A DNA stretch of 64,000 nt from an uncultured Chloroflexia bacterium (GTDB lineage: Bacteria > Chloroflexota > Anaerolineae > B4-G1 > SLSP01). A program made the position numbers and the translations under genes. This document shows positions 1 to 64,000 of this stretch, piece after piece (position 1 is the stretch's first letter; each line of letters opens with the position of its first letter). The notes beneath the pieces are model-generated. The model did not search any database and was not told where the DNA came from. It was given only the letters and a program-made list of their open reading frames with translations. The stretch spans positions 1 through 64,000 of the forward strand of contig CAVVUS010000010.1 of assembly GCA_963751345.1 (NCBI GenBank). Reading direction: 5' to 3'.

Positions 1-26
1 GCGGCTTGGACTAAGGAGCATTTGAT

Positions 27-1064
27 ATGTACGATGCGGTGGCACACTTCGGATCTCTCTATGCCAACACCCCTGCCGAGTTTTCCTTCTGCTCCGGAAC
101 CGAGGAAGGATGGTTGGCATGGCGCGAGGCCTTCCGCCCGCGTCTCGCGCAGGCGTTGGGTCTGGACAACGTTGCGACCGATCTGGCAGGATACGAACCA
201 AATGCCGAGCGGGTGGCCTCCGAGGATCAGGATGGCTATGTGCGGGAGTCGTGGATCCTTTGGGTGGAGCCGACGGTGCCGCTGCCATTCTATCTCCTCA
301 GGCCCAAGGATGCGAAGGGGCCTCTGCCGCTCGTTCTGACGCCCCACGGTCACAACCACCCTTACATCTATGTGGGAATCGCGCATTCGGAGCAGGAGCA
401 GCTCTCGATCGAGGCCGGTGAGCGCGACATTGCGGTGCAGGCCGTGCACGAGGGTTATCTTGCCATCGCTCCGACTGCGCGCGCCTTTGGCGAGACGCGG
501 ACGGCGCAGGACAAGGCCGAGGATCGCGTTCACTCCTGCCATACCCAGCTCATGCACGACCTGCTTGTCGGGCGCACGCCAATCGGCGACCGGGTCTGGG
601 ATATCTCCCGCCTGATCGACTGGGCGCTGGAGACTCAGGATGTGGATGACGACCGCATCGCCATCACCGGGAACTCGGGCGGTGGCACGATCTCACTCTT
701 CGCTGCGGCCTGCGAGCCGCGGATCTCCGTCGCCGTGCCCAGCAGCTACTTCTGCACCTTCGCGGGCAGCATCGGCTCGATCCATCACTGCGACTGCAAC
801 TACGTGCCCGGCATGCTGCGCCTGGGCGAGATGTACGACGTCGCCGGCCTGATTGCGCCGCGTCCCTTCTGCGCGATTGCGGGCAAGGACGATCCGATTT
901 TCCCGATCGAGCATGTGCGGGACGCCTTCGAGCGGCTTCAGCGTGTTTACGCGGTGGCCGGCGTGCCCGAGAACTGTGAGCTCTACGTCGGGCACGAGGG
1001 CCACCGCTACTATAAGGCGGGCGCTTGGCCCTTCGTCCGCAGGCATTTCGGGCTTGAGGCATAG
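27..1064 (+). CDS. alpha/beta hydrolase (dienelactone hydrolase / Abhydrolase_7-like esterase)
   Basis: 345-aa ORF; nucleophile elbow GNSGGG, 'PHGH' oxyanion region, C-terminal 'GHEGH'; AAGGAG RBS upstream. Confidence 0.8.
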   Translation: MYDAVAHFGSLYANTPAEFSFCSGTEEGWLAWREAFRPRLAQALGLDNVATDLAGYEPNAERVASEDQDGYVRESWILWVEPTVPLPFYLLRPKDAKGPLPLVLTPHGHNHPYIYVGIAHSEQEQLSIEAGERDIAVQAVHEGYLAIAPTARAFGETRTAQDKAEDRVHSCHTQLMHDLLVGRTPIGDRVWDISRLIDWALETQDVDDDRIAITGNSGGGTISLFAAACEPRISVAVPSSYFCTFAGSIGSIHHCDCNYVPGMLRLGEMYDVAGLIAPRPFCAIAGKDDPIFPIEHVRDAFERLQRVYAVAGVPENCELYVGHEGHRYYKAGAWPFVRRHFGLEA

Positions 1065-1080
1065 GCGAGGTACTCGCGTG

Positions 1081-1635
1081 ATGGCGGACGCAGGGATAAA
1101 GGCGGGCCGGCTCCCGGTCGACGTCCGGCCTCTGGCTCGACAGGAACTTCTCGTTGTGGAGCGTGGGCTTCCTTACGGCCCACCGGAGAAACATGCGGAG
1201 CGTCTGGACCGCCAGCAGCGGGAGGCGGTCGTCTACCTGATCGCCTGGCATCAGGGCCAGCCCGTGGGACACGGGCTCCTCAAGTGGCAGGGGGCCGACG
1301 AGGAGCACGTTGCGTCGGTCTACCGGGGCATCTGCCCGGACGTCGAGGATCTGCTCGTGTCGGAGGCGTATCGGTCCCAAGGCATCGGCACACAGATCCT
1401 GCAGGCCGCCGAGCGCCTGGTCCGGGAGCGCGGCTTCGACCATATCGGTCTGAGCGTCGACGTGCGTAATCCCAGGGCGCGGGCGCTCTACGAGCGGCTG
1501 GGATACCGGGATGCCGGTCTCGGCCTGCACTCTGAGCATGGCGAGTACGTCAACCAGGCCGGCGGGGTCACGACCTGGGAGGAGACGTGTGTCTATCTGG
1601 TCAAGTCCTTGTCGGAGGACGTGAGCGCACCGTGA
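1081..1635 (+). CDS. GNAT family N-acetyltransferase
   Basis: Motif A 'LLVSEAYRSQGIG' and 'NPRARALYERLGY'; ATG at 1081 after GAGG. Confidence 0.85.
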   Translation: MADAGIKAGRLPVDVRPLARQELLVVERGLPYGPPEKHAERLDRQQREAVVYLIAWHQGQPVGHGLLKWQGADEEHVASVYRGICPDVEDLLVSEAYRSQGIGTQILQAAERLVRERGFDHIGLSVDVRNPRARALYERLGYRDAGLGLHSEHGEYVNQAGGVTTWEETCVYLVKSLSEDVSAP

Positions 1636-1682
1636 GCGACGCGTTCAGCATCGTCTCGCAGCATCTACCTTAGGAGGGTATC

Positions 1683-2991
1683 GTGGCAGTAACACCGCCG
1701 CCTGGCAGCTATCATCACCTGGTCGATCGTCTGAACCGCTCTCCGCAGGGCGCACCCCCTTCGGATGCGCTTTTCAAGATCCTGTCGGTGCTGCTCAGTG
1801 AGCGCGAAGCCGGATTGGTCGCGCAGCTTCCCATCAAGCCCTTCACCGCCGAGAAAGCTGCGCGCATCTGGGGCGTAAGCCTCGCCGAGGCGATCGGCGT
1901 CTTGGATGGGCTGGCAAGCCGCGCGGTGCTCCTGGATCTCGATCATAACGGGCAGACGACGTATGTCCTTCCGCCGCCGATGGCGGGCTTCTTCGAGTTC
2001 TCCATGATGCGCGCCCGCGACGACGTGGATCAGCACCTCCTTGCCGAGCTCTATTACCACTACTGCACGGTGGAGGATGACTTCATGAAGGCCCTCATCG
2101 CCCAGGGCGATACGCAGTTGGGGCGTGTCTTTGTCAACGAGCCTATCTTGCAGCCGGAGGTCCACGTCCTCGACTACGAACGGGCAAGTGAGGTGATCAA
2201 GACCGCCTCACATCGTGGCATCAGCCGCTGCTATTGTCGCTACAAGATGGAAGAAGCCGGACGCGAGACCGGAACGCCACAGGCGTGTGATGCCCCACAG
2301 GATATCTGCATGACCTTCAATGGCCCGGCACGGTCTCTGATCAAGGCCGGGTTCGCACGCGAGGTTGACCCTGTTGAGGGGCTGGACCTGCTGCAGCTAG
2401 CACAGGAGCACAACCTCGTGCAGTTCGGTGAGAACGTGCGCGAGGAGGTCAGCTTCATCTGTAACTGCTGTGGGTGCTGCTGTGAGGCTATGATCGCCGC
2501 GCGGCGCTTTGCCCTGACACGTCCCATCCACACGACCAACTATGAGCCGGTGGTCGCGACCGATGCCTGTACCGGGTGTGGACAGTGCACCAGCATCTGT
2601 CCGGTCGAGGCGATGACACTGGTCTCGGCCCATGACCCCGGCCAATCCACGGAAGCGGAAGGCCTGGGTCAATCCGGACGTCTGCCTGGGCTGCGGCGTC
2701 TGCGCCCGCGTCTGCCCGACGGAGAGTATTCGGCTGGAGCCGAGGCCCGAACGTGTCGTGACGCCCTACAACACGGCCCAGCGTATGGCCATGATGGCCA
2801 TCGAACGCGGCACGCTCCAGGACCTGATCTTCGACAATCACGTGCTCTGGAGCCACCGGGCGATGGCCACGCTGCTGGGCGTCATCCTGAAGCTGCCGCC
2901 GATCAAACAGGTGATGGCGACCGAGCAGGTCAAATCGCGCTACCTTGAGGCATTGGCCAAGCGTTTCAGCTCTATAGAGGAGTTGTCCTGA
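1683..2991 (+). CDS. 4Fe-4S dicluster domain protein (frameshift near 2640)
   Basis: 'ICNCCGCCC' plus two CxxCxxCxxxCP motifs split between ORFs 1683..2948 and 2632..2991. Confidence 0.8.
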
Positions 2992-4482
2992 TGGCAAGTA
3001 GGCCGCACATCCTGATCTTCAACCCCGACCAGTGGCGGGGCGACGTGATGGGTCACCTTGGTGATCCTGCCGCGGTCACGCCCAATCTTGACCGGCTGGT
3101 CGAAACCGATGCCGTCTCGTTTCGCGTGGCGGCGTGCCAGAACACGGTCTGTACGCCCAGCCGCTGCAGTTTCATGACCGGGTGGTATCCGCACGTCCGT
3201 GGGCACCGAACGATGCACTACATGCTGCGTGATGACGAGGGGGAGCCCAACCTGCTCCGCGTGCTGCGTGACAACGGCTATTTCGTCTGGTGGGGTGGCA
3301 AGAACGACCTGATCCCCGGACAGTTCGGCTACGAGCAGGACTGTGACATCAAGTACAAGCCCCCGCGACCGCCCAAGCCGGCCTGGATGGTCGATCGCCA
3401 GGAATCGTGGCGTAAGGCGCCTGAGAGCGACAGCTATTACTCCTTCTACGTGGGGAAGCTCGACACCGGCGGCGAGGAGATCTATTACGACGGTGATTGG
3501 GCCAACGTCCTGGGCGCGATCGACTTTATCAAGAATGCGCCGGCGGATCAGCCCCTCTGCATCTTCCTGCCGCTCACCTATCCCCATCCCCCGTACGCGG
3601 TGGAGGACGCCGTGGTACAGCATGATCGACCGCGACAAGGTCCCGCCACGCGCCCCGACGCCCGCGGATTGGAGCGACAAGGCCTCGCTGCTCCAGGCGA
3701 TCTCGGAGGCGCAGGGGCTGCAGGACTGGAACGAGGAGCGCTGGACCGAGTTGCGCGCGGTCTACTACGGCATGTGCGCCCGGCTGGATCACCAGCTTGG
3801 GCTGGTGCTCGACGCGCTCAAGGAGGCCGGGATCTACGACGACACCGCGGTCTTCGTCTTTGCCGACCACGGCGACTACACCGGCGACTACGGCATCGTG
3901 GAGAAGACCCAGAACACGTTCGAGGACGCCCTGGTCCGGGTGCCGTTCGTCGTCAAGCCGCCCAAGGACGTGCCGGTGACGCCGCGGGTCAGCGAGGCGT
4001 TGGTGGAGTTGGTGGACTTCCCCGCGACGGTCTACGATCTCGCCGGGATCGACCCGGGCTATTGGCACTTTGGCCGGAGCCTGCTTGCCCGTGCTCTCGG
4101 GTGCCACGGACGAGCTTCGCGATGCGATCTTCTCCGAGGGGGGCGCCTGATGGGCGAGCGGCAGGCGATGGAGCTGCCCTCGGTCGAGGCGATGGAAGAT
4201 CCCTCGACGAGCCTCTATTGGCCGCGCATCAAGCACCAGATCACGGACGAGCAGCCCTGGCACACCAAGGCCACGATGTGCCGCACCCGCGACTACAAGT
4301 ACATCCGGCGCCTCTACGAGCAGGACGAGCTCTACGACCTGCGCGCCGACCCGCAGGAGACGCGCAACCTCATCGACGATCCGGCGTATGCCGAGGTTGC
4401 GCAGCGACTCAAGGAGCGGATGCTGACGTGGTATATGGCGACGTGCGACGTCGTCCCGTTTGATATCGACCAACGTCACTAA
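2991..4482 (+). CDS. sulfatase (formylglycine-dependent), frameshifted near 3610 and 4090-4140
   Basis: 'RPHILIFNPDQ', CTPSR motif, 'ADHG', 'DELYDLRADPQETRNL' across ORFs 2991.. and 3343..4482. Confidence 0.85.
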
Positions 4483-4488
4483 CAAGAG

Positions 4489-4535
4489 ACCTTTGGGGCA
4501 AGCCCGAGTCTGCTCGGGCCGGAAACCCCAAAGGT
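4489..4535. repeat. REP-like nested palindrome
   Basis: ACCTTTGGGG...CCCCAAAGGT enclosing GCCCGAG-TCTG-CTCGGGC. Confidence 0.65.
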
Positions 4536-4554
4536 TTTGTGCGAGGAAGTTATA

Positions 4555-5006
4555 GTGGAAACCGATCTGCGCCACAAGGTCTACGCGTACATCACGCATG
4601 GGCATCGGCTTCTCGTCTTCAGCCACCGCGATTTCCCGGAGGCGGGCATCCAGGTGCCGGGAGGAACGATGGAGGAGGGGGAGGATCCGAAGTCGCCGTG
4701 ATGCGTGAGGCGTTGGAGGAGACCGGGTTGGCTGATCTGCGTTTTGGCTCTTTCCTGGGCGAGGTGGCGCAGCCGTTGCCTGAGCTTGGCCAGGTGCACC
4801 ACCGGCGCTACTATCACCTGATCTGCGATGGGGACCCGCCAACGCGTTGGCATCACGACGAGACGGATCCCTCGGATGGGAGCCCGGCGCCCATCCGATT
4901 CGAGTTCATCTGGGCCGAATTGCCGTGCCGGGCGTGCCCGAGTTGAGCGGGCGATCTTGGGCAGATGCTGCCGGCGCTGCTTCACGAAGTCAAAACTGGA
5001 GGGTAG
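4555..5006 (+). CDS. NUDIX hydrolase (frameshifted)
   Basis: Manual translation from GTG 4555: VETDLRHKVYAYITHGHRLLVF...QVPGGTMEEGEDP, then next frame VAVMREALEETGL (Nudix box); stop abuts next ATG. Confidence 0.75.
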
Positions 5007-6755
5007 ATGGATACAACGCGCGATATCACGTTTGACGTTAGCCAGACGCCGTTCAGTCGATATGGCTCCTACTATACCATCGCATATCGCGACCAGGCCG
5101 ACCTGCCGTTTGGGAGCGGGCTCTACCTTCGCTCGGTGCACGGACAGGGTGTCGTCAGACCCGAGCTCTTTCGGATTGACTGGGCGGACGGTCAGCCGAT
5201 CGAACTGCATGAGGTCACTGCGCATCCCTCACACCTCACGCTCACGCACAGGGACGGACACAGGGTCACGATCTGCATCCCGGAGCCCGGCACGGTGCGT
5301 ATCCGCGGTGAGGGCGTGGGGCTGCGGCTGGAGATGCAGCCGGACGCCGGGGTGGTCGTGCATCCGGCCGACGGCGGTCGATGGGTCGTGAACGTCCTGC
5401 CGTCGTACCGCCGATATATGTTCGAGGTGATTCGCGGCGCAGTGGATGTCGACGCCCCGACCTTTCTCAGCCCCCGGCATACGCTGCACCACAAACGTGT
5501 GGTCCTGACGCTCAAGCCCGACCTCAGCGGCGCACTGGATGCAGCCATCGATGAGTTCGGCAGTTCCTGGTCGTCCCGGTCCCGACGCCCCTTCGAGGCC
5601 TGCGTGGCGGGCGTGCAGGAGGCCTTCGACGCTTGGATGGATGGCATGCCCGAGGTGCCGGAAGCGTGGCAGAAGACCCTGGCGTGGGCTGCATACGTCG
5701 ACTGGTCCTGCGTGGTCGAGCCCTTCGACCGGCTCATCCGGCCGACGATGTTTATGTCGAAGAACCATATGTGCCAGGTATGGAGCTGGGACAACTGCTT
5801 CAACGCGATGGCGATGAGCTACGGCCATCCCGAGCTCGGCTGGGATCAGCTTATGGTGATGGCCGATCACCAGGACCCCTATGGTGCTTTCCCGGATGCC
5901 GTCAACGATTTCATCCGCCACTACAACTTCAGCAAACCGCCGGTCCACGGATGGGCGTTGAGCTTTATGCGCCAGCAGAAGCCCGAATACTTCGCCTCCG
6001 CGCGCCTGCGCGAGATCTACGGCCCTTTCAGCCGGATGGCGAACTGGTGGCTGACCTACCGCGTCGGTCAGGGAGAGTCCTTACCCCACTATCTCCACGG
6101 CAACGACAGCGGGTGGGACAACAGCACGATGTTCGACGCCGGCATCCCGTTGATCGCGCCGGATCTGGCCGCCCTCCTGGCGCTCCACTGTATGGAGCTG
6201 TCGGATCTCGCCGACGCTCTTGGCGAATCCGCCGAGGCGGTGCGCTGGCACGAGACCGCCATCCGCCTGGTTGCGGACCTGATCCACACACTTTGGCGCG
6301 AGGATCACTTCGTGGCGATGCGCCAAACAGATCACCAGATCGTGGAAAGCAAGAGCCTGATCCCCTGTATCCCCATCGTGCTGGGCAAGTGGCTCCCGCC
6401 CGAGTTCCAGACGGCTCTGGTCGAGCAGATTCGAGGATTCATAACGGAGTTCGGGCTGGCGACGGAGCAGCCCGATAGCCCTGAATATGTCTCCGACGGC
6501 TACTGGCGCGGCCCGATCTGGGCGCCGTCCACGCTGCTGATTGTCTCGGGGTTGGAGGAGGTCGGTGAGCACGAGTTGGCGCGTACGATCAGCGAGCGAT
6601 TTTGCGCGATGTGTGCGCGCAGCGGCTTTGCCGAGAACTTCGACGCGTTGACGGGGGAGGGGCTGCGGGACCCTGCCTATACCTGGACCGCCAGCGTCTT
6701 CATGATCCTGGCGCACAAGCTGGCTGAAGGACAAGGGTCCTCAGGGGGCGCATAG
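5007..6755 (+). CDS. GH63/MGH1-like glycoside hydrolase ((alpha/alpha)6 fold)
   Basis: 'WSWD', 'KPPVHGW', 'NDSGWDNS', 'YWRGPIW', 'FAENFD', 'YTWTAS' motifs. Confidence 0.8.
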   Translation: MDTTRDITFDVSQTPFSRYGSYYTIAYRDQADLPFGSGLYLRSVHGQGVVRPELFRIDWADGQPIELHEVTAHPSHLTLTHRDGHRVTICIPEPGTVRIRGEGVGLRLEMQPDAGVVVHPADGGRWVVNVLPSYRRYMFEVIRGAVDVDAPTFLSPRHTLHHKRVVLTLKPDLSGALDAAIDEFGSSWSSRSRRPFEACVAGVQEAFDAWMDGMPEVPEAWQKTLAWAAYVDWSCVVEPFDRLIRPTMFMSKNHMCQVWSWDNCFNAMAMSYGHPELGWDQLMVMADHQDPYGAFPDAVNDFIRHYNFSKPPVHGWALSFMRQQKPEYFASARLREIYGPFSRMANWWLTYRVGQGESLPHYLHGNDSGWDNSTMFDAGIPLIAPDLAALLALHCMELSDLADALGESAEAVRWHETAIRLVADLIHTLWREDHFVAMRQTDHQIVESKSLIPCIPIVLGKWLPPEFQTALVEQIRGFITEFGLATEQPDSPEYVSDGYWRGPIWAPSTLLIVSGLEEVGEHELARTISERFCAMCARSGFAENFDALTGEGLRDPAYTWTASVFMILAHKLAEGQGSSGGA

Positions 6756-6757
6756 GC

Positions 6758-8230
6758 GTGAGGCGTCCGAACATCCTCCTCATCACGACGGACGAACAGC
6801 GCTTCGACTGCGTCGGCTGCTACGGCAACCCGGTGATCCGCACGCCCAATATGGACCGCATCGCCCGTGAGGGCGTCCGGTTCGAGCGCGGCTACGTCCA
6901 GAACCCGATGTGTATGCCTGCGCGGATGGCCCTGATGACGGGCCGCTACTGCTCCGAACACGGGGTCAACATCAACTGCGTTGGGCTTCCCCAGCACGAG
7001 CAGGACCACACCTTCATGCGATACCTGGCCGAGGCGGGCTACCACACGGCGGCCATCGGCAAGATGCACATGATGCCGAAGTGGGGGCCGTTTGGCTTTG
7101 CCTATCTGGACCTGGTCGAGGGCAAGGCGGACGCGAACAACCAGTACGTCGATGACCTCGAGGCCAAGGGATTGAACGGCCTGCAGCACGAGGCTAAGGG
7201 TGACAAGGGTGCGCTGGGGATCTACACCAGCGCCCTTCCCGCGGAGGATACGATCGACGGTTTCGTCGGGCGGCGCGCCGAGCGTTGGCTCCGCGAGTGG
7301 GAGGGGGAGGCCCCGTTCTTCCTGTGGGTCTCGTTCTCGAACCCTCACTTTCCCTTCGACCCGCCCGAGCCTTACGACACGATGTACGATCCGGCGGAGG
7401 TGCCCGGACCGGTCTGGCGTGAGGGAGAGATGGCGACGAAGCCGGCCCAGCGCCGGCTACAGCAGGAGCGGGGCTACGACCGCGTGAGCGAGGCCGACCT
7501 GCGCCGGATGATCGCGCACTACTACGGCAACGTGACGCTCGTCGACGACCAGATCGGCACGATCCTGGACGTCCTGGAGCGGAAGGGATTGCTGGACGAG
7601 ACCATGGTCGCGTTCACCAGCGACCACGGAGACCACCTCGGCGACCACCGGCTGATGCACAAGAGCGGTGTCACCTTCTACGACGTCAGCGTGCGGGTGC
7701 CCTACCTGATTCGCTATCCGGCGCGCTTCCCCCAAGGTGCGGTCTGTGAGGCGCTCGTGGAGTCCATCGACCTCCCCGCGACCTTCCTCGACGTCGCGGG
7801 GGTGGAAATTCCCCGCACGATGCAGGGGCGGAGCCTCGTCGGGTTGGCGGAGGGCAGGATCGAGGATTGGCGCGACGACGCCTTCTCGGAGATCGACCTG
7901 CATCTCAACCCCAAGATGCACGGCCCAAGCGATCCGGGCTCAAGGGACTATGTCGCCATGATCTGCACCCGCGAGTGGAAGTACGTGCACTTCCCGAACC
8001 TCGGCATCGGCGAGCTCTACGACCTGGTCAACGATCCGCACGAGCTGACCAACCTCTTCTACGAGCCCGCCTACGCTCCGAAGGTCGCGGAGATGCGCCT
8101 GAGGTTGCTCAACCGCTTCATGGCGAACCAGCGCCCGTACGTCGGCGAGCGCACGGAGACCTTCCGCGAGCACTACGATGCAGATCATCGACCGCCGGAG
8201 CCCATCCCCGGCGTGACGTACGCAGGCTGA
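6758..8230 (+). CDS. sulfatase (choline/arylsulfatase-like)
   Basis: 'RPNILLITTDEQ', CMPAR motif, 'GKMH', 'SDHG', 'ELYDLVNDPHELTNL'. Confidence 0.9.
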   Translation: MRRPNILLITTDEQRFDCVGCYGNPVIRTPNMDRIAREGVRFERGYVQNPMCMPARMALMTGRYCSEHGVNINCVGLPQHEQDHTFMRYLAEAGYHTAAIGKMHMMPKWGPFGFAYLDLVEGKADANNQYVDDLEAKGLNGLQHEAKGDKGALGIYTSALPAEDTIDGFVGRRAERWLREWEGEAPFFLWVSFSNPHFPFDPPEPYDTMYDPAEVPGPVWREGEMATKPAQRRLQQERGYDRVSEADLRRMIAHYYGNVTLVDDQIGTILDVLERKGLLDETMVAFTSDHGDHLGDHRLMHKSGVTFYDVSVRVPYLIRYPARFPQGAVCEALVESIDLPATFLDVAGVEIPRTMQGRSLVGLAEGRIEDWRDDAFSEIDLHLNPKMHGPSDPGSRDYVAMICTREWKYVHFPNLGIGELYDLVNDPHELTNLFYEPAYAPKVAEMRLRLLNRFMANQRPYVGERTETFREHYDADHRPPEPIPGVTYAG

Positions 8231-8244
8231 TCGACGACGAACTT

Positions 8245-8311
8245 GGTTCGTAGTAACCGCTTCAGCGGTTCTGGCGCTGGAGTCTGACGGCTAAAGCCGT
8301 TACTACGAACC
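8245..8311. repeat. REP-like element with 13-bp terminal inverted repeats
   Basis: GGTTCGTAGTAAC...GTTACTACGAACC with internal hairpins AACCGC-TTCA-GCGGTT and ACGGC-TAAA-GCCGT. Confidence 0.75.
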
Positions 8312-8395
8312 TCAGACGCTTGTTTAACTCACCGCTCGTCCGCCCTCCGGAACGGTGCACGACCCGGAGGATGGACAGACCTGGAAGGAGCAGAG

Positions 8396-9214
8396 ATGGT
8401 ACTTGATGGACATGTTCACATCGGCGAGGGCGAGCCCGATCCCGGTGCGCTGGCTCAGGCGTTCGATCGCGCGGCGATCGACGGCGGAATCCTGATCTCG
8501 CAGGCCCCGGCCTCGTTTGACGGTGCGCTCAAGGCGAACCGCCCCGCCCAGCGACTCGACAACCTGCTGGCGTGGTGCACGGCGGGACCGCAGCTCTATC
8601 CCTTCTACTGGATCGATCCTCTGGAGACCGACGCGCTTCAGCAGGTGGACCTGGCGCTCTCCCGCGGTGTCGCCGGATTCAAGGTCATCTGCGACCATTT
8701 CTATCCGGGTGACGCGGATGCCTTGCGCACCTTCCGGGCCATCGCGGAGGCCGGCAAGCCGATGCTCTTCCACTCCGGTATCCTCTGGGACGGCAAGCCC
8801 TCCTCCCAATACAACCGCCCGGCCAACTTCGAGGCCCTGTTGGCAGTGGACGGACTGCGGTTCGCCCTGGCTCACATCTCCTGGCCCTGGGTCGACGAGT
8901 GCATCGCGCTGTACGGTAAGATCGGCGCTGCGATGCGACGTGGTTCGGGGGCGACCGTCGAGATGTTCATCGATACCACGCCGGGCACGCCGCCCATCTA
9001 CCGCCGGGATGCGCTCACCAAGCTCTTCACGGTGGGCTATGACGTGGCGCACAACGTCTTCTTCGGCAGCGATGGGTCCGCCAATGCTTACAACGGCGAA
9101 TACGCACGCCAATGGATCTCGCGGGATGAGCAGATTATGGCGGAGATTGGCGTGGATGAGGCTACACAAGAGGCCGTCTTCTCCGGCAACCTGAAGCGGT
9201 TCCTGGGCCTGTAG
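8396..9214 (+). CDS. amidohydrolase family protein (Amidohydro_2-like)
   Basis: 'DGHVH', 'GFK', 'FHSG', 'LAHISWP', 'FGSD' metal-binding pattern. Confidence 0.8.
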   Translation: MVLDGHVHIGEGEPDPGALAQAFDRAAIDGGILISQAPASFDGALKANRPAQRLDNLLAWCTAGPQLYPFYWIDPLETDALQQVDLALSRGVAGFKVICDHFYPGDADALRTFRAIAEAGKPMLFHSGILWDGKPSSQYNRPANFEALLAVDGLRFALAHISWPWVDECIALYGKIGAAMRRGSGATVEMFIDTTPGTPPIYRRDALTKLFTVGYDVAHNVFFGSDGSANAYNGEYARQWISRDEQIMAEIGVDEATQEAVFSGNLKRFLGL

Positions 9215-9227
9215 ACGGGAGATCACA

Positions 9228-10265
9228 ATGATGCAGACCAGGAGCGTTTTCGAGCGCAGCCTTTCTCGGCTGCGCAACGAGACCGGGATCGTCATCCCGG
9301 TCTACATCCCGGATGGGGTGGACGAGTCACAAGCGGTCTCGCTGCTGACTGACACCGTGGTCGCCTGCTGCGAGCAGGTCGCGGATCCGTCGGCCGTCTG
9401 TCTGAGCGTGGATGGCGTCGAAAACGGCGCAGAGGTGGCCCGGGATCTGGCGGAGCAGTACGGCGTCTCCTCGACGGTGACGCCGGTCAACCTGGGAAAG
9501 CTCCAGGGCGTCAGGAATGGCGCGCGCACCCTGCTGGACCGCTTCGGGCTTACCTACCTCGCCGTGTTGGATTCCGACAGCGACCATTGCGCCAACGAGC
9601 TCCTGAACTTCGTGCGTGCAGCCGACCACGTCGTCGCCCAGACGGGCGACGAGCGCTTGATGATGCTGGGGCGCCGGATCTCGCTCCATCGTCCGATGGG
9701 GCTGCTGCGAGGCGAACTGGAGGACATCGCCGACCGGATGCTGCTCCACGCGCTCTACTACCACGCCGCGCGCTCGGGCCATCCGCTCCGGCTCGAATAC
9801 GCCACGATGATCGAGGACGTGCCGGACTTCCACTCCGGGTATAAGCTCTTCAGCCGCGAGACGGCGGAGGTCGTCTTTCTCTCCCCGCCGAACCCGGCGG
9901 GGCTGTCGGACACGACCTATTACCGCCACGCGGTCGAGGCCGTGATGGCGGTGGAGACGATCCTGAGCGGGGGGAGGCTGGGCGTCGTCAACCGCACGAC
10001 CTACAACCGCCAGCCCGTCACCACCTTCGGGCTCCTCAATCGGGCAAAGCTCACCGCCGACATGATTATCTGGCCGTGCAAGCGTCTCGGCGTGCCGGGC
10101 GCCTTCGTCCGCCAGTGGATGGAGAACGATCTCCCGGCGCTGCTGCTGGGGACGCTGGTCCCCGAGGGGCGGCAGGAGTTGGAGGGGGTCTACCGGCAGG
10201 TGCTGGCGGCTTTTGACGAGGAGGGCGCCGTCGATCCCTTCGACAAGCAGCCGCTGTTTATCTGA
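9228..10265 (+). CDS. GT-A fold (GT2-like) glycosyltransferase
   Basis: 'IVIPVY', 'SVDG', 'NLGKLQGVRNG', 'LDSDSDH', 'DFHSGYKLF'. Confidence 0.65.
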   Translation: MMQTRSVFERSLSRLRNETGIVIPVYIPDGVDESQAVSLLTDTVVACCEQVADPSAVCLSVDGVENGAEVARDLAEQYGVSSTVTPVNLGKLQGVRNGARTLLDRFGLTYLAVLDSDSDHCANELLNFVRAADHVVAQTGDERLMMLGRRISLHRPMGLLRGELEDIADRMLLHALYYHAARSGHPLRLEYATMIEDVPDFHSGYKLFSRETAEVVFLSPPNPAGLSDTTYYRHAVEAVMAVETILSGGRLGVVNRTTYNRQPVTTFGLLNRAKLTADMIIWPCKRLGVPGAFVRQWMENDLPALLLGTLVPEGRQELEGVYRQVLAAFDEEGAVDPFDKQPLFI

Positions 10266-10300
10266 GGCGGCAGTCTCCCTCACCCGGCGAGTCTGCGTGC

Positions 10301-10327
10301 TTGGTCCAATCTCCGAGATTGGACCAA
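10301..10327. repeat. perfect 12-bp hairpin between convergent genes (REP-like or terminator)
   Basis: TTGGTCCAATCT-CCG-AGATTGGACCAA. Confidence 0.6.
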
Positions 10328-10353
10328 TCTTTTCTCCGTCGCACGTGGCTTGA

Positions 10354-11970
10354 CTACAAAGCCACTTGTCTCACGACCTTGCCCCCCTTGAGCTCCATCA
10401 CGTGCGTCAACGTGTGGGGAAACTCCTGGGGGCGGTGCGTGACGTAGACCATCGTAATATCGGGGGAGGCCGTGATCTCGTCGAGCGCTGCCAGGACGCG
10501 GGCTTTCTGCGCGTCGTCGAGCCCCTGGCACGGCTCGTCCAGGATCAGCAGCTCGGGCTCCTTCACCAATGCCCTGGCGATCAGGATCAGGCGTTGCTCC
10601 CCCCGTGGTAGGCTGCGGAAAGCCTGGGTGGCGTGGCCGGCGAGACCCAGGCGTGCCATCCATTGCCTGGCCTGCGCCTGCTGTTGCGGCGAGCAGGGCC
10701 GGTGAAGCCCCAGCGTGTCGAAGAAGCCCGAGCAGACCACGTCGAAAGCGGAACTCAGGGGGGGATGGTAGCGGTGCAGCTCCGGTGCTACCCATCCGAT
10801 GCGCCGCTTGATCTCCCAGATGCTCTCGCCGCTGCCGCGGGTCCGCCCGAAGAGCGCGATGTGGTTGGCGTAGGCCTGGGGGTGGTCGCCCAGGATCAAG
10901 CTGAGCAGCGTCGTCTTCCCGGCGCCGTTGTGCCCGATCAGCCCCCATTTTTCCCCGCGCCGCACGGTCCAATTGATCTCACGGAGCACGTCCACGTTGT
11001 CGTGGACGACCGTGACGTCGTGCATCTCGATGATGGGCGGAGCCTCCTCGCATTCTGCCGCCGCCGGCGTCTGTGATGGCAGTCCGGCGGCCTCGCAGGG
11101 ACCCCGGTAAGCGGCGAGGATTGGCGCTCGCGGCCCCTGTGCGCGGATCTCGCCCCGGTCCATCACGAGCACGTGCGTCACGCTCTCCGGGATCTCCTCG
11201 GGGGTGGATGCCACGATGATGACCTGGATCTCCCCTTCCAGTAAGTTGGAGATGAGGCGGCGCAGCCTGGCGCGGAAGTGCTTGTCGAGACCCGTGAAGG
11301 GATCGTCCAGGATTAGAACGTGCGGCGAGGTCAGCACCGCCTCGGCGATCTGAACGCGCCGCCACTCTCCGTCGGAGAGCTGGTGGAGGCGACGATCGAG
11401 CAGGGGGCCGAGTTCGAGCCCCGCGACGACCTGGCTCTGCCGCGCCTCGAACGAGGGATCGTGTTCGTCTGCAAATTCCCCGGGCGGGGAGGCCGTCACC
11501 TCAAACGGGCTGCGGCTGCTGCGGCCTGCACGGACCATGACCGACTCGCGGGAGAGGAAATCGGCTACGGTTGGAGAGGTTACCTCGATCGAGGCGTGCC
11601 ATCGAGCCTGATGAAAGAGCGCCGAGCTGCCGGGCCGCTTGTCGAAGGCCACGTAGGCAATGGCGCGCCGCAGACGCCCGCGGTCGATGGGCCCGGTCGA
11701 CTCCAGGAAATGGTAGCGGATCGGGCGATCCGGTCCGTCACCGGTAGGGAGAAGCCCTCTCCCTGCCAGCGTTGCCACGAACAACGACTTGCCCGACCCC
11801 GTTGGCCCGAGGATCGCCCACCGCTCGCCCGTGTGAAGGGTCCAGCAGAGATGCCGGCCGACGACGTGACCGTCAGCCTGCAGCGTGAGATCCCTGACCG
11901 AGATCAGCGGCGTCGCGCAGCAGTCATCTTGGCCGTCGACCGGTGCAGCCCGTGTGGGATGGGTGTTCAT
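10354..11970 (-). CDS. modF: ModF-like ABC ATPase with two nucleotide-binding domains
   Basis: Walker A GPTGSGKS and GHNGAGKT; 'GDHPQAY', 'GSGESIWEIK', 'LDEPCQGLD'. Confidence 0.75.
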   Translation of the reverse strand: MNTHPTRAAPVDGQDDCCATPLISVRDLTLQADGHVVGRHLCWTLHTGERWAILGPTGSGKSLFVATLAGRGLLPTGDGPDRPIRYHFLESTGPIDRGRLRRAIAYVAFDKRPGSSALFHQARWHASIEVTSPTVADFLSRESVMVRAGRSSRSPFEVTASPPGEFADEHDPSFEARQSQVVAGLELGPLLDRRLHQLSDGEWRRVQIAEAVLTSPHVLILDDPFTGLDKHFRARLRRLISNLLEGEIQVIIVASTPEEIPESVTHVLVMDRGEIRAQGPRAPILAAYRGPCEAAGLPSQTPAAAECEEAPPIIEMHDVTVVHDNVDVLREINWTVRRGEKWGLIGHNGAGKTTLLSLILGDHPQAYANHIALFGRTRGSGESIWEIKRRIGWVAPELHRYHPPLSSAFDVVCSGFFDTLGLHRPCSPQQQAQARQWMARLGLAGHATQAFRSLPRGEQRLILIARALVKEPELLILDEPCQGLDDAQKARVLAALDEITASPDITMVYVTHRPQEFPHTLTHVMELKGGKVVRQVAL

Positions 11971-11990
11971 CTGTCAGCCCCGGTCCGCCG

Positions 11991-12458
11991 CTACAACAGC
12001 GGCGCCACAAGGTCGCAGACGTCCTCCAGAAACTCGCGGTCTTCACCGGCGAAGGGAGCCAGCGCGTGCGAGTCGATATCCAGCTCGCCCAGTACGGTCT
12101 CCTCGCGCAGGATGGGCACGACGATCTCGGCCAAGACGTCGGGGCTGCACGAGAGATAGTTCGTCTCCTGTGTGACGTCCTGCACGATAAAGGTCTGCTC
12201 TGTTTCCGCAGCCTGCCCGCAGATGCCCCTGCCGAAGGCGATCCGCGTGTGCTCCGTGGGGGCACCTTCGTAGGGTCCAAGCACCAGCTCTCGGTCCGCC
12301 TCGGAGTCCGTCAGATAGAAACCAACCCAATTGTAATGAGGGACTTCGCCCTTGAGCAACGTGCAAATCGCCTGCAGTTTCTGGTCGCGTGTGCCGGACC
12401 GGGTGGTAATTGCCTCCACCCGGTCCAGCAGTTGATCGAAGTCGGGTACCAAAGTCAT
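11991..12458 (-). CDS. GAF domain protein, free methionine-R-sulfoxide reductase-like
   Basis: 'NWVGFY', 'GRGICG', 'EIVVP', 'ELDIDS'. Confidence 0.75.
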   Translation of the reverse strand: MTLVPDFDQLLDRVEAITTRSGTRDQKLQAICTLLKGEVPHYNWVGFYLTDSEADRELVLGPYEGAPTEHTRIAFGRGICGQAAETEQTFIVQDVTQETNYLSCSPDVLAEIVVPILREETVLGELDIDSHALAPFAGEDREFLEDVCDLVAPLL

Positions 12459-12494
12459 TCGAGCTTATCCAATCCGTCCTGATATTGAGAGGGC

Positions 12495-13505
12495 TCAGTA
12501 GCCGCTTTCCTCCGCGCTAACCCGCCCTCGAAGCAGATAGTGTACCCAGATTTGGTACAGGACAATGATGGGGAGCAGCACCGCGGCGACATAGCCCATC
12601 ACCCGCAGCGTCGTATGGCTTGAGGCCGCGTTTTGGACATCCAGGCTGCCGGCTTGCTCCAACGTCGACCTGACGATGGTCGGCAGTCCGCCGGCAAGGA
12701 TGAGCACGGTCACAGCCACGATAGCGATGCCCATCAGCCAGAAGGCCTGGCTCGGTGATCCCGCGTTCACGCGCTGCCGGACGAGCAGGAGTGCTCCGAA
12801 GATGACCACCACGGCCAGGATGTCCCCCACGATGGCGGGCGTGAACAGTGGGTTCAGAGTGTTGGCCCATACCAAGAACGCGCTCAGCGCGATCGCTGTC
12901 GGCAGCCAGAGCCAGGAGACGGCTCGCTGCGCGCGGGAGACGATGACCCCGTCCGCTTTCAACAGCAAGTAGATGGCGCCGTGCAGCGCGAAGACGAGGA
13001 CGAACGCCACGCCGGTCAAGATCGCCAGCGGGTTGAATGCCGCCAGCCCACCGCCCCGGTAGGTCTGGCCGGCGTCAATCGGCAAACCTTGAACGAGTGT
13101 GCCGATGATCAATCCCGCCAAAAACGCCGTCAGCAGGCTTGCTGCCGTAAACACCGCATCCCAGGCCTTTTGCCAGCGTTCGCCGGGTTCGAGGCCGCGG
13201 AACACAAACGCGACCCCACGCAAGATCAGGCTGAAGAGGACGAGTACCAGGGGGATGTAGAACGCGCTGAACACAACGGCGTAGAGGATTGGGAACGCGG
13301 CAAACATCGCCCCGCCCGCGGTGACCAGCCAGACCTCGTTGCCATCCCAGAATGGCCCGATCGTGTTGATCGCCTGCTGTCGCTCATCCTCGCGTTTCCC
13401 AAGGATGAAGAGCAGGATGCCGACGCCGTAATCGGCGCCTTCCAGGAAGAGAAAGCCCGCGGTCAGGAAAGTGATGATGCCATACCACACCAGGTTGAGC
13501 GTCAT
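12495..13505 (-). CDS. cydB: cytochrome bd ubiquinol oxidase subunit II
   Basis: 'LEGADYGVG', 'IGPFWDGNEVWLV', 'LRGVAF'; 4-nt overlap with cydA. Confidence 0.95.
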   Translation of the reverse strand: MTLNLVWYGIITFLTAGFLFLEGADYGVGILLFILGKREDERQQAINTIGPFWDGNEVWLVTAGGAMFAAFPILYAVVFSAFYIPLVLVLFSLILRGVAFVFRGLEPGERWQKAWDAVFTAASLLTAFLAGLIIGTLVQGLPIDAGQTYRGGGLAAFNPLAILTGVAFVLVFALHGAIYLLLKADGVIVSRAQRAVSWLWLPTAIALSAFLVWANTLNPLFTPAIVGDILAVVVIFGALLLVRQRVNAGSPSQAFWLMGIAIVAVTVLILAGGLPTIVRSTLEQAGSLDVQNAASSHTTLRVMGYVAAVLLPIIVLYQIWVHYLLRGRVSAEESGY

Positions 13506-14854
13506 GCCTGACCTCCTTCCGCTTCCGTGAAGACGGCTGCCCGCACCTGCTTGGTCAGCAAGTACACGTCCGTGAAGAGCAACACGGTAAAGATCGCCCC
13601 GAAGCCGATCAAGGAGAAGAGCACCTCAGCTGAAGTCCGACTGGGCGTCATAGCTTGGCTGGTCTGCAGCAGCCCGTAGACAATCCATGGCTGGCGTCCC
13701 ATCTCGGCCAACATCCATCCCGACGTACAGGCGATATAGGGTAGGACGACGGCAGGGACCAGCGCCTTGAGCAGGATCGGCCACGGTTCGCCTTTCCTGA
13801 AGAAGCCTACGTAGATCGAGAGCAGCGAGAGCAAGATCAGCAGCATCCCGCTGCCTACCATCACGCGGAAGGCGTAGAAGATGGCGACGACCGGCGGGAT
13901 GTAGTTGCCCGGCCCATAGGTCTTCACGGCCTGGGCCTCAAGTTCCTTGATGCCCGTGACTTTCGCGGTGAAGTTCCCGTAATCCAGCCAACTCAACATA
14001 TAGGGGATCCGAATGGCGAAGGTGTTTTTCTGCTCCTTGACGTTAATCAGGGCAACGACGGACCAGGATGCCGGCTGCTCCGTTTCCCAGAGCGCCTCCG
14101 CCGCAGACATCTTCATAGGTTGTACCGTCACGAGATATTTCCCCTGCTGGTCACCGATCACGAGCAGCGCGATCGAGCTGATCGCACCGTAGACCGCGGC
14201 AAACCTGAACGCATAGCGAAACATAGGTTTGGGGTTCGAGAGGAGGCCATAGGCCGCCACGGCCAGAATGAAGAACGCCCCCGTCGCCATCCCTGCCGCC
14301 AGGACGTGGGCGAGCTGGTAGTAGAGGTGTGGGTTGGTGATCACCGCGCCAAGATTCTCAAGCCTGATGCGGCCCTCTTGCAGCAGATAGCCCACCGGAT
14401 TCTGCATAAAGGAGTTCGCCATGAGAATCCAGAAGGCCGAGAAGTAGGATCCAAAGGTGACCAGCCAGAACGAGGCCAGATGCAGCCTCTTGGAGAGCCG
14501 GTCCCAGCCGAAGATCCACAGGCCGAGGAAGGTCGACTCGAGGAAGAACGCGGCCATCGTCTCGATGGCGAGGGGCGTGCCGAAGACGTCGCCCACGAAC
14601 TTGGCGTACTCCGACCAGTTCATCCCGAATTGGAACTCCTGGACCAACCCGGTGACGACGCCGACGCTGAAGTTGATGACGAACAATCTACCCCAGAAAC
14701 GTGCCATCTCTTTGTACCGCTCCTCACCGGTACGCACGTATTGGGTTTCAAGAATCGCGATGAAGATGCTGAGGCCAAGAGTCAGTGGGACGAAAATGAA
14801 GTGGAACGCTATGGTGATCGCGAACTGTAACCTGGATAACAACACTACATCCAT
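13502..14854 (-). CDS. cydA: cytochrome bd ubiquinol oxidase subunit I
   Basis: 'RLQFA...HFIFVP', 'EFQFGMNW', 'QPMK', 'EMGRQPW'. Confidence 0.95.
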   Translation of the reverse strand: MDVVLLSRLQFAITIAFHFIFVPLTLGLSIFIAILETQYVRTGEERYKEMARFWGRLFVINFSVGVVTGLVQEFQFGMNWSEYAKFVGDVFGTPLAIETMAAFFLESTFLGLWIFGWDRLSKRLHLASFWLVTFGSYFSAFWILMANSFMQNPVGYLLQEGRIRLENLGAVITNPHLYYQLAHVLAAGMATGAFFILAVAAYGLLSNPKPMFRYAFRFAAVYGAISSIALLVIGDQQGKYLVTVQPMKMSAAEALWETEQPASWSVVALINVKEQKNTFAIRIPYMLSWLDYGNFTAKVTGIKELEAQAVKTYGPGNYIPPVVAIFYAFRVMVGSGMLLILLSLLSIYVGFFRKGEPWPILLKALVPAVVLPYIACTSGWMLAEMGRQPWIVYGLLQTSQAMTPSRTSAEVLFSLIGFGAIFTVLLFTDVYLLTKQVRAAVFTEAEGGQA

Positions 14855-14904
14855 GATGATATGCCCCCTTCCCAGTATCAAACGCGTGGTTACCCGACCC
14901 GCCT

Positions 14905-14948
14905 GCCTAGACTATACTACGCCTAGACTAGTCTAGGCATAGTCTAGG
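14905..14948. promoter_or_regulatory. candidate operator upstream of cydAB (nested palindrome)
   Basis: Perfect 18-bp GCCTAGACTAGTCTAGGC flanked by CCTAGACTAT / ATAGTCTAGG. Confidence 0.45.
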
Positions 14949-14958
14949 ACCGCCTAAC

Positions 14959-14996
14959 AAAAAAGTCCACACCGGGATGGAACGCCGGTGTGGACT
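14959..14996 (-). terminator. intrinsic terminator downstream of rubredoxin
   Basis: 12-bp stem AGTCCACACCGG/CCGGTGTGGACT followed by a T-tract on the minus strand. Confidence 0.8.
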
Positions 14997-15109
14997 GATT
15001 GTGTCATGAGAGATCTGGAGATGGAGTCTACAGGTGCAGCATCCCCTGTGCGGACAGCCTGAGCCAGAGCGCCACCGCCCGGACAGACGATGGCGATCCC
15101 TGTAGGAGC

Positions 15110-15274
15110 TTAATCTTCGTAGGGCTCGAACCAGTCCTTCTCAACTCCGCAGTCCGGGCAGACCCAGTCATCGGGGAGATCCTCAAAGGCGGTGCCTGCC
15201 GGATAGCCGTTCTCCGGATCGCCGACGGCCGGATCGTAGATGTAGCCGCACACCGTGCACTCGTATTTCTGCAT
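15110..15274 (-). CDS. rubredoxin (54 aa; missing from ORF track)
   Basis: Manual translation [54 protein letters not shown]; AGGAGG RBS. Confidence 0.95.
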
Positions 15275-15404
15275 TCCCATGCCTCCTTCAGTAGGTATCC
15301 TCTTGAACGCCCATCTCGTAGGCTGTCTCTGCCTGCGCCTTGAGGTGACTCGGTCGGGCTGTATCTTGCGAACGGCGTTGATTATAGAATGCCCGCATCT
15401 TGTG

Positions 15405-16421
15405 TCAAGCCAACACTTTCAGGACCCACGGCCCCCGTTTTGAGCTGATGTAGTCCTGACGTTGCGCCGCAAACCGCGGATCCAATTGGGAGAGGGGGAT
15501 GATCTCTCCCTCGACCAGCACCGGTGGATCCACGGTCCTGACCTTGGGCAGCGCTTCCAGCGTCACGTCGCTCGCCTCGCTGCGGTCGACGCGGGCGAAA
15601 TCAACATCTCGCCGCAGGTAGGCCAGCCACCGGGTGACCGCGGGGTCGCCGGTCGCTCGAAGACGCGCCATGAGATCTACATCGGTTCCCAGGAAGTCTT
15701 GCTCGCTGATGATGCCGCGGGCCAGGGCGGCGCGCAGCGCCTGTGCCACGGCAGCATACCATCCAACCTCCTGCACCGAGCACCAACATGCGTCGTCGAG
15801 CTCAATGAAACGCTCGCCCAGCCACCGCGCCGCGTCGAGATCGTCCACGACGATCTGGGAAGCGGCGGCAGGGCGAGCCCGGAAAGGGCGCAGGTGGCTC
15901 AGCAAGGCTTCGGCGTCTGCTTTCCCAAACGTGCCTACGTCGACGACGCCGTCACGCAGGAAGTAGTCCAGCCGGTCCGCGCACAGGCGGGGCAGCGGCT
16001 GCTCCAACAGTGAGAAATGCTCGGTATCGGTCAGCCAGTGCCAGTCGAGCCCGTGTCCTGACACGATCTTCGGTAGATCGCTGGCCTCGATGACCTGATC
16101 TCTATGCACCTCGTGGTAATCGTGCTCCCGATTGGGGAAGACGAAGTCTACCACGTGCGAGAGCGCCGTGTGGGGAACATCGTGCACGAGACCCGCCGCT
16201 TGCTCGTAGACGTCCGCTCCTAATCTGCGTAGCAATGCCGCGACGCCGCGGGAATGGTCCAGCCGCGTCGTCCGGCGTTCAGGTTTGATGAAGGCCGTGA
16301 TGCCGCCCTGGAAGACGTGGCTCAGGCGCTGCACCGCATCGGAGTTGTAGAGGTCGACGAGCAGCGGCTCGGTGAAACGAACCTCCCCGTAGACGGGGTC
16401 GGTGAAGGCAATGGTGGACAT
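15405..16421 (-). CDS. HD domain phosphohydrolase
   Basis: 'RLDHSRGV', '[13 protein letters not shown]', 'LCADRLDY'. Confidence 0.85.
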
Positions 16422-16446
16422 CGTTTGCCGGGTGGCCGCCGGCGCC

Positions 16447-18493
16447 TTAGAGGTGCGCGACCGAAGGCGCGTCGGCGTCGCGGGTCGCCGGTTCTGCTCC
16501 GGCCAACTCCAGATACTCGCCCTTCATCAAGGCATCCGCAGGGACGCCGATGCAGGGAGAGCAAGTCGCTGATCAGCCCGGCCTTGCGTTCCGCATCCTG
16601 CTGCGACCAGGTGCGGCTCTTGATCTCCAGGAAGCTGCCCCCGTTCTCGGGCTTTTCAATGGTGTCGAAGTTGAGCGCGAAGTCGGTGCCTCCAAAGCGG
16701 ATGTGGAACCTGCGGCGCAGTTTGTGCACCTCTACGGTCTGCTGCGGTGCGAAGTACTCGTGGTAGAAACGCAGACTTCGGGTGGCGGGGGCGTCGAACC
16801 TGGACCGGGAGAGCAGTATGGAGTTTTCATACTCCCGTTCCTTCGCCATCGTGGTCAGGGTGAGACGATAGATGACGTCGGTCATCTCCCCGGAATCCAG
16901 GTCCACCACCTCATCCTCACGGTAGCGGAGGCGGCTGCCCCACCGGTCGTCGAAGATGAAATAGGTGTCGTACTGGTGGCGCTTCGATCCTCCCAGGAAT
17001 CGCACGGCATCCAAAGCTCTGAGTTTTGCCTCCAAAGCTGCCAGATCGACATCCTCGATCTTGACCTGGATCTCAAAGCTCTTTTCCTGGGCGACGCCGC
17101 CGATGGCGACCAGTTTGCTCAGCACGCTCTCCTCGCGCTGGCTCAGGAATCCATCGATTCGGCGCGCCAGGTGGTTGGCCTCCTCGCGCAGCGCAGCCGC
17201 ATCGATCGTCAGGAGCTCGCGATCTCGCATCAGCCAGACTCCGTTGACCATCACGTCCCGAACATCTTCCTGGTGCGAGGCGTAGAGCAGCCGGGAGTAG
17301 AGGCTGCCGGGGTCCCGCTGGAAGAAGGGAGCGTGTCGTATGTCGTCCATCGAGACGGAGATCAAGTCTGCCCGCTTGCCGGGCTCGAGCGTACCGGTGA
17401 TCTCGCCCAAATGGAGGGCGCGCGCGCCCATGCGCGTGGCCATCTCGATCACGGTTCGTGCCGGCAGAGCGGTGGGATCGAGGGTGGCCACCTTGCCCAG
17501 CAGACTCGCCAGCCTGGCCTCCTCGATCATATCAAGGTCGTTGTTGCTGCCTGCTCCATCGGTACCGATGCCGACGTTAAGTCCCGCCTTGAGCATTTGG
17601 GTGACGGGGGCGATGCCGCTGGCGAGCTTCATGTTGCTGGTAGGGTTGTGCGCAATGCCGACGTTGTAGTGCTGCAACGTGCGGATCTCGCCTTCATCCA
17701 CGTGCACGCAGTGTGCCGCCGTCGTCTTTGCCTCGAACAGCCCTAGTTTCTTCAGCCAGGGGACGGGCGGCATGCCATATTCCTTGCGGTGATCCTCGAC
17801 CTCTTGCGCCGTTTCGGCGACGTGGATGTGAAGGGGAACGTCAAACTCCAGCGCGATCTGGACGGCCTCTTCTAGGAGCTCAGGGGTGACCGTGTAAGGC
17901 GCGTGGGGTGCGATCGCGGGCACGATCAGCGGGTGATCCTTCCACCTGGCGATGTAGTCGCGTGCGAGGGCCAGTCCTTCCTCGAAGCTCCTGGCATCGG
18001 GCGTGGGGAACTTCATCACGCTCTGGGCGCAGACGGCGCGCATCCCGGCCTGGACCACGGCATCCGCGATGGCTTCCTCGTAGTAGTACATATCCGCGAA
18101 CGTCGTCGTGCCCGAGCGGATCATCTCCGCCGCCGCCATCTGGGTGCCCAGCCAGCAGAATCGCGGCGTGACGAACTCGGCCTCGACCGGCATCATGTAG
18201 CCCATCAGCCATACGTCGAGCCGCAGGTCATCGGCCAGCGCCCGGAGCAGGGTCATGGGTGCGTGGCCGTGGGTGTTGACCAGCCCGGGCATCAGCACGG
18301 CGTTGCCGAAGTCGACGCGTGAGCCCGCTTGGTATGCCGACAGGATGCGCTCTTGATCCCCGCACGCGACGATCGTATCGCCGGTCACTGCAACCGCGCC
18401 GGGCGTGTGCAGATCGTAGGCGGCATTCATCGTGAGCACGAAATCCGCCGTAATCACGATGTCGACGATGTCTTTGTCTTCGGGCTCGGCCAT
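16447..18493 (-). CDS. MTA/SAH deaminase-like amidohydrolase fused to a C-terminal CYTH domain (late frameshift near 16550)
   Basis: 'NTHGH', 'APHAPY', 'HIHVAE', 'GTDG..SNNDL'; CYTH-like 'FEIQVK', 'QYDTYF', 'RLRYR', 'FLEIK', and 'EYLEL' in the shifted frame. Confidence 0.8.
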
Positions 18494-18564
18494 CGGGCTA
18501 CCTCCAACTCCGTCTCGTATGTATCCGATCATCCACTAGCCCATTGTACTCTTTCGGGACGCCC

Positions 18565-19089
18565 CTAGTCAAACCGGATATGCAGCCCGTCGGCGTCGAA
18601 CTCGTAGTGCGCAAATGTCATCGGACCCTCGGACAGGATGCGGGGAAGCAGTTCGGGGAGATCATCAACCAGGGGAAGTGCCGCGATCTCATCCAGGTCT
18701 ACCCACTCCGCGGAGCCTTCGTCTGAGGCCATCGTGCTTTCCCCGGGTCCATTGTCCTGCGCCTCGCCAACAAAGACGAACAATACGATGCCGGGAGGCT
18801 GGGGCATCGTGATGTGGACGATGCCACGCAGGGTCAGCTCCTCGACGGTGGTGAGCCCGGTTTCCTCATGAAGTTCGCGCAGCGCAGAGGCGTACAGCGA
18901 CTCGCCCGGTTCCAGGTGACCGCCGACACCATTGTACTTGCCCGCCCAGAGGCGTTTGGTCGGGGCCCCCTTGAGCAACAGGACTTGCTCGCCATTTCCG
19001 CCAGTGGGGCCATTCCGCGTCAGGAATACCAGCGTGCGGGCGACAACCGTGTACCGTTCCCCGGCTTCTCTCTGCTCCTCAGGGCGCAT
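18565..19089 (-). CDS. NUDIX hydrolase (MutT/MTH1-like)
   Basis: 'KYNGVGGHLEPGES...LRELHEETGL'. Confidence 0.85.
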   Translation of the reverse strand: MRPEEQREAGERYTVVARTLVFLTRNGPTGGNGEQVLLLKGAPTKRLWAGKYNGVGGHLEPGESLYASALRELHEETGLTTVEELTLRGIVHITMPQPPGIVLFVFVGEAQDNGPGESTMASDEGSAEWVDLDEIAALPLVDDLPELLPRILSEGPMTFAHYEFDADGLHIRFD

Positions 19090-20045
19090 ACATCTCGTCC
19101 CCGTAAACCAACATCAGCGCATGGACGGCTTCGAAGGTCAGCCACCGGCTCTGGTGGAAGATCCGTTCCTCGGGCAGTGCGGGGGTTGACTTCAGTTTGA
19201 GCCACCGCCCCTCCTGATCCTGCAAGCTGACCAAGCGCTCTACAATCTGCTGGGTCTGGCGATGGGTCTTGTACTCCGTATGGGCCAAAACGTGGCAGAG
19301 TTCGACGAGGTCCGTATCGTAGAAGCGTGGGAAACGAGGCAGCGCCCATTCGGCGTCCTCCCGGTCCCAGTCGTACGTGTGGGCCAGCAGGTAGCGACAC
19401 AGCAGATCGATCGTGCTCACATCCGGGGCCGACGTCGTGGCCGTATTGCAGTGAATGAGGGCTGCCAGGGCCTTGACCGCGCCTGCACGACACGAGCGGT
19501 CCTGAAGGATGCACCCTAGACGCTCAGGGTCACTCGCCACACCTTCGGCGAGCGCCTCCCAGCCCGAGACGACCCGTGGGTCATCGCCATACCCGAAGTG
19601 CGTCAGGATGTGCAAAGCCATGCCGGCGTAACAGTGCCACGGGGCAGCCCCGACGCCTTCTGGGGCAAAGAGGTGATCCTGTCGCATGCCTCGGTTGAGG
19701 AGGTTCTCGCATGTGGGCTCGATCTCCTCGAAACGAGGGGCACCCAATTGGGCCAATAGATAGAGCGTCCCGAAGTTGCCTGCTGAGCCTCCGTAAGTAG
19801 GGAGATTCGGCGCGGCCCCAGAAGTTCGTGGGTTCCCAGCGGCGACGCAGTTGCTTGACCGGTTCCCAGTCCAGGATGCGCTGTTGTTCCTCGGTCAGAC
19901 GTCCGTCGGGCCGCTGGAAGATGTGCTTCAGTGTCTGGAAGCGCACGGAAGGGTTGCCCGGGTCCAGGAGCCAGGGCACCGGATCCCGGCGCACCAGATC
20001 CAGCCACTGGCGGGCGGCAGATAATCGTCCTTCCTGCGCGACCAC
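19079..20045 (-). CDS. conserved protein, prenyltransferase/squalene-oxidase repeat-like fold (frameshift near 19790)
   Basis: 'PVPWLLDPGNPSVRFQTL', 'FPRFYDTDLVE', 'QDQEGRW', 'SRWLT' across two frames. Confidence 0.55.
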
Positions 20046-20046
20046 G

Positions 20047-20538
20047 TTAGAGCTTGTAGCCGATGGTGCGGAGAAGCTCCTTGCGCCAGGCGATGTCTTC
20101 CTCGCCTTCCACACCCTTGGTCCTCACGCCGTCAATGACGCCCAGAATACCGCGCCCCTGCGCCGTCTCGGCGACGATGACCTCAACCGGATTCGCGGTA
20201 GCGCAGAATACGCGGGCGACCTCGGGTACGGCTTTGACCGCGTTGAGCACGTTGACGGGGTAGAATCCCTCGCCCAGGAAGATGATGAAACTGTGACCCG
20301 CGCTGAGCGCCATGGCGTTGCGCTTGGCGAGTTCGACCATGGCGTCATCTGTGCCGCTCCACCGGACCAGCGCTTTTCCCGAGGACTCGCAGAACGCCAG
20401 GCCGAACTTGATCCCCGGCACTGCCGTCACTAACGTTTCGTGAAGATCCTCAACCGTCTTGATGAAATGGGCCTGTCCCAGGATGAAGTTGACGGTCTCC
20501 GGTTTCTCGATGGTGACAACTGTAAGCTCCAGTGACAT
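20047..20538 (-). CDS. adenosine-specific kinase family protein (DUF355)
   Basis: 'NFILGQAHFIKTVEDL', 'FGLAFCESSG', 'FCATANP', 'GRGILGVIDG'. Confidence 0.85.
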   Translation of the reverse strand: MSLELTVVTIEKPETVNFILGQAHFIKTVEDLHETLVTAVPGIKFGLAFCESSGKALVRWSGTDDAMVELAKRNAMALSAGHSFIIFLGEGFYPVNVLNAVKAVPEVARVFCATANPVEVIVAETAQGRGILGVIDGVRTKGVEGEEDIAWRKELLRTIGYKL

Positions 20539-20555
20539 CCTGACCTCCTTGCCGG

Positions 20556-21389
20556 CTATCCAGCACTCTCTACTTCTTCGTCGACCACGCGATATCCCGC
20601 CGTCGTGAGAATGCCCCGCAGTTTTTCCAGGGCATCCCGAACCACCCGGTCGGCAGCCATGCCGTCGTTGCCATAGGTAGACGCGATGACTCGTAACCCC
20701 TCGCGACCTGCTGCCGGGAAAGGCTGGGCTAATGACTTGAGATAGACGTCGGGGAACTCTCGGCTCACCTGTCGCAAAGGAGCGGCGACCTCCGCTTCAT
20801 CATCAACGTGAACACGAAGCGCGCGCTGCGCCCAGACGCCGAGCCGGAAGGTCCGTCGAAGCTCCGGGACAATCGACTCGGCGAAGATGGCGTTCAGCTC
20901 GGCGGGGACACCGGGAAGGACGAAGACCAAGGTCCCCTCAACTTGCAGGCGCACGCCGGGCGCAGTTCCGATCGGATTCGGCAGCGCCGTTGCCCCTTCG
21001 GGAAGCCGGGCCATCTTGACTCGCGCTGCCTCGGGGCCCTGCTGCTCCAGATATCCCTGCGCCAGCAGGTTGTCATACTGGGCCTCAACCAGGCGCCGTG
21101 CCTGGGTGCTCTGCTCGAGTGGTCGCCCCAGCGACCGCGCAAGAGCGTCGAGCGTCAGGTCGTCCTCTGTTGGCCCAAGCCCGCCGCAGCAGACGACGAC
21201 ATCCGGTGGCGGGTTCAGCAGAAAGGTTAGGCTGCGGGCAATGCTTTCGGGGGTGTCTCGCGCGATAACCGCGTGGGCTACAAGGAATCCCAGCCGCGTG
21301 AGCTGTCGACTTAGCTCGTATAGATTGAGGTCGCGGATCTCGCCGTTCAGCAGTTCGTTGCCGATGGCGAGGAGGTTGCAGTTTGGCAC
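20556..21389 (-). CDS. CinA N-terminal (molybdopterin-binding fold) protein, no PncC domain
   Basis: 'IGNELLNGEIRDLN', 'GGLGPTEDDLT', 'NPIGTAPG', 'LPGVPAE'. Confidence 0.85.
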   Translation of the reverse strand: MPNCNLLAIGNELLNGEIRDLNLYELSRQLTRLGFLVAHAVIARDTPESIARSLTFLLNPPPDVVVCCGGLGPTEDDLTLDALARSLGRPLEQSTQARRLVEAQYDNLLAQGYLEQQGPEAARVKMARLPEGATALPNPIGTAPGVRLQVEGTLVFVLPGVPAELNAIFAESIVPELRRTFRLGVWAQRALRVHVDDEAEVAAPLRQVSREFPDVYLKSLAQPFPAAGREGLRVIASTYGNDGMAADRVVRDALEKLRGILTTAGYRVVDEEVESAG

Positions 21390-21474
21390 CCGACGTGAAC
21401 TCCTTGGACTCGATGGGCCGCGCGGGGCGGTCTTGTCGCGGCATTAGGAGCAGACCAAGCTCCGGGCCGAGGGG

Positions 21475-21864
21475 TCACACTTGGGCGCTCAGGACCTCTT
21501 GCACCGCTGTACGCAGCCCGTTGGGCGTGAAGGGTTTGGTAATATAGACCTGCACCTTCGCGATGTGCTCTCCAAGCACGCGATCGATCGGCGTATTCTG
21601 AGCCGTGATCACGATAACCGGAATGCTGCTGAGAGCCTCATCTTCCTTCATCTCCTGGTAAACGGCCCATCCCCCCATATCGGGTAACATCAGGTCCAGA
21701 AGAACAAGGTCAGGCAGGGCCTCGCGCATCATTGAGAGCCCTGTTGTTCCATCCAAGGCCCCGATGAGGTCGTAACGTTCGGAGTCGAGCATGATCTTGA
21801 CCAGATCGATCATGTCCGACTCGTCCTCAATGTAGATAATGCGGTGTTTCTCGGCGCTCGCCAC
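21475..21864 (-). CDS. single-domain response regulator
   Basis: 'IEDE', 'LLDLMLP', 'ITA', 'KPF'. Confidence 0.9.
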   Translation of the reverse strand: MASAEKHRIIYIEDESDMIDLVKIMLDSERYDLIGALDGTTGLSMMREALPDLVLLDLMLPDMGGWAVYQEMKEDEALSSIPVIVITAQNTPIDRVLGEHIAKVQVYITKPFTPNGLRTAVQEVLSAQV

Positions 21865-21896
21865 AGGGACTTTTCTCCAGAATGTGAGGGTCTGGG

Positions 21897-22289
21897 TCAG
21901 ATCTCGATATCCAAGACCTTCTTGATGCTGGCAAGAAGTTCCTGGGGCCCAAACGGCTTCGTGACGTAGTCGTCCACTTTGGCAATGTGCAGACCCAATA
22001 CCTTATCGATGCTCTGTGCTTTCGCCGTGACCACGATCACGGGGATGTCGCTCAGATCCTCGTCTGCTTTCATCTGTTGATAGACTTCCCACCCATCCAT
22101 GTCCGGCATCATCAGATCCAACAGCACGAGATCCGGCTTGACCTCTCGGACGGTTCCCAGGCCCTCGCGACCTCCCACGGCACCGATCAACTCGAAGTTG
22201 CGTCGCCCCAGAATGAGCTTGATCAGCTCGATCATCTCGGGCTCGTCCTCAATGCAGACTACCTTCAAGGGTTCCGGGGATTCAGCCAT
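21897..22289 (-). CDS. single-domain response regulator
   Basis: 'IEDE', 'LLDLMMP', 'VTA', 'KPF'; GGAGG RBS. Confidence 0.9.
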   Translation of the reverse strand: MAESPEPLKVVCIEDEPEMIELIKLILGRRNFELIGAVGGREGLGTVREVKPDLVLLDLMMPDMDGWEVYQQMKADEDLSDIPVIVVTAKAQSIDKVLGLHIAKVDDYVTKPFGPQELLASIKKVLDIEI

Positions 22290-22501
22290 TAAGCACCTCC
22301 TGGTCCGCGCTTGTCATTTTAGTTTAGCATAACCCCACGGGTTGTCAATAAGCACCCGTCTCCGGTCGATCATTCTGTAATTTTCATTGCGTTCGCTTGT
22401 CCATATAGTATAGTCCCGTACTCAAATCGGGACAACTTCATCATCGGCTGTATACTCAGATCGGTGTCGTGAGCCCAGGGGCTCACGCTGAAAGGGATCC
22501 G

Positions 22502-25500
22502 ATGAACGTCCATGCGCGACTATTCCACAGTCTGGCATCGCTTACGTTGGCCCTCCTTCTCGGAGTGTTATGTGCTCTCGCGCTGGATGCCCCACATCCG
22601 GATGCCCTTCTGTCAGGCTCGGCACTTGCTCAAGCCGGGGGGCAGTTTTCCCCTGAGCCCTACGCTCCTTCAGCCGCCCTCGCTTCCTCGGACGACGGGA
22701 ACGCCGGTCCCTGGGTGGAGCCGGATGTGCTTCGGCAGCTTGCCGCCGGCGATGGGGGGCCGCTCCGCGTGATCGTCGTGCTGCATGTGCCGGGCGAGGA
22801 TCCCATAGGTCGCCTGGTCCGCGATCACGGGGTAGATCCTGTCTCCGCACGTGCACGCTATATCCAGGAGAAGCAGGGAGCGGCTCACCCAGGCGCTCGC
22901 CTCTCTCGAGCCGGTGCTTCGTGAGGCCGAGAAACGCGGCACCCTCGTCGACCGGCGCGACCTGTGGCTGGTAGACGCGATCGGGATTGCGGCAGAGCCG
23001 TCACTGATTCGGGATCTTGCCGCATCGCCCGCCGTGGCGGAGATACACCTGGATCACTATGCGGCCTACATCACGCCGCCGCCGCTCGAACCCGCGGGCA
23101 TCATCACCTCGGGCGAGCATTCAGCCGGACTGGCCAACGCGGATGCAGCCGTCGAAGTGTCGGCGGTTCCCACACTGCCATGGGGGGTCGCGCGCATTCG
23201 GGCACCCGAAGTATGGGCCAACCTCGGCATTACCGGTACCGGCGCCGTGGTGGCCATCATCGATACCGGTGTGGACTGGCTGCATCCCGGATCTCATGGA
23301 GGAATATCGTGGCAACCTCGGCAAAGGGCGCTTCGACCATTCCGCCTCCTGGTACGACGCGGTCAACGGCGGGGTCTACCCTTACGATGATTACGGCCAT
23401 GGCTCGCACGTCGCGGGAATTGCGGTTGGCGCCTCGACCGGGGTCGCTCCCGGCGCCACGTGGATCGGTGTGAAGGTGCTAAACACCGATGGCTATGGCT
23501 ATGATTCCTGGATTCTCAGCGGACTCCAATGGCTGCTGGCGCCGGGTGGCGATCCTGCGCTGGCGCCCGATATCGTCAACGGCTCCTGGGCCAACACAAA
23601 TGGTTACACGACGGTTTTCCTCTCGGCCATCAACGCACTGGAGGCCGCGGGGATCTTCCCTGTCTTCGCGGCCGGGAACGCTGGGCCGACGATCGGATCG
23701 GTTAGTTCGCCCGCAAGCAATGTCGGTGTGTTCTCCGTGGGCGCGACCGACGCGGACGACGAGGTCGCGGCGTTCTCTGCACGCGGCCCTTCTCCCTGGG
23801 GGGAGATAAAGCCTGCGGTAGTAGCTCCTGGAGTGGGCGTACTGTCCACGATCCCTGGGGGAGTCTACGGCGAGAAGAATGGCACTTCGATGGCCACCCC
23901 TCACGTTGCCGGACTCGCTGCGCTGATGCGAGCCGTCAGCCCGACGGTCTCGATCCAAAGGATGGCATCCTTGATCACCGAGACCGCCCATCCGCTCACG
24001 GTGACGGCGCCCAACAATGTCAGCGGTTGGGGGCGTGTCGACGCGTATGCCGCCTTGACCGCGCTGACGCATCCCGCCGTCGTCTCGGGGACGGTTCGCG
24101 GTGACCAGGGAGAGTTCGTGGTGGGCGCCCGGCTGACAGTCCAGCCGGATATGGCGGCGCCGGGCGATACACCTTTGTTCGTGGCTACGTCCGACGCCCA
24201 GGGACACTACTTCTTTGCACTGCAGCCCGCCGTTTATAGCCTGACGGCTACGGCATTTGGCTACTTCAACGCGACGGTCCCCAGGATTGAAGCTGTGCCG
24301 GACGCCGTGAGCCAGGTGGATATCGTGCTCACAGCTATGCCGAAGGGCACGTTGCAGGGACGCGTGTTGGCCGAAGCGACCGGCCTGCCGCCATCCACAA
24401 CTGTGTCGATTCGACCACTGGACACACCTGTGACCACGATGCCCGACAGCGCCGGCGACTACGCGCTGGCGTTGCCGGGTGGAACGTACATGGTCGAAGT
24501 CCGAGCGTTGGGCTACCGGGTCGTCACGGCGTCGGTAACCGTGGTTCCCGGAGAGACGGTCGTGCACAACTTCACCTTGGCGACGGTCCCCACGCTGCTG
24601 CTTGTCGACGAGGGGGCCTGGTACTACGGAAGCGAGATCCCCTATTGGCGGGAGGCCTTGGACGAACTGAGCTATCCGTACGACGAGGTCCGGATCAAGA
24701 CACCCGGGCCGGATACGCCCGTCAGCAGCACCTTGAGTGGCTACGATATCGTCCTCTGGTCCTCTCCCTCGGGATCGCCGGGGCTGGTAGGAGCGGGCGG
24801 GGCGCTATCCGACTATCTCGACGAAGGTGGCAGGCTGCTGGTGAGTGGTCAGGACGTGGCCTATTTCGACGGAGGCGGGTTGAGCTTTCTGGGGCTATCT
24901 CGAGCCCTATCTCACGGACCAGATGAGCACGGTCTTCATCACGGAAGATGACACCCGCCCTATCGTCATAGGCCAGGGCCCCTTTGAGGGTCAGACGGTC
25001 GGCCTGGAAGGCGGCAGCGGTGCAGACAACCAGGTGGCGCCTGACGTGGTGAGGGTGGCGGATACGGAGCGGGCGTCCGCGATCTGGCTGTATGAGGATG
25101 GGCAGACGGCGGGGGTCGGTGCCGATATCTGTGTGCCGCACCGATCGCTCTTCTTCGGTTTCGGTTATGAGGCCATTGACGATGCGGGCCGGCGGCGCGA
25201 GGTGCTGCAGCGCAGTATCGACTGGCTGATGACGGAGCCCCTGACAAGGGGACTCACTGTCGCCAACGTGACCGATCCGGTGCTTATTGCTCGGCCTGGG
25301 GAACGAGTTTCACACGTCGTGCGGGTTCACCATATCGGCTCTGCCGGAGTGACGGATACGGTCAGCCTTTCCGTGCAGGGCGATGAGTGGCCAACGGTGG
25401 TAGTGCCCAAGGAGATTGAGCTGCCTCCCTGCACCTCAGCGCTATTTACCGTGACGGTCGCGCTGCCGCTGGAGGCCGCGGTCAACGCGATAGATGTACT

Positions 25501-26940
25501 GACACTTGAGGTGAAGTCGACGCAGGTGCCGGTGCCTCTCACGATATCGGTCACGACGAAGACGCCCGCACCGGTGCTGCTGGTCGACGACGATCGCTGG
25601 TATCCCGTTCAGGACCTGTACACGGAGGCTATGTCAGCCGCGCACATTCCCTTCGACGTTTGGGACACACGGTCCGGACTCGGAGGCACGCCCACGGCGT
25701 ATTCGCCACCCACGGCGACCCTCACGATGTACCCTGTGGTTGTCTGGTTCACGGGCTATGATTGGTACGCGCCCATCGTGCCCGAGGAGGCTCAGCGCCT
25801 GCTTGCTTACCTGGATCAGGGAGGACGGCTGTTGCTTTCCTCGCAAGACTTTGTCTATCACCACGAGGACGAGCCGTTGGCCCATCGGCTCGGGATACTC
25901 CTCGCCGACTGGTCGGAGCAGGCGACAGAGGCGATGGGCGTTGCCGGCCATCCTGCCGGGGGCGCGTGGGGACCGAGCCGCCTGGTTTTCCCCTTCCCGA
26001 ATTGGTCGCACATCGTCGAGCCGGCACCCGATGCCACGCCCGTGGCACGCGGGCAGCTCGGACAGCCGCTGGGGATCGCGGCGGGGAAGCCGGTGCTCGG
26101 TGCGTCTCAGACGCTCTTCTACGCTCTCCCATTGGAGGCACTGCCGCCGGAGCCACGTGCGGAAGCGCTGGCGAATGGCATTGGGTGGCTCTCGCCATTG
26201 GGAGGGACCGAGTGGGATGTGAGCTCCAGGGCGGGCCCGGGTGGGGTCACGGCGACGTTTTCGCTTCAGCTTAGAAACAGTTGGCGCGAGGCGCTGAGGG
26301 TGGGCGTGCGACATCAGGTCCCGGATGGATTTGAGGTCGTCTCGAAGAGTGTTCCGCCTGGCTTGGTCTATGAGCCCACAGCGCGGCAGCTCACCTGGGG
26401 AGGTACGGTACCCTCGAATGCGCTTGTGCGAGCTCAAGTGGGAGGCGGTATGGCTGGGGGCCGCCGGCCAGGGGACGCAGCCGACGGTGACACTTTCACT
26501 GCCCGATTGGGGACTGAGCTTTGTGCGCGAGGCCCCCTTCTACGGCGGTCGCCCCGATTTGGGGACGAGTTACTGGTCCCCGCAATTGGGCACCTCGGTG
26601 CCTGTCGGCGAGGCCGTGTCGCTGACTTTCCATCTTCGCAACAGCAGTGCCGTAAGCGTCGAAAATGGGTCGCTGTCCTTCTGGCTGATGCAAGGCGTAA
26701 CGCCGATCTCGGTCACCGCCCCACTGACGGGTGGGGTTCGCCTTGGAGGGCCCCCGGTGTCGCTGGCACCTCACGGACAACTTACCGTCACCGTGCCGAT
26801 TCGCGCCTGGACCGTGGAGACGCCGGTGCGCCTGGATGCACTATTCAGCGACGGCGTCGATCACAGATGGGAGCGAAGCCTCTGGCTCACCGTGGAGCCC
26901 CTGCGCCTCTACCTACCGGTGATTCGTCAGATCTCGATAG
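22502..26940 (+). CDS. large secreted S8 (subtilisin-like) peptidase with carboxypeptidase-regulatory-like repeats; several frameshifts, end approximate
   Basis: Signal peptide; catalytic triad motifs 'IIDTG', 'HGSHVAG', 'GTSMATPHVAG'; 'LLVDDD' modules; C-terminal 'LYLPVIR'. Confidence 0.8.
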
Positions 26941-26954
26941 TCGGCCGTTGCCGC

Positions 26955-27606
26955 TCAGGCCAGTCTGCGGATCACCAACACGACTTTGCCCTGGATCTGG
27001 ACGTCATCCGCCGTGCACGTAGATCGGATTCATCGTCGGGTTGGCGGGCTGCAGACGGACCCGCTTACCTTCATAATAGACCTTCTTGAGGGTGGTTTCC
27101 TCTTCGGCGATGAGCCACACGGCAGCCATCTGGCCGTTCTCGACCCGCTCCTCGTGCTTGAGGATGACGGTGTCCCCATCGTTGATCAACGCGTCGATCA
27201 TCGAATTACCCTGTACCTTGAGCGCGAACAGGTCGGAGACGTCGCGGCCGAAGAGCGCACGGTTGATCTCGATCGTCTCGTTCCCGGGAAAGGCCTCCAC
27301 GTTGATCGGCGTGCCCGCTGCGATGTAGCCCAGGAACGGCACGGCGAGGACGTTGTCGTCGTTCAGCTCGATGGGGATCTCCTCCGTTGCCGGCGCCATC
27401 AGCTGGATGGCGCGGGACATCGCCGGCTCTCGGCTGATCAGCCCTCGTTCTTCCAGTCGCTTGAGATAGTAGGAGATCAAGGATGTCGAATTGACGCCAA
27501 TCGCATCGCCAATCTCCCGCACGGTGGGGGGAAAGCCGTGTTCGCCCACGTACTCCTCGATGCAATCCAGCACTTTCTTCTGTCGTTCGGGCAGTTCCTT
27601 TGCCAT
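26955..27606 (-). CDS. lexA: SOS repressor LexA (frameshift near 27015)
   Basis: 'GFPPTVREIG' HTH, 'IAAG' cleavage site, 'GNSM' Ser, 'TTLK' Lys; C-terminus 'DDVQIQGKVVLVIR' in shifted frame. Confidence 0.92.
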
Positions 27607-27682
27607 CAATACCTCCCAGATTACAGTCTCGATTGTCGAATTCAGGGCCACTACCTGAATCGCAAGTATCCCAACTATCCCA

Positions 27683-27711
27683 ATTATAGTCGCACATTTG
27701 TTCTATGTCAA
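27683..27711 (-). promoter_or_regulatory. lexA sigma70 promoter with SOS box in the spacer
   Basis: Minus strand TTGACA-17 nt-TATAAT; spacer contains AGAAC-AAAT-GTGCG (GAAC-N4-GTTC-like). Confidence 0.8.
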
Positions 27712-27813
27712 GACCCTGACAAGGTTAATGAGTAGTTTGTGGTGGTTTTTTCTATGAGGTGGTAAAATAAACGAAGGGAGTCTGAGTTATCGAGTGGGAT
27801 CAGGAGGTCGGTG

Positions 27814-29164
27814 ATGAGTGAGTGCCTGACACAGGTCGTCAAGCGGACGGGGGACATCGTGCCGTTCAACCGGGAGCGCATAGCTAACGCTATCTACCGT
27901 GCCGCCGTCGCGGTCGGCGGCAGGGATCGCTCCGTGTCCGAGAATCTGGCCGACCAGGTCGTGGCGATCCTGGAGCAGAACTGCCAGGGGGATCGAATCC
28001 CTACGGTCGAGGATATCCAGGATGTCGTGGAGAAGGTCCTCATTGAGGACGGCCACGCCCGTACGGCCAAAGCGTACATCCTCTATCGCCAGGAGCGCGC
28101 CATGCGTCGTGAGCGCAGAAAAGAGGGCTTGTCACAACGGGATCCGGAGAACATCCCCTACCGCAAGCTCTGGGAGGTGCTCAATTGGTCGGTGGATCAC
28201 AGGGTGCACAACGTCTACCGTCTCAATGAACGCATCGCCAGGGGAGAGTTTCCCGAGATCGTGCGTGAGTCGGACGAGGCCTACGAGAAGGACATCGACG
28301 ACGCGACGGCCAAGATCCTGCAGCGTCGTGACAGCGTGCGGATCGTCATCATCGCGGGACCCTCGTCCTCATCGAAGACGACGACGACGGCCAAGCTCGA
28401 GGAGCGAATGAAGAAGGAGGGGTTAAGCCTCGTCTCGCTCAACGTGGACAACTACTTCTACGATCTGGAGATGCACCCACGGGACGAATTCGGTGACTAC
28501 GATTTCGAGACGCCGCAGGCGCTCGATCTGGCCTTGATCAACGAGCACCTGCAACGCCTCGTTGCGGGCGAAGAGGTGCTGCTTCCCTATTATGATTTCA
28601 AGACCGGCCACCGGCAGCCTGACGCGACGCCGATGAGGATCCGGGACGACCAGTTGATCTTGATCGACAGCCTACACGGCCTGTATGAGGGCATGACCCA
28701 GGCCATCGCCGACGACCAGAAGTTCAGGCTTTACATCGAGACGCTGCTGCAGATGAAGGGCCCGGACAACCAATACATCCGCTTCACCGATCTACGCCTG
28801 ATGCGGCGCATGGTGCGCGATGAGCGCGAGCGGGCCTACGACCCTCGTCAGACGTTGGAGCACTGGCACTATGTCCGAAGCAGTGAGCTCCGGCACATCA
28901 TCCCTTACGTCAACGCAGCCGATTACGTGGTCAACAGCGCCACGCCCTACGAGCTCCCGATCATGCGGGCGCGGCTCTTCTCGCAATTTCGCCCAGTGGG
29001 TGCCCGAGTACAAGGGCGACCCGAACCGGATGGACGCCTACCTGCGCGCCGAGCGCGTCCACAACTTGCTGCAGGCCATCATCCCCGTGGAGGATGAGTC
29101 GGTGATCCCGGCGACGTCGCACATCCGCGAGTTTATCGGCGGCTCGGTGTATCAACTGCATTAG
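27814..29164 (+). CDS. ATP-cone domain + uridine kinase-like protein (frameshift near 28990)
   Basis: 'VVKRTGDIVPF...VEDIQDVVEKVL...AKAYILYR' ATP cone; P-loop 'AGPSSSSKTT', 'VDNYF', 'RRMVRD', 'REFIGGS'. Confidence 0.8.
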
Positions 29165-29165
29165 G

Positions 29166-29278
29166 GAAGAATGCAAGAATCAGAGAATCAGAGAATGAAG
29201 GAATAGAGAATCGAAGAATCGGAGAATCAGCGGCCGCTGATTCTCCGATTCTCCGATTCTTCGATTCTTGCATTCTTC
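29166..29278. repeat. mirror array of 8-bp GAATC-core units with a 38-bp perfect central palindrome
   Basis: (NNAGAATC)n-AGCGGCCGCT-(GATTCTNN)n; 29215-29252 is a perfect palindrome; lies between convergent genes. Confidence 0.85.
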
Positions 29279-31327
29279 ATTCTGCCATTCTCAGCGCTTG
29301 CGCCAGGAAGGCCCACATGTCCGCGCGCTCCTCGATGAGAAGCTGCGTGGGTTTGCCCGCGCCGTGGCCCGTGTTGGTCTGGATGCGGATGAGCACCGGC
29401 GCGTCGCCCTGTTGGGCAGCCTGGAGCGCGGCGGCGAACTTGTAGGAGTGGGCGGGCATCACGCGGTCGTCGTGGTCGCCGGTGAGGATCAGCGTCGGCG
29501 GATAGTGGGCGGGCCGCGCGTTGTGGAGGGGTGAGTAGGCAAGCAGCGTCTTGAACTGCTCGGGGTCCTCCGCGGAACCGTAGTCGCTCACCCAGGCCCA
29601 GCCGATGGTGAACTTGTGGAAGCGCAGCATATCCATCACCCCCACGGTGGGGAGCGCCGCGCCGAAGAGATCTGGGCGCTGCGTCAGACAGGCCCCGACG
29701 AGCAGTCCGCCGTTGGAGCGCCCCTCGATGGCGAGCTTGGGCGTCGACGTGATCTTCTCCGCGATCAGGTATTCGGCGCAGGCGATGAAGTCGTCGAAGA
29801 CGTTCTGCTTCTTGTGGATCGTGCCTGCCTCGTGCCAGGCCTCACCGTACTCGCCTCCACCGCGCAGATTGGCCACGGCGAGCACCCCGCCCATCTCGAG
29901 CCATACCAGGCGGGTCACCTGGAAGCTCGGCGTGGTCGCGATATTGAACCCGCCGTAGCCGTAGAGCAGCGTGGGGTTTTGGCCATCCTTGACCCAGTCA
30001 CCACGGTGGACGAGGAAGAGCGGCACCTGGGTGCCATCCTTGCTGGTCACGAAGACCTGCTCCGTGACGTAGTCGGAGGCGTCGAAATCCACCTTGGGCT
30101 CGGCGATCTTGGTGCTTTCCCCGGTCTCGAAGTCGTAGCGATAGATCGTTGAAGGGATGGTGAAGGAACTGAAGGCGTAGAAACACTCGTCGTCCTCTCT
30201 ACGTCCTTGGAGGGCATCCACCGCACCCAGACCGGGTAGCTCGATTTCACCGAGGTAGGTGCCATCAAGGGCGTGCCGGTGCAGGCGGTGGTGCGCATCG
30301 TGCAGGACCAGGGTCACGAACTCGTCGTGCACCATCTCCACGTGTTCGAGCGCATCTTCCCCTTCCGGAATCAGCGTGCGCCAGTGGTCGTGACCGCTTT
30401 GCGCCACGTCGATGGCGATCACCCTGCCCTTGGGCGCGTCGAGATCCGTGTGGAAGTAGAAGACGGTGCCCGGTGTTTCCGAGAAAGTCGTATCGCGCCT
30501 CTAGCTCCGAGATCAACTCCGTGAAGGTTTCGGCGCCCTCTTCTTTGTAGAAGACGCGATTCCGCCGGTCGGTGCCTTCCGAGACGTGGAGCACCACGTA
30601 GGCGCCATCGTCCGTGACCACCGGGTCGTACCCCCATCCGGGATGATCGGGTCGCTCGTAGACCAGCACGTCCTGTGGCTGCATTGTGTCGAGGCGATGA
30701 CCATAGATCTGCTGATTGTAGTTGGCTTTGGCATACTCGGTGCCTTCTTCCGGCACGGCATAACGGCCATAAAGGAAGCCGGAGCTGTCGGGAAGCCACG
30801 CAGCATTCGAGAATTTGCTCCACTTGATGGCTTCCGGAAGGTCCTCACCCGTCCGGACGTTGCGAACGTGCCAGGTTTTCCAGTCGGAACCGCTGGCACT
30901 GCTGGCGTAGGCGATCCACCGACCGTCCCAACTGACTGAGAGCCCGGTCAGGGCTACGGTGCCGTCCTCCGACAACGTGTTAGGGTCGATCAGCATCTCT
31001 GCCCGCGCCTGTTGGCGTTTCCATCACGTAGAGGACATCCTGGTTCTGCAGACCCGTATTGCGGAACTGGAAGTACCGTCCCCCACGTTTGAAGGGCGCA
31101 CGGGCTTTGGGATAGTCCCAGAGGGCCGTCAGACGCTCCCGGATTCTCTGCCGTTCCGGGAGCTGCTCCAGGTAGGCGAAGGTCAGGGCATTCTGGGCCT
31201 CGATCCACGCTGCAGTCTCCGGGGCGTTGAGCTCCTCAAGCCAACGGTAGGGATCGGCTACGTCGACGCCGTGGAGGCGATCGACGTGATCACTCCTGCG
31301 TGTCGGGGGATAGGTGAGTTTGGTCAT
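29277..31327 (-). CDS. prolyl oligopeptidase (S9A), frameshifts near 31000 and 30470
   Basis: 'VADPYRWLE', 'DPNTLSEDGT', 'GYGGF', 'GRSNGGLL', 'DHDDRV', 'GHGAGKP'. Confidence 0.9.
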
Positions 31328-31468
31328 CGCTGGCTCCTGTATCTTTTCTTCCATCGTACGCGAAAGGTACACCTGCAATCACGGTTTGACAAACGCCTCC
31401 CCCATGTTAACATTGGCCCGGCGCCCACCGCCACGAGCGGTGGGCGTCATAGGATAGGGGGCCATTGC

Positions 31469-32248
31469 ATGTCCGATGAAAGCGTTCCTGTGATCATCCT
31501 CTGCGGCGGCAAGGGGACGCGGATGGGTGACCTCACGGTGCCAAAGCCCTTGGTCGAGATCGGCGACCGTCCTGTGCTCTGGCACGTGATGAAGATTTTC
31601 GCCGCGCAGGGGTTCCGGGATTTCATCCTCGCCCTCGGATATGGCGGCGATGCCATCAAGCGCTATTTCCTTGAGTACGATTGGCGCAGCCGTGACTTCT
31701 CCCTGGAGTTTGGGAATGGAGGCACGACGTTTCTCACGCCCAACGATATCGTCGGCTGGCGCATCACCTTCGCCGAGACCGGGCTGGAGACGATGACCGG
31801 CGCGCGCGTCCGAAAGGCTGCTGCCTACGTGGAGGGCGAGCGCTTCTTCGTCACCTATGCCGACGGGGTGGCGGATGTCGATCTGCGCGCCTTGCTGCGG
31901 CATCACCGGCAGCAGGGCCTACTGGCGACGGTGACCGGGGTGAAGGCTTTTTCGCGCTTCGGCCTGATGGAGTCCGACGACCGGGGTCACGTCACGGGGT
32001 TTCAGGAAAAGCCGCAGGTGGATGCCTTGATCAACGGCGGGTTCATGCTCTTTGAGCAGGGGGCGCTGCCCTATTTCGCGGGAGGCGATGATCTCGTGCT
32101 GGAGCACGAGCCGCTGCAGGATTTGGCAGATGCCGAGCAATTGGGTGTCTATCACCATCAGGGGTTTTGGCGCGCAATGGACACGTTTAAGGAAGCTCAG
32201 GAACTGAACACACTATGGGAGCAAGCAGCCCCTTGGAAGATCTGGTGA
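31469..32248 (+). CDS. rfbF: glucose-1-phosphate cytidylyltransferase
   Basis: 'ILCGGKGTR', 'PKPLVEIG', 'TGLETMTG', 'INGGF', 'GFWRAMDT', 'APWKIW'. Confidence 0.88.
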   Translation: MSDESVPVIILCGGKGTRMGDLTVPKPLVEIGDRPVLWHVMKIFAAQGFRDFILALGYGGDAIKRYFLEYDWRSRDFSLEFGNGGTTFLTPNDIVGWRITFAETGLETMTGARVRKAAAYVEGERFFVTYADGVADVDLRALLRHHRQQGLLATVTGVKAFSRFGLMESDDRGHVTGFQEKPQVDALINGGFMLFEQGALPYFAGGDDLVLEHEPLQDLADAEQLGVYHHQGFWRAMDTFKEAQELNTLWEQAAPWKIW

Positions 32249-33267
32249 TGGTGGATAGCGACCCGTCAACACCCGAGTTGGCGTTCTGGCACGAGCGGCC
32301 CGTCCTGGTCACGGGCTGTACCGGCCTGCTGGGTTCGTGGCTGGTGGAGACGCTCCTTTCCGCTGACGCTATCGTCGTGGGTCTGATCCGCGATGAGGTG
32401 CCGCAGTCGCAGTTGGCCAGATCCGGCGCACTCGGACGTATTCGTGTCGTCCACGGTGACGTCACCGACTATGCCACGGTCGAACGCGCGCTCAACGAAT
32501 ACGAGATCGAGGCGGTCTTCCACCTGGCCGCCCAGACGATTGTGGGTATTGCCAACCGAAGCCCGCTCTCTTCCTTTGAGTCGAATATCAGGGGTACCTG
32601 GGTCGCCCTGGAAGCGGCCCGCCGCAGCCCGACGGTCCATCGCATCGTTGTCGCGTCAAGTGACAAGGCCTACGGAACCCAGGCAAGGCTACCGTACACG
32701 GAGGATATGCCCCTTCAGGGACAGCATCCCTACGACGTCTCCAAGAGTGCCGCAGACCTGATTGCTCAGAGCTACGCCGTGACCTACGGGCTGCCTGTGG
32801 CGATTACCCGGTGTGCCAATCTCTTTGGTGGGGGAGATCTCAACTGGAACCGGCTCATCCCCGGGACCATACGAAGTGCGCTACAGGGGCAGCCGCCATT
32901 GATTCGTTCCGACGGCACCTTTATGCGGGACTACCTCTACGTTCGCGATGCAGTTCGGGCTTACTTGATGTTGGCAGAAGCACTGGATCGGCCCGAGATT
33001 CGCGGCGAAGCGTTCAACTGCGGCACGGATAGCCCGATGAGTGTACTGGATATGACCCGTTTGATCCTGAAGCTCTCGCCACACCCGGAGCTTGAGCCTA
33101 TCGTGCTCGATGAGGTGCAGAACGAGATCAAGGACCAATACCTCGACAACACCAAGATCCGTCGCGCGATTGGGTGGGCGCCGGCTCACTCGCGGGAGGA
33201 CGCGCTTCGTGAGACGCTTACGTGGTACGAAGGATACCTAAAAACGTTGGAACGTCAGAACGTTTGA
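32248..33267 (+). CDS. rfbG: CDP-glucose 4,6-dehydratase-like SDR
   Basis: 'VTGCTGLLG', 'HLAAQ', 'SSDKAY', 'YDVSK', 'GGGDLNWNRLIP'. Confidence 0.8.
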   Translation: MVDSDPSTPELAFWHERPVLVTGCTGLLGSWLVETLLSADAIVVGLIRDEVPQSQLARSGALGRIRVVHGDVTDYATVERALNEYEIEAVFHLAAQTIVGIANRSPLSSFESNIRGTWVALEAARRSPTVHRIVVASSDKAYGTQARLPYTEDMPLQGQHPYDVSKSAADLIAQSYAVTYGLPVAITRCANLFGGGDLNWNRLIPGTIRSALQGQPPLIRSDGTFMRDYLYVRDAVRAYLMLAEALDRPEIRGEAFNCGTDSPMSVLDMTRLILKLSPHPELEPIVLDEVQNEIKDQYLDNTKIRRAIGWAPAHSREDALRETLTWYEGYLKTLERQNV

Positions 33268-33293
33268 ACGTTCAACCGTTGGGGCTGACACTT

Positions 33294-34260
33294 ATGCATT
33301 TGGAACCTACACGAGTCTTTCTCACCGGCGCCACCGGTTTCATCGGTCGGCGCCTTGCTGCGGCGCTTCTTCAGGCCGGGTGTGAGGTCGCTGCCCTCGT
33401 CCTGCCCGGCGAGGAGGATCTCCTGCCCGCGGGGGTCCGCGGCATAGTCGGTGACGTGACGGATGCGGTCGCGGTCGAGCAAGCGCTGTCGGCCACGAGA
33501 CCGGAGGTCATCTTTCACCTCGCAGCCATCGGCACCACGGATACGGGGCTGCCGATGCACGAGGCTTCCAGCGTCAATGTCGGTGGGCTGATCGCCCTCC
33601 TGGATGCCGTCCGCGCCCTTCCCAGCCCTCATCCGGAGGGAAAGGGAGAAGGAGTCCGGCGGCTGATCCTCATCGGCACATCGTATGAATACGGCGCCCG
33701 GCGCGCGGACGATGGCCTGGATCCCTTCAATCCTTACAGTGCCTCGAAGGTAGCTGCCTGGGCTTTTGCCCGTGCTGCCTACAATGCCTGGGGCCTCCCC
33801 GTGGTCTCCGTCCGCCCCTTTCAGGTCTATGGTCCCGATCAGCGGCGTGAGGCGTTGGTGCCGGCGGCAATCCTGGCGGCTCTCAACGGCGAGGACTTCC
33901 GCATGACGAAAGGTGAGCAGCAGCGAGACTTCGTCTTCGTCGATGACATCGTTGAGGGTCTGCTCGCGGCGATGGTCGCCCCCGGCATTGAAGGACGGGT
34001 GGTGGATCTGGGTACCGGCAAATTGACGCGGGTGCTGGACGTCGTCGAGCGAATCTGGGAACTGACGGAGGCACGTGGGCGCGTGCTTGCGGGGGCGCTC
34101 CCGTATCGCCCCGGTGAGGTCACCGCGATCCCCGCCGATGTCGGGCGGACGCGGTTGCTGACCGGATGGGAGGCGCGTGTCTCGCTTGACGAGGGACTGG
34201 CGCGCACGATTCGTGCGTTTGAGCCCTACGCCCCGCAGGCCGAACGTGCCAACGTGCCAA
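33294..34260 (+). CDS. NAD-dependent epimerase/reductase (CDP-dideoxyhexose 4-reductase-like); possibly fused to the next gene
   Basis: 'TGATGFIG', 'YSASK', 'GEQQRDFVFVDD', 'LPYRPGE'; end uncertain. Confidence 0.7.
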
Positions 34261-34269
34261 CGTCGCCAA

Positions 34270-35592
34270 CGTGCAGACGTTTCGGTCGAGAAGTCTCGCC
34301 TGCGCGACGAGATTCTCGCCAAGGTCGGTGAGTACTACCAGGTCGCACATCGGGAGAAGCCCTTTGTCCCCGGCGAGACGTTCGTGAACTACGGCGGGCG
34401 GGTCTACGATGCCCGCGAGCTGCAGAGTGCCGTGGATGCGATTCTCGACTTCTGGCTGACGGATGGGCCGCGGGTGGAGACGTTTTCCGAGGCGCTGGGC
34501 GCCTACCTGGGTGTCAAACATATCCTGACGGTCAATTCCGGCTCGTCGGCCAACCTGGTGGCGATGACGACCCTGCGCTCGCAGCAGCTTGGCCATCCGC
34601 TCCAGGAGGGCGATGAGGTCATCACGCCGGCTGCGACGTTCCCCACAACGGTGGCCCCGATCGTGCAAAATGGGCTGGTCCCGGTCTTCGTCGACTGCAA
34701 GGTGGGTACCTACAACATCGACGTCGATCTGCTCGACGCGGCGCTCTCCGAGAGGACGCGGGCGATTTTCGTCCCGCATATCCTCGGCAATCCGGTGGAG
34801 ATGGACGTCGTCATGGCCTTTGCCAAAGCCCACGATCTCTACGTCATCGAGGATACCTGTGATGCCCTCGGAAGTATCTACGACGGCACGCCGTGCGGTG
34901 CCTTTGGCGATCTGGCCACGTTTAGCTTCTACCCGGCGCATCACATCACCACCGGAGAGGGCGGGGCCGTCGGCACCAACGATGCCCGGTTGCACCACAT
35001 CGCGCACGCCATGCGCGACTGGGGTCGCGATTGCTGGTGTGACCACCGGAGCAGCCGCGATGGCGAATGCGGACGCCGCTTCGACTGGGAGATTCCCGGC
35101 CTCGGCGAGCCCTACGATCATCGCTACTATTTCACGGAGATCGGTTACAACCTGAAAATGACCGATATCCAGGCCGCGATCGGCATTCCGCAGATCGACA
35201 AACTGGATGACTTTGTTGCCGCGCGTAAGCGGAATTTCCGCGTCCTCTATGATGCGCTCTCCCGCTATGAGGACCGGCTGATCTTGCCGGCATGGAGCCC
35301 GAAGGCCGACCCGGCCTGGTTCGCCTTCACGCTTGCCGTTCGGGAGTCTGCCCCCTTCTCGCGGCGCGAGCTGAACGAGTATCTTCGCGAGCGCAAGGTT
35401 GAGACGCGCTACCTATTTGCCGGGAACATCCTGCACCAGCCGGGATATCGCAACATTCGACATCGCGTCGCTACCCCCCTGACCGAGACCGACCGCGTGC
35501 TCAAGTCCGCCTTCTTCATCGGGGTCTATCCCGGGATGGACGACGCCCGCTTGGGCTATATGCTGCAGGTCTTTGAGGACTTCCTGGGATGA
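34270..35592 (+). CDS. rfbH: CDP-4-keto-6-deoxyglucose 3-dehydratase (RfbH/DdhC); start uncertain
   Basis: 'NSGSSANL', 'FPTTVAP', 'EDTCDALGS', 'SFYPAHHITTGEGG' (His in place of PLP Lys), 'RDWGRDCWC', 'GYNLK'. Confidence 0.9.
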   Translation, partial: RADVSVEKSRLRDEILAKVGEYYQVAHREKPFVPGETFVNYGGRVYDARELQSAVDAILDFWLTDGPRVETFSEALGAYLGVKHILTVNSGSSANLVAMTTLRSQQLGHPLQEGDEVITPAATFPTTVAPIVQNGLVPVFVDCKVGTYNIDVDLLDAALSERTRAIFVPHILGNPVEMDVVMAFAKAHDLYVIEDTCDALGSIYDGTPCGAFGDLATFSFYPAHHITTGEGGAVGTNDARLHHIAHAMRDWGRDCWCDHRSSRDGECGRRFDWEIPGLGEPYDHRYYFTEIGYNLKMTDIQAAIGIPQIDKLDDFVAARKRNFRVLYDALSRYEDRLILPAWSPKADPAWFAFTLAVRESAPFSRRELNEYLRERKVETRYLFAGNILHQPGYRNIRHRVATPLTETDRVLKSAFFIGVYPGMDDARLGYMLQVFEDFLG

Positions 35593-36329
35593 AGCTTTCG
35601 CTCATCATCTGCGCCTACAACGAGAGAGAGACGATTCTGCCTGTGCTCGACCGCGTCCATCGCGCCCCCCTGTTCCCGGGATGGGAGCGCGAGGTCGTCG
35701 TCGTGGACAACGCCTCGACGGATGGGACGCAAGACCTGCTGCAGAGCATCGACTACGCCGACACGCGCGTGATCTATCAGCCCCGGAATATGGGGAAGGG
35801 AACGTCGATCCGCACCGCGATTCCTGAATGCACCGGCGACTATGTCTTTATCCAGGACGCGGATTTCGAATACGATCCCGGCGACTATCCGCTCTTCCTC
35901 GAACGAGCGACGCGGGATTGTCCGGCGGCCATTTTCGGGTCGCGGACGCTGGGGGGACGTGCTATCTACAAGTACGTCGCCAACTATTGGGGCGTGCGAT
36001 TCCTTACGGGCTTGACCAATCTGCTTTACGGCGGACACCTGACCGATGTCGCTACGGCATCAAAGATGGTGCGTACGGATATCCTGAACCAGCTCTATCT
36101 CACGGGAAGCGGGTTCGACCTTGACTTCGAACTGCCGGACAAACTGCTGCGCGCCGGCTATGAAATCGTCGAGGTCCCCATCCGCTACACGCCGCGCACC
36201 GTCGAGCAGGGCAAGAAGATCCGACCTTGGGATGGCCTGTGGGCGTTGCGGGTCATCCTGCGTGATCGTTTCATCCCGATGAATAGGGTTGTCCAGTTCC
36301 GTTCAAACGTTCAGACGTTTCCACGTTGA
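35589..36329 (+). CDS. GT2 glycosyltransferase (DPM-synthase-like)
   Basis: 'IICAYNE', 'VVDNASTDGT', 'NMGKG', 'IQDADFEYDP'. Confidence 0.88.
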   Translation: MKLSLIICAYNERETILPVLDRVHRAPLFPGWEREVVVVDNASTDGTQDLLQSIDYADTRVIYQPRNMGKGTSIRTAIPECTGDYVFIQDADFEYDPGDYPLFLERATRDCPAAIFGSRTLGGRAIYKYVANYWGVRFLTGLTNLLYGGHLTDVATASKMVRTDILNQLYLTGSGFDLDFELPDKLLRAGYEIVEVPIRYTPRTVEQGKKIRPWDGLWALRVILRDRFIPMNRVVQFRSNVQTFPR

Positions 36330-36360
36330 CGCGTCTTCGACGCACGCAAAGGAGCATCAC

Positions 36361-37323
36361 GTGAATATTGTCGTTACCGGCTCGATTGCCTTCGACTACC
36401 TGATGAACTTCCCGGGCAACTTCCTGGAGCACGTCAAGCCTGACCGGATTAACAAGCTCAGCCTGAGCTTCCTCGTCGACGAGATGGTAAAGCGGCGCGG
36501 CGGGTGTGCGCCCAATATCGCCTACAGCCTCGCCCTCCTGGGAGAGCATCCTGTGGTGATGGGCACGGCCGGCCAGGATTTCGGGGAGTACGGGGCCTGG
36601 TTGGCCGCCCACGGCGTGGATATCTCGGGCATCAAGATCGTGCCCGATGTGTTCACTGCCTCCTTCTTCGCGACGACGGATCAAGAGCTCAACCAGATTG
36701 CCAGCTTCTACACGGGTGCGATGGCGTATGCTCGCACGCTGTCGTTTCACGACCTCCCGGCACCGGTGGACCTGACCATTGTCTCGCCCAACGATCCGGA
36801 GGCGATGGACAAGTATCCCCGCGAGTGCCGTGACCTCGGCATTCCCTATATCTATGATCCCGGCCAGCAGGTGGTGCGGGCCACGCCGGAATCGCTCTGC
36901 AACGGGGTGGTCGGGGCCGACATCCTCGTGGTGAACGACTATGAGTATGAGTTGTTGAAGGACCGCACCGGGATGAGTGACGCCGACTTGCAGCAGGCCG
37001 TCAAGCGCGCCGTGATCGTTACGCTGGGAGCAGAGGGTGCCGTGATCCGGCTCGGTGGAGGATCCGAGATCCACGTGCCGGCGGCGCCACCCACGCAGAT
37101 CGTGGACCCCACGGGCGTAGGGGACGCCTTCCGGGCTGGGTTGATCAAGGGACTGGCTCTGGGGCTGCCGTGGAGCGCTTGTGGCCGAATCGGCAGCTTG
37201 GCCGCGACTTATGTTCTCGAGACAAAGGGGCCACAGACGCACGCATACACGCTGGGCGAGTTCGTGGCGCGGTATCGCGCCACCTTCGGTGAGGATGAGG
37301 CAACGGACGCGTTAGCACGTTAG
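36361..37323 (+). CDS. PfkB family kinase, adenosine kinase-like
   Basis: 'GSIAFDYLM', 'SLSFLVD', 'RGGCAPNIAY', 'NDYE', 'DPTGVGDAFRAG'; adjacent to ahcY. Confidence 0.85.
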   Translation: MNIVVTGSIAFDYLMNFPGNFLEHVKPDRINKLSLSFLVDEMVKRRGGCAPNIAYSLALLGEHPVVMGTAGQDFGEYGAWLAAHGVDISGIKIVPDVFTASFFATTDQELNQIASFYTGAMAYARTLSFHDLPAPVDLTIVSPNDPEAMDKYPRECRDLGIPYIYDPGQQVVRATPESLCNGVVGADILVVNDYEYELLKDRTGMSDADLQQAVKRAVIVTLGAEGAVIRLGGGSEIHVPAAPPTQIVDPTGVGDAFRAGLIKGLALGLPWSACGRIGSLAATYVLETKGPQTHAYTLGEFVARYRATFGEDEATDALAR

Positions 37324-37376
37324 CACGTTGGAACGTGCTCAACGTTCAAACGTGTCAACGTTCTACATACGACTAA

Positions 37377-38651
<1,275 letters not shown>

Positions 38652-38754
38652 ACTACAGGCGTTTACACGTTGGCACGTTTGAACGTTTCAACGTGTTAAC
38701 GTTCAAACGTGCCAACGCCATCAACCTATCATCGCTGAAAGAGTCAACGCAGCC

Positions 38755-41702
38755 ATGAGTGAACGGGTCACGACGTGGGGCGACCTGCTCGAACGTCGCA
38801 TGGGGCAATGCTTCGTCGGGCGGCGCCGGGAGATCGAACCTTTTCGGCTCAACTTTCTCTACACCGTCCCTCCCACGCTTCTCTTCATCGCCCAAGGTCC
38901 ACCCGGCATCGGCAAAAGTGCCTTGCTGGCGCAGTACCGTGCTATTGCCAGGGAACATGGCTTTGTGACGGCATCTGTGGAACGGTGGGACATCCGTCTG
39001 CCCGGGGAGTTCGCCGCCGTGCACGCGATGTCTGTGTTGGCCAGGCAGTTGTCGACTGCAGGCGTGCCGCTGACCACATTCAGCGAGGTCTACCGCGAGT
39101 ACACGGGTGCGCTCCAGGCCATCGAGCGGGATACTTCGGCGCCCGGTCACGTATGGGATCTCTTTGGCGGAGTCGCCGACGCGGACCCCTGGGCCGCGCG
39201 CGCATGGGACGAGTACCTCGTGCGCACGTTCCCGCTGCGGCGGTCCCCTCTGATCAGGGATCCTGTCGGATCCTTGACCGAGCGCTTCGTCCTGGATCTG
39301 AATGCCTGGGCCACCGTGCGCCGGATTGTGCTCTGCTTTGATGATTGGCAGATATCCGCCGAGCAAGGTTGGGTGGAGGCGGCACGACTCGACCAGGAGC
39401 CGGCCGAGGCTGCGGGCGCCCACCGCGCTGGTTTCTACCTCGAGGACTGGCTTTATGCACTGCTGGCCCACGGCGGGCTCAGCACCAACATCTGGTTTCT
39501 GTTGGCGGATCGCCACCCCCTTCCGGATGTCTGGGAGTCCCTCTCCTCTGTCACGACCACCTTCGATCTCCAGCCGCTCTCGCACCGCGAGAGCATCGCC
39601 TTGCTCCGCGATGCCGGCGCCACGAACGACGCCGTCGCCTCACGAGAGGCGGACCAGGCAGAGGGCAACCCTCTGTGGCTCACGCTGCTGGCGAGCGGCT
39701 CCGACCACGTCGCGGCCGACGCAGGTGTGACACCCCTCGAGAGTTATATCGCCTCCCTGGAGCCGGTCCTGCGCGCGGCTGTTCTGAAGTGCGCAGCGGC
39801 TCGGTGGCTGGACGAGGGCGTGATCGCCGTTCTGTTGGGAGATGAGGCTGTGGCCCGCGTGATGGCATGGCTCAAACGCACGCCGCTGGTGGCGAAGTGT
39901 GGGGAGGGCTGGCGGTTCCAGCAGGCGATCCGCGCCCCACTCGAGGAGCTTGCCAGGCTTGCGGGTAGTTCTACGTGGGAGGCAGCGCACCAGACGCTGT
40001 CGGCCTATTACCGCCAGCGGTCCGAATTATCCGGCGTGGAGCCTCAGTACCTCGAGCCCGAGTGGCAGCGAGATCACCTGGAGGCCCTCTACCACAATTT
40101 CATCATCGGCGACGAGGCCACGGCCCTCAATGCAGGGATGCTCAGCTTTCTGAATGGCGTACGCCAGTTCTATCCCTGGGCCGGTGCCGTCGCCGAAGTG
40201 TGGACAGAAGCCTCTAACGTGATCTGCGCCGGGCAGGCGTGCGATCCTCCGGGTGCCGTACAGGTCTGGGAACAGCGTGTCAGCGGCGGCTGGCAGGCGC
40301 TTGCAACCCGCGATTGGGCGGCGATTTACACTTTTGCAGACGAGGGTCTTGAGGCCGACACGTGGGACCCCGAGGTTCGCCAGTCCCTGCGCGCGCTGAG
40401 TCAGCTCGCCGCGGGGCGCCTGGCGTTACCTGTCGAGGAGGAGGAAGCGCCTGAGCTTTCCCTCCCCGTCCCTCCCCGCGGCTTCGTGCAGGACAAGCCC
40501 TCCGAAAGGGAGGAGGCCCAGACGCCGTCCGCGGCGCATCCGCCGTCCGAGGCGCGACGCCGTCCGAGGCGCGTACGCCGTCCGAGGCGCGTACGCCGTC
40601 CGCGGCGCCTGAACCTTCCGTCGCCTGTGAGTTGCCGGTCAGCGAGGCCACATCACAATCGGATGGCGTTCCTATAGAGGAGCTTGCTTCGGATCAGGCC
40701 GAGGCGGATCGTGCCCTTGCGACCGTTGAGGAAATGTCCGTCGAGCACTGCGGATATGCCAATGCGCGCCTGGATGAGGGCGCCTATGACGCGGCGATCG
40801 AGGCCTACGATCAGGCACTGGCGCTGAACCCCGACTACATTGCTGCCTTTTACAATCGGGGGGTGGCATATGCCCGCATAGGGGTCCTGGACGGAGCTAT
40901 AGCGGATTTCACGCACGTGATAGAGCTGGACCCGGACCAGATCCAGGCATACCGCCAGCGAGGCCTGATATTTGCCCGAAAGGGTGAGTTCGATCGGGCG
41001 ATCTCCGACTACGACACCGTGCTCCGCAGCTCTCCGCCTCTCAGGTCTCCCCGAGTAGCGGGACTCTCTTCAACCGAAGAAGAAGCAGGAGAGGCAACGC
41101 TCGCCGCATCGGTCTACTATGACCGTGCCAACGCCTACTTCCGGCTGCGCTCCTACGTGCGGGCAATTGAGGACTACACCGAAGCCCTGGAGCGGGCGCC
41201 GGGTCATGTTGAAGCCTATCTCAATCGCGGTCTGGCTTACGCTGCGCAGGGCAACTATCCGGAGGCGCTGCGCGACTACAACCAGGCGATTGCGCTGGAC
41301 CCCAACCGGGGAATCGCCTACAGTCACCGTGGGCAGGCGTATGCGCGGCTCGATCGACACACAGAGGCGCTGGCGGACTATGAGCATGCCCTGGCCCTCA
41401 ACCCGCGTGACGCTGCGGTGCTCAACAACCGTGGCCTGCTCTACGTTCGGATTGCGGCGTATCCCGAGGCCATCGAGGCCTATCAGCGGGCGATGGCTAT
41501 TGAGCCGGATTGGGCCACGCCCTACTACAACGCAGCCTGTGCTGCGGCGCTCATGGAGGATCCTGAGCATGCCACAATTTGGCTGGCGAGGGCGATTGGG
41601 CTGCGTGAGGGCTATCGAGCGATGGCGCTGAAGGATCCGGACTTCAACCCTATCCGCGAGGAGACACGCTTCAGGGCGCTTGTTGGCCTGGGAGATGCTT
41701 AG
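38755..41702 (+). CDS. P-loop NTPase (STAND-like) with C-terminal TPR array; split by a 1-bp loss in a tandem repeat at ~40556
   Basis: 'FVGRRRE', Walker A 'GPPGIGKS', Walker B 'LCFDD', 'GNPLWL'; multiple 'AYxNRG' TPRs and terminal 'YYNAAC...DPDF'. Confidence 0.75.
40522..40610 (+). repeat. five tandem 18-bp coding repeats, one unit 17 bp
   Basis: ACGCCGTCCG(A/C)GGCGCGT units. Confidence 0.85.
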
Positions 41703-43246
41703 CCGTCTTCGTTCGCACCTGCTGCCAACTGCTCCTCGATGGATGCCGCGAGGTCCCTTAGGCGGACAGGTTTGCTGATGTAGGCGTTTGCCCCTGCTTC
41801 CAGACACCGCTCCTGATCGCCGGGCATCGCCAGGGCTGTCAGGGCTATGATCGGGATGTCGGCGGTCTCTTTGTTGCCCCGGATGCGTCGGGTGGCCTCG
41901 AGGCCGTCCATCACCGGCATCTGGATGTCCATCAGGATGATGTCGGGGTGATCCTCGATGGCGTGACGGATGGCCTCCGCACCGTCTCTGGCTCGAAGGA
42001 CGTGATATCCTCGGGAGACCAGAAACTTCTCTATCGGGCGCAGTGCCGCTTCGTGATCCTCCACGAGCAAGACGTGCGCCTGGGCGAATGCAGTTGTTGC
42101 GGACTCTGCGGCTTGTTCTTCCAGTGGCGCCTGCTGTCCGCCGGTCGCGGGAACCTCCCAGGGCAGTGACACCGTGAATCTACTTCCCTTGCCCATCTCG
42201 CTCTCCACCGCTATGGTTCCGTTGTGGAGCTCCGTCAAGCGCTGCACCAGGGCCAAGCCCAAGCCCGTGCCCTCGTACCGCCGCGTCAGTGAGCTGTCCA
42301 GTTGCACGAAAGGCTGAAAGAGACGCTCCATATCATCGGGCGCGATGCCGATGCCGTTGTCCCAGACGACAAAGTGCACGGACCGTGTCTCGGCGTCCCC
42401 GACCACACGGAGGCCGAGCGCGCCCTCGGTGGGCGTGAATTTGACGGCGTTGCTCAGCAGGTTGACGAGGATCTGCTTCAGGCGACGCTCGTCGGCCTGG
42501 ATCGTCGTGACCGCCGGATCGAGCGCCAGATCGACGGATAGCCGTTTCCTCTTGGCCTGTGGCTCGATCAGCTGAATGCTCGATCGACAGACGCCTTCGA
42601 CCGTCGCCGGCGAGATCTCGAGCGCCAGCATACCGGCCTCGACTTTCGAGACATCCAGGATATCCGTGATCAGCGAGAGCAGGTGTTCGCCGCTCTCTTG
42701 AATAGCCTGCATAGGTTTTTCCTGTCGCGGGTCGAGCGGCCCGTAGATCCCGCTCTGCAGGATCTCCGAAAACGTCAGGATGACGGTCAGCGGCGTCCGG
42801 AGTTCGTGGCTCATATTCGCCAGAAACTCATCTTTCATACGCCCTGCCCGTGCAAGCTCTGCGTTGACCTTCCGCAGCTCCTCCGCATGTACTCGGATTT
42901 CCTCGACGGACGCATCTTGGATCAGTTGGTGTACGTGGTGCTCCGATTCCTGGTAACGCCTGATGTAGAGTGCGGTCACGAGCCCGAACGCCAGACACAC
43001 GATCAGGAACGTTAGCCTGACCAGAAGTGCATGACGCGGAACGGTAAGCAGCAGAGCGTCGATCAGTGAACGATAGTGCTCGTCGGAGATGGGCACGACG
43101 CCGGCCCTCGCATCATAGAAGTGATGCACGGCGTCGGCCAGCCAGAAGAGAAGGCCCGCAGCGACGGATATCTCCAAAGGGATAAGAGCGTGACCAGGTC
43201 GGTCCGGATGTGCAACCGAATCGGGCTTGGCAGCAGGCGACTTCAT
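41699..43246 (-). CDS. membrane hybrid sensor histidine kinase / response regulator
   Basis: Two TM segments, 'SHELRTPL', 'NLLSNAVKF', 'DNGIG', 'GTGLGL', receiver 'LMDIQMP'. Confidence 0.92.
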   Translation of the reverse strand: MKSPAAKPDSVAHPDRPGHALIPLEISVAAGLLFWLADAVHHFYDARAGVVPISDEHYRSLIDALLLTVPRHALLVRLTFLIVCLAFGLVTALYIRRYQESEHHVHQLIQDASVEEIRVHAEELRKVNAELARAGRMKDEFLANMSHELRTPLTVILTFSEILQSGIYGPLDPRQEKPMQAIQESGEHLLSLITDILDVSKVEAGMLALEISPATVEGVCRSSIQLIEPQAKRKRLSVDLALDPAVTTIQADERRLKQILVNLLSNAVKFTPTEGALGLRVVGDAETRSVHFVVWDNGIGIAPDDMERLFQPFVQLDSSLTRRYEGTGLGLALVQRLTELHNGTIAVESEMGKGSRFTVSLPWEVPATGGQQAPLEEQAAESATTAFAQAHVLLVEDHEAALRPIEKFLVSRGYHVLRARDGAEAIRHAIEDHPDIILMDIQMPVMDGLEATRRIRGNKETADIPIIALTALAMPGDQERCLEAGANAYISKPVRLRDLAASIEEQLAAGANEDG

Positions 43247-43471
43247 GATTGTAGATTCACTCCTCCGGTGGGAGGTCGATCGGGATGGTCACCGCCTCTC
43301 CTCCGTCCAGGAGAGCGACACGCCGTTCCCCAGTATACAGGCCAACCCGTAGTTTGCACTGGTCGCAACCCTCACGCCCAATCATACTTGTGGCACTGGC
43401 TACAAAAAGCGGGGAATTACAATATAATCATAGGCAAAAATCAGCAGGCTAGTGAATGAGCGAGTCAGCGA

Positions 43472-44965
43472 ATGAGCGAATCGGGGAGACAGACAATGGG
43501 CGGGGGATCACCCCACCTTCTGATCCGGGGCGGTACAGTCGTAACGCCTGAAGCTATGTATGCAGCGGATGTGTTGATTGGTGGCGAAACGATCCAGGCC
43601 ATCGGCACGCATCTTCCGGTGTCGGCAGGCGTCGAGGTCGTCGATGCCGGCGGCCTGTTAATACTGCCGGGCCTGGTTGATGCGCACACGCATATTCAGC
43701 TCGACACGGGGCTCTACAAGACGGCCGACACGTGGGCGGAGGGCAGCCGTGCCGCCGCATTTGGCGGCATCACGAGCGTGGTGGATTTTGCGACTCAGAA
43801 GTCGTCCGCGACTCAGACGGCGTCTGCGACTCAGACGTCGTCGGCGCTTCCCCGCTCATCCGGAGTGAGTGGGGAAGGCCGGGGCGTCCACTCGACCTTC
43901 GAGCAGGCGCTGGAGGAGCGGCTGGACGAAGCTGCGGTGTCGTCCATCGACTATGCATTCCATATGATGGTCACGGACCTGCCTCCGGGGCAGGAGGAGG
44001 AACTCGGCATCCTGCCCGAACTCGGCGTCCAGAGCATCAAGCTCTACACGACCTACCGGCCGATCTACTACGCGGACGACGCCACGGTGCTCCGTTGGTT
44101 CGAGGCCGCCGCCAGATACGGCCTGATCAGCCTCGTGCACTGTGAGAATGACTCGCTCGTGACCGCGCAGACGGCAGCGCTCGTCGCCGCAGGGCGTACG
44201 GGCTGGGCCTATCACGGGGCTTCCCGTCCGCTCCTGGCCGAACAGGAGGCTACGTCGCGAGTTCTTCTCCTTGCCGGGGCAGCGGGCGCGCCCGTGGTGA
44301 TCGCCCACGCTTCCACGGGGCGGACCGTTGAGATGGTGGCCACGGCACGAGCGTCGGGCCAGGTTGCGTTTACGGAGACTACGCCCCAATACCTGCTGCT
44401 GGACAGCACCCTGTATGAGGGAAACGAGCCCTGGCGTTACGTCCTCCAGCCGCCCCTTCGCCCGCCTGCAGAGAGCGAGGCGCTCTGGTCTCTCGTCTCT
44501 GACGGGCAGGTAGATATGGTTGTCACGGATCACTGCGACTACAAGCGGGCGCAGAAGCTCGCTATGAATGATTTCACCAAGACGCCGGGTGGGTTGCCGG
44601 GGACGGAGACCTCACTGCTGCTGATGGCCACCTATGGCGTGTCGGCCGGACGCCTCGAATGGACCGATCTCGTCCGCCTGATGGCAGCTAACCCGGCGCA
44701 GATCTATAATCTTTGGCCGCGAAAGGGCGCCCTGATGCCGGGATCCGACGCCGATCTGGTCCTCTTCGACCCGGCCTTTGAGGGTGTGATTGACGCTGAG
44801 GAGCTGCACATGGTGGCCGGCTATAGCCCATTCGAGGGGATGCCGGTCCAGGGACGAGTGGTCAGTACCCTCCGCCGGGGTGAGTTCCTGGTGCGAGATG
44901 GTTCATATGTAGCCCGTCCGGGAAGCGGCGCGTTTATCCGACGCGACCCGCGGTTCTGGGAATAG
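43472..44965 (+). CDS. dihydropyrimidinase/hydantoinase-like cyclic amidohydrolase
   Basis: 'PGLVDAHTH', 'GGITSVVDF', 'VHCEN', 'TDHC', 'PGGLPG', 'GSDADLV', 'YSPFEG'. Confidence 0.85.
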   Translation: MSESGRQTMGGGSPHLLIRGGTVVTPEAMYAADVLIGGETIQAIGTHLPVSAGVEVVDAGGLLILPGLVDAHTHIQLDTGLYKTADTWAEGSRAAAFGGITSVVDFATQKSSATQTASATQTSSALPRSSGVSGEGRGVHSTFEQALEERLDEAAVSSIDYAFHMMVTDLPPGQEEELGILPELGVQSIKLYTTYRPIYYADDATVLRWFEAAARYGLISLVHCENDSLVTAQTAALVAAGRTGWAYHGASRPLLAEQEATSRVLLLAGAAGAPVVIAHASTGRTVEMVATARASGQVAFTETTPQYLLLDSTLYEGNEPWRYVLQPPLRPPAESEALWSLVSDGQVDMVVTDHCDYKRAQKLAMNDFTKTPGGLPGTETSLLLMATYGVSAGRLEWTDLVRLMAANPAQIYNLWPRKGALMPGSDADLVLFDPAFEGVIDAEELHMVAGYSPFEGMPVQGRVVSTLRRGEFLVRDGSYVARPGSGAFIRRDPRFWE

Positions 44966-44979
44966 ATAGGTCCGGCACG

Positions 44980-45691
44980 ATGGACATTGTCTGGGTGCTT
45001 CTGGGGATCGTGATGGGGGTTGCCATCTCCGCTTGGCTCTTTCGAACGCGTGATCGTGCTCAGCGCGAGAATCTGCATGCCGATCTCGCCACGGCAGAGC
45101 AGCGAATTGCTGCAACCTACGCCGCGCGAGCGGAGACCGAGCAGGCGCGGATCGTGCGCGCCTACGAGACCAGGATGCGCGATCTACAGGATCAGCATCG
45201 TGTCGATGTGGCGCAGGCCCGTATGAACACGGTGAATCGCAGTCGCGCCGTGCTCAAGGGCAAGATGGCGGAGCAGGTCGCGCCATTGCTTCCCGGTTTC
45301 GCCTACTGGCCATCCGACGCTCGATTTCTCGGCGATCCGATCGACTATGTGGTCTTTGATGGCTACAGCGACTGCAAGGACAACCACACGGATGGGCGCG
45401 ACATCGAGGTGGTCATGTCTGGATATCAAGCACGGCAAGTCTATGTTGACGCGCGAACAACGTCGCATCGCAGATGCCGTGGCCGAAGGTCGGGTGCGCT
45501 TTGAGGTGGTGAGGATCTTCGCTGATGGTACGGTGAGATCGCGGGTATGGCGCCCGCAGACCCTGCTCGCCTCCCCGTCGGGACCTACGCTTGGGCAATC
45601 CACCATGTGGTGGAAGGCTCATGGGGAGGTTGGGGAGGGCGAAGAATCAGGGGTAGACGATGATGGTCCGCCCGGTCTTGCGACCGAGTAG
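44980..45691 (+). CDS. membrane-anchored Holliday-junction-resolvase-like PD-(D/E)XK endonuclease (frameshift near 45415)
   Basis: N-terminal TM and coiled coil; 'SRAVLKGKMAEQVAP', 'RFLGDPIDYVVFDG', 'DIK.G...LTREQRRI...V..GRV'. Confidence 0.75.
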
Positions 45692-45706
45692 TTGAGGAGA
45701 CTTTCG

Positions 45707-46747
45707 ATGAGGGATATCATCCCGGATCTAAGACGTTGGCAGGAAGCGGGAAAGACCCGCATTGCACTGGCCACGATCCTGGAGACCCAGGGATCCTCCC
45801 TGCGTCCGCCGGGAACGCGTATGGCCATCACGGCCGAGGGGGATGTGGCGGGATCCGTGAGCAGTGGCTGTGTGGATGGCGATGTGATCGCCGAGATGGA
45901 GGCGGTCCTGACGGGCAACGTGTCGATACGGCGTCCGTCCTACGGTATCAGCGACGAACAAGCCTGGGATGTGGGACTCTCCTGTGGTGGCGCGATCGAC
46001 TTGATGGTCGAGCGTTGGAGTGACCTGTACGGCGTGCTGATGGAGGAGATCGAGGCCAAGCACGCAGTTGGTTTTGCTTCTCGGACTGATCGTCCGGTGC
46101 ACCTGCTCCACCGGCTTGACGGCGAGACCCTGGGAAGCCTCGGGAATGCGGACCTGGACGGCCAGGTGCTGATGGACATCGCCGCAGCTTGGCCGGGTCC
46201 CTATACCAAGAGACACACGTATCCCCAGGGAGAGGTGTTGATCGAGGTGATCCCACCGCCGCCCGTACTGCTGATCTTCGGAGCCACCGATATCGCGATA
46301 CCCCTCGCCGAGATCGCGCGGGTGACCGGCTTCGAGGTAGTCGTGAGTGATGCCCGGCGTACGTTCGCCCGTGAAGAACGCTTTCCCGGTGCGGACCTCC
46401 GCATCGGTTGGCCCGAGGATGTTTTCAGTGCGGAGGATTTCGGCCCCGGATGGGCAATTGTGGTGCTCTTCCACGATCCGAAATTCGATATCCCGGCGCT
46501 GACCCTTGCACTGCGGAGCGAGGCGTTCTATATCGGCTTCCTGGGCAGTCGAAAGACCCAGGCCGACCGGCGTGAGGACTTGATCAAGGCCGGGTTCAAA
46601 GAGAGCGATATCGCGCGGATTCACGGCCCCGTGGGGCTGGACATCGGTGGCAAGGCGCCGTCCCTGATTGCGTTGTCGATCATAGCCGAGGTTGTTGCCG
46701 TGCGGCATCGACGCCGGGGCGGGTCTATGGCCGAGCGACATGCTTAA
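45707..46747 (+). CDS. xdhC: XdhC/CoxI family molybdoenzyme maturation factor
   Basis: 'GSVSSGCVD', 'GLSCGG', 'HDPKFD', 'YIGFLGSRK', 'GPVGLDIG'. Confidence 0.88.
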   Translation: MRDIIPDLRRWQEAGKTRIALATILETQGSSLRPPGTRMAITAEGDVAGSVSSGCVDGDVIAEMEAVLTGNVSIRRPSYGISDEQAWDVGLSCGGAIDLMVERWSDLYGVLMEEIEAKHAVGFASRTDRPVHLLHRLDGETLGSLGNADLDGQVLMDIAAAWPGPYTKRHTYPQGEVLIEVIPPPPVLLIFGATDIAIPLAEIARVTGFEVVVSDARRTFAREERFPGADLRIGWPEDVFSAEDFGPGWAIVVLFHDPKFDIPALTLALRSEAFYIGFLGSRKTQADRREDLIKAGFKESDIARIHGPVGLDIGGKAPSLIALSIIAEVVAVRHRRRGGSMAERHA

Positions 46748-46809
46748 GCGCAGGTTGAGCGTGAGTGATGGTCGTGGCCTTGCGCTATCGACGAATGGAG
46801 AGGTGGACT

Positions 46810-47397
46810 GTGGCTGACGACCAGAAACAAGCGCGGCTTCCCAAGCCCGTGCCGGCGGAGCGTTTTCATCCTTCGGGCGAGGATGCCGGCGCATGGGCCA
46901 ACATCAACCGCGCCCCTCATGATCGTGTCTCGGGCGTGGTCTACAAACGCGCGGTGAATATTGCTTCGGTACGATACGAGCCCTTCCCCTTCCCCGGCCC
47001 GCTTCCGAAGGGGGAGGGTGCTGTTGACGTGAGGTGGCTCTTCAGCGAACACCCCGGCACCGAAGAGGATCTGTTGGCCGGGCGCCCCTTTAGTTACCTG
47101 CAGGATCTTACGTTGAGTCCGGGTGCTCGTACCGGAGAGCAGGCTCATTCAGGGCTCGATATGCTCATCTATGTCATCGAGGGTGGTGGCGATCTGCTCC
47201 ACCGACCTACGGCGGGCAGCCCCATCTTTTCGCGCCCGCTGCGCCCGGGCGACGCCGCGCTGGTCGCAGGCGGCGAGCTTTACAGCGTGTCAAATACCCA
47301 TAGCCGTTCATCATTGCGGCTGATGGTCCTTGCCCTGCAGGCGGAGGGCCCACGACAGGCAGATGGTGCGCCGGGGACGTCGAGTACCGGTGGCTAA
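46810..47397 (+). CDS. cupin domain protein (degenerate metal site)
   Basis: 'LSPGARTGEQAH...IYVIEGGG...LRPGD...GELYSVSN'. Confidence 0.6.
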   Translation: MADDQKQARLPKPVPAERFHPSGEDAGAWANINRAPHDRVSGVVYKRAVNIASVRYEPFPFPGPLPKGEGAVDVRWLFSEHPGTEEDLLAGRPFSYLQDLTLSPGARTGEQAHSGLDMLIYVIEGGGDLLHRPTAGSPIFSRPLRPGDAALVAGGELYSVSNTHSRSSLRLMVLALQAEGPRQADGAPGTSSTGG

Positions 47398-48685
47398 GCA
47401 GATCGTGGTGGTGGGCGCCGGTGCTTCCGGGTTGATAGCCGCAGGGCGCGCGGCGGAGCTCGGGGCCAAGGTCATCTTGCTGGACAAGATGGATGAGGCG
47501 GGCAAGAAGATTCTCGTCAGTGGCAAATCGCGGTGCAACATCACCAATGCGGCGCCTCTGCGTGAGTTCCTCACCTACTATGGGCGCAACGGACGGTTCC
47601 TGACCAACGCCTTCCATCGCTTCTTCAGGGATGATCTGCTGGCGTTGCTGAGCCGGTACGGCGTCGAGACCCAGACGGAGCGGGGTGGTCGTATTTTCCC
47701 CGTCTCGGGGCAGGCCTCCGATGTGCGTGATGCCCTCCTCCGCTATGTCCGGGACAACGGCGCCGAGATCCGCTATCTAAGCGAGGTGCACGAGGTCGTG
47801 ACCACCGGCGGCGCTCGCCCGGACGAGCGCCAGGTCCAGGGCGTCGTGCTTTCCAAGGGCACCCAACTGCCCGCCGATGCCGTGATCCTCTCTACCGGTG
47901 GAGCCTCCTGGCCGGATACCGGATCGACCGGCTACGGTTACGTGATGGCTCGCGCGTTGGGGCACACCATCGAGCCCCTACACGCAGCTTTGGTGCCGCT
48001 GACCGTGGTCGAGCGGGCGACGGCAAGGGCTCTCCAGGGTGTGAGCCTACGGAACGTGCGGTGCACGTTCTGGGTGCACGATACGAAGGGTCGTGATCGT
48101 CCCCTCCGGATTCCCTATCCGATGCCCGATACGGGCGAGATGCTTTTCACCCACTTCGGGGTGTCGGGGCCGCTGATCCTTTCTGCATCGCTCGCCGTCG
48201 TGGATGCGTTGAGAGCCGGAAACAAGATAACGCTGTCGATCGACCTCAAGCCGGGGATGACGGACGACGAAGTCCATAGACGTCTTCAGCGTGAGTTTGA
48301 GGAGCATCCGCATCAACATCTCCCTGCCCTGCTCCAGGGGTGGGTCCCGGGAAGCCTGGCGGACGTGCTTGCCGACCTGAGCCCTATCGAGGAGGAGCGC
48401 CAAGTGCACCAGATCCTGTCCGAGGAGCGCGCTACGTTGGTCGCGCTGATCAAGGATTTCCGCTGGACGATCTCCGGTTCGCTGCCGATTGCAGCGGGCA
48501 TGGTCACGGCAGGGGGGGTAGCGCTCAAGGAGGTCGATCCCATCACGTTTGAGTCCCGGCTAGTTGGGGGTCTCTACGTCGTGGGAGAGCTCCTGGACCT
48601 CGCCGCCGATACCGGCGGATTCAACTTGCAGGCGGCGTTCAGCAGCGGCTATCTTGCGGGCAGCGATGCGGCACGTGCCACGTGA
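47390..48685 (+). CDS. HI0933/BaiN family flavoprotein
   Basis: 'GAGASG', 'GKKILVSGKSRCN', 'GRIFP', 'LFTHFGVSGP', 'GGFNLQAAFSSG'. Confidence 0.9.
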   Translation: MAKQIVVVGAGASGLIAAGRAAELGAKVILLDKMDEAGKKILVSGKSRCNITNAAPLREFLTYYGRNGRFLTNAFHRFFRDDLLALLSRYGVETQTERGGRIFPVSGQASDVRDALLRYVRDNGAEIRYLSEVHEVVTTGGARPDERQVQGVVLSKGTQLPADAVILSTGGASWPDTGSTGYGYVMARALGHTIEPLHAALVPLTVVERATARALQGVSLRNVRCTFWVHDTKGRDRPLRIPYPMPDTGEMLFTHFGVSGPLILSASLAVVDALRAGNKITLSIDLKPGMTDDEVHRRLQREFEEHPHQHLPALLQGWVPGSLADVLADLSPIEEERQVHQILSEERATLVALIKDFRWTISGSLPIAAGMVTAGGVALKEVDPITFESRLVGGLYVVGELLDLAADTGGFNLQAAFSSGYLAGSDAARAT

Positions 48686-48827
48686 CGAGTAGATCGTAAC
48701 CCGAAGGCTTAGCCTCCCACGAGTCACGAGTGATCGGAGTCGTTCACCGTGATTCGTTCTGCCCGTTCTTTGACAATTCCTTACCTGAGAGTATGCTCTG
48801 GTCACCGTCAACCTCAGAGGATGTCCG

Positions 48828-49745
48828 ATGACCATGCCGGCTGAACGTCCGTATATTGCGATCGAGGGTGTCATTGGTGTGGGCAAGACCACCCTGGCAC
48901 GACTGCTACAATCTCGTTTCGGGTCTCGCGATCGTATGGCGGCTGAGACGATCCTCGAAGCCTTTGACGAGAACCCGTTCCTCTCGGATTTCTATGGTGA
49001 CCGCGCCCGCTATGCATTCCAGACGCAGATCTTCTTCCTGCTTAGCCGGTATCGCCAGCAGCAGCGTGCACCGGAGCTGCTCAAGCAGGGCGCGTTGCTG
49101 TCCGACTACATCTTTGACAAAGACAAGCTCTTCGCCCATCTGAACATCCGGGGGGAAGACGAGCTGGAGATGTACGACCGGCTCTATGAGGCGCTTGCCG
49201 AGAAGGTGCATCCCCCGGACCTGGTTGTCTATCTGCGCGCTAAGGTCGATACACTGATGGCACGCATTGCGATGCGTGATCGCACATACGAGCGCCAGAT
49301 GGACCGCAACTATATCGCTGCGCTGCGGCAAGGATACGAGCACCTCTTCGCCGACTATGAGGCGGTGCCGCTTCTGGTCATTGAGTCCGATGCCCTGGAT
49401 TTCGTACAGAGCCCAAATGACCTCGATGCCATTGAGCAGCAAATACGCTCGATGTTGGCCGGCGTCCGACAGCCGATGCTGCCCACAATCTCGATCTCAC
49501 AGCCGCAGAGCCCGGCCTGGCGGCTGGTCCCGACATCGTCAGCCGAACCGCATACGGAGGCAAACTGGCAGGCACTCGGCGATTTCCTGGCTCTGGCCGA
49601 GTCGGTAGGGCGGGTGGGCGGCGCCCTGGCCCAGCAACCTCCCGTCGGTCCCGACGGCGCGCCCGCGGTGATTCGCACGGCCTTGGAGGATGCGCATCAC
49701 GCTTTGCAGGTTCTGGCGCGGCGCACGGGCATCCAACTCGAATGA
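48828..49745 (+). CDS. deoxynucleoside kinase with C-terminal MazG-like helical extension
   Basis: 'IEGVIGVGKTT', 'ENPFL..FY', 'FQTQIFFLLSR', 'RI..RDR.YE'. Confidence 0.85.
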   Translation: MTMPAERPYIAIEGVIGVGKTTLARLLQSRFGSRDRMAAETILEAFDENPFLSDFYGDRARYAFQTQIFFLLSRYRQQQRAPELLKQGALLSDYIFDKDKLFAHLNIRGEDELEMYDRLYEALAEKVHPPDLVVYLRAKVDTLMARIAMRDRTYERQMDRNYIAALRQGYEHLFADYEAVPLLVIESDALDFVQSPNDLDAIEQQIRSMLAGVRQPMLPTISISQPQSPAWRLVPTSSAEPHTEANWQALGDFLALAESVGRVGGALAQQPPVGPDGAPAVIRTALEDAHHALQVLARRTGIQLE

Positions 49746-49799
49746 TCTGTCCGAAACCTTCGCAAGGTTCGGTGCGGGTAAGCCTGAAAGGGAGCAGCT

Positions 49800-50453
49800 G
49801 TGACCAAGTACTTCATTGCTGTGGCGGGTAGCATCGGCGTCGGCAAGTCGACGCTCACATCGCTCTTGAGCCAGCGCCTCAAGTGGGAGCCTTTTCTGGA
49901 AGGGGTAGGGGACAACCCTTACCTCGCAGATTTCTACGAGGATATGGAGAAATGGAGCTTCCATTCCCAGGTGTTCTTTCTGGCGAGACGGCTGCTGCAC
50001 CATCGACAGCTTCTGGAACGTCCAAACTCCGTGATACAGGATCGGACTGTCTACGAGGATGCCGAGATCTTCGCCCGCAACCTCTATATGCAAGGGGCGA
50101 TGAGCGAGCGTGACTATGCGACCTATTCAGAGCTCTACCGCGCCGTGACCTCCATCCTACCGCCGCCGAATCTCGTCATCTATCTACGTGCCTCCGTGGC
50201 CACCTTGCAGTCGCGGATCCGGTTGCGTGGGCGAAACTACGAGCGCCAGATCAGCGATGATTATCTGCAGCAGTTGAACCGGCTCTACGAAGACTGGTTC
50301 GATCATTTCTCGCTCTGTCCGGTCTTGACGGTTCCTGCAGACCGGCTCGACTTTGTCGCTAATCCTGATCACCTTGACTTGGTGACCGATCGAATTCTGG
50401 AACGTCTTCGCGGTAAGGAAGTCGTCCAGCTCAGCGATACAGGCCAAGCATGA
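49800..50453 (+). CDS. deoxynucleoside kinase
   Basis: 'AGSIGVGKST', 'NPYLADFY', 'QDRTVYED', 'RGRNYE'. Confidence 0.9.
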   Translation: MTKYFIAVAGSIGVGKSTLTSLLSQRLKWEPFLEGVGDNPYLADFYEDMEKWSFHSQVFFLARRLLHHRQLLERPNSVIQDRTVYEDAEIFARNLYMQGAMSERDYATYSELYRAVTSILPPPNLVIYLRASVATLQSRIRLRGRNYERQISDDYLQQLNRLYEDWFDHFSLCPVLTVPADRLDFVANPDHLDLVTDRILERLRGKEVVQLSDTGQA

Positions 50454-51548
50454 ACTACGAACGGTTTTTCGAGGCATACCCCGACGCTGTCGTTGTGCTT
50501 GACCACGAAGGGCGGATTCTCCATGCGAACCACGCTGCTCAGGCACTCCTGGGAGTGCCTGTACCGGCTCGCGCTGAGGAGCCTGTCACCATAGATTTGG
50601 CCAAGCTTGGCATCGTTGAGGAAGACTTCGAGGAGCTCCGCCGGAAAACCTTGGATGGGAGTGCGCTCGCTTGGGAGTTCGAGTCACCGAGGGCCGAGGG
50701 GGAGGCGCAGCTCTGGCTGCAGGCGAGGTTCTCTCCTTTGGTCGATGACATCGTCGCGGCCGACTACCTACCTGTGGACAGGGCACGACATCACGGATCG
50801 GGTCGACCTGGAGCGGAGACGTCAGGATTTTGTCTATATGATCGTTCACGATCTACGGGTCCCTCTGGGGAATATCCAGAACAGCCTGGATCTCGTGCTC
50901 TCCGCATGGCGCGAGCGGGACCTAACCATCCCGGTCGAACAGATTCTGATCATCGGGCTGCGCAGCACCCGCAAAATGGAGCTGCTGGTGAGCGATATTC
51001 TGGACGTTGCCCGCCTCCAATCCAACCAGCGGACCCTGGCCGTGGCCGAGATTGATGTAGTTGGTATGGTAAGAGAGGCCGTTGAGGCGGTCACGTCGAC
51101 TGCCAATCGGCATGGCCACACGATAAGCGTTGACACGCCCCCCGATTTGCCGACCTTGGATGGGGATCCGGATCTATTGACACGCATCCTCGTGAACCTG
51201 CTCTCCAATGCGGTCAAGTATGTGCAGGATGGCGGCAGGATCGCCGTGGGTGTCCAGGCTGACGATGAGGTCTTCCGGTTTAGCGTCATCGACAACGGGC
51301 CAGGTATCCCGCCTGAGAGCCAGGATTACGTCTTTGAGCTCTTTTCCCGGGGACAGTCGAAGCGTGTGTCGGGCGCAGGCATTGGCCTGGCCTTCTGCAA
51401 GCTGGCTGTGAATGCGCATGGGGGGCGGATTTGGGTGGAGAGTGAGCTGGGGGCGGGCTGCTCATTCTATTTCACGATCCCCCGTGTCCTCCCGGGAGAT
51501 GCCGTCTATGCCGCAGACTATTACGGAAACCGGGGGCTCGAGGCATGA
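50450..51548 (+). CDS. PAS domain sensor histidine kinase (frameshift near 50765)
   Basis: PAS 'PDAVVVLD..GRI..AN'; 'VHDLRVPL', 'NLLSNAVKY', 'DNGPG', 'GAGIGL'. Confidence 0.85.
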
Positions 51549-52819
51549 CGCTGCGGCTCTACTATCGAGATGCAAAGCTGCTGGAGTTTACGGCTCAGAT
51601 TCTTGAGCGGAAGATGATGCAGGTCCAGGAGGCGCATCTGCAGGAGCAGAGCGAGTTTCTGCCCGCGGTGCGGCTCGATCAAACCGCATTCTATCCGACG
51701 TCCGGCGGCCAGCCCTATGACACCGGGTCGCTCGGTGGTGTGCCGGTCGTCGAGGTGCAGGAGGATGACGGTGGCGAGATCTGGCATCTGCTTGCACGAT
51801 CGCTTGACACGTCAGGCCCGGTAGTGGGTCATGTTGATTGGCCACGCAGGTTTGATCATATGCAGCAGCACTCCGGACAGCATCTGCTTTCTGCCGGCCT
51901 TGAAGATCACCTCTCCGCTCACACAATTGGTTTCCACCTCGGAAGTGAAGTCAGCACGATTGATCTTGATATTCCTGACCTGACTTGGGATCAAGCTGCC
52001 GATGTGGAGCGCGTGGTCAACACGGTTGTGTGGGAGAACCGGGCTGTCGTGATCCGGGATCTGGATCAGGCGCAGGTGGCCGATGCTGCCAATGTGCTCG
52101 GCCTGCCGCTGCGAAAGCCCCCGGCGGTGACGGGCGAGATCCGTGTGATCCTGATTGAGGGCTATGACGCCTCAGCCTGTGGCGGCACGCACGTACAGGC
52201 CACCGGAGAGATCGGGCTCACAAAGATCGTGGGTATCGAGCGACACAAGGGTGGCGTGCGCATCGACTTTCTCTGTGGGGGACGTGCGCTGCGTGCTTAC
52301 CAGCGCGATCTACAACTCCTGCGGACGTCGAGTCTGGGGCTCTCTGTGGGGCCGGTCGAGTTACCTGAGGCCATCGATCGCCTGGAGGAAGAGGTCAAGG
52401 AGGGGCGGCGTGAGTTGCGCCAGCTCCGGGCGACGCTTGCGGACTACGAAACGGAAGCACTCTGGGCTTCCGCTCCGGTGCGGGAAGGGGTGCGCGTGAT
52501 CTTGGCGCATTGGGACGATCGATCCTTCGCCGATGCACGGGCCATCGCCGGGAGATTGCGCGAGCGCCCCAGGGCGCTGATCCTGATGGCCGTAACCGAG
52601 GAGAAGGGGGTCCGGCTCGTGGTCGCCCGAAGCGATGATTTGCCGGCGTGCGACGCTGCCGCCATTCTGGGTAGCGCAATGACGTCGCTTGGCGGACGGG
52701 GTGGTGGTACGTCGAGCCTGGCACAGGGCGGTGCCCCGCCGCAGGCTGCTGTCGATATCCTGGCTGCTCTGCGACACGCGCTTGAGGAATGTGGCCTGGC
52801 CTTCGACGGGCTGGGATGA
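51545..52819 (+). CDS. AlaX-like aminoacyl-tRNA editing protein with DHHA1 domain
   Basis: 'FYPTSGGQP', 'MQQHSGQH', 'CGGTH', 'GGRGGG...AQGG'. Confidence 0.9.
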   Translation: MTLRLYYRDAKLLEFTAQILERKMMQVQEAHLQEQSEFLPAVRLDQTAFYPTSGGQPYDTGSLGGVPVVEVQEDDGGEIWHLLARSLDTSGPVVGHVDWPRRFDHMQQHSGQHLLSAGLEDHLSAHTIGFHLGSEVSTIDLDIPDLTWDQAADVERVVNTVVWENRAVVIRDLDQAQVADAANVLGLPLRKPPAVTGEIRVILIEGYDASACGGTHVQATGEIGLTKIVGIERHKGGVRIDFLCGGRALRAYQRDLQLLRTSSLGLSVGPVELPEAIDRLEEEVKEGRRELRQLRATLADYETEALWASAPVREGVRVILAHWDDRSFADARAIAGRLRERPRALILMAVTEEKGVRLVVARSDDLPACDAAAILGSAMTSLGGRGGGTSSLAQGGAPPQAAVDILAALRHALEECGLAFDGLG

Positions 52820-52873
52820 CATGAAACTTGCCTTCGCGAGTTGATCGCGTAGACTAGAATCTTGGAGGCGCCA

Positions 52874-53764
52874 ATGGAAGAAGTTGTACCCGGTCTTTTT
52901 GTAGAGTCCTCGTATGCCCCATATAATCTGGTGCTGATTCGGACCGCGCGGGGTGGCATCATGGTGGACATGCCGCCCAATCCTATGCAAGCGATGAGTT
53001 GGATCGAGCAGGCCCGCGCGATCCTTGGCGATCTGCGATATGTCGTGATGACCGATGCTCAGCGCGAGCGTCAACTGGCGACCATGCTCTGCGATGTCCC
53101 GATTGTGGCCGCCGAAGCGACCCTGCGACTGATGGATGTCTATGATGAGGAGCGACCGAGGCGAGATCTCCTCGACGACCTTGCCGGCCGTTTTCCTGAT
53201 GGGGTGGAGGCCTTCGACAATCTGCGGCCCCACAAGCCGGCCTTTGCCTTCGAAGATGCGTTCACCCTCTATTCCGGGGATCGCGTGCTCCAATTCCAGG
53301 TCGTGGATGGGGCCGCAAGGGGTAGCCTGTTGCTTCTCCTGGAGAACGAGGGTGTCCTGATTGCCGGCGATACCGTCGTGGCTGATGATGTGCCACTTAT
53401 GGCCGAAACGCTCGACTCGAAGGCGTGGCTCAATACGATGACCTCGCTGGCGCATCGACAGGACGTGCACACAGTGATTCCGGGGCGCGGGACATCGACG
53501 ATTACGCTCGGGGATCTGGAGCCACAGCGGGAGTTTATGCGCGTGATGCGACGGGCTGCCCGGACCTTGGCCCATAGGGGTGGACCGTCGCTTAGCCTTA
53601 CACAAACCGCCCAGGAGTTGGGGCAGACCTTCTTCAACCGGCAGGGCCAGAAGGCAGTCAAGAAGATCAGGGCCGGTTTGGAGAACCTGATCGCCGAGAT
53701 CGAAGCCGCCAGGGCAGCCGAGGAAGCAGCGTCGGTGGAAGAGGAATCTGGGGCGCAGCAGTAG
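52874..53764 (+). CDS. metallo-beta-lactamase fold protein lacking the metal-binding motif
   Basis: MBL scaffold ('GIMVD', 'VLIAGD', 'VIPGRG') but 'TDAQRERQ' where THxHxDH is expected. Confidence 0.6.
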   Translation: MEEVVPGLFVESSYAPYNLVLIRTARGGIMVDMPPNPMQAMSWIEQARAILGDLRYVVMTDAQRERQLATMLCDVPIVAAEATLRLMDVYDEERPRRDLLDDLAGRFPDGVEAFDNLRPHKPAFAFEDAFTLYSGDRVLQFQVVDGAARGSLLLLLENEGVLIAGDTVVADDVPLMAETLDSKAWLNTMTSLAHRQDVHTVIPGRGTSTITLGDLEPQREFMRVMRRAARTLAHRGGPSLSLTQTAQELGQTFFNRQGQKAVKKIRAGLENLIAEIEAARAAEEAASVEEESGAQQ

Positions 53765-53769
53765 CCCGC

Positions 53770-54248
53770 TTACCTCAGGTACGTCAATAAGTGCGACAGC
53801 GCCGCAGTCGCGGCGCTGTCGTTGTTCTCCTGTCGGTCACCCGTAAAGTGATGCCGCCATGCCCAGCACTCGCCTGGGACGGCCAGCCCGATGTAATAGA
53901 GCCCCAAGGGCTTGTGAATCGTGGCGCCTGTTGGGCCGGCGATTCCCGTGATGCTCATCGCGACTTCGGTGCCTGCAGCCTGGCAGGCCCCGCGGGCCAT
54001 CTCCAGGGCCACCTGTGCGCTGACGGCGCCCCAACGGCCGAGACTCTCCTCCCGAACGCCCAGGAGACCCACCTTGACCTCGTTGGCATAGGCGATGACG
54101 CCGCCCTGGAAATATGCCGAGCTACCCGGCTCTGACGTGATCAGGTGCCCAAGCAGCCCGCCGGTTGCAGACTCCGCCACAGCGAGTCGCCACCTACGTG
54201 CCAGCAGGCGTGGATGCGATTTGCTTGACGAGCATCCGGTCCTCTCAT
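53770..54248 (-). CDS. pncC: nicotinamide-mononucleotide deamidase (CinA C-terminal domain); frameshift near 54210
   Basis: 'AVAESATGG', 'PGSSAYF', 'GAVS', 'SITGIAGP'. Confidence 0.85.
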
Positions 54249-54251
54249 TCT

Positions 54252-56332
54252 CTAGGCAGATAGCTGATTGCGCACCATCGTGACAAGCGAGTTGGCTCGC
54301 AGCGAGGCCAGGTTGTAGCACGTACCGCCCAGATGATCGGCCAGAGCCTGGGCCAAACCCTTGTCATAGTCCACGCTCTCCATGTTGATGACGATCGACC
54401 TGATCTTCTCTTCCTGGATCTGTTCGGCGATGTGATAGGCCTCAACCTGGGGGGGCAGGTCGCCCATCGAGACGTTGCCTGCTCCATCTGTCAGAATGAC
54501 GAGGAGCGGAACGAGTTCGGGGTAGTGGCGAATCTCCTTGTCAATCGTATGGTGAGCCAACCACAGACCCGCCGCAAGTGGGGTCTTCCCGCCGACCGGC
54601 AGGTTCGTGAGCATCCGCTTCGCGAGATCGACGCTGTTGGTGGGCGGCAGCACGAGCGTGGCGCGGTCCTTCTGAAAGACGACCATCCCCACGCGGTCCC
54701 GACGTTGGTAAGCGTCCGTGAGCAGCGACAGGATCGCTCCCTTGGTTGCCTCCATTCGCTCGGAGACTGCCATCGACCACGACGCATCGACGATGAAGAT
54801 GATCAGATTCGCTGAGCGGCGCACCCGGACTTTCTTCTGATAGTCACCGGGGCGAAGCAAGAGTGCACGTTCCTCCGGGTCGTCGCACGCGCGGGCGATT
54901 TGGAAGGGGGCTGCGGCTCGCAAGGTGGCGTCAAACGCCAAATCCGACGCATCGCTCGGAGAGGATTCGAAGCCAGAATACCTGCCGCGCTTCCGTGTCG
55001 TACGGGTGCGGCTGCGCCGCCCGCCCGTGGAACGCACCATGCGATCCTGCGGGGTCTCGAACCTGCGTGGCTGAAAGATCTCACCAGGGTCGATAAACTT
55101 GCCGCCTTCCCACCACTTGCCATCGGTGGGCCATTCGGGGACGTCTTGCTCGAAGGGTTCCGGTTGAGCCGAGTCTGAGGCCTGCGCCTCTGCGTCACTC
55201 GGCTCAACCTCTAGGCTTTTTTTTCTCGGCCCTCCCCTGAGACATCTCCCTCATAGGTCGTTTCCCGGTTTTTGGGCTGGGATTCCTCTGCGCGTTCCCT
55301 GGAAGCAGCGACCATCTTGTCCAGTTGCTCGATCGAGGTCTGCACTTCGTCGAAGGGTCTCCGTTTGAGCCGGTGCGGTAGGGCCAGCTCTGCGGCCAGA
55401 AGGATATCCCTGTCTGTGACGTAACGGCGGTCTTCCCATGCTGCGTGTGCGACTGCGGTCTTGAGAATGACGAGATCGCCCCGATGACCGTCCACCCCGA
55501 GGCCCGCCATCATCTCGGCAATGGTGGCCATGTCGGCCCGCGTGTAGCGTACCTCAGGAAGAAGATGCCGGGCCACCTCTATGCGTTCAGCGAGTGAGGC
55601 TTCCTGTGGGGCCCATTCCTCGTAGAAGGCCTGTCCGTACTGCTCATAGGTCAGATTTCTCTCCATGATCGCCATACGAGCGCGTGCATCGTGAACCCCC
55701 GTCACGTCCACACACAGGGCGAAGCGATCGAGGAGTTGTGGCCGCAGGTCGCCCTCTTCCGGATTCATCGTTCCGACGAGGATGAAGCGCGCCGGGTGCT
55801 GGAAGGAGATTCCCTCCCGCTCGACATTGTTCACACCCATCGCGGCAGCGTCCAACAGAACGTCCACGATATGGTCATCCAAGAGGTTTACCTCGTCGAC
55901 GTAGAGAATGCCGCGATTCGCCGCTGCGAGGACACCCGGTTCGAAACGCCGCTCGCCTTTTTGGATAGCTCGTTCGATGTCCAGCGTGCCGACAACCCGA
56001 TCCTCGGTCGCGCCGATCGGCAGTTCGACAAACGGGACCTGTCTCGTCGCCGCCGGGAGGGTTTCGCCTTGCTGAACTCGGGTCCGGCAGTTCGTGCACC
56101 AGGTGGCTGGTTGATCGGGATCGCAGTTGAACGCGCCATCCGCCACGACCTTGATCTCGGGCAGCAGAGCTGCGAGACCACGGGCAGCCGTAGACTTCGC
56201 TGTGCCGCGCTCACCTCGGATCAGCACGCCGCCGATACGGAAGTTGATCGCATTGAGGATGAGCGCGCGCTTCATCCTCTCCTGATTGACAATTGCTGTG
56301 AAGGGAAAGACTAATCGTTCGTGGTCGGCCAC
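54252..56332 (-). CDS. ChlD/BchD-like chelatase subunit (AAA+ plus vWA, ~690 aa) expressed via -1 frameshift at 55217-55224
   Basis: -1 frame is open from the A8 run through an acidic/Pro linker into the vWA ('VDASWSM', 'GGKTPL', 'LTDG'). Confidence 0.8.
55162..55237 (-). other. -1 programmed ribosomal frameshift cassette
   Basis: GGGGAGGG, then A_AAA_AAA, GCC TAG, then a 13-bp stem GGTTGAGCCGAGT/ACTCGGCTCAACC starting 7 nt after the A-run. Confidence 0.8.
55211..56332 (-). CDS. ChlI/BchI-like AAA+ chelatase ATPase subunit (373 aa, zero-frame product)
   Basis: 'FPFTAIVNQE', 'GERGTAKS', 'YVDEVNLL', 'NPEEGDLRPQLLDRF'; ends EKKA*. Confidence 0.9.
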   Translation of the reverse strand: MADHERLVFPFTAIVNQERMKRALILNAINFRIGGVLIRGERGTAKSTAARGLAALLPEIKVVADGAFNCDPDQPATWCTNCRTRVQQGETLPAATRQVPFVELPIGATEDRVVGTLDIERAIQKGERRFEPGVLAAANRGILYVDEVNLLDDHIVDVLLDAAAMGVNNVEREGISFQHPARFILVGTMNPEEGDLRPQLLDRFALCVDVTGVHDARARMAIMERNLTYEQYGQAFYEEWAPQEASLAERIEVARHLLPEVRYTRADMATIAEMMAGLGVDGHRGDLVILKTAVAHAAWEDRRYVTDRDILLAAELALPHRLKRRPFDEVQTSIEQLDKMVAASRERAEESQPKNRETTYEGDVSGEGREKKA

Positions 56333-56681
56333 ATATCCTCCTTGCTACGACGCCGAAGCCGACATACTGCGCATCTGAGCTGCGTCAGGCGCGACATGCC
56401 TCGGCCCTGAATGAACCGTCTGTCGGAGTAAGCTGTTATCAGTGCGAGAGGGATGTAGCCATACCGCTGTCTGATGGCTCGGTAGGGGTTCATAAGTATC
56501 TTCTATAGTTCTTTCATAAAGTCCCGGGTAGATTATACCACCTCACCCTCTCTTTCCCACCGTCGGCCCGATTTCGTTCCTTTTTCAGCCTCCCGATTGT
56601 CACTATAATGTGGCTGAGTCCCATCTCATTAGGCAAAGCGTCGGGCACGGGTGCTCGACCGAATGATACGGAGGATCTTCC

Positions 56682-58373
56682 ATGGGTGACGAAAAATACG
56701 CAATTGGCGTGGATTATGGCACGGAGTCCGGGCGTGCCGTCTTGGTGGATGTAGCGGATGGAAGCATTGTTGCTATGGCCGTGCACGCCTATGCCAACGG
56801 CGTGATAGATGAGGTGCTGCCCGGTACCGATATCCACCTGGAGCCCGATTGGGCACTTCAGGATCCCAATGACTATCTGGAGGTGCTCAAGCGGACGATC
56901 CCGGCCGTGCTGGAGGAGAGCGGTGTAGATCCGGCCGACGTGATCGGTCTGGGCGTAGACTTCACCGCCTGCACGGTGGTCGCCACCAAGGCGGATGGCA
57001 CACCGCTTTGTTTCCTGCCCGAGTGGCGAAATCATCCTCATGCCTGGGTCAAGCTATGGAAGCACCACGCCGCGCAACCCGAGGCCAACAAACTCAATGA
57101 GGTCGCCCGCGACCTGCACCAGCCCTGGCTGGCTCGCTACGGCGGCAAGATCAGTTCCGAGTGGTTTTTCCCAAAGGTGTGGCAGACGCTTGACGAAGCC
57201 CCCGAGATCTACGCGGCCGCGGACCGCTTCATTGAGGGTGCCGACTGGATCGTGTGGCAGATGACGGGAACGGAGACGCGTAACAACTGCACGGCGGGCT
57301 ACAAGGCCATCTGGTCAAAGAGCGATGGCTTCCCCTCCAACGCATTCCTCAAGGCGCTCGATCCACGCCTGGAAAATGTGGTGGACGAAAAGATGTCCCG
57401 CGATATCCGGTTCCTGGGGAGCAAAGCCGGCGGTCTGACGGAAACCGTGGCCCAGTGGACCGGCCTCAAGCCGGGCACCGCAGTTGCCGTGGCCAACGTC
57501 GACGCGCACGTCTCTGCGCCTGCGGCGACGGTGACCAAGCCGGGCACGATGGTCATCATTATGGGCACCTCCAATTGCCACTTGATCCTCAGCAAGGAGG
57601 AGCACGCGGTTCCGGGTATGTGCGGTTACGTGGACGGGGGTATCATTCCCGGCTACTTCGGCTATGAGGCCGGCCAATCTTGTGTGGGTGATCATTTCGC
57701 CTGGTTTGTCGAGAACTGTGTGCCCGCGTCCTACCAGCGTGAGGCAGCGGACAAGGCCGTCACGATTCACGAGCTATTGGAGTCCAAGGCGGCGCTTCAA
57801 GAGCCGGGGGAGCATGGTCTTGTGGCCCTCGATTGGTGGAACGGCAACCGCAGTGTGCTGGTCGACGTCGATCTGACCGGCTTGCTGGTGGGGGCGACGT
57901 TGGCGACCAAGCCCGAGGATATCTACCGCGCGCTGATCGAGGCCACTGCCTATGGCACCCGCATGATCGTGGAGACCTTCGAGAAGAGCGGCGTCTCTGT
58001 CGACGAGATCGTTGCCACCGGGGGGCTGCCCGATCGAAACAAGCTGTTGATGCAGATCTACGCTGACGTCACGGGTCGCGAGATCAAGATCGCCGCCGCC
58101 ACCCAGACGCCGGCCCTGGGCTCGGCGATGTTTGGCGCCGTGGCTGCCGGCAAAGCTGCCGGTGGTTACGACACCATCGAGGAGGCCAGCGTCGCGATGT
58201 CGCGCTTGCGCGATGAGGCCTATACGCCGATCCCGGCCCACACCGAGGTCTACAACGAACTCTACGCAGAATACGTTACCCTTCACGACTACTTCGGCCG
58301 TGGTGCCAACGACGTGATGAAACGTCTCAAGGCGCTGCGCCTCGGTTCTCGTCGCGCCGGCCCGCAGGTGTAA
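56682..58373 (+). CDS. araB: ribulokinase
   Basis: '[11 protein letters not shown]', '[10 protein letters not shown]', 'YGGKISSEW', 'YEAGQS', 'LDWWNGNRS'. Confidence 0.93.
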
Positions 58374-58380
58374 GAGGTAG

Positions 58381-59025
58381 ATGATGCTGGAGGCCTTACG
58401 CGAAGAACTCTGGACGTTACATCAGGAACTGCCCAAGAACTTGCTGGTGAAGTGGACCGGGGGCAACGTCAGCGCCCGGGACCCGGAGACGGGCTACGTG
58501 GTGATCAAGCCCTCTGGCCTGCGCTATGAGTCGCTTCGCCCCGAGGATATGGTCGTCCTGGATGTCGATGGGACGCCGATCGAAGGTGAGTTGAAACCGT
58601 CGTCGGACGTGGCGAGCCACCTCTACATCTACCGTCACCGATCTGACGTCGGCGGGATCGTCCACACGCATTCGCCCTATGCCACGGCCTTCGCAGCGGT
58701 GGGCAGACCCATCCCCGTTGTCCTGACGGCGATGGCGGATGAGTTCGGTGGCCCGATACCGTGTGGTGGGTTCGCCCTGATCGGCAGCGAGGCGATCGGC
58801 AAGGTGGTGCTGGAGTCGATCGGCACGTCGTGCGCGGTGTTGTTGAAGAACCACGGTGTCTTCACCATCGGCGCAGACGCCGAGGCTGCCGTGAAGGCTG
58901 CGGTCATGACCGAGGATGTCGCCAAGACCGTCTGGCTGGCGCTCCAGATCGGTCAGCCGGAGGAGATCCCGGCCGAGGATGTCGCCAAGCTGCACGACCG
59001 GTACACGAACGTCTACGGGCAGTGA
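58381..59025 (+). CDS. araD: L-ribulose-5-phosphate 4-epimerase
   Basis: 'WTGGNVS', 'IKPSG', 'PSSD', 'VHTHS', 'NHG', C-terminal 'YGQ'. Confidence 0.9.
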   Translation: MMLEALREELWTLHQELPKNLLVKWTGGNVSARDPETGYVVIKPSGLRYESLRPEDMVVLDVDGTPIEGELKPSSDVASHLYIYRHRSDVGGIVHTHSPYATAFAAVGRPIPVVLTAMADEFGGPIPCGGFALIGSEAIGKVVLESIGTSCAVLLKNHGVFTIGADAEAAVKAAVMTEDVAKTVWLALQIGQPEEIPAEDVAKLHDRYTNVYGQ

Positions 59026-59185
59026 GGGAAAGGGCGACGAGTGACGATTGGCGGGTGACCGGAAGCCGGTGATCTGCGTGAAGCGGTGGTTTGCTCCTTG
59101 CTGATCACTCTTCTTCCGATCAATTGTCACCTGTCACTCGTCGCCCGTCACGTCTCCACGCCAGCTTCTCACATTTGGAGCCACT

Positions 59186-61227
59186 ATGTCCGATCTTCGC
59201 GTCGAAATGCTCGTCATACCCGCAGCCGATCTCGGACCGGAGAATCCGCTGCCGCCGCTCAACGCCGGTCGAGACCTGCATGCGATCGACGAACCCGATT
59301 CCGGGCATCCCGGCGGACATGCTGCAGAACATGGCGTATGGCCGCGTCCCCAACATCCTGCCCTACACGCATGCAGGATAGCTACACCCGGACGCGTGGT
59401 GCGCGTGAGTTCCGTGTGGCGGTCCTGGAGAACGAAATCCTGCGCGCGACGTTTCTTCTGGAGTACGGTGGGCGTCTATGGTCGTTGTTTCACAAGCCTG
59501 CCGGACGCGAGTTGCTGGACAGAAATCCGGTCTTTCAGCCCGCGAACCTGGCGCTGCGCAACGCGTGGTTTAGCGGCGGTGTCGAGTGGAATATCGGCAC
59601 CACCGGGCATTGTCCGTTCACATGTTCGCCGCTCTTCGCCGCGCGCGTCGAGGGCCCGGAGGGGCTCCCTATCCTCCGCCTCTATGAATGGGAACGCCTC
59701 CGCCAGGTCCCTTTCCAGATCGATGCGTACCTTCCTGATGGTTCACCCGTCCTCTTCATCAGCGTTCGCATCGTGAACCCCCACGCTGCGACGGTGCCGA
59801 TGTATTGGTGGTCCAACATCGCCGTCCCCGAGACGCCGGAGACCCGCGTTCTTGTACCTGCTGCGTCGGCCTACAGCTTCGGCTATGGTGGTCGTGGGTT
59901 GGCCCGCGTGCCCGTCCCCGACGTGGACGGTGTGGATGTCAGCTATCCCACGAACATCGGGCGGGCGGCCGATTTCTTCTTTCACATCGATGACGGCCAG
60001 AGGCCGTGGATTACGGCACTCGATGCCGGGGGCCGAGGGCTTATCCAGGCCTCCACCCCGCGGTTGAGGGGCCGCAAGCTGTTCCTCTGGGGCACGGGCG
60101 AGGGTGGACGGCGTTGGCAGACGTTCCTCGCGGAGCCGGGGCACGCCTATATCGAGATACAGGCGGGTCTGGCTCGGACCCAGTTGGAGCACCTGCCGAT
60201 GCCCGCCCGGGCCGAATGGACCTGGGTCGAGGCCTACGGATTGATGGAGGCCGATCCCGAGGTGGTGCACGGACCCGACTGGACGCAGGCTGTGGCAGAG
60301 GTGGGGGCCCGGCTCGAGACGTTGGTCACGATGCCGAAACTGGAGGCCGAGTTGGCCAGGTGCCGCCAATGGCGCGACGCACCGCCCACGGACCTGCTCC
60401 AACGGGGATCTGGTTGGGGAGCCCTGGAACGTCTACGACGCCAGGCCGCCGGCGAGCCCCCCTTCTCAGGTCCGGGCCTTGTCTTTGATGACGCCTCTCT
60501 CACCGATGCCCAGACGCCTTGGCTCGAGCTGCTGCAGAGTGGAACCTTCCCGGATGCCGATCCCACCGCCGAGCCTCTGGGCTACATCATCCGGGAGTCC
60601 TGGCGTGAGATGCTGGAAAAAGCTCTCCGGACGGGCGGCGACAACTGGCTGGCGTGGCTGCATCTTGGCGTCATGGCCTACGCCGCCTCCGAGCCCGAGC
60701 GGGCGCCAGCAGCCTGGCGGGCACAGGAAGCGTGGCGACGTTCGATGTCTGCGAGGCGCAACCCGTGGGCTGCCCGAAACCTTGCTCTCACGGCGTGGGA
60801 AGAGCACCGGTTCGATGATGCGACGCAGCTCTACGTGCAGGCAATGGAGATGGCACCTTCACTGCTACCGCTGGCGATCGAGTGTGGGCAGCGGCTGATT
60901 GCGATGGGCCGGTCCTCGACCTGGCTGGAGCTACTGCCAAACCTTCCCGCCTCGGTCAGGGCGGCGGGACGCATGCGTCTCCTGGAGGGTCAGGCGGCCC
61001 TGAACGTTGGAGACCTGGCTCGTGTCGCGCCGCTTTTCGACGGGGGCCTCGTTGTAGAAGATCTGCGGGAGGGCGAGCGGTCGCTCTCTGACCTCTGGTT
61101 CGACTACCACATGCAGCGGCTAAGCCGGCTCGAAGGGATTCCCATAGACGAGGTGTTGAAGGCCCGGGTTTGGCGCGAGTACCCCCTTCCCTCCTTCCTC
61201 GACTTCCGCATGTCGCCCGCGTCCTGA
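59186..61227 (+). CDS. DUF5107 domain protein (early frameshifts)
   Basis: 'LENEILRATFL..YGGRLWSL', 'NAWFSGGVEWN', 'YWWSN', 'YIEIQAG'. Confidence 0.75.
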
Positions 61228-61310
61228 CGGAGCGTCAAGCTCCGGGGTCTCGGCCTGCAGCGGATGCGTCTGTGCCGGCGTGAGAAGGGACGCCATATGT
61301 GCCCTCCCTC

Positions 61311-62681
61311 CTATGGGCTCTGATACACCGTCCCCGCTCTCGCCTCCAGATCGATCGCGACCAGGTAGGGTGGTGCTGACCCCGCGGTGATTTCGATCAG
61401 CAGTTTGCTGCGACTTCCCTGGAGAGACAATATCGCGGGCTGGGCTGCTGCGTCGGGCCACCCCACGGAGTTCCAAAGGCTTTGCTCGCACCATACTTTG
61501 CCGATGGCCTGTGTAGGAACCATATATCCCGCCGGCGGGATGATGGGAGCACATGCGTCCATCCTATCCGGCATCGTCTCCGTCCATGTGTCTTCGTAAG
61601 CCCTGGCCTCTGCCCGGTACGTGGTCGGGTCCCTGCCGTCGAGCACGTAGATCGTCTTTGTGTTGCTGCGCACGACAACGAGGCCTCGGAAGCGAACGCG
61701 AGGGTCGGAACCGTCGATATCCTGCCAGTAGAACTGGACGAGGCCCGATTCCGTCGAGATGGGGCCCGTGACACATGGAAGGCCGATCCCCAGCGTGTTG
61801 GCTTGATAGACCAGAGGACCGAATCGAGGATCGATGTCTTGGCACGGTGCATTCAAGTCCGGGCTGGGAGTTGGTAAGGGTGTCGCAGCAGGTGTCGGCG
61901 TTACTGGAGCGGTAGGACTTGCGGCGGGAGGGGGCACCTCGGTCGGTGTCGACATCGGTGTCTCCGTCGGTGCGGGTGTCGCGGTGATCGTTGGGCTGGG
62001 AGTCGGGGGCACCGCGACGAGGGTCGCGGGCGGCGCAGCGTCCATGCTCACGATCACCTCGAGGTAGACCACGGCGCCAAAAAGATGCCCGCCGGCCATT
62101 TGTAGTCGCCAAAAACTCGCGTATTTGCCCGGGCGTGTAGGAGCCTCCAAATCGACGACAATGTCGACTTCGCCGCCCGGATCCGCCGGTGACACGGGGA
62201 CTTTGCTGGGTCCGGGAATCGTGTCACCGGAGATGTGAACCAGCTCTGTCCCCTCCGGCCAAGTACAGCTACCCGTGTTGCGTATTCTCCAGGTCTTGTG
62301 GAAGGGCGTGCTGGGAGGGATCGCGGCGCCGTCCGGCAAACCCAGATCTGCCACGAAACCGGCGTCGATCTCACCCGACGGACCTTCGCACACGGGGTAG
62401 TCCACCGCAGGGACCGTGTCCACCGGCGGCAGCGGCGTGTCCGATGGCGATGGTGTGGCGGTCGGCGTGACGTCACTTATTTCGTCAGGCAGCGGGGTCG
62501 CCGTAGGATTCCCGATGGATGGGGTCAGCGTGGCGGCTACGTCAGGTTCGGTGGCTGTTGGGGAGACCTCGTGCGTAAGCGCCGTGGGCGATGCGGTGCA
62601 TCCGCAAAGGGCCAGCACAATCAGCACCCACCATAGCCACCAACGATTCCTGGGCCGTGGGGTATGTATGTCTGTCTCCAT
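61311..62681 (-). CDS. lipoprotein with NBR1-type Ig-like domain and Pro/Thr-rich linkers
   Basis: Lipobox 'LCGC'; 'FHKTWRIRNTGSCTW', 'APTRPGKYASFWRL'. Confidence 0.75.
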   Translation of the reverse strand: METDIHTPRPRNRWWLWWVLIVLALCGCTASPTALTHEVSPTATEPDVAATLTPSIGNPTATPLPDEISDVTPTATPSPSDTPLPPVDTVPAVDYPVCEGPSGEIDAGFVADLGLPDGAAIPPSTPFHKTWRIRNTGSCTWPEGTELVHISGDTIPGPSKVPVSPADPGGEVDIVVDLEAPTRPGKYASFWRLQMAGGHLFGAVVYLEVIVSMDAAPPATLVAVPPTPSPTITATPAPTETPMSTPTEVPPPAASPTAPVTPTPAATPLPTPSPDLNAPCQDIDPRFGPLVYQANTLGIGLPCVTGPISTESGLVQFYWQDIDGSDPRVRFRGLVVVRSNTKTIYVLDGRDPTTYRAEARAYEDTWTETMPDRMDACAPIIPPAGYMVPTQAIGKVWCEQSLWNSVGWPDAAAQPAILSLQGSRSKLLIEITAGSAPPYLVAIDLEARAGTVYQSP

Positions 62682-62755
62682 AAAGAAGCTCTTGGACAGG
62701 TGCGACGGCATCAAGAGGACTTCATCCTTTAGTATACTCGCACCATGACCGTTGT

Positions 62756-62928
62756 CTAACCGCTGCTTGGCCAGGGCAATCGCACAGGACCTGCCGGGAA
62801 GCTGCATAGCGCCCTTCAGCGACTCTTTTTCCCGGGGTCGCAAGCGGTCCTACATCGTAATGCGCTTCGTCAGCTTCCCGGACAGGTTCTCGCACATCCA
62901 AATGCGATAGCCCTAACCGCTGCTTGGC
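62756..62928. repeat. nested inverted-repeat element flanked by 16-bp direct repeats (MITE-like)
   Basis: CTAACCGCTGCTTGGC at 62756 and 62913; IR pairs 62773-62784/62903-62914 and 62786-62804/62871-62890. Confidence 0.7.
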
Positions 62929-63320
62929 GCAAGGTGCAGGTCATTCCAGGAGCTAACTGGCCGTCCCAGGTGCCGGGCACCTAAGCCACGTGGTCCCCAG
63001 GCTAGAAGGCGCCGTGTGGGTGTCGAGCGGGCCCGACGCTTTGGCTAGAGGTAGCCAGGTGAATCGCACATTTGTTGCTGCTGTTGGGAGGAATTGCGGG
63101 AATTCGGATTCCGCCGGACCGGTGCTGCTGCGGAGGCACAGAGTGTACCGGATTGTAGGGCTTCACCCGTCCGAGGGGCGTACCCCGTCCGATGGGCGTC
63201 CCCGGCCGAGGGGCGCTCACGCCTCCACGGATCCACCAACGTCAGACGGGGACGCCGAAGCGCCCCCTGTCGGTTAGTCGCGGGCCGGGCCCGGCTTGGT
63301 GCGTTGAGGGGCAGAGGCAG

Positions 63321-63680
63321 CTATGCGCCGGACAGGGAGAGGTCGGACCTGGCCGGCTTACCGAGTCGTGGCGCGCCCACCGGCCTTGTTTCATCGTGGT
63401 TGTGGCTGACCAACAGCCAGATCAAAATGCCGCCCACGATGGAGATCAGCCCACCTCCCAGAAAGCCAAACAGCCGCAGCGTCTGGCTTGTGTTCCTCAG
63501 GCGGACTGCGTGCAGGCGCCCAGCCTCTGCAATCAGGTCCTGACTGAGTTGATTGATGAAGGACTGGGACGGTCCTTCACTCGGCATCACATAGACCACG
63601 GCGCGTGCTATGGCCTGCTGCTCTCCCACCGGGACATGGTCTTGCAGCACAACATACTTCTCACTGGATCTCCAGAACAT
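63321..63680 (-). CDS. small single-pass membrane protein, putative anti-sigma factor
   Basis: Overlaps the ECF sigma stop; one TM 'LFGFLGGGLISIVGGILIWLLV'. Confidence 0.55.
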   Translation of the reverse strand: MFWRSSEKYVVLQDHVPVGEQQAIARAVVYVMPSEGPSQSFINQLSQDLIAEAGRLHAVRLRNTSQTLRLFGFLGGGLISIVGGILIWLLVSHNHDETRPVGAPRLGKPARSDLSLSGA

Positions 63681-64000
63681 CCCCTGCTCCTTCTTGCATC
63701 GCGTGCCTCAAACTGATCAAGGTCCGATGATAGAGGGCTTTGATGGCGCCCTCTGTTTTGCCAAGCACCTCTGCGATTTCCGCGTTGGTCATATGCTCGA
63801 AGAACTTAAGTAGAATGAGCGTCTTGCGGTCCTCCGGTAGTGAATCGACAACGTGCCGCAACGCCTGTTGCCTCTCGATGGTCGCTAACCAAGCCTCAGG
63901 ACTCGGCGCTTGCGAGTGTAAGGGAATCGGATCCTCCAGATCCAGTGAGATAGTAGGTCGATTCCCGTGATCACGGTACCAATTCACCAGCAGATTGTGT
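63661..64000 (-). CDS. ECF RNA polymerase sigma factor (5' truncated by window edge)
   Basis: 'NWYR', region 4 'LPEDRKTLILLKFFEHMTNAEIAEVLGKTEGAIKALYHR'. Confidence 0.88.
   Translation of the reverse strand, partial: HNLLVNWYRDHGNRPTISLDLEDPIPLHSQAPSPEAWLATIERQQALRHVVDSLPEDRKTLILLKFFEHMTNAEIAEVLGKTEGAIKALYHRTLISLRHAMQEGAGDVLEIQ

Follow-up and report, generated by a model that had tools for sequence, protein, structure and literature searches.

The locus lies on the minus strand of a 64,000-nt stretch of DNA (the window) from an uncultured Anaerolineae (Chloroflexota) bacterium. It consists of two overlapping reading frames with an A-run at their junction and a stem-loop just beyond it. The features are as follows.

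55211-56332, minus strand: 0-frame ORF encoding the short product, a ChlI-like AAA+ ATPase of 373 aa that ends EKKA-TAG (ORF listing, Pfam, NCBIfam and structure match).
55251-55253, minus strand: TGA that closes the -1 frame upstream (from the -1 frame translation).
55231-55235, minus strand: Shine-Dalgarno (SD)-like GGAGG, a possible 5' stimulator, separated from the run by 6 nt and from the A_AAA_AAA heptamer by 7 nt.
55217-55224, minus strand: A8 slippery run, with the heptamer A_AAA_AAA (55217-55223) in X_XXY_YYZ phase within the frame overlap.
55211-55213, minus strand: 0-frame stop TAG, one codon past the A-run (sequence read-out and ORF listing).
55162-55209, minus strand: 3' stem-loop with a 13-bp outer and a 5-bp inner helix, beginning 7 nt past the run.
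54252-55217, minus strand: -1 frame of 321 codons plus stop, the C-terminal part of the predicted 693-aa long product.
54300-54803, minus strand: vWA/integrin-I domain (Pfam VWA, residues 139-306, and VWA_2) with the MIDAS-type motif D-x-S-x-S, here D-A-S-W-S, read by eye.

The 0-frame ORF ends ...TCA GGG GAG GGC CGA GAA AAA AAA GCC TAG. A TGA 12 codons ahead of the slip (55251-55253) means that the -1 frame is open only from 55250, from where it runs to its stop at 54252-54254. Since the -1 frame is closed by this TGA upstream and the 0-frame by its TAG downstream, the two overlap over only about 40 nt, and the A8 run sits inside the overlap. The predicted frameshift product measures 372 + 321 = 693 aa. 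An earlier reading made from the letters of the DNA (the sequence-only reading) had described the A8 run at 55217-55224, the 373-aa ORF and a -1 frame open into the vWA domain to give about 690 aa, all of which our computation reproduced.

The -1 frame encodes an acidic/Pro linker, a conserved W-P-x-x-G-x-W-W-E-G-G segment and then the vWA domain. Its earliest ATG, GTG or TTG is the ATG at 55040 (residue 60), 59 codons past the slip, and the start-codon-free stretch from the TGA at 55251-55253 to this point comprises 71 codons. The linker is conserved, with tblastn matches in relatives that start at residues 1-24, ahead of the first start codon, and in in-frame orthologues the linker and the W-P-x-x-G-x-W-W-E-G-G segment are contiguous with the AAA+ part. 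Elsewhere in the same window, a PAS/histidine-kinase gene split at 50450-51545 is truly broken; it is intact in a relative.

The upstream ORF matches the Pfam families Mg_chelatase, AAA_lid_2 and AAA_5, and its AAA+ part aligns with the ChlI structure 8osf over residues 3-339 (347.8 bits); the vWA part matches the integrin-I domain of BchD in 2x31 (72.6 bits). Against TIGR02442, the NCBIfam model 'putative cobaltochelatase' (a hypothetical equivalog with a curated whole-protein cut-off of 779.45 bits), the upstream ORF scores 503.7 bits at model positions 1-347 (421.7 bits against TIGR02030) and the downstream frame 260.9 bits at positions 357-640. Scored separately, each half stays below the cut-off, and their plain sum of 764.6 bits is slightly below it; in-frame orthologues score 771-802 bits. 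The two frames match successive, collinear halves of a single family model, and neither shows internal damage. The module order, a ChlI-type AAA+ module followed by an acidic/Pro linker and a vWA domain with a MIDAS motif, is that of ChlI/ChlD (BchI/BchD) and CobS/CobT. The Walker A motif reads GERGTAKST instead of G-x-x-G-x-G-K-S-T, a difference from class I chelatases that is family-wide (105 of 115 motif hits).

The A8 run is the only A/T run of at least 7 in the 64-kb window, and the whole genome (5.4 Mb, 63% G+C) has 21 such runs with a length of exactly 7 and 12 that are longer. Given this rarity, the presence of the run at the frame overlap exceeds chance expectation. Genes for tRNA-Lys(UUU) and tRNA-Lys(CUU) are both present, and the 16S 3' end carries CCTCC (the CCUCC anti-SD). 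Two further metagenome (Logan) contigs from other runs align across the site without a gap and so also read A8, with the site covered in 2 of 4 DNA runs at a depth of about 3, both from a single study, possibly the source campaign itself.

Downstream of the run, the outer helix is formed by GGTTGAGCCGAGT (55197-55209) pairing with ACTCGGCTCAACC (55162-55174), and it encloses an inner GAGGC/GCCTC stem. This 13-bp stem, described in the sequence-only reading, is the minimum-free-energy fold (-41.4 kcal/mol, z = -3.81), matched by 0 of 200 shuffles; the fold of this locus has no hairpin immediately 5' of the run. In a genus-level alignment of 18 cassettes, the spacer between run and stem is a gap-free 7 nt in 18/18, and the 0-frame stop is a TAG one codon past the run in 17, the exception (L031) stopping at TAA five codons past it. 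The outer helix is 89.3% paired over these cassettes, and at 5 of its 13 pairs both partners have changed; conservation of the inner helix is poor (63.3% paired). The covariation score of 0.158 (shuffle mean 0.088) was reached by 0 of 500 shuffles, and 82% of cells are paired overall at the true register versus 26-45% in slid controls. RNAalifold retains the basal 8 bp only, and the stem arms double as coding sequence. Judged from this alignment, the stem covaries across the genus, so that both the lysine-lysine-x-stop arrangement and the covarying stem for which the sequence-only reading had suggested an orthologue alignment were recovered. In other genera of the family a stem lies at this distance too, but its sequence differs (z = -3.6 in L024 and -4.1 in L037).

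The GGAGG, found at 55231-55235 and thus about 7 nt upstream of the heptamer as previously described, is a possible 5' stimulator that is only partly conserved and that also encodes Gly-Glu-Gly. An SD-like 4-mer is present in 34 of the 47 cassettes with short (A7/A8) runs and absent in the other 13, versus 4 of 30 split cassettes with A9/A10 runs. The optimal SD spacing for -1 stimulation in E. coli dnaX is about 10-14 nt, and the 7 nt seen here is shorter.

The wider survey covered 41 related genomes, 151 genomes of the class, and 80 named Anaerolineae-type MAG contigs that yielded 73 classified loci. In the 41 related genomes, every one of the 24 split orthologues is a -1 split whose frame overlap contains an A7-A9 run, in phase and with the stop just downstream; 72 of the 73 MAG loci keep this arrangement, with runs of A7-A10. 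Within the genus, run length varies by substitution at the 5' end and never by insertion or deletion, and A7 variants keep the frame.

We then compared 90 unique cassettes chosen for having a run, 47 of them A7/A8 and 43 A9/A10 (30 split, 13 in-frame). In A7/A8 cassettes the run ends at a codon boundary in 47/47 cases, which places A_AAA_AAA in phase; in A9/A10 lineages the phase of the run varies. Downstream folds with z < -2 were found in 37/47 A7/A8 cassettes (17 of the 26 unique A7 cassettes) versus 3/43 A9/A10 cassettes, and significant structure is lacking in 27/30 split and 13/13 in-frame A9/A10 forms. Short runs thus appear to come with a stem and long runs to come without one, a contrast drawn among kin and resting on few independent lineages. 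As sister lineages use A9/A10 with no significant stem, members of the gene family can do without one. Lysine codons outside the run in the same genes are nearly evenly divided (AAA 1023, AAG 1072; 49% AAA), none of the 90 run-selected cassettes has an interrupted run, and only 2 of 14 in-frame relatives are without it; together this points to selection on the nucleotides and not just on Lys-Lys.

The sequence-only reading had named in-frame fusions without the stem as evidence against recoding. Such fusions do exist in sister families, but 12 of 14 keep an A9/A10 run at the same site, so that recoding is not refuted by them. In a wider in-frame set, 20/39 keep an A9/A10 run; 19 of these 20 show no significant downstream structure, and a significant stem was found in none of 9 in-frame genes with an A7 run. 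An out-of-frame stop lies directly past A9 in several in-frame genes (TGA in L140, L147, L148 and L152), and both alternative frames close unusually early in 9/13 (position quantile <= 0.08) but not in L005, L016 and L017. We therefore rejected these stops as proof of a dnaX-like design; they are only suggestive.

The genome (93.4% complete) gave 0 matches to the CobN/ChlH/BchH family (PF02514), the large subunit by which a functional cobaltochelatase or Mg-chelatase would be recognized and another difference from class I chelatases. It also has no second ChlI-like gene, the sole TIGR02030 match above 27 bits being the gene described here. This absence, and a linker that begins upstream of any -1 start codon, agree with the proposal that one gene provides both a ChlI-like and a ChlD-like subunit. 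A CobN-family gene occurs in 1 of the 41 relatives, and across the class CobN is found in 11/151 genomes versus 136/151 for this gene. Three CobN-bearing class genomes (G043, G090 and G166) carry a separate ChlI, ChlD and CobN cluster besides the orphan gene. GERGTAKST was considered as a hallmark of the orphan type and rejected, because a motif of this kind also occurs in a CobN-linked paralogue (L044). When ORFs of at least 90 aa within 6 kb of 73 MAG loci were clustered, no neighbour was shared beyond close kin; the commonest were CinA (18 loci) and then families in 15, 14 and 13 loci, all housekeeping families, so that gene context offers no hint as to the client. Whatever the motor acts on, it is probably not a tetrapyrrole bound by CobN/ChlH, in line with the earlier suggestion that the target may not be a metal chelatase.

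The cassette can be compared with that of E. coli dnaX, in which A_AAA_AAG is combined with an upstream SD-like element at a spacing of 10 nt and a downstream stem-loop. Both place a slippery Lys-Lys heptamer between an upstream SD-like element and a stem-loop that follows within a few nucleotides, and in both the two products share an AAA+ N-terminal module; the dnaX pair works in one machine, and co-assembly may be expected here by analogy. The polarity is reversed, since the long form of dnaX is the 0-frame product and slipping yields the short one. The SD spacing here is 7 nt, and the heptamer ends in A and not G, in a genome that has tRNA-Lys(CUU). In Thermus thermophilus dnaX, two products reportedly arise by transcriptional slippage at a bare A9 run with no stimulators, in work attributed to Larsen et al. 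in 2000, and an out-of-frame stop follows directly after the run. The A9/A10 forms of the sister lineages resemble this arrangement, whereas the cassette in the window, which like the other loci is known from DNA, differs in its A8 run and conserved stem.

The locus also shares the features of frameshifted chlD (fs-chlD) genes, which are said to be the subject, too, of a 2020 article by Antonov in Mol Biol Evol. In such genes, a ChlI-like ORF overlaps with a -1 ORF for the C-terminal part of ChlD, with linker and vWA domain; the overlap contains an in-phase poly-A shift site, A_AAA_AAR, which purifying selection maintains; an RNA structure whose sequence varies lies downstream; and the genome has no separate small-subunit (chlI) gene. 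The sections consulted of Antonov et al. 2013 NAR (PMC3711429) describe fs-chlD as a reporter-tested 'magnesium chelatase' recoding cluster, three cassettes of which gave 63%, 40% and 10% frameshifting in E. coli for A11, A9 and A7, respectively; fs-chlD recoding is also treated in the corresponding part of a review (Atkins et al. 2016; PMC5009743). Kuznetsov et al. 2022 (PMC9227772) describe, in the part available, Chloroflexi cases with neither a large subunit nor a B12 or chlorophyll pathway and call them 'function unknown'; they also name Anaerolinea thermophila UNI-1, a cultured member of the Anaerolineae with an fs-chlD. On the basis of these sections, our locus is a further case of a published phenomenon, including in Chloroflexi that lack the large subunit (PMC3711429, PMC9227772, PMC5009743). 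The present uncultured Anaerolineae MAG lineage is not among the species named in the consulted sections. The present analysis adds that the stem covaries within the genus, that a stem is associated with short runs and not with long ones, and that most in-frame orthologues retain the run, as well as the class-wide counts of 136/151 versus 11/151; some of these points may already be contained in Antonov 2020 or in the supplements of PMC9227772 and PMC3711429, which lie outside the sections consulted.

We propose, with a probability of roughly two in three, that the locus is a programmed -1 recoding site in an fs-chlD-type (TIGR02442) gene and that it acts mainly at the ribosome on A_AAA_AAA. 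Standard decoding would yield the 373-aa ChlI-like AAA+ ATPase, which ends at the TAG one codon past the run. Some ribosomes, with tRNA-Lys(UUU) on both AAA codons, would slip back by one base on the heptamer at 55217-55223; the stem-loop 7 nt downstream would hold the slipping ribosomes, and the GGAGG 7 nt upstream may help. Ribosomes that have slipped would read on in the -1 frame and produce a 693-aa ChlD-like form with AAA+ module, linker and vWA/MIDAS domain, in which the predicted junction reads ...EKK-SLEVEPSD... If ChlI/ChlD and CobS/CobT are a guide, the short and the long protein may combine in a mixed AAA+ motor, in a ratio that the efficiency of slipping may set. We infer the slipping itself, its ribosomal nature, the co-assembly of the products and the importance of their ratio. 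The in-phase A7/A8 runs (47/47), the fixed 7-nt spacer, the covarying stem, tRNA-Lys(UUU) and CCUCC argue for the ribosomal mechanism at the level of sequence.

The long product could also arise by programmed transcriptional realignment, in which RNA polymerase stutters on A8/T8 and the resulting A9 mRNAs give 693 aa by ordinary translation, with little or no ribosomal slip. The consulted sections of PMC3711429 name runs of at least 8 A as typical sites, and A8 is at this onset length, so that part or most of the long product could come from A9 transcripts; reporter efficiency also climbs with run length (A7 10%, A9 40%, A11 63%; PMC3711429). Sister lineages point the same way, as their A9/A10 runs are mostly free of structure (27/30 split and 13/13 in-frame cassettes; 19/20 in the other in-frame set) and vary in phase, and most in-frame orthologues keep the run (12/14; 20/39), several with an out-of-frame stop directly after it. 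However, a structure transcribed after the run cannot act on a polymerase sitting there, yet the genus keeps a covarying stem exactly 7 nt downstream. The fold shows no hairpin immediately 5' of the run. A7, a poor site for polymerase slippage, is nevertheless common together with a stem (17 of 26 with z < -2), and A7/A8 runs are always in X_XXY_YYZ phase. Realignment is the serious rival, although as the main source of the long form we consider it unlikely.

Readings in which no recoding takes place fare worse. An error of sequencing or assembly, or a frameshift that recently inactivated a gene whose true or ancestral form is an in-frame A9 fusion, might be suspected because homopolymers are error-prone, in-frame A9 versions occur in sister families and the window holds a real broken gene, the split kinase. 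The same -1 split recurs, however, in 24/24 split relatives and 72/73 independently assembled MAG loci, A7 variants arise by substitution with the frame kept, the 0-frame stop and the stem are conserved, both halves score strongly and undamaged against the family model, and A8 is read in two further contigs. On this comparison of sequences the error or pseudogene explanation is close to refuted, and the earlier view of the cassette as functional, as opposed to a broken gene, is upheld. It is equally hard to credit that these are two ordinary genes, with internal initiation or translational coupling producing the vWA protein alone, and with no fusion protein. Loci of this type are usually annotated as a pair of neighbouring genes by pipelines (consulted part of PMC3711429) and an ATG is available at 55040, but no ATG, GTG or TTG occurs in the -1 frame between the stop at 55251-55253 and that position, the 59 codons before the ATG are conserved and include the W-P-x-x-G-x-W-W-E-G-G segment that is contiguous with the AAA+ part in in-frame orthologues, and the family model is covered collinearly (1-347, then 357-640). 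Phase variation at the DNA level, with replication slippage toggling the tract between A8 and A9 and cells switching between split and fused forms, would fit the differences in run length and frame arrangement among related lineages; it is highly improbable, since contigs on the site show no length variant (at a depth of only about 3), run length within the genus changes only by 5' substitution and never by insertion or deletion, and a conserved stem and 0-frame stop are not expected of a simple contingency tract.

Programmed recoding, mainly at the ribosome, is therefore the reading we carry forward for this locus. We also suggest, tentatively and at somewhat less than even odds, that the production of two proteins from this gene may be a conserved trait in Anaerolineae whatever the frame arrangement, the orphan gene being near-universal and CobN rare. 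A7/A8 lineages would reach the long form by ribosomal -1 frameshifting, with a stem and with or without an SD-like element; A9/A10 lineages that lack the stem would use polymerase slippage; and the many in-frame orthologues that keep the run and an out-of-frame stop would make the short form, with a dnaX-like polarity. On this view the motor might work on something other than a tetrapyrrole bound by CobN/ChlH, for example by inserting a cofactor or metal into another enzyme, as MoxR/vWA pairs do.

In annotation, the locus should be entered as a single gene that has a -1 recoding site and yields two products, and not as two genes, a pseudogene or an assembly error. The lineages surveyed offer a natural series for separating ribosomal from transcriptional slippage, with short runs and a stem, long runs and no stem, and in-frame genes that mostly retain a run. 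A large uncultured clade would join a known recoding family, and the class-wide distribution (136/151 genomes with the gene versus 11/151 with CobN) sharpens the published question of what role a ChlI/ChlD-type AAA+/vWA motor plays without a CobN/ChlH partner.

Judged from its own sequence and that of its relatives, the chelatase-like gene on the minus strand holds a genuine -1 recoding cassette, and one that is conserved. Its junction reads GGG GAG GGC CGA GAA AAA AAA GCC TAG, and the upstream 0-frame ORF terminates at that TAG.

Features of the junction
55211-56332, minus strand: upstream 0-frame ORF, 373 aa
55251-55253, minus strand: TGA shutting the -1 frame upstream; the frame is then open down to 54252
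55217-55224, minus strand: A8 run, from the sequence reading
55197-55209 paired with 55162-55174, minus strand: 3' stem, 13 bp plus an inner 5-bp helix, the minimum-energy fold

With this TGA and TAG, the two open frames overlap by only ~40 nt, and the A8 run lies inside the overlap. It is the only A/T run of at least 7 in the window; in the whole genome (5.4 Mb, 63% G+C), 21 runs are exactly 7 long and 12 are 8 or longer. A GGAGG precedes the A_AAA_AAA heptamer by 7 nt, and 7 nt separate the run from the stem, whose fold (-41.4 kcal/mol, z = -3.81) was matched by 0/200 shuffles. The ORF end, run, GGAGG, 13-bp stem and spacing described in the sequence-only reading were all reproduced by re-reading and folding.

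The two frames encode the halves of one protein family. The upstream ORF matches Mg_chelatase, AAA_lid_2 and AAA_5 in Pfam, the solved ChlI structure 8osf (347.8 bits, residues 3-339 aligned) and positions 1-347 of the putative cobaltochelatase model TIGR02442 (503.7 bits). The -1 frame matches VWA/VWA_2, the integrin-I domain of BchD (2x31) and TIGR02442 positions 357-640 (260.9 bits), so both halves are collinear within a single family model. A -1 slip at the second AAA would yield 372 + 321 = 693 residues. The Walker A motif (window ~56200) is GERGTAKST, with Ala at ChlI's Gly position preceding Lys; across loci L005-L124, 115 motif matches comprise GERGTAKST (105), GERGTGKST (6) and GEKGTAKST (4). 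Downstream lies a CinA/PncC-type ORF (53770-54321, minus strand), whose first start codon would give it a 70-nt overlap with the 3' part of the vWA frame. Its start probably lies further in, since the orthologue at L045, a related locus, has 154 aa against 183 aa here.

Among named records the nearest are MAGs of uncultured Chloroflexota, most of them bearing an Anaerolineae label, with protein identity of up to 99%. We searched 41 related genomes with TIGR02442, including the window's own (49 contigs, 93.4% complete, 5.6% contamination), and classified every readable junction. An orthologue is present in 40/41, G020 giving weak matches only. Twenty-four loci, the window's own among them, are -1 splits, all with an A-run within the overlap (A7 8, A8 13, A9 3). 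Fourteen are in-frame, 12 of them with A9 at the equivalent place and two (L010 and L044) without a run at the junction; two loci are truncated at contig ends. Named MAG contigs gave 80 loci, 7 of which were unclassified because a part was missing or the parts lay far apart. Of the remainder, 72/73 are -1 splits with the run inside the overlap (A7 26, A8 18, A9 26, A10 2) and one is in-frame with A9. Lys codons outside the run are nearly even in the same genes (AAA 1023, AAG 1072), so a need for Lys-Lys does not explain the unbroken A-run. Among the fetched loci, L090, labelled Betaproteobacteria bacterium HGW-Betaproteobacteria-16, has a displayed cassette stretch identical to those of L086 and L089 (Anaerolineaceae/Chloroflexi MAGs), and its contig may be mis-binned. 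L116 and L117 (Ruminiclostridium/Ruminococcus MAGs) and L124 (Fibrobacterota MAG) show another architecture, with ChlI-like and vWA-like parts ~1.1 kb apart.

The candidate stimulatory elements are conserved to differing degrees. In an alignment of 18 genus-level cassettes, the run-to-stem spacer is gap-free. Pairing in the outer helix, scored on a stem that we had specified, reaches 89.3%; of the 13 pairs, 4 are invariant and 5 are changed on both sides. In the inner helix pairing falls to 63.3%, and RNAalifold retains just the 8 basal pairs. Taking the helices together, the paired share of cells is 82.0% and drops to 25.9-45.0% with the 3' partner slid 1-3 columns; the covariation score of 0.158 was equalled by 0/500 shuffles. 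In three other genera of the family, the stem at this distance from the run has another sequence (CCUGAGG/CCUCAGG type), with fold z of -3.6 (L024), -4.1 (L037) and only -0.7 (L034). The SD-like element is partly conserved, a 4-mer lying 3-14 nt before the heptamer in 34/47 A7/A8 cassettes. The 16S rRNA 3' end of the window's genome is the canonical CCUCC, and genes for tRNA-Lys(UUU) and tRNA-Lys(CUU) are both present.

Ribosomal frameshifting is probably the main route to the predicted long product (probability roughly 0.68). Sequence error, separate genes and phase variation share a few per cent between them. Two sequencing runs from a single study, possibly the source campaign, yielded two Logan contigs that span the site at shallow coverage with no gap and 3-4 substitutions, which implies A8 there too. 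The earliest potential start codon of the -1 frame is an ATG at 55040, 59 codons past the run. Within the genus, run length varies by substitution at the run's 5' end only, so the frame relation is preserved. An ordinary break in the same window differs in lying at a non-repetitive site.

Features of the PAS/histidine-kinase gene (50450-51545, plus strand)
50450-51052, plus strand: PAS-domain ORF, overlapping the next in another frame
50607-51545, plus strand: HisKA/HATPase ORF

At this site L045 has a single intact 365-aa gene, from which the window differs by a single-base indel near 50764; unlike the chelatase split, it has the appearance of simple gene breakage or of a mistake in assembly. 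The window's genome also holds very long homopolymers (A37 and A29 flanked by G15 runs, C18:128727-128840; A54, C24:32258-32311; A16, C15:18966-18981), possible assembly artefacts or insertions of low complexity.

Transcriptional realignment at the A-run is a less probable, though appreciable, alternative, on which run length and downstream structure bear. The two genome sets overlap and together give 90 unique cassettes, for each of which the 66 nt after the run were folded against 100 dinucleotide shuffles.

Downstream fold by frame arrangement and run length
-1 split, A7: n=26; median z -2.62; z < -2 in 17
-1 split, A8: n=21; median z -3.41; z < -2 in 20
-1 split, A9: n=28; median z -0.27; z < -2 in 3
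-1 split, A10: n=2; median z -0.19; z < -2 in 0
In-frame, A9: n=13; median z -0.02; z < -2 in 0

The run ends at a codon boundary in 47/47 A7/A8 cassettes; in A9 splits its phase varies (23, 3 and 2 over the three phases). The contrast would fit ribosomal frameshifting with stimulators at short runs and possible polymerase slippage at long ones. It is a lead, not a test, as the genomes are kin and few lineages lie behind it.

In-frame genes from a class-level sample (39 fetched, L126-L164) kept a run at the AAA+/linker boundary in 29 cases (A9 16, A10 4, A7 9); the 10 without include both from the CobN-bearing genomes G085 and G127. Several have a stop in another frame directly after the run. 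In L140, L147, L148 and L152 a -1-frame TGA comes immediately after the A9, so that slipping there would terminate translation directly and leave a short ChlI-like protein (dnaX-like polarity). A downstream fold with z < -2 occurred in 0/9 A7, 1/16 A9 and 0/4 A10 genes. In a set of 13 in-frame genes, 9 have both alternative frames closed at an unusually early position, a pattern not seen in L005, L016 and L017. These sequences hint that the fused versions may yield a short product as well.

No PF02514 (CobN/ChlH) match and no second ChlI-like gene were found in the window's genome (93.4% complete). G028 is the one genome of the 41 relatives with CobN, which there adjoins a second, run-less gene copy (L044; G028:C85:405-6041). 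In 151 evenly sampled class genomes at least 85% complete, CobN occurs in 11 and a TIGR02442-like gene (E of 1e-60 or better) in 136. In this organism the gene therefore does not encode a subunit of a conventional class I chelatase. In the few class genomes that have CobN, it lies in a cluster with separate or run-less ChlI/ChlD-type genes, as at L044 and G043:C16:7864-14507, and the orphan recoded gene is found at another place in the genome; G043, G090 and G166, for instance, have a separate ChlI, ChlD and CobN cluster besides the orphan split gene. The orphan thus appears to be a distinct paralogue. No conserved gene neighbourhood was found beyond close kin.

The recoding proposed in the sequence-only reading was right, and of a kind already known from frameshifted chlD (fs-chlD) genes. 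Passages of Antonov et al. 2013 (PMC3711429) describe a 23-member cluster of -1 frameshifted 'magnesium chelatase' genes from six genera, Herpetosiphon of the Chloroflexi among them, and E. coli frameshifting of 63% (A11), 40% (A9) and 10% (A7) for chelatase cassettes. Portions of the review by Atkins et al. 2016 (PMC5009743) report purifying selection on the A_AAA_AAR site and a downstream structure variable in sequence, and caution that the true ligand may differ. Excerpts from Kuznetsov et al. 2022 (PMC9227772) place fs-chlD genes in all major prokaryotic phyla, in Chloroflexi in Brevefilum fermentans and several Anaerolineaceae, and give 'function unclear' for some fs-chlD Chloroflexi that lack the large subunit and both the B12 and the chlorophyll pathway. 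What is conserved, whatever the frame arrangement, may be the expression of two products, and the client may be something other than a tetrapyrrole.
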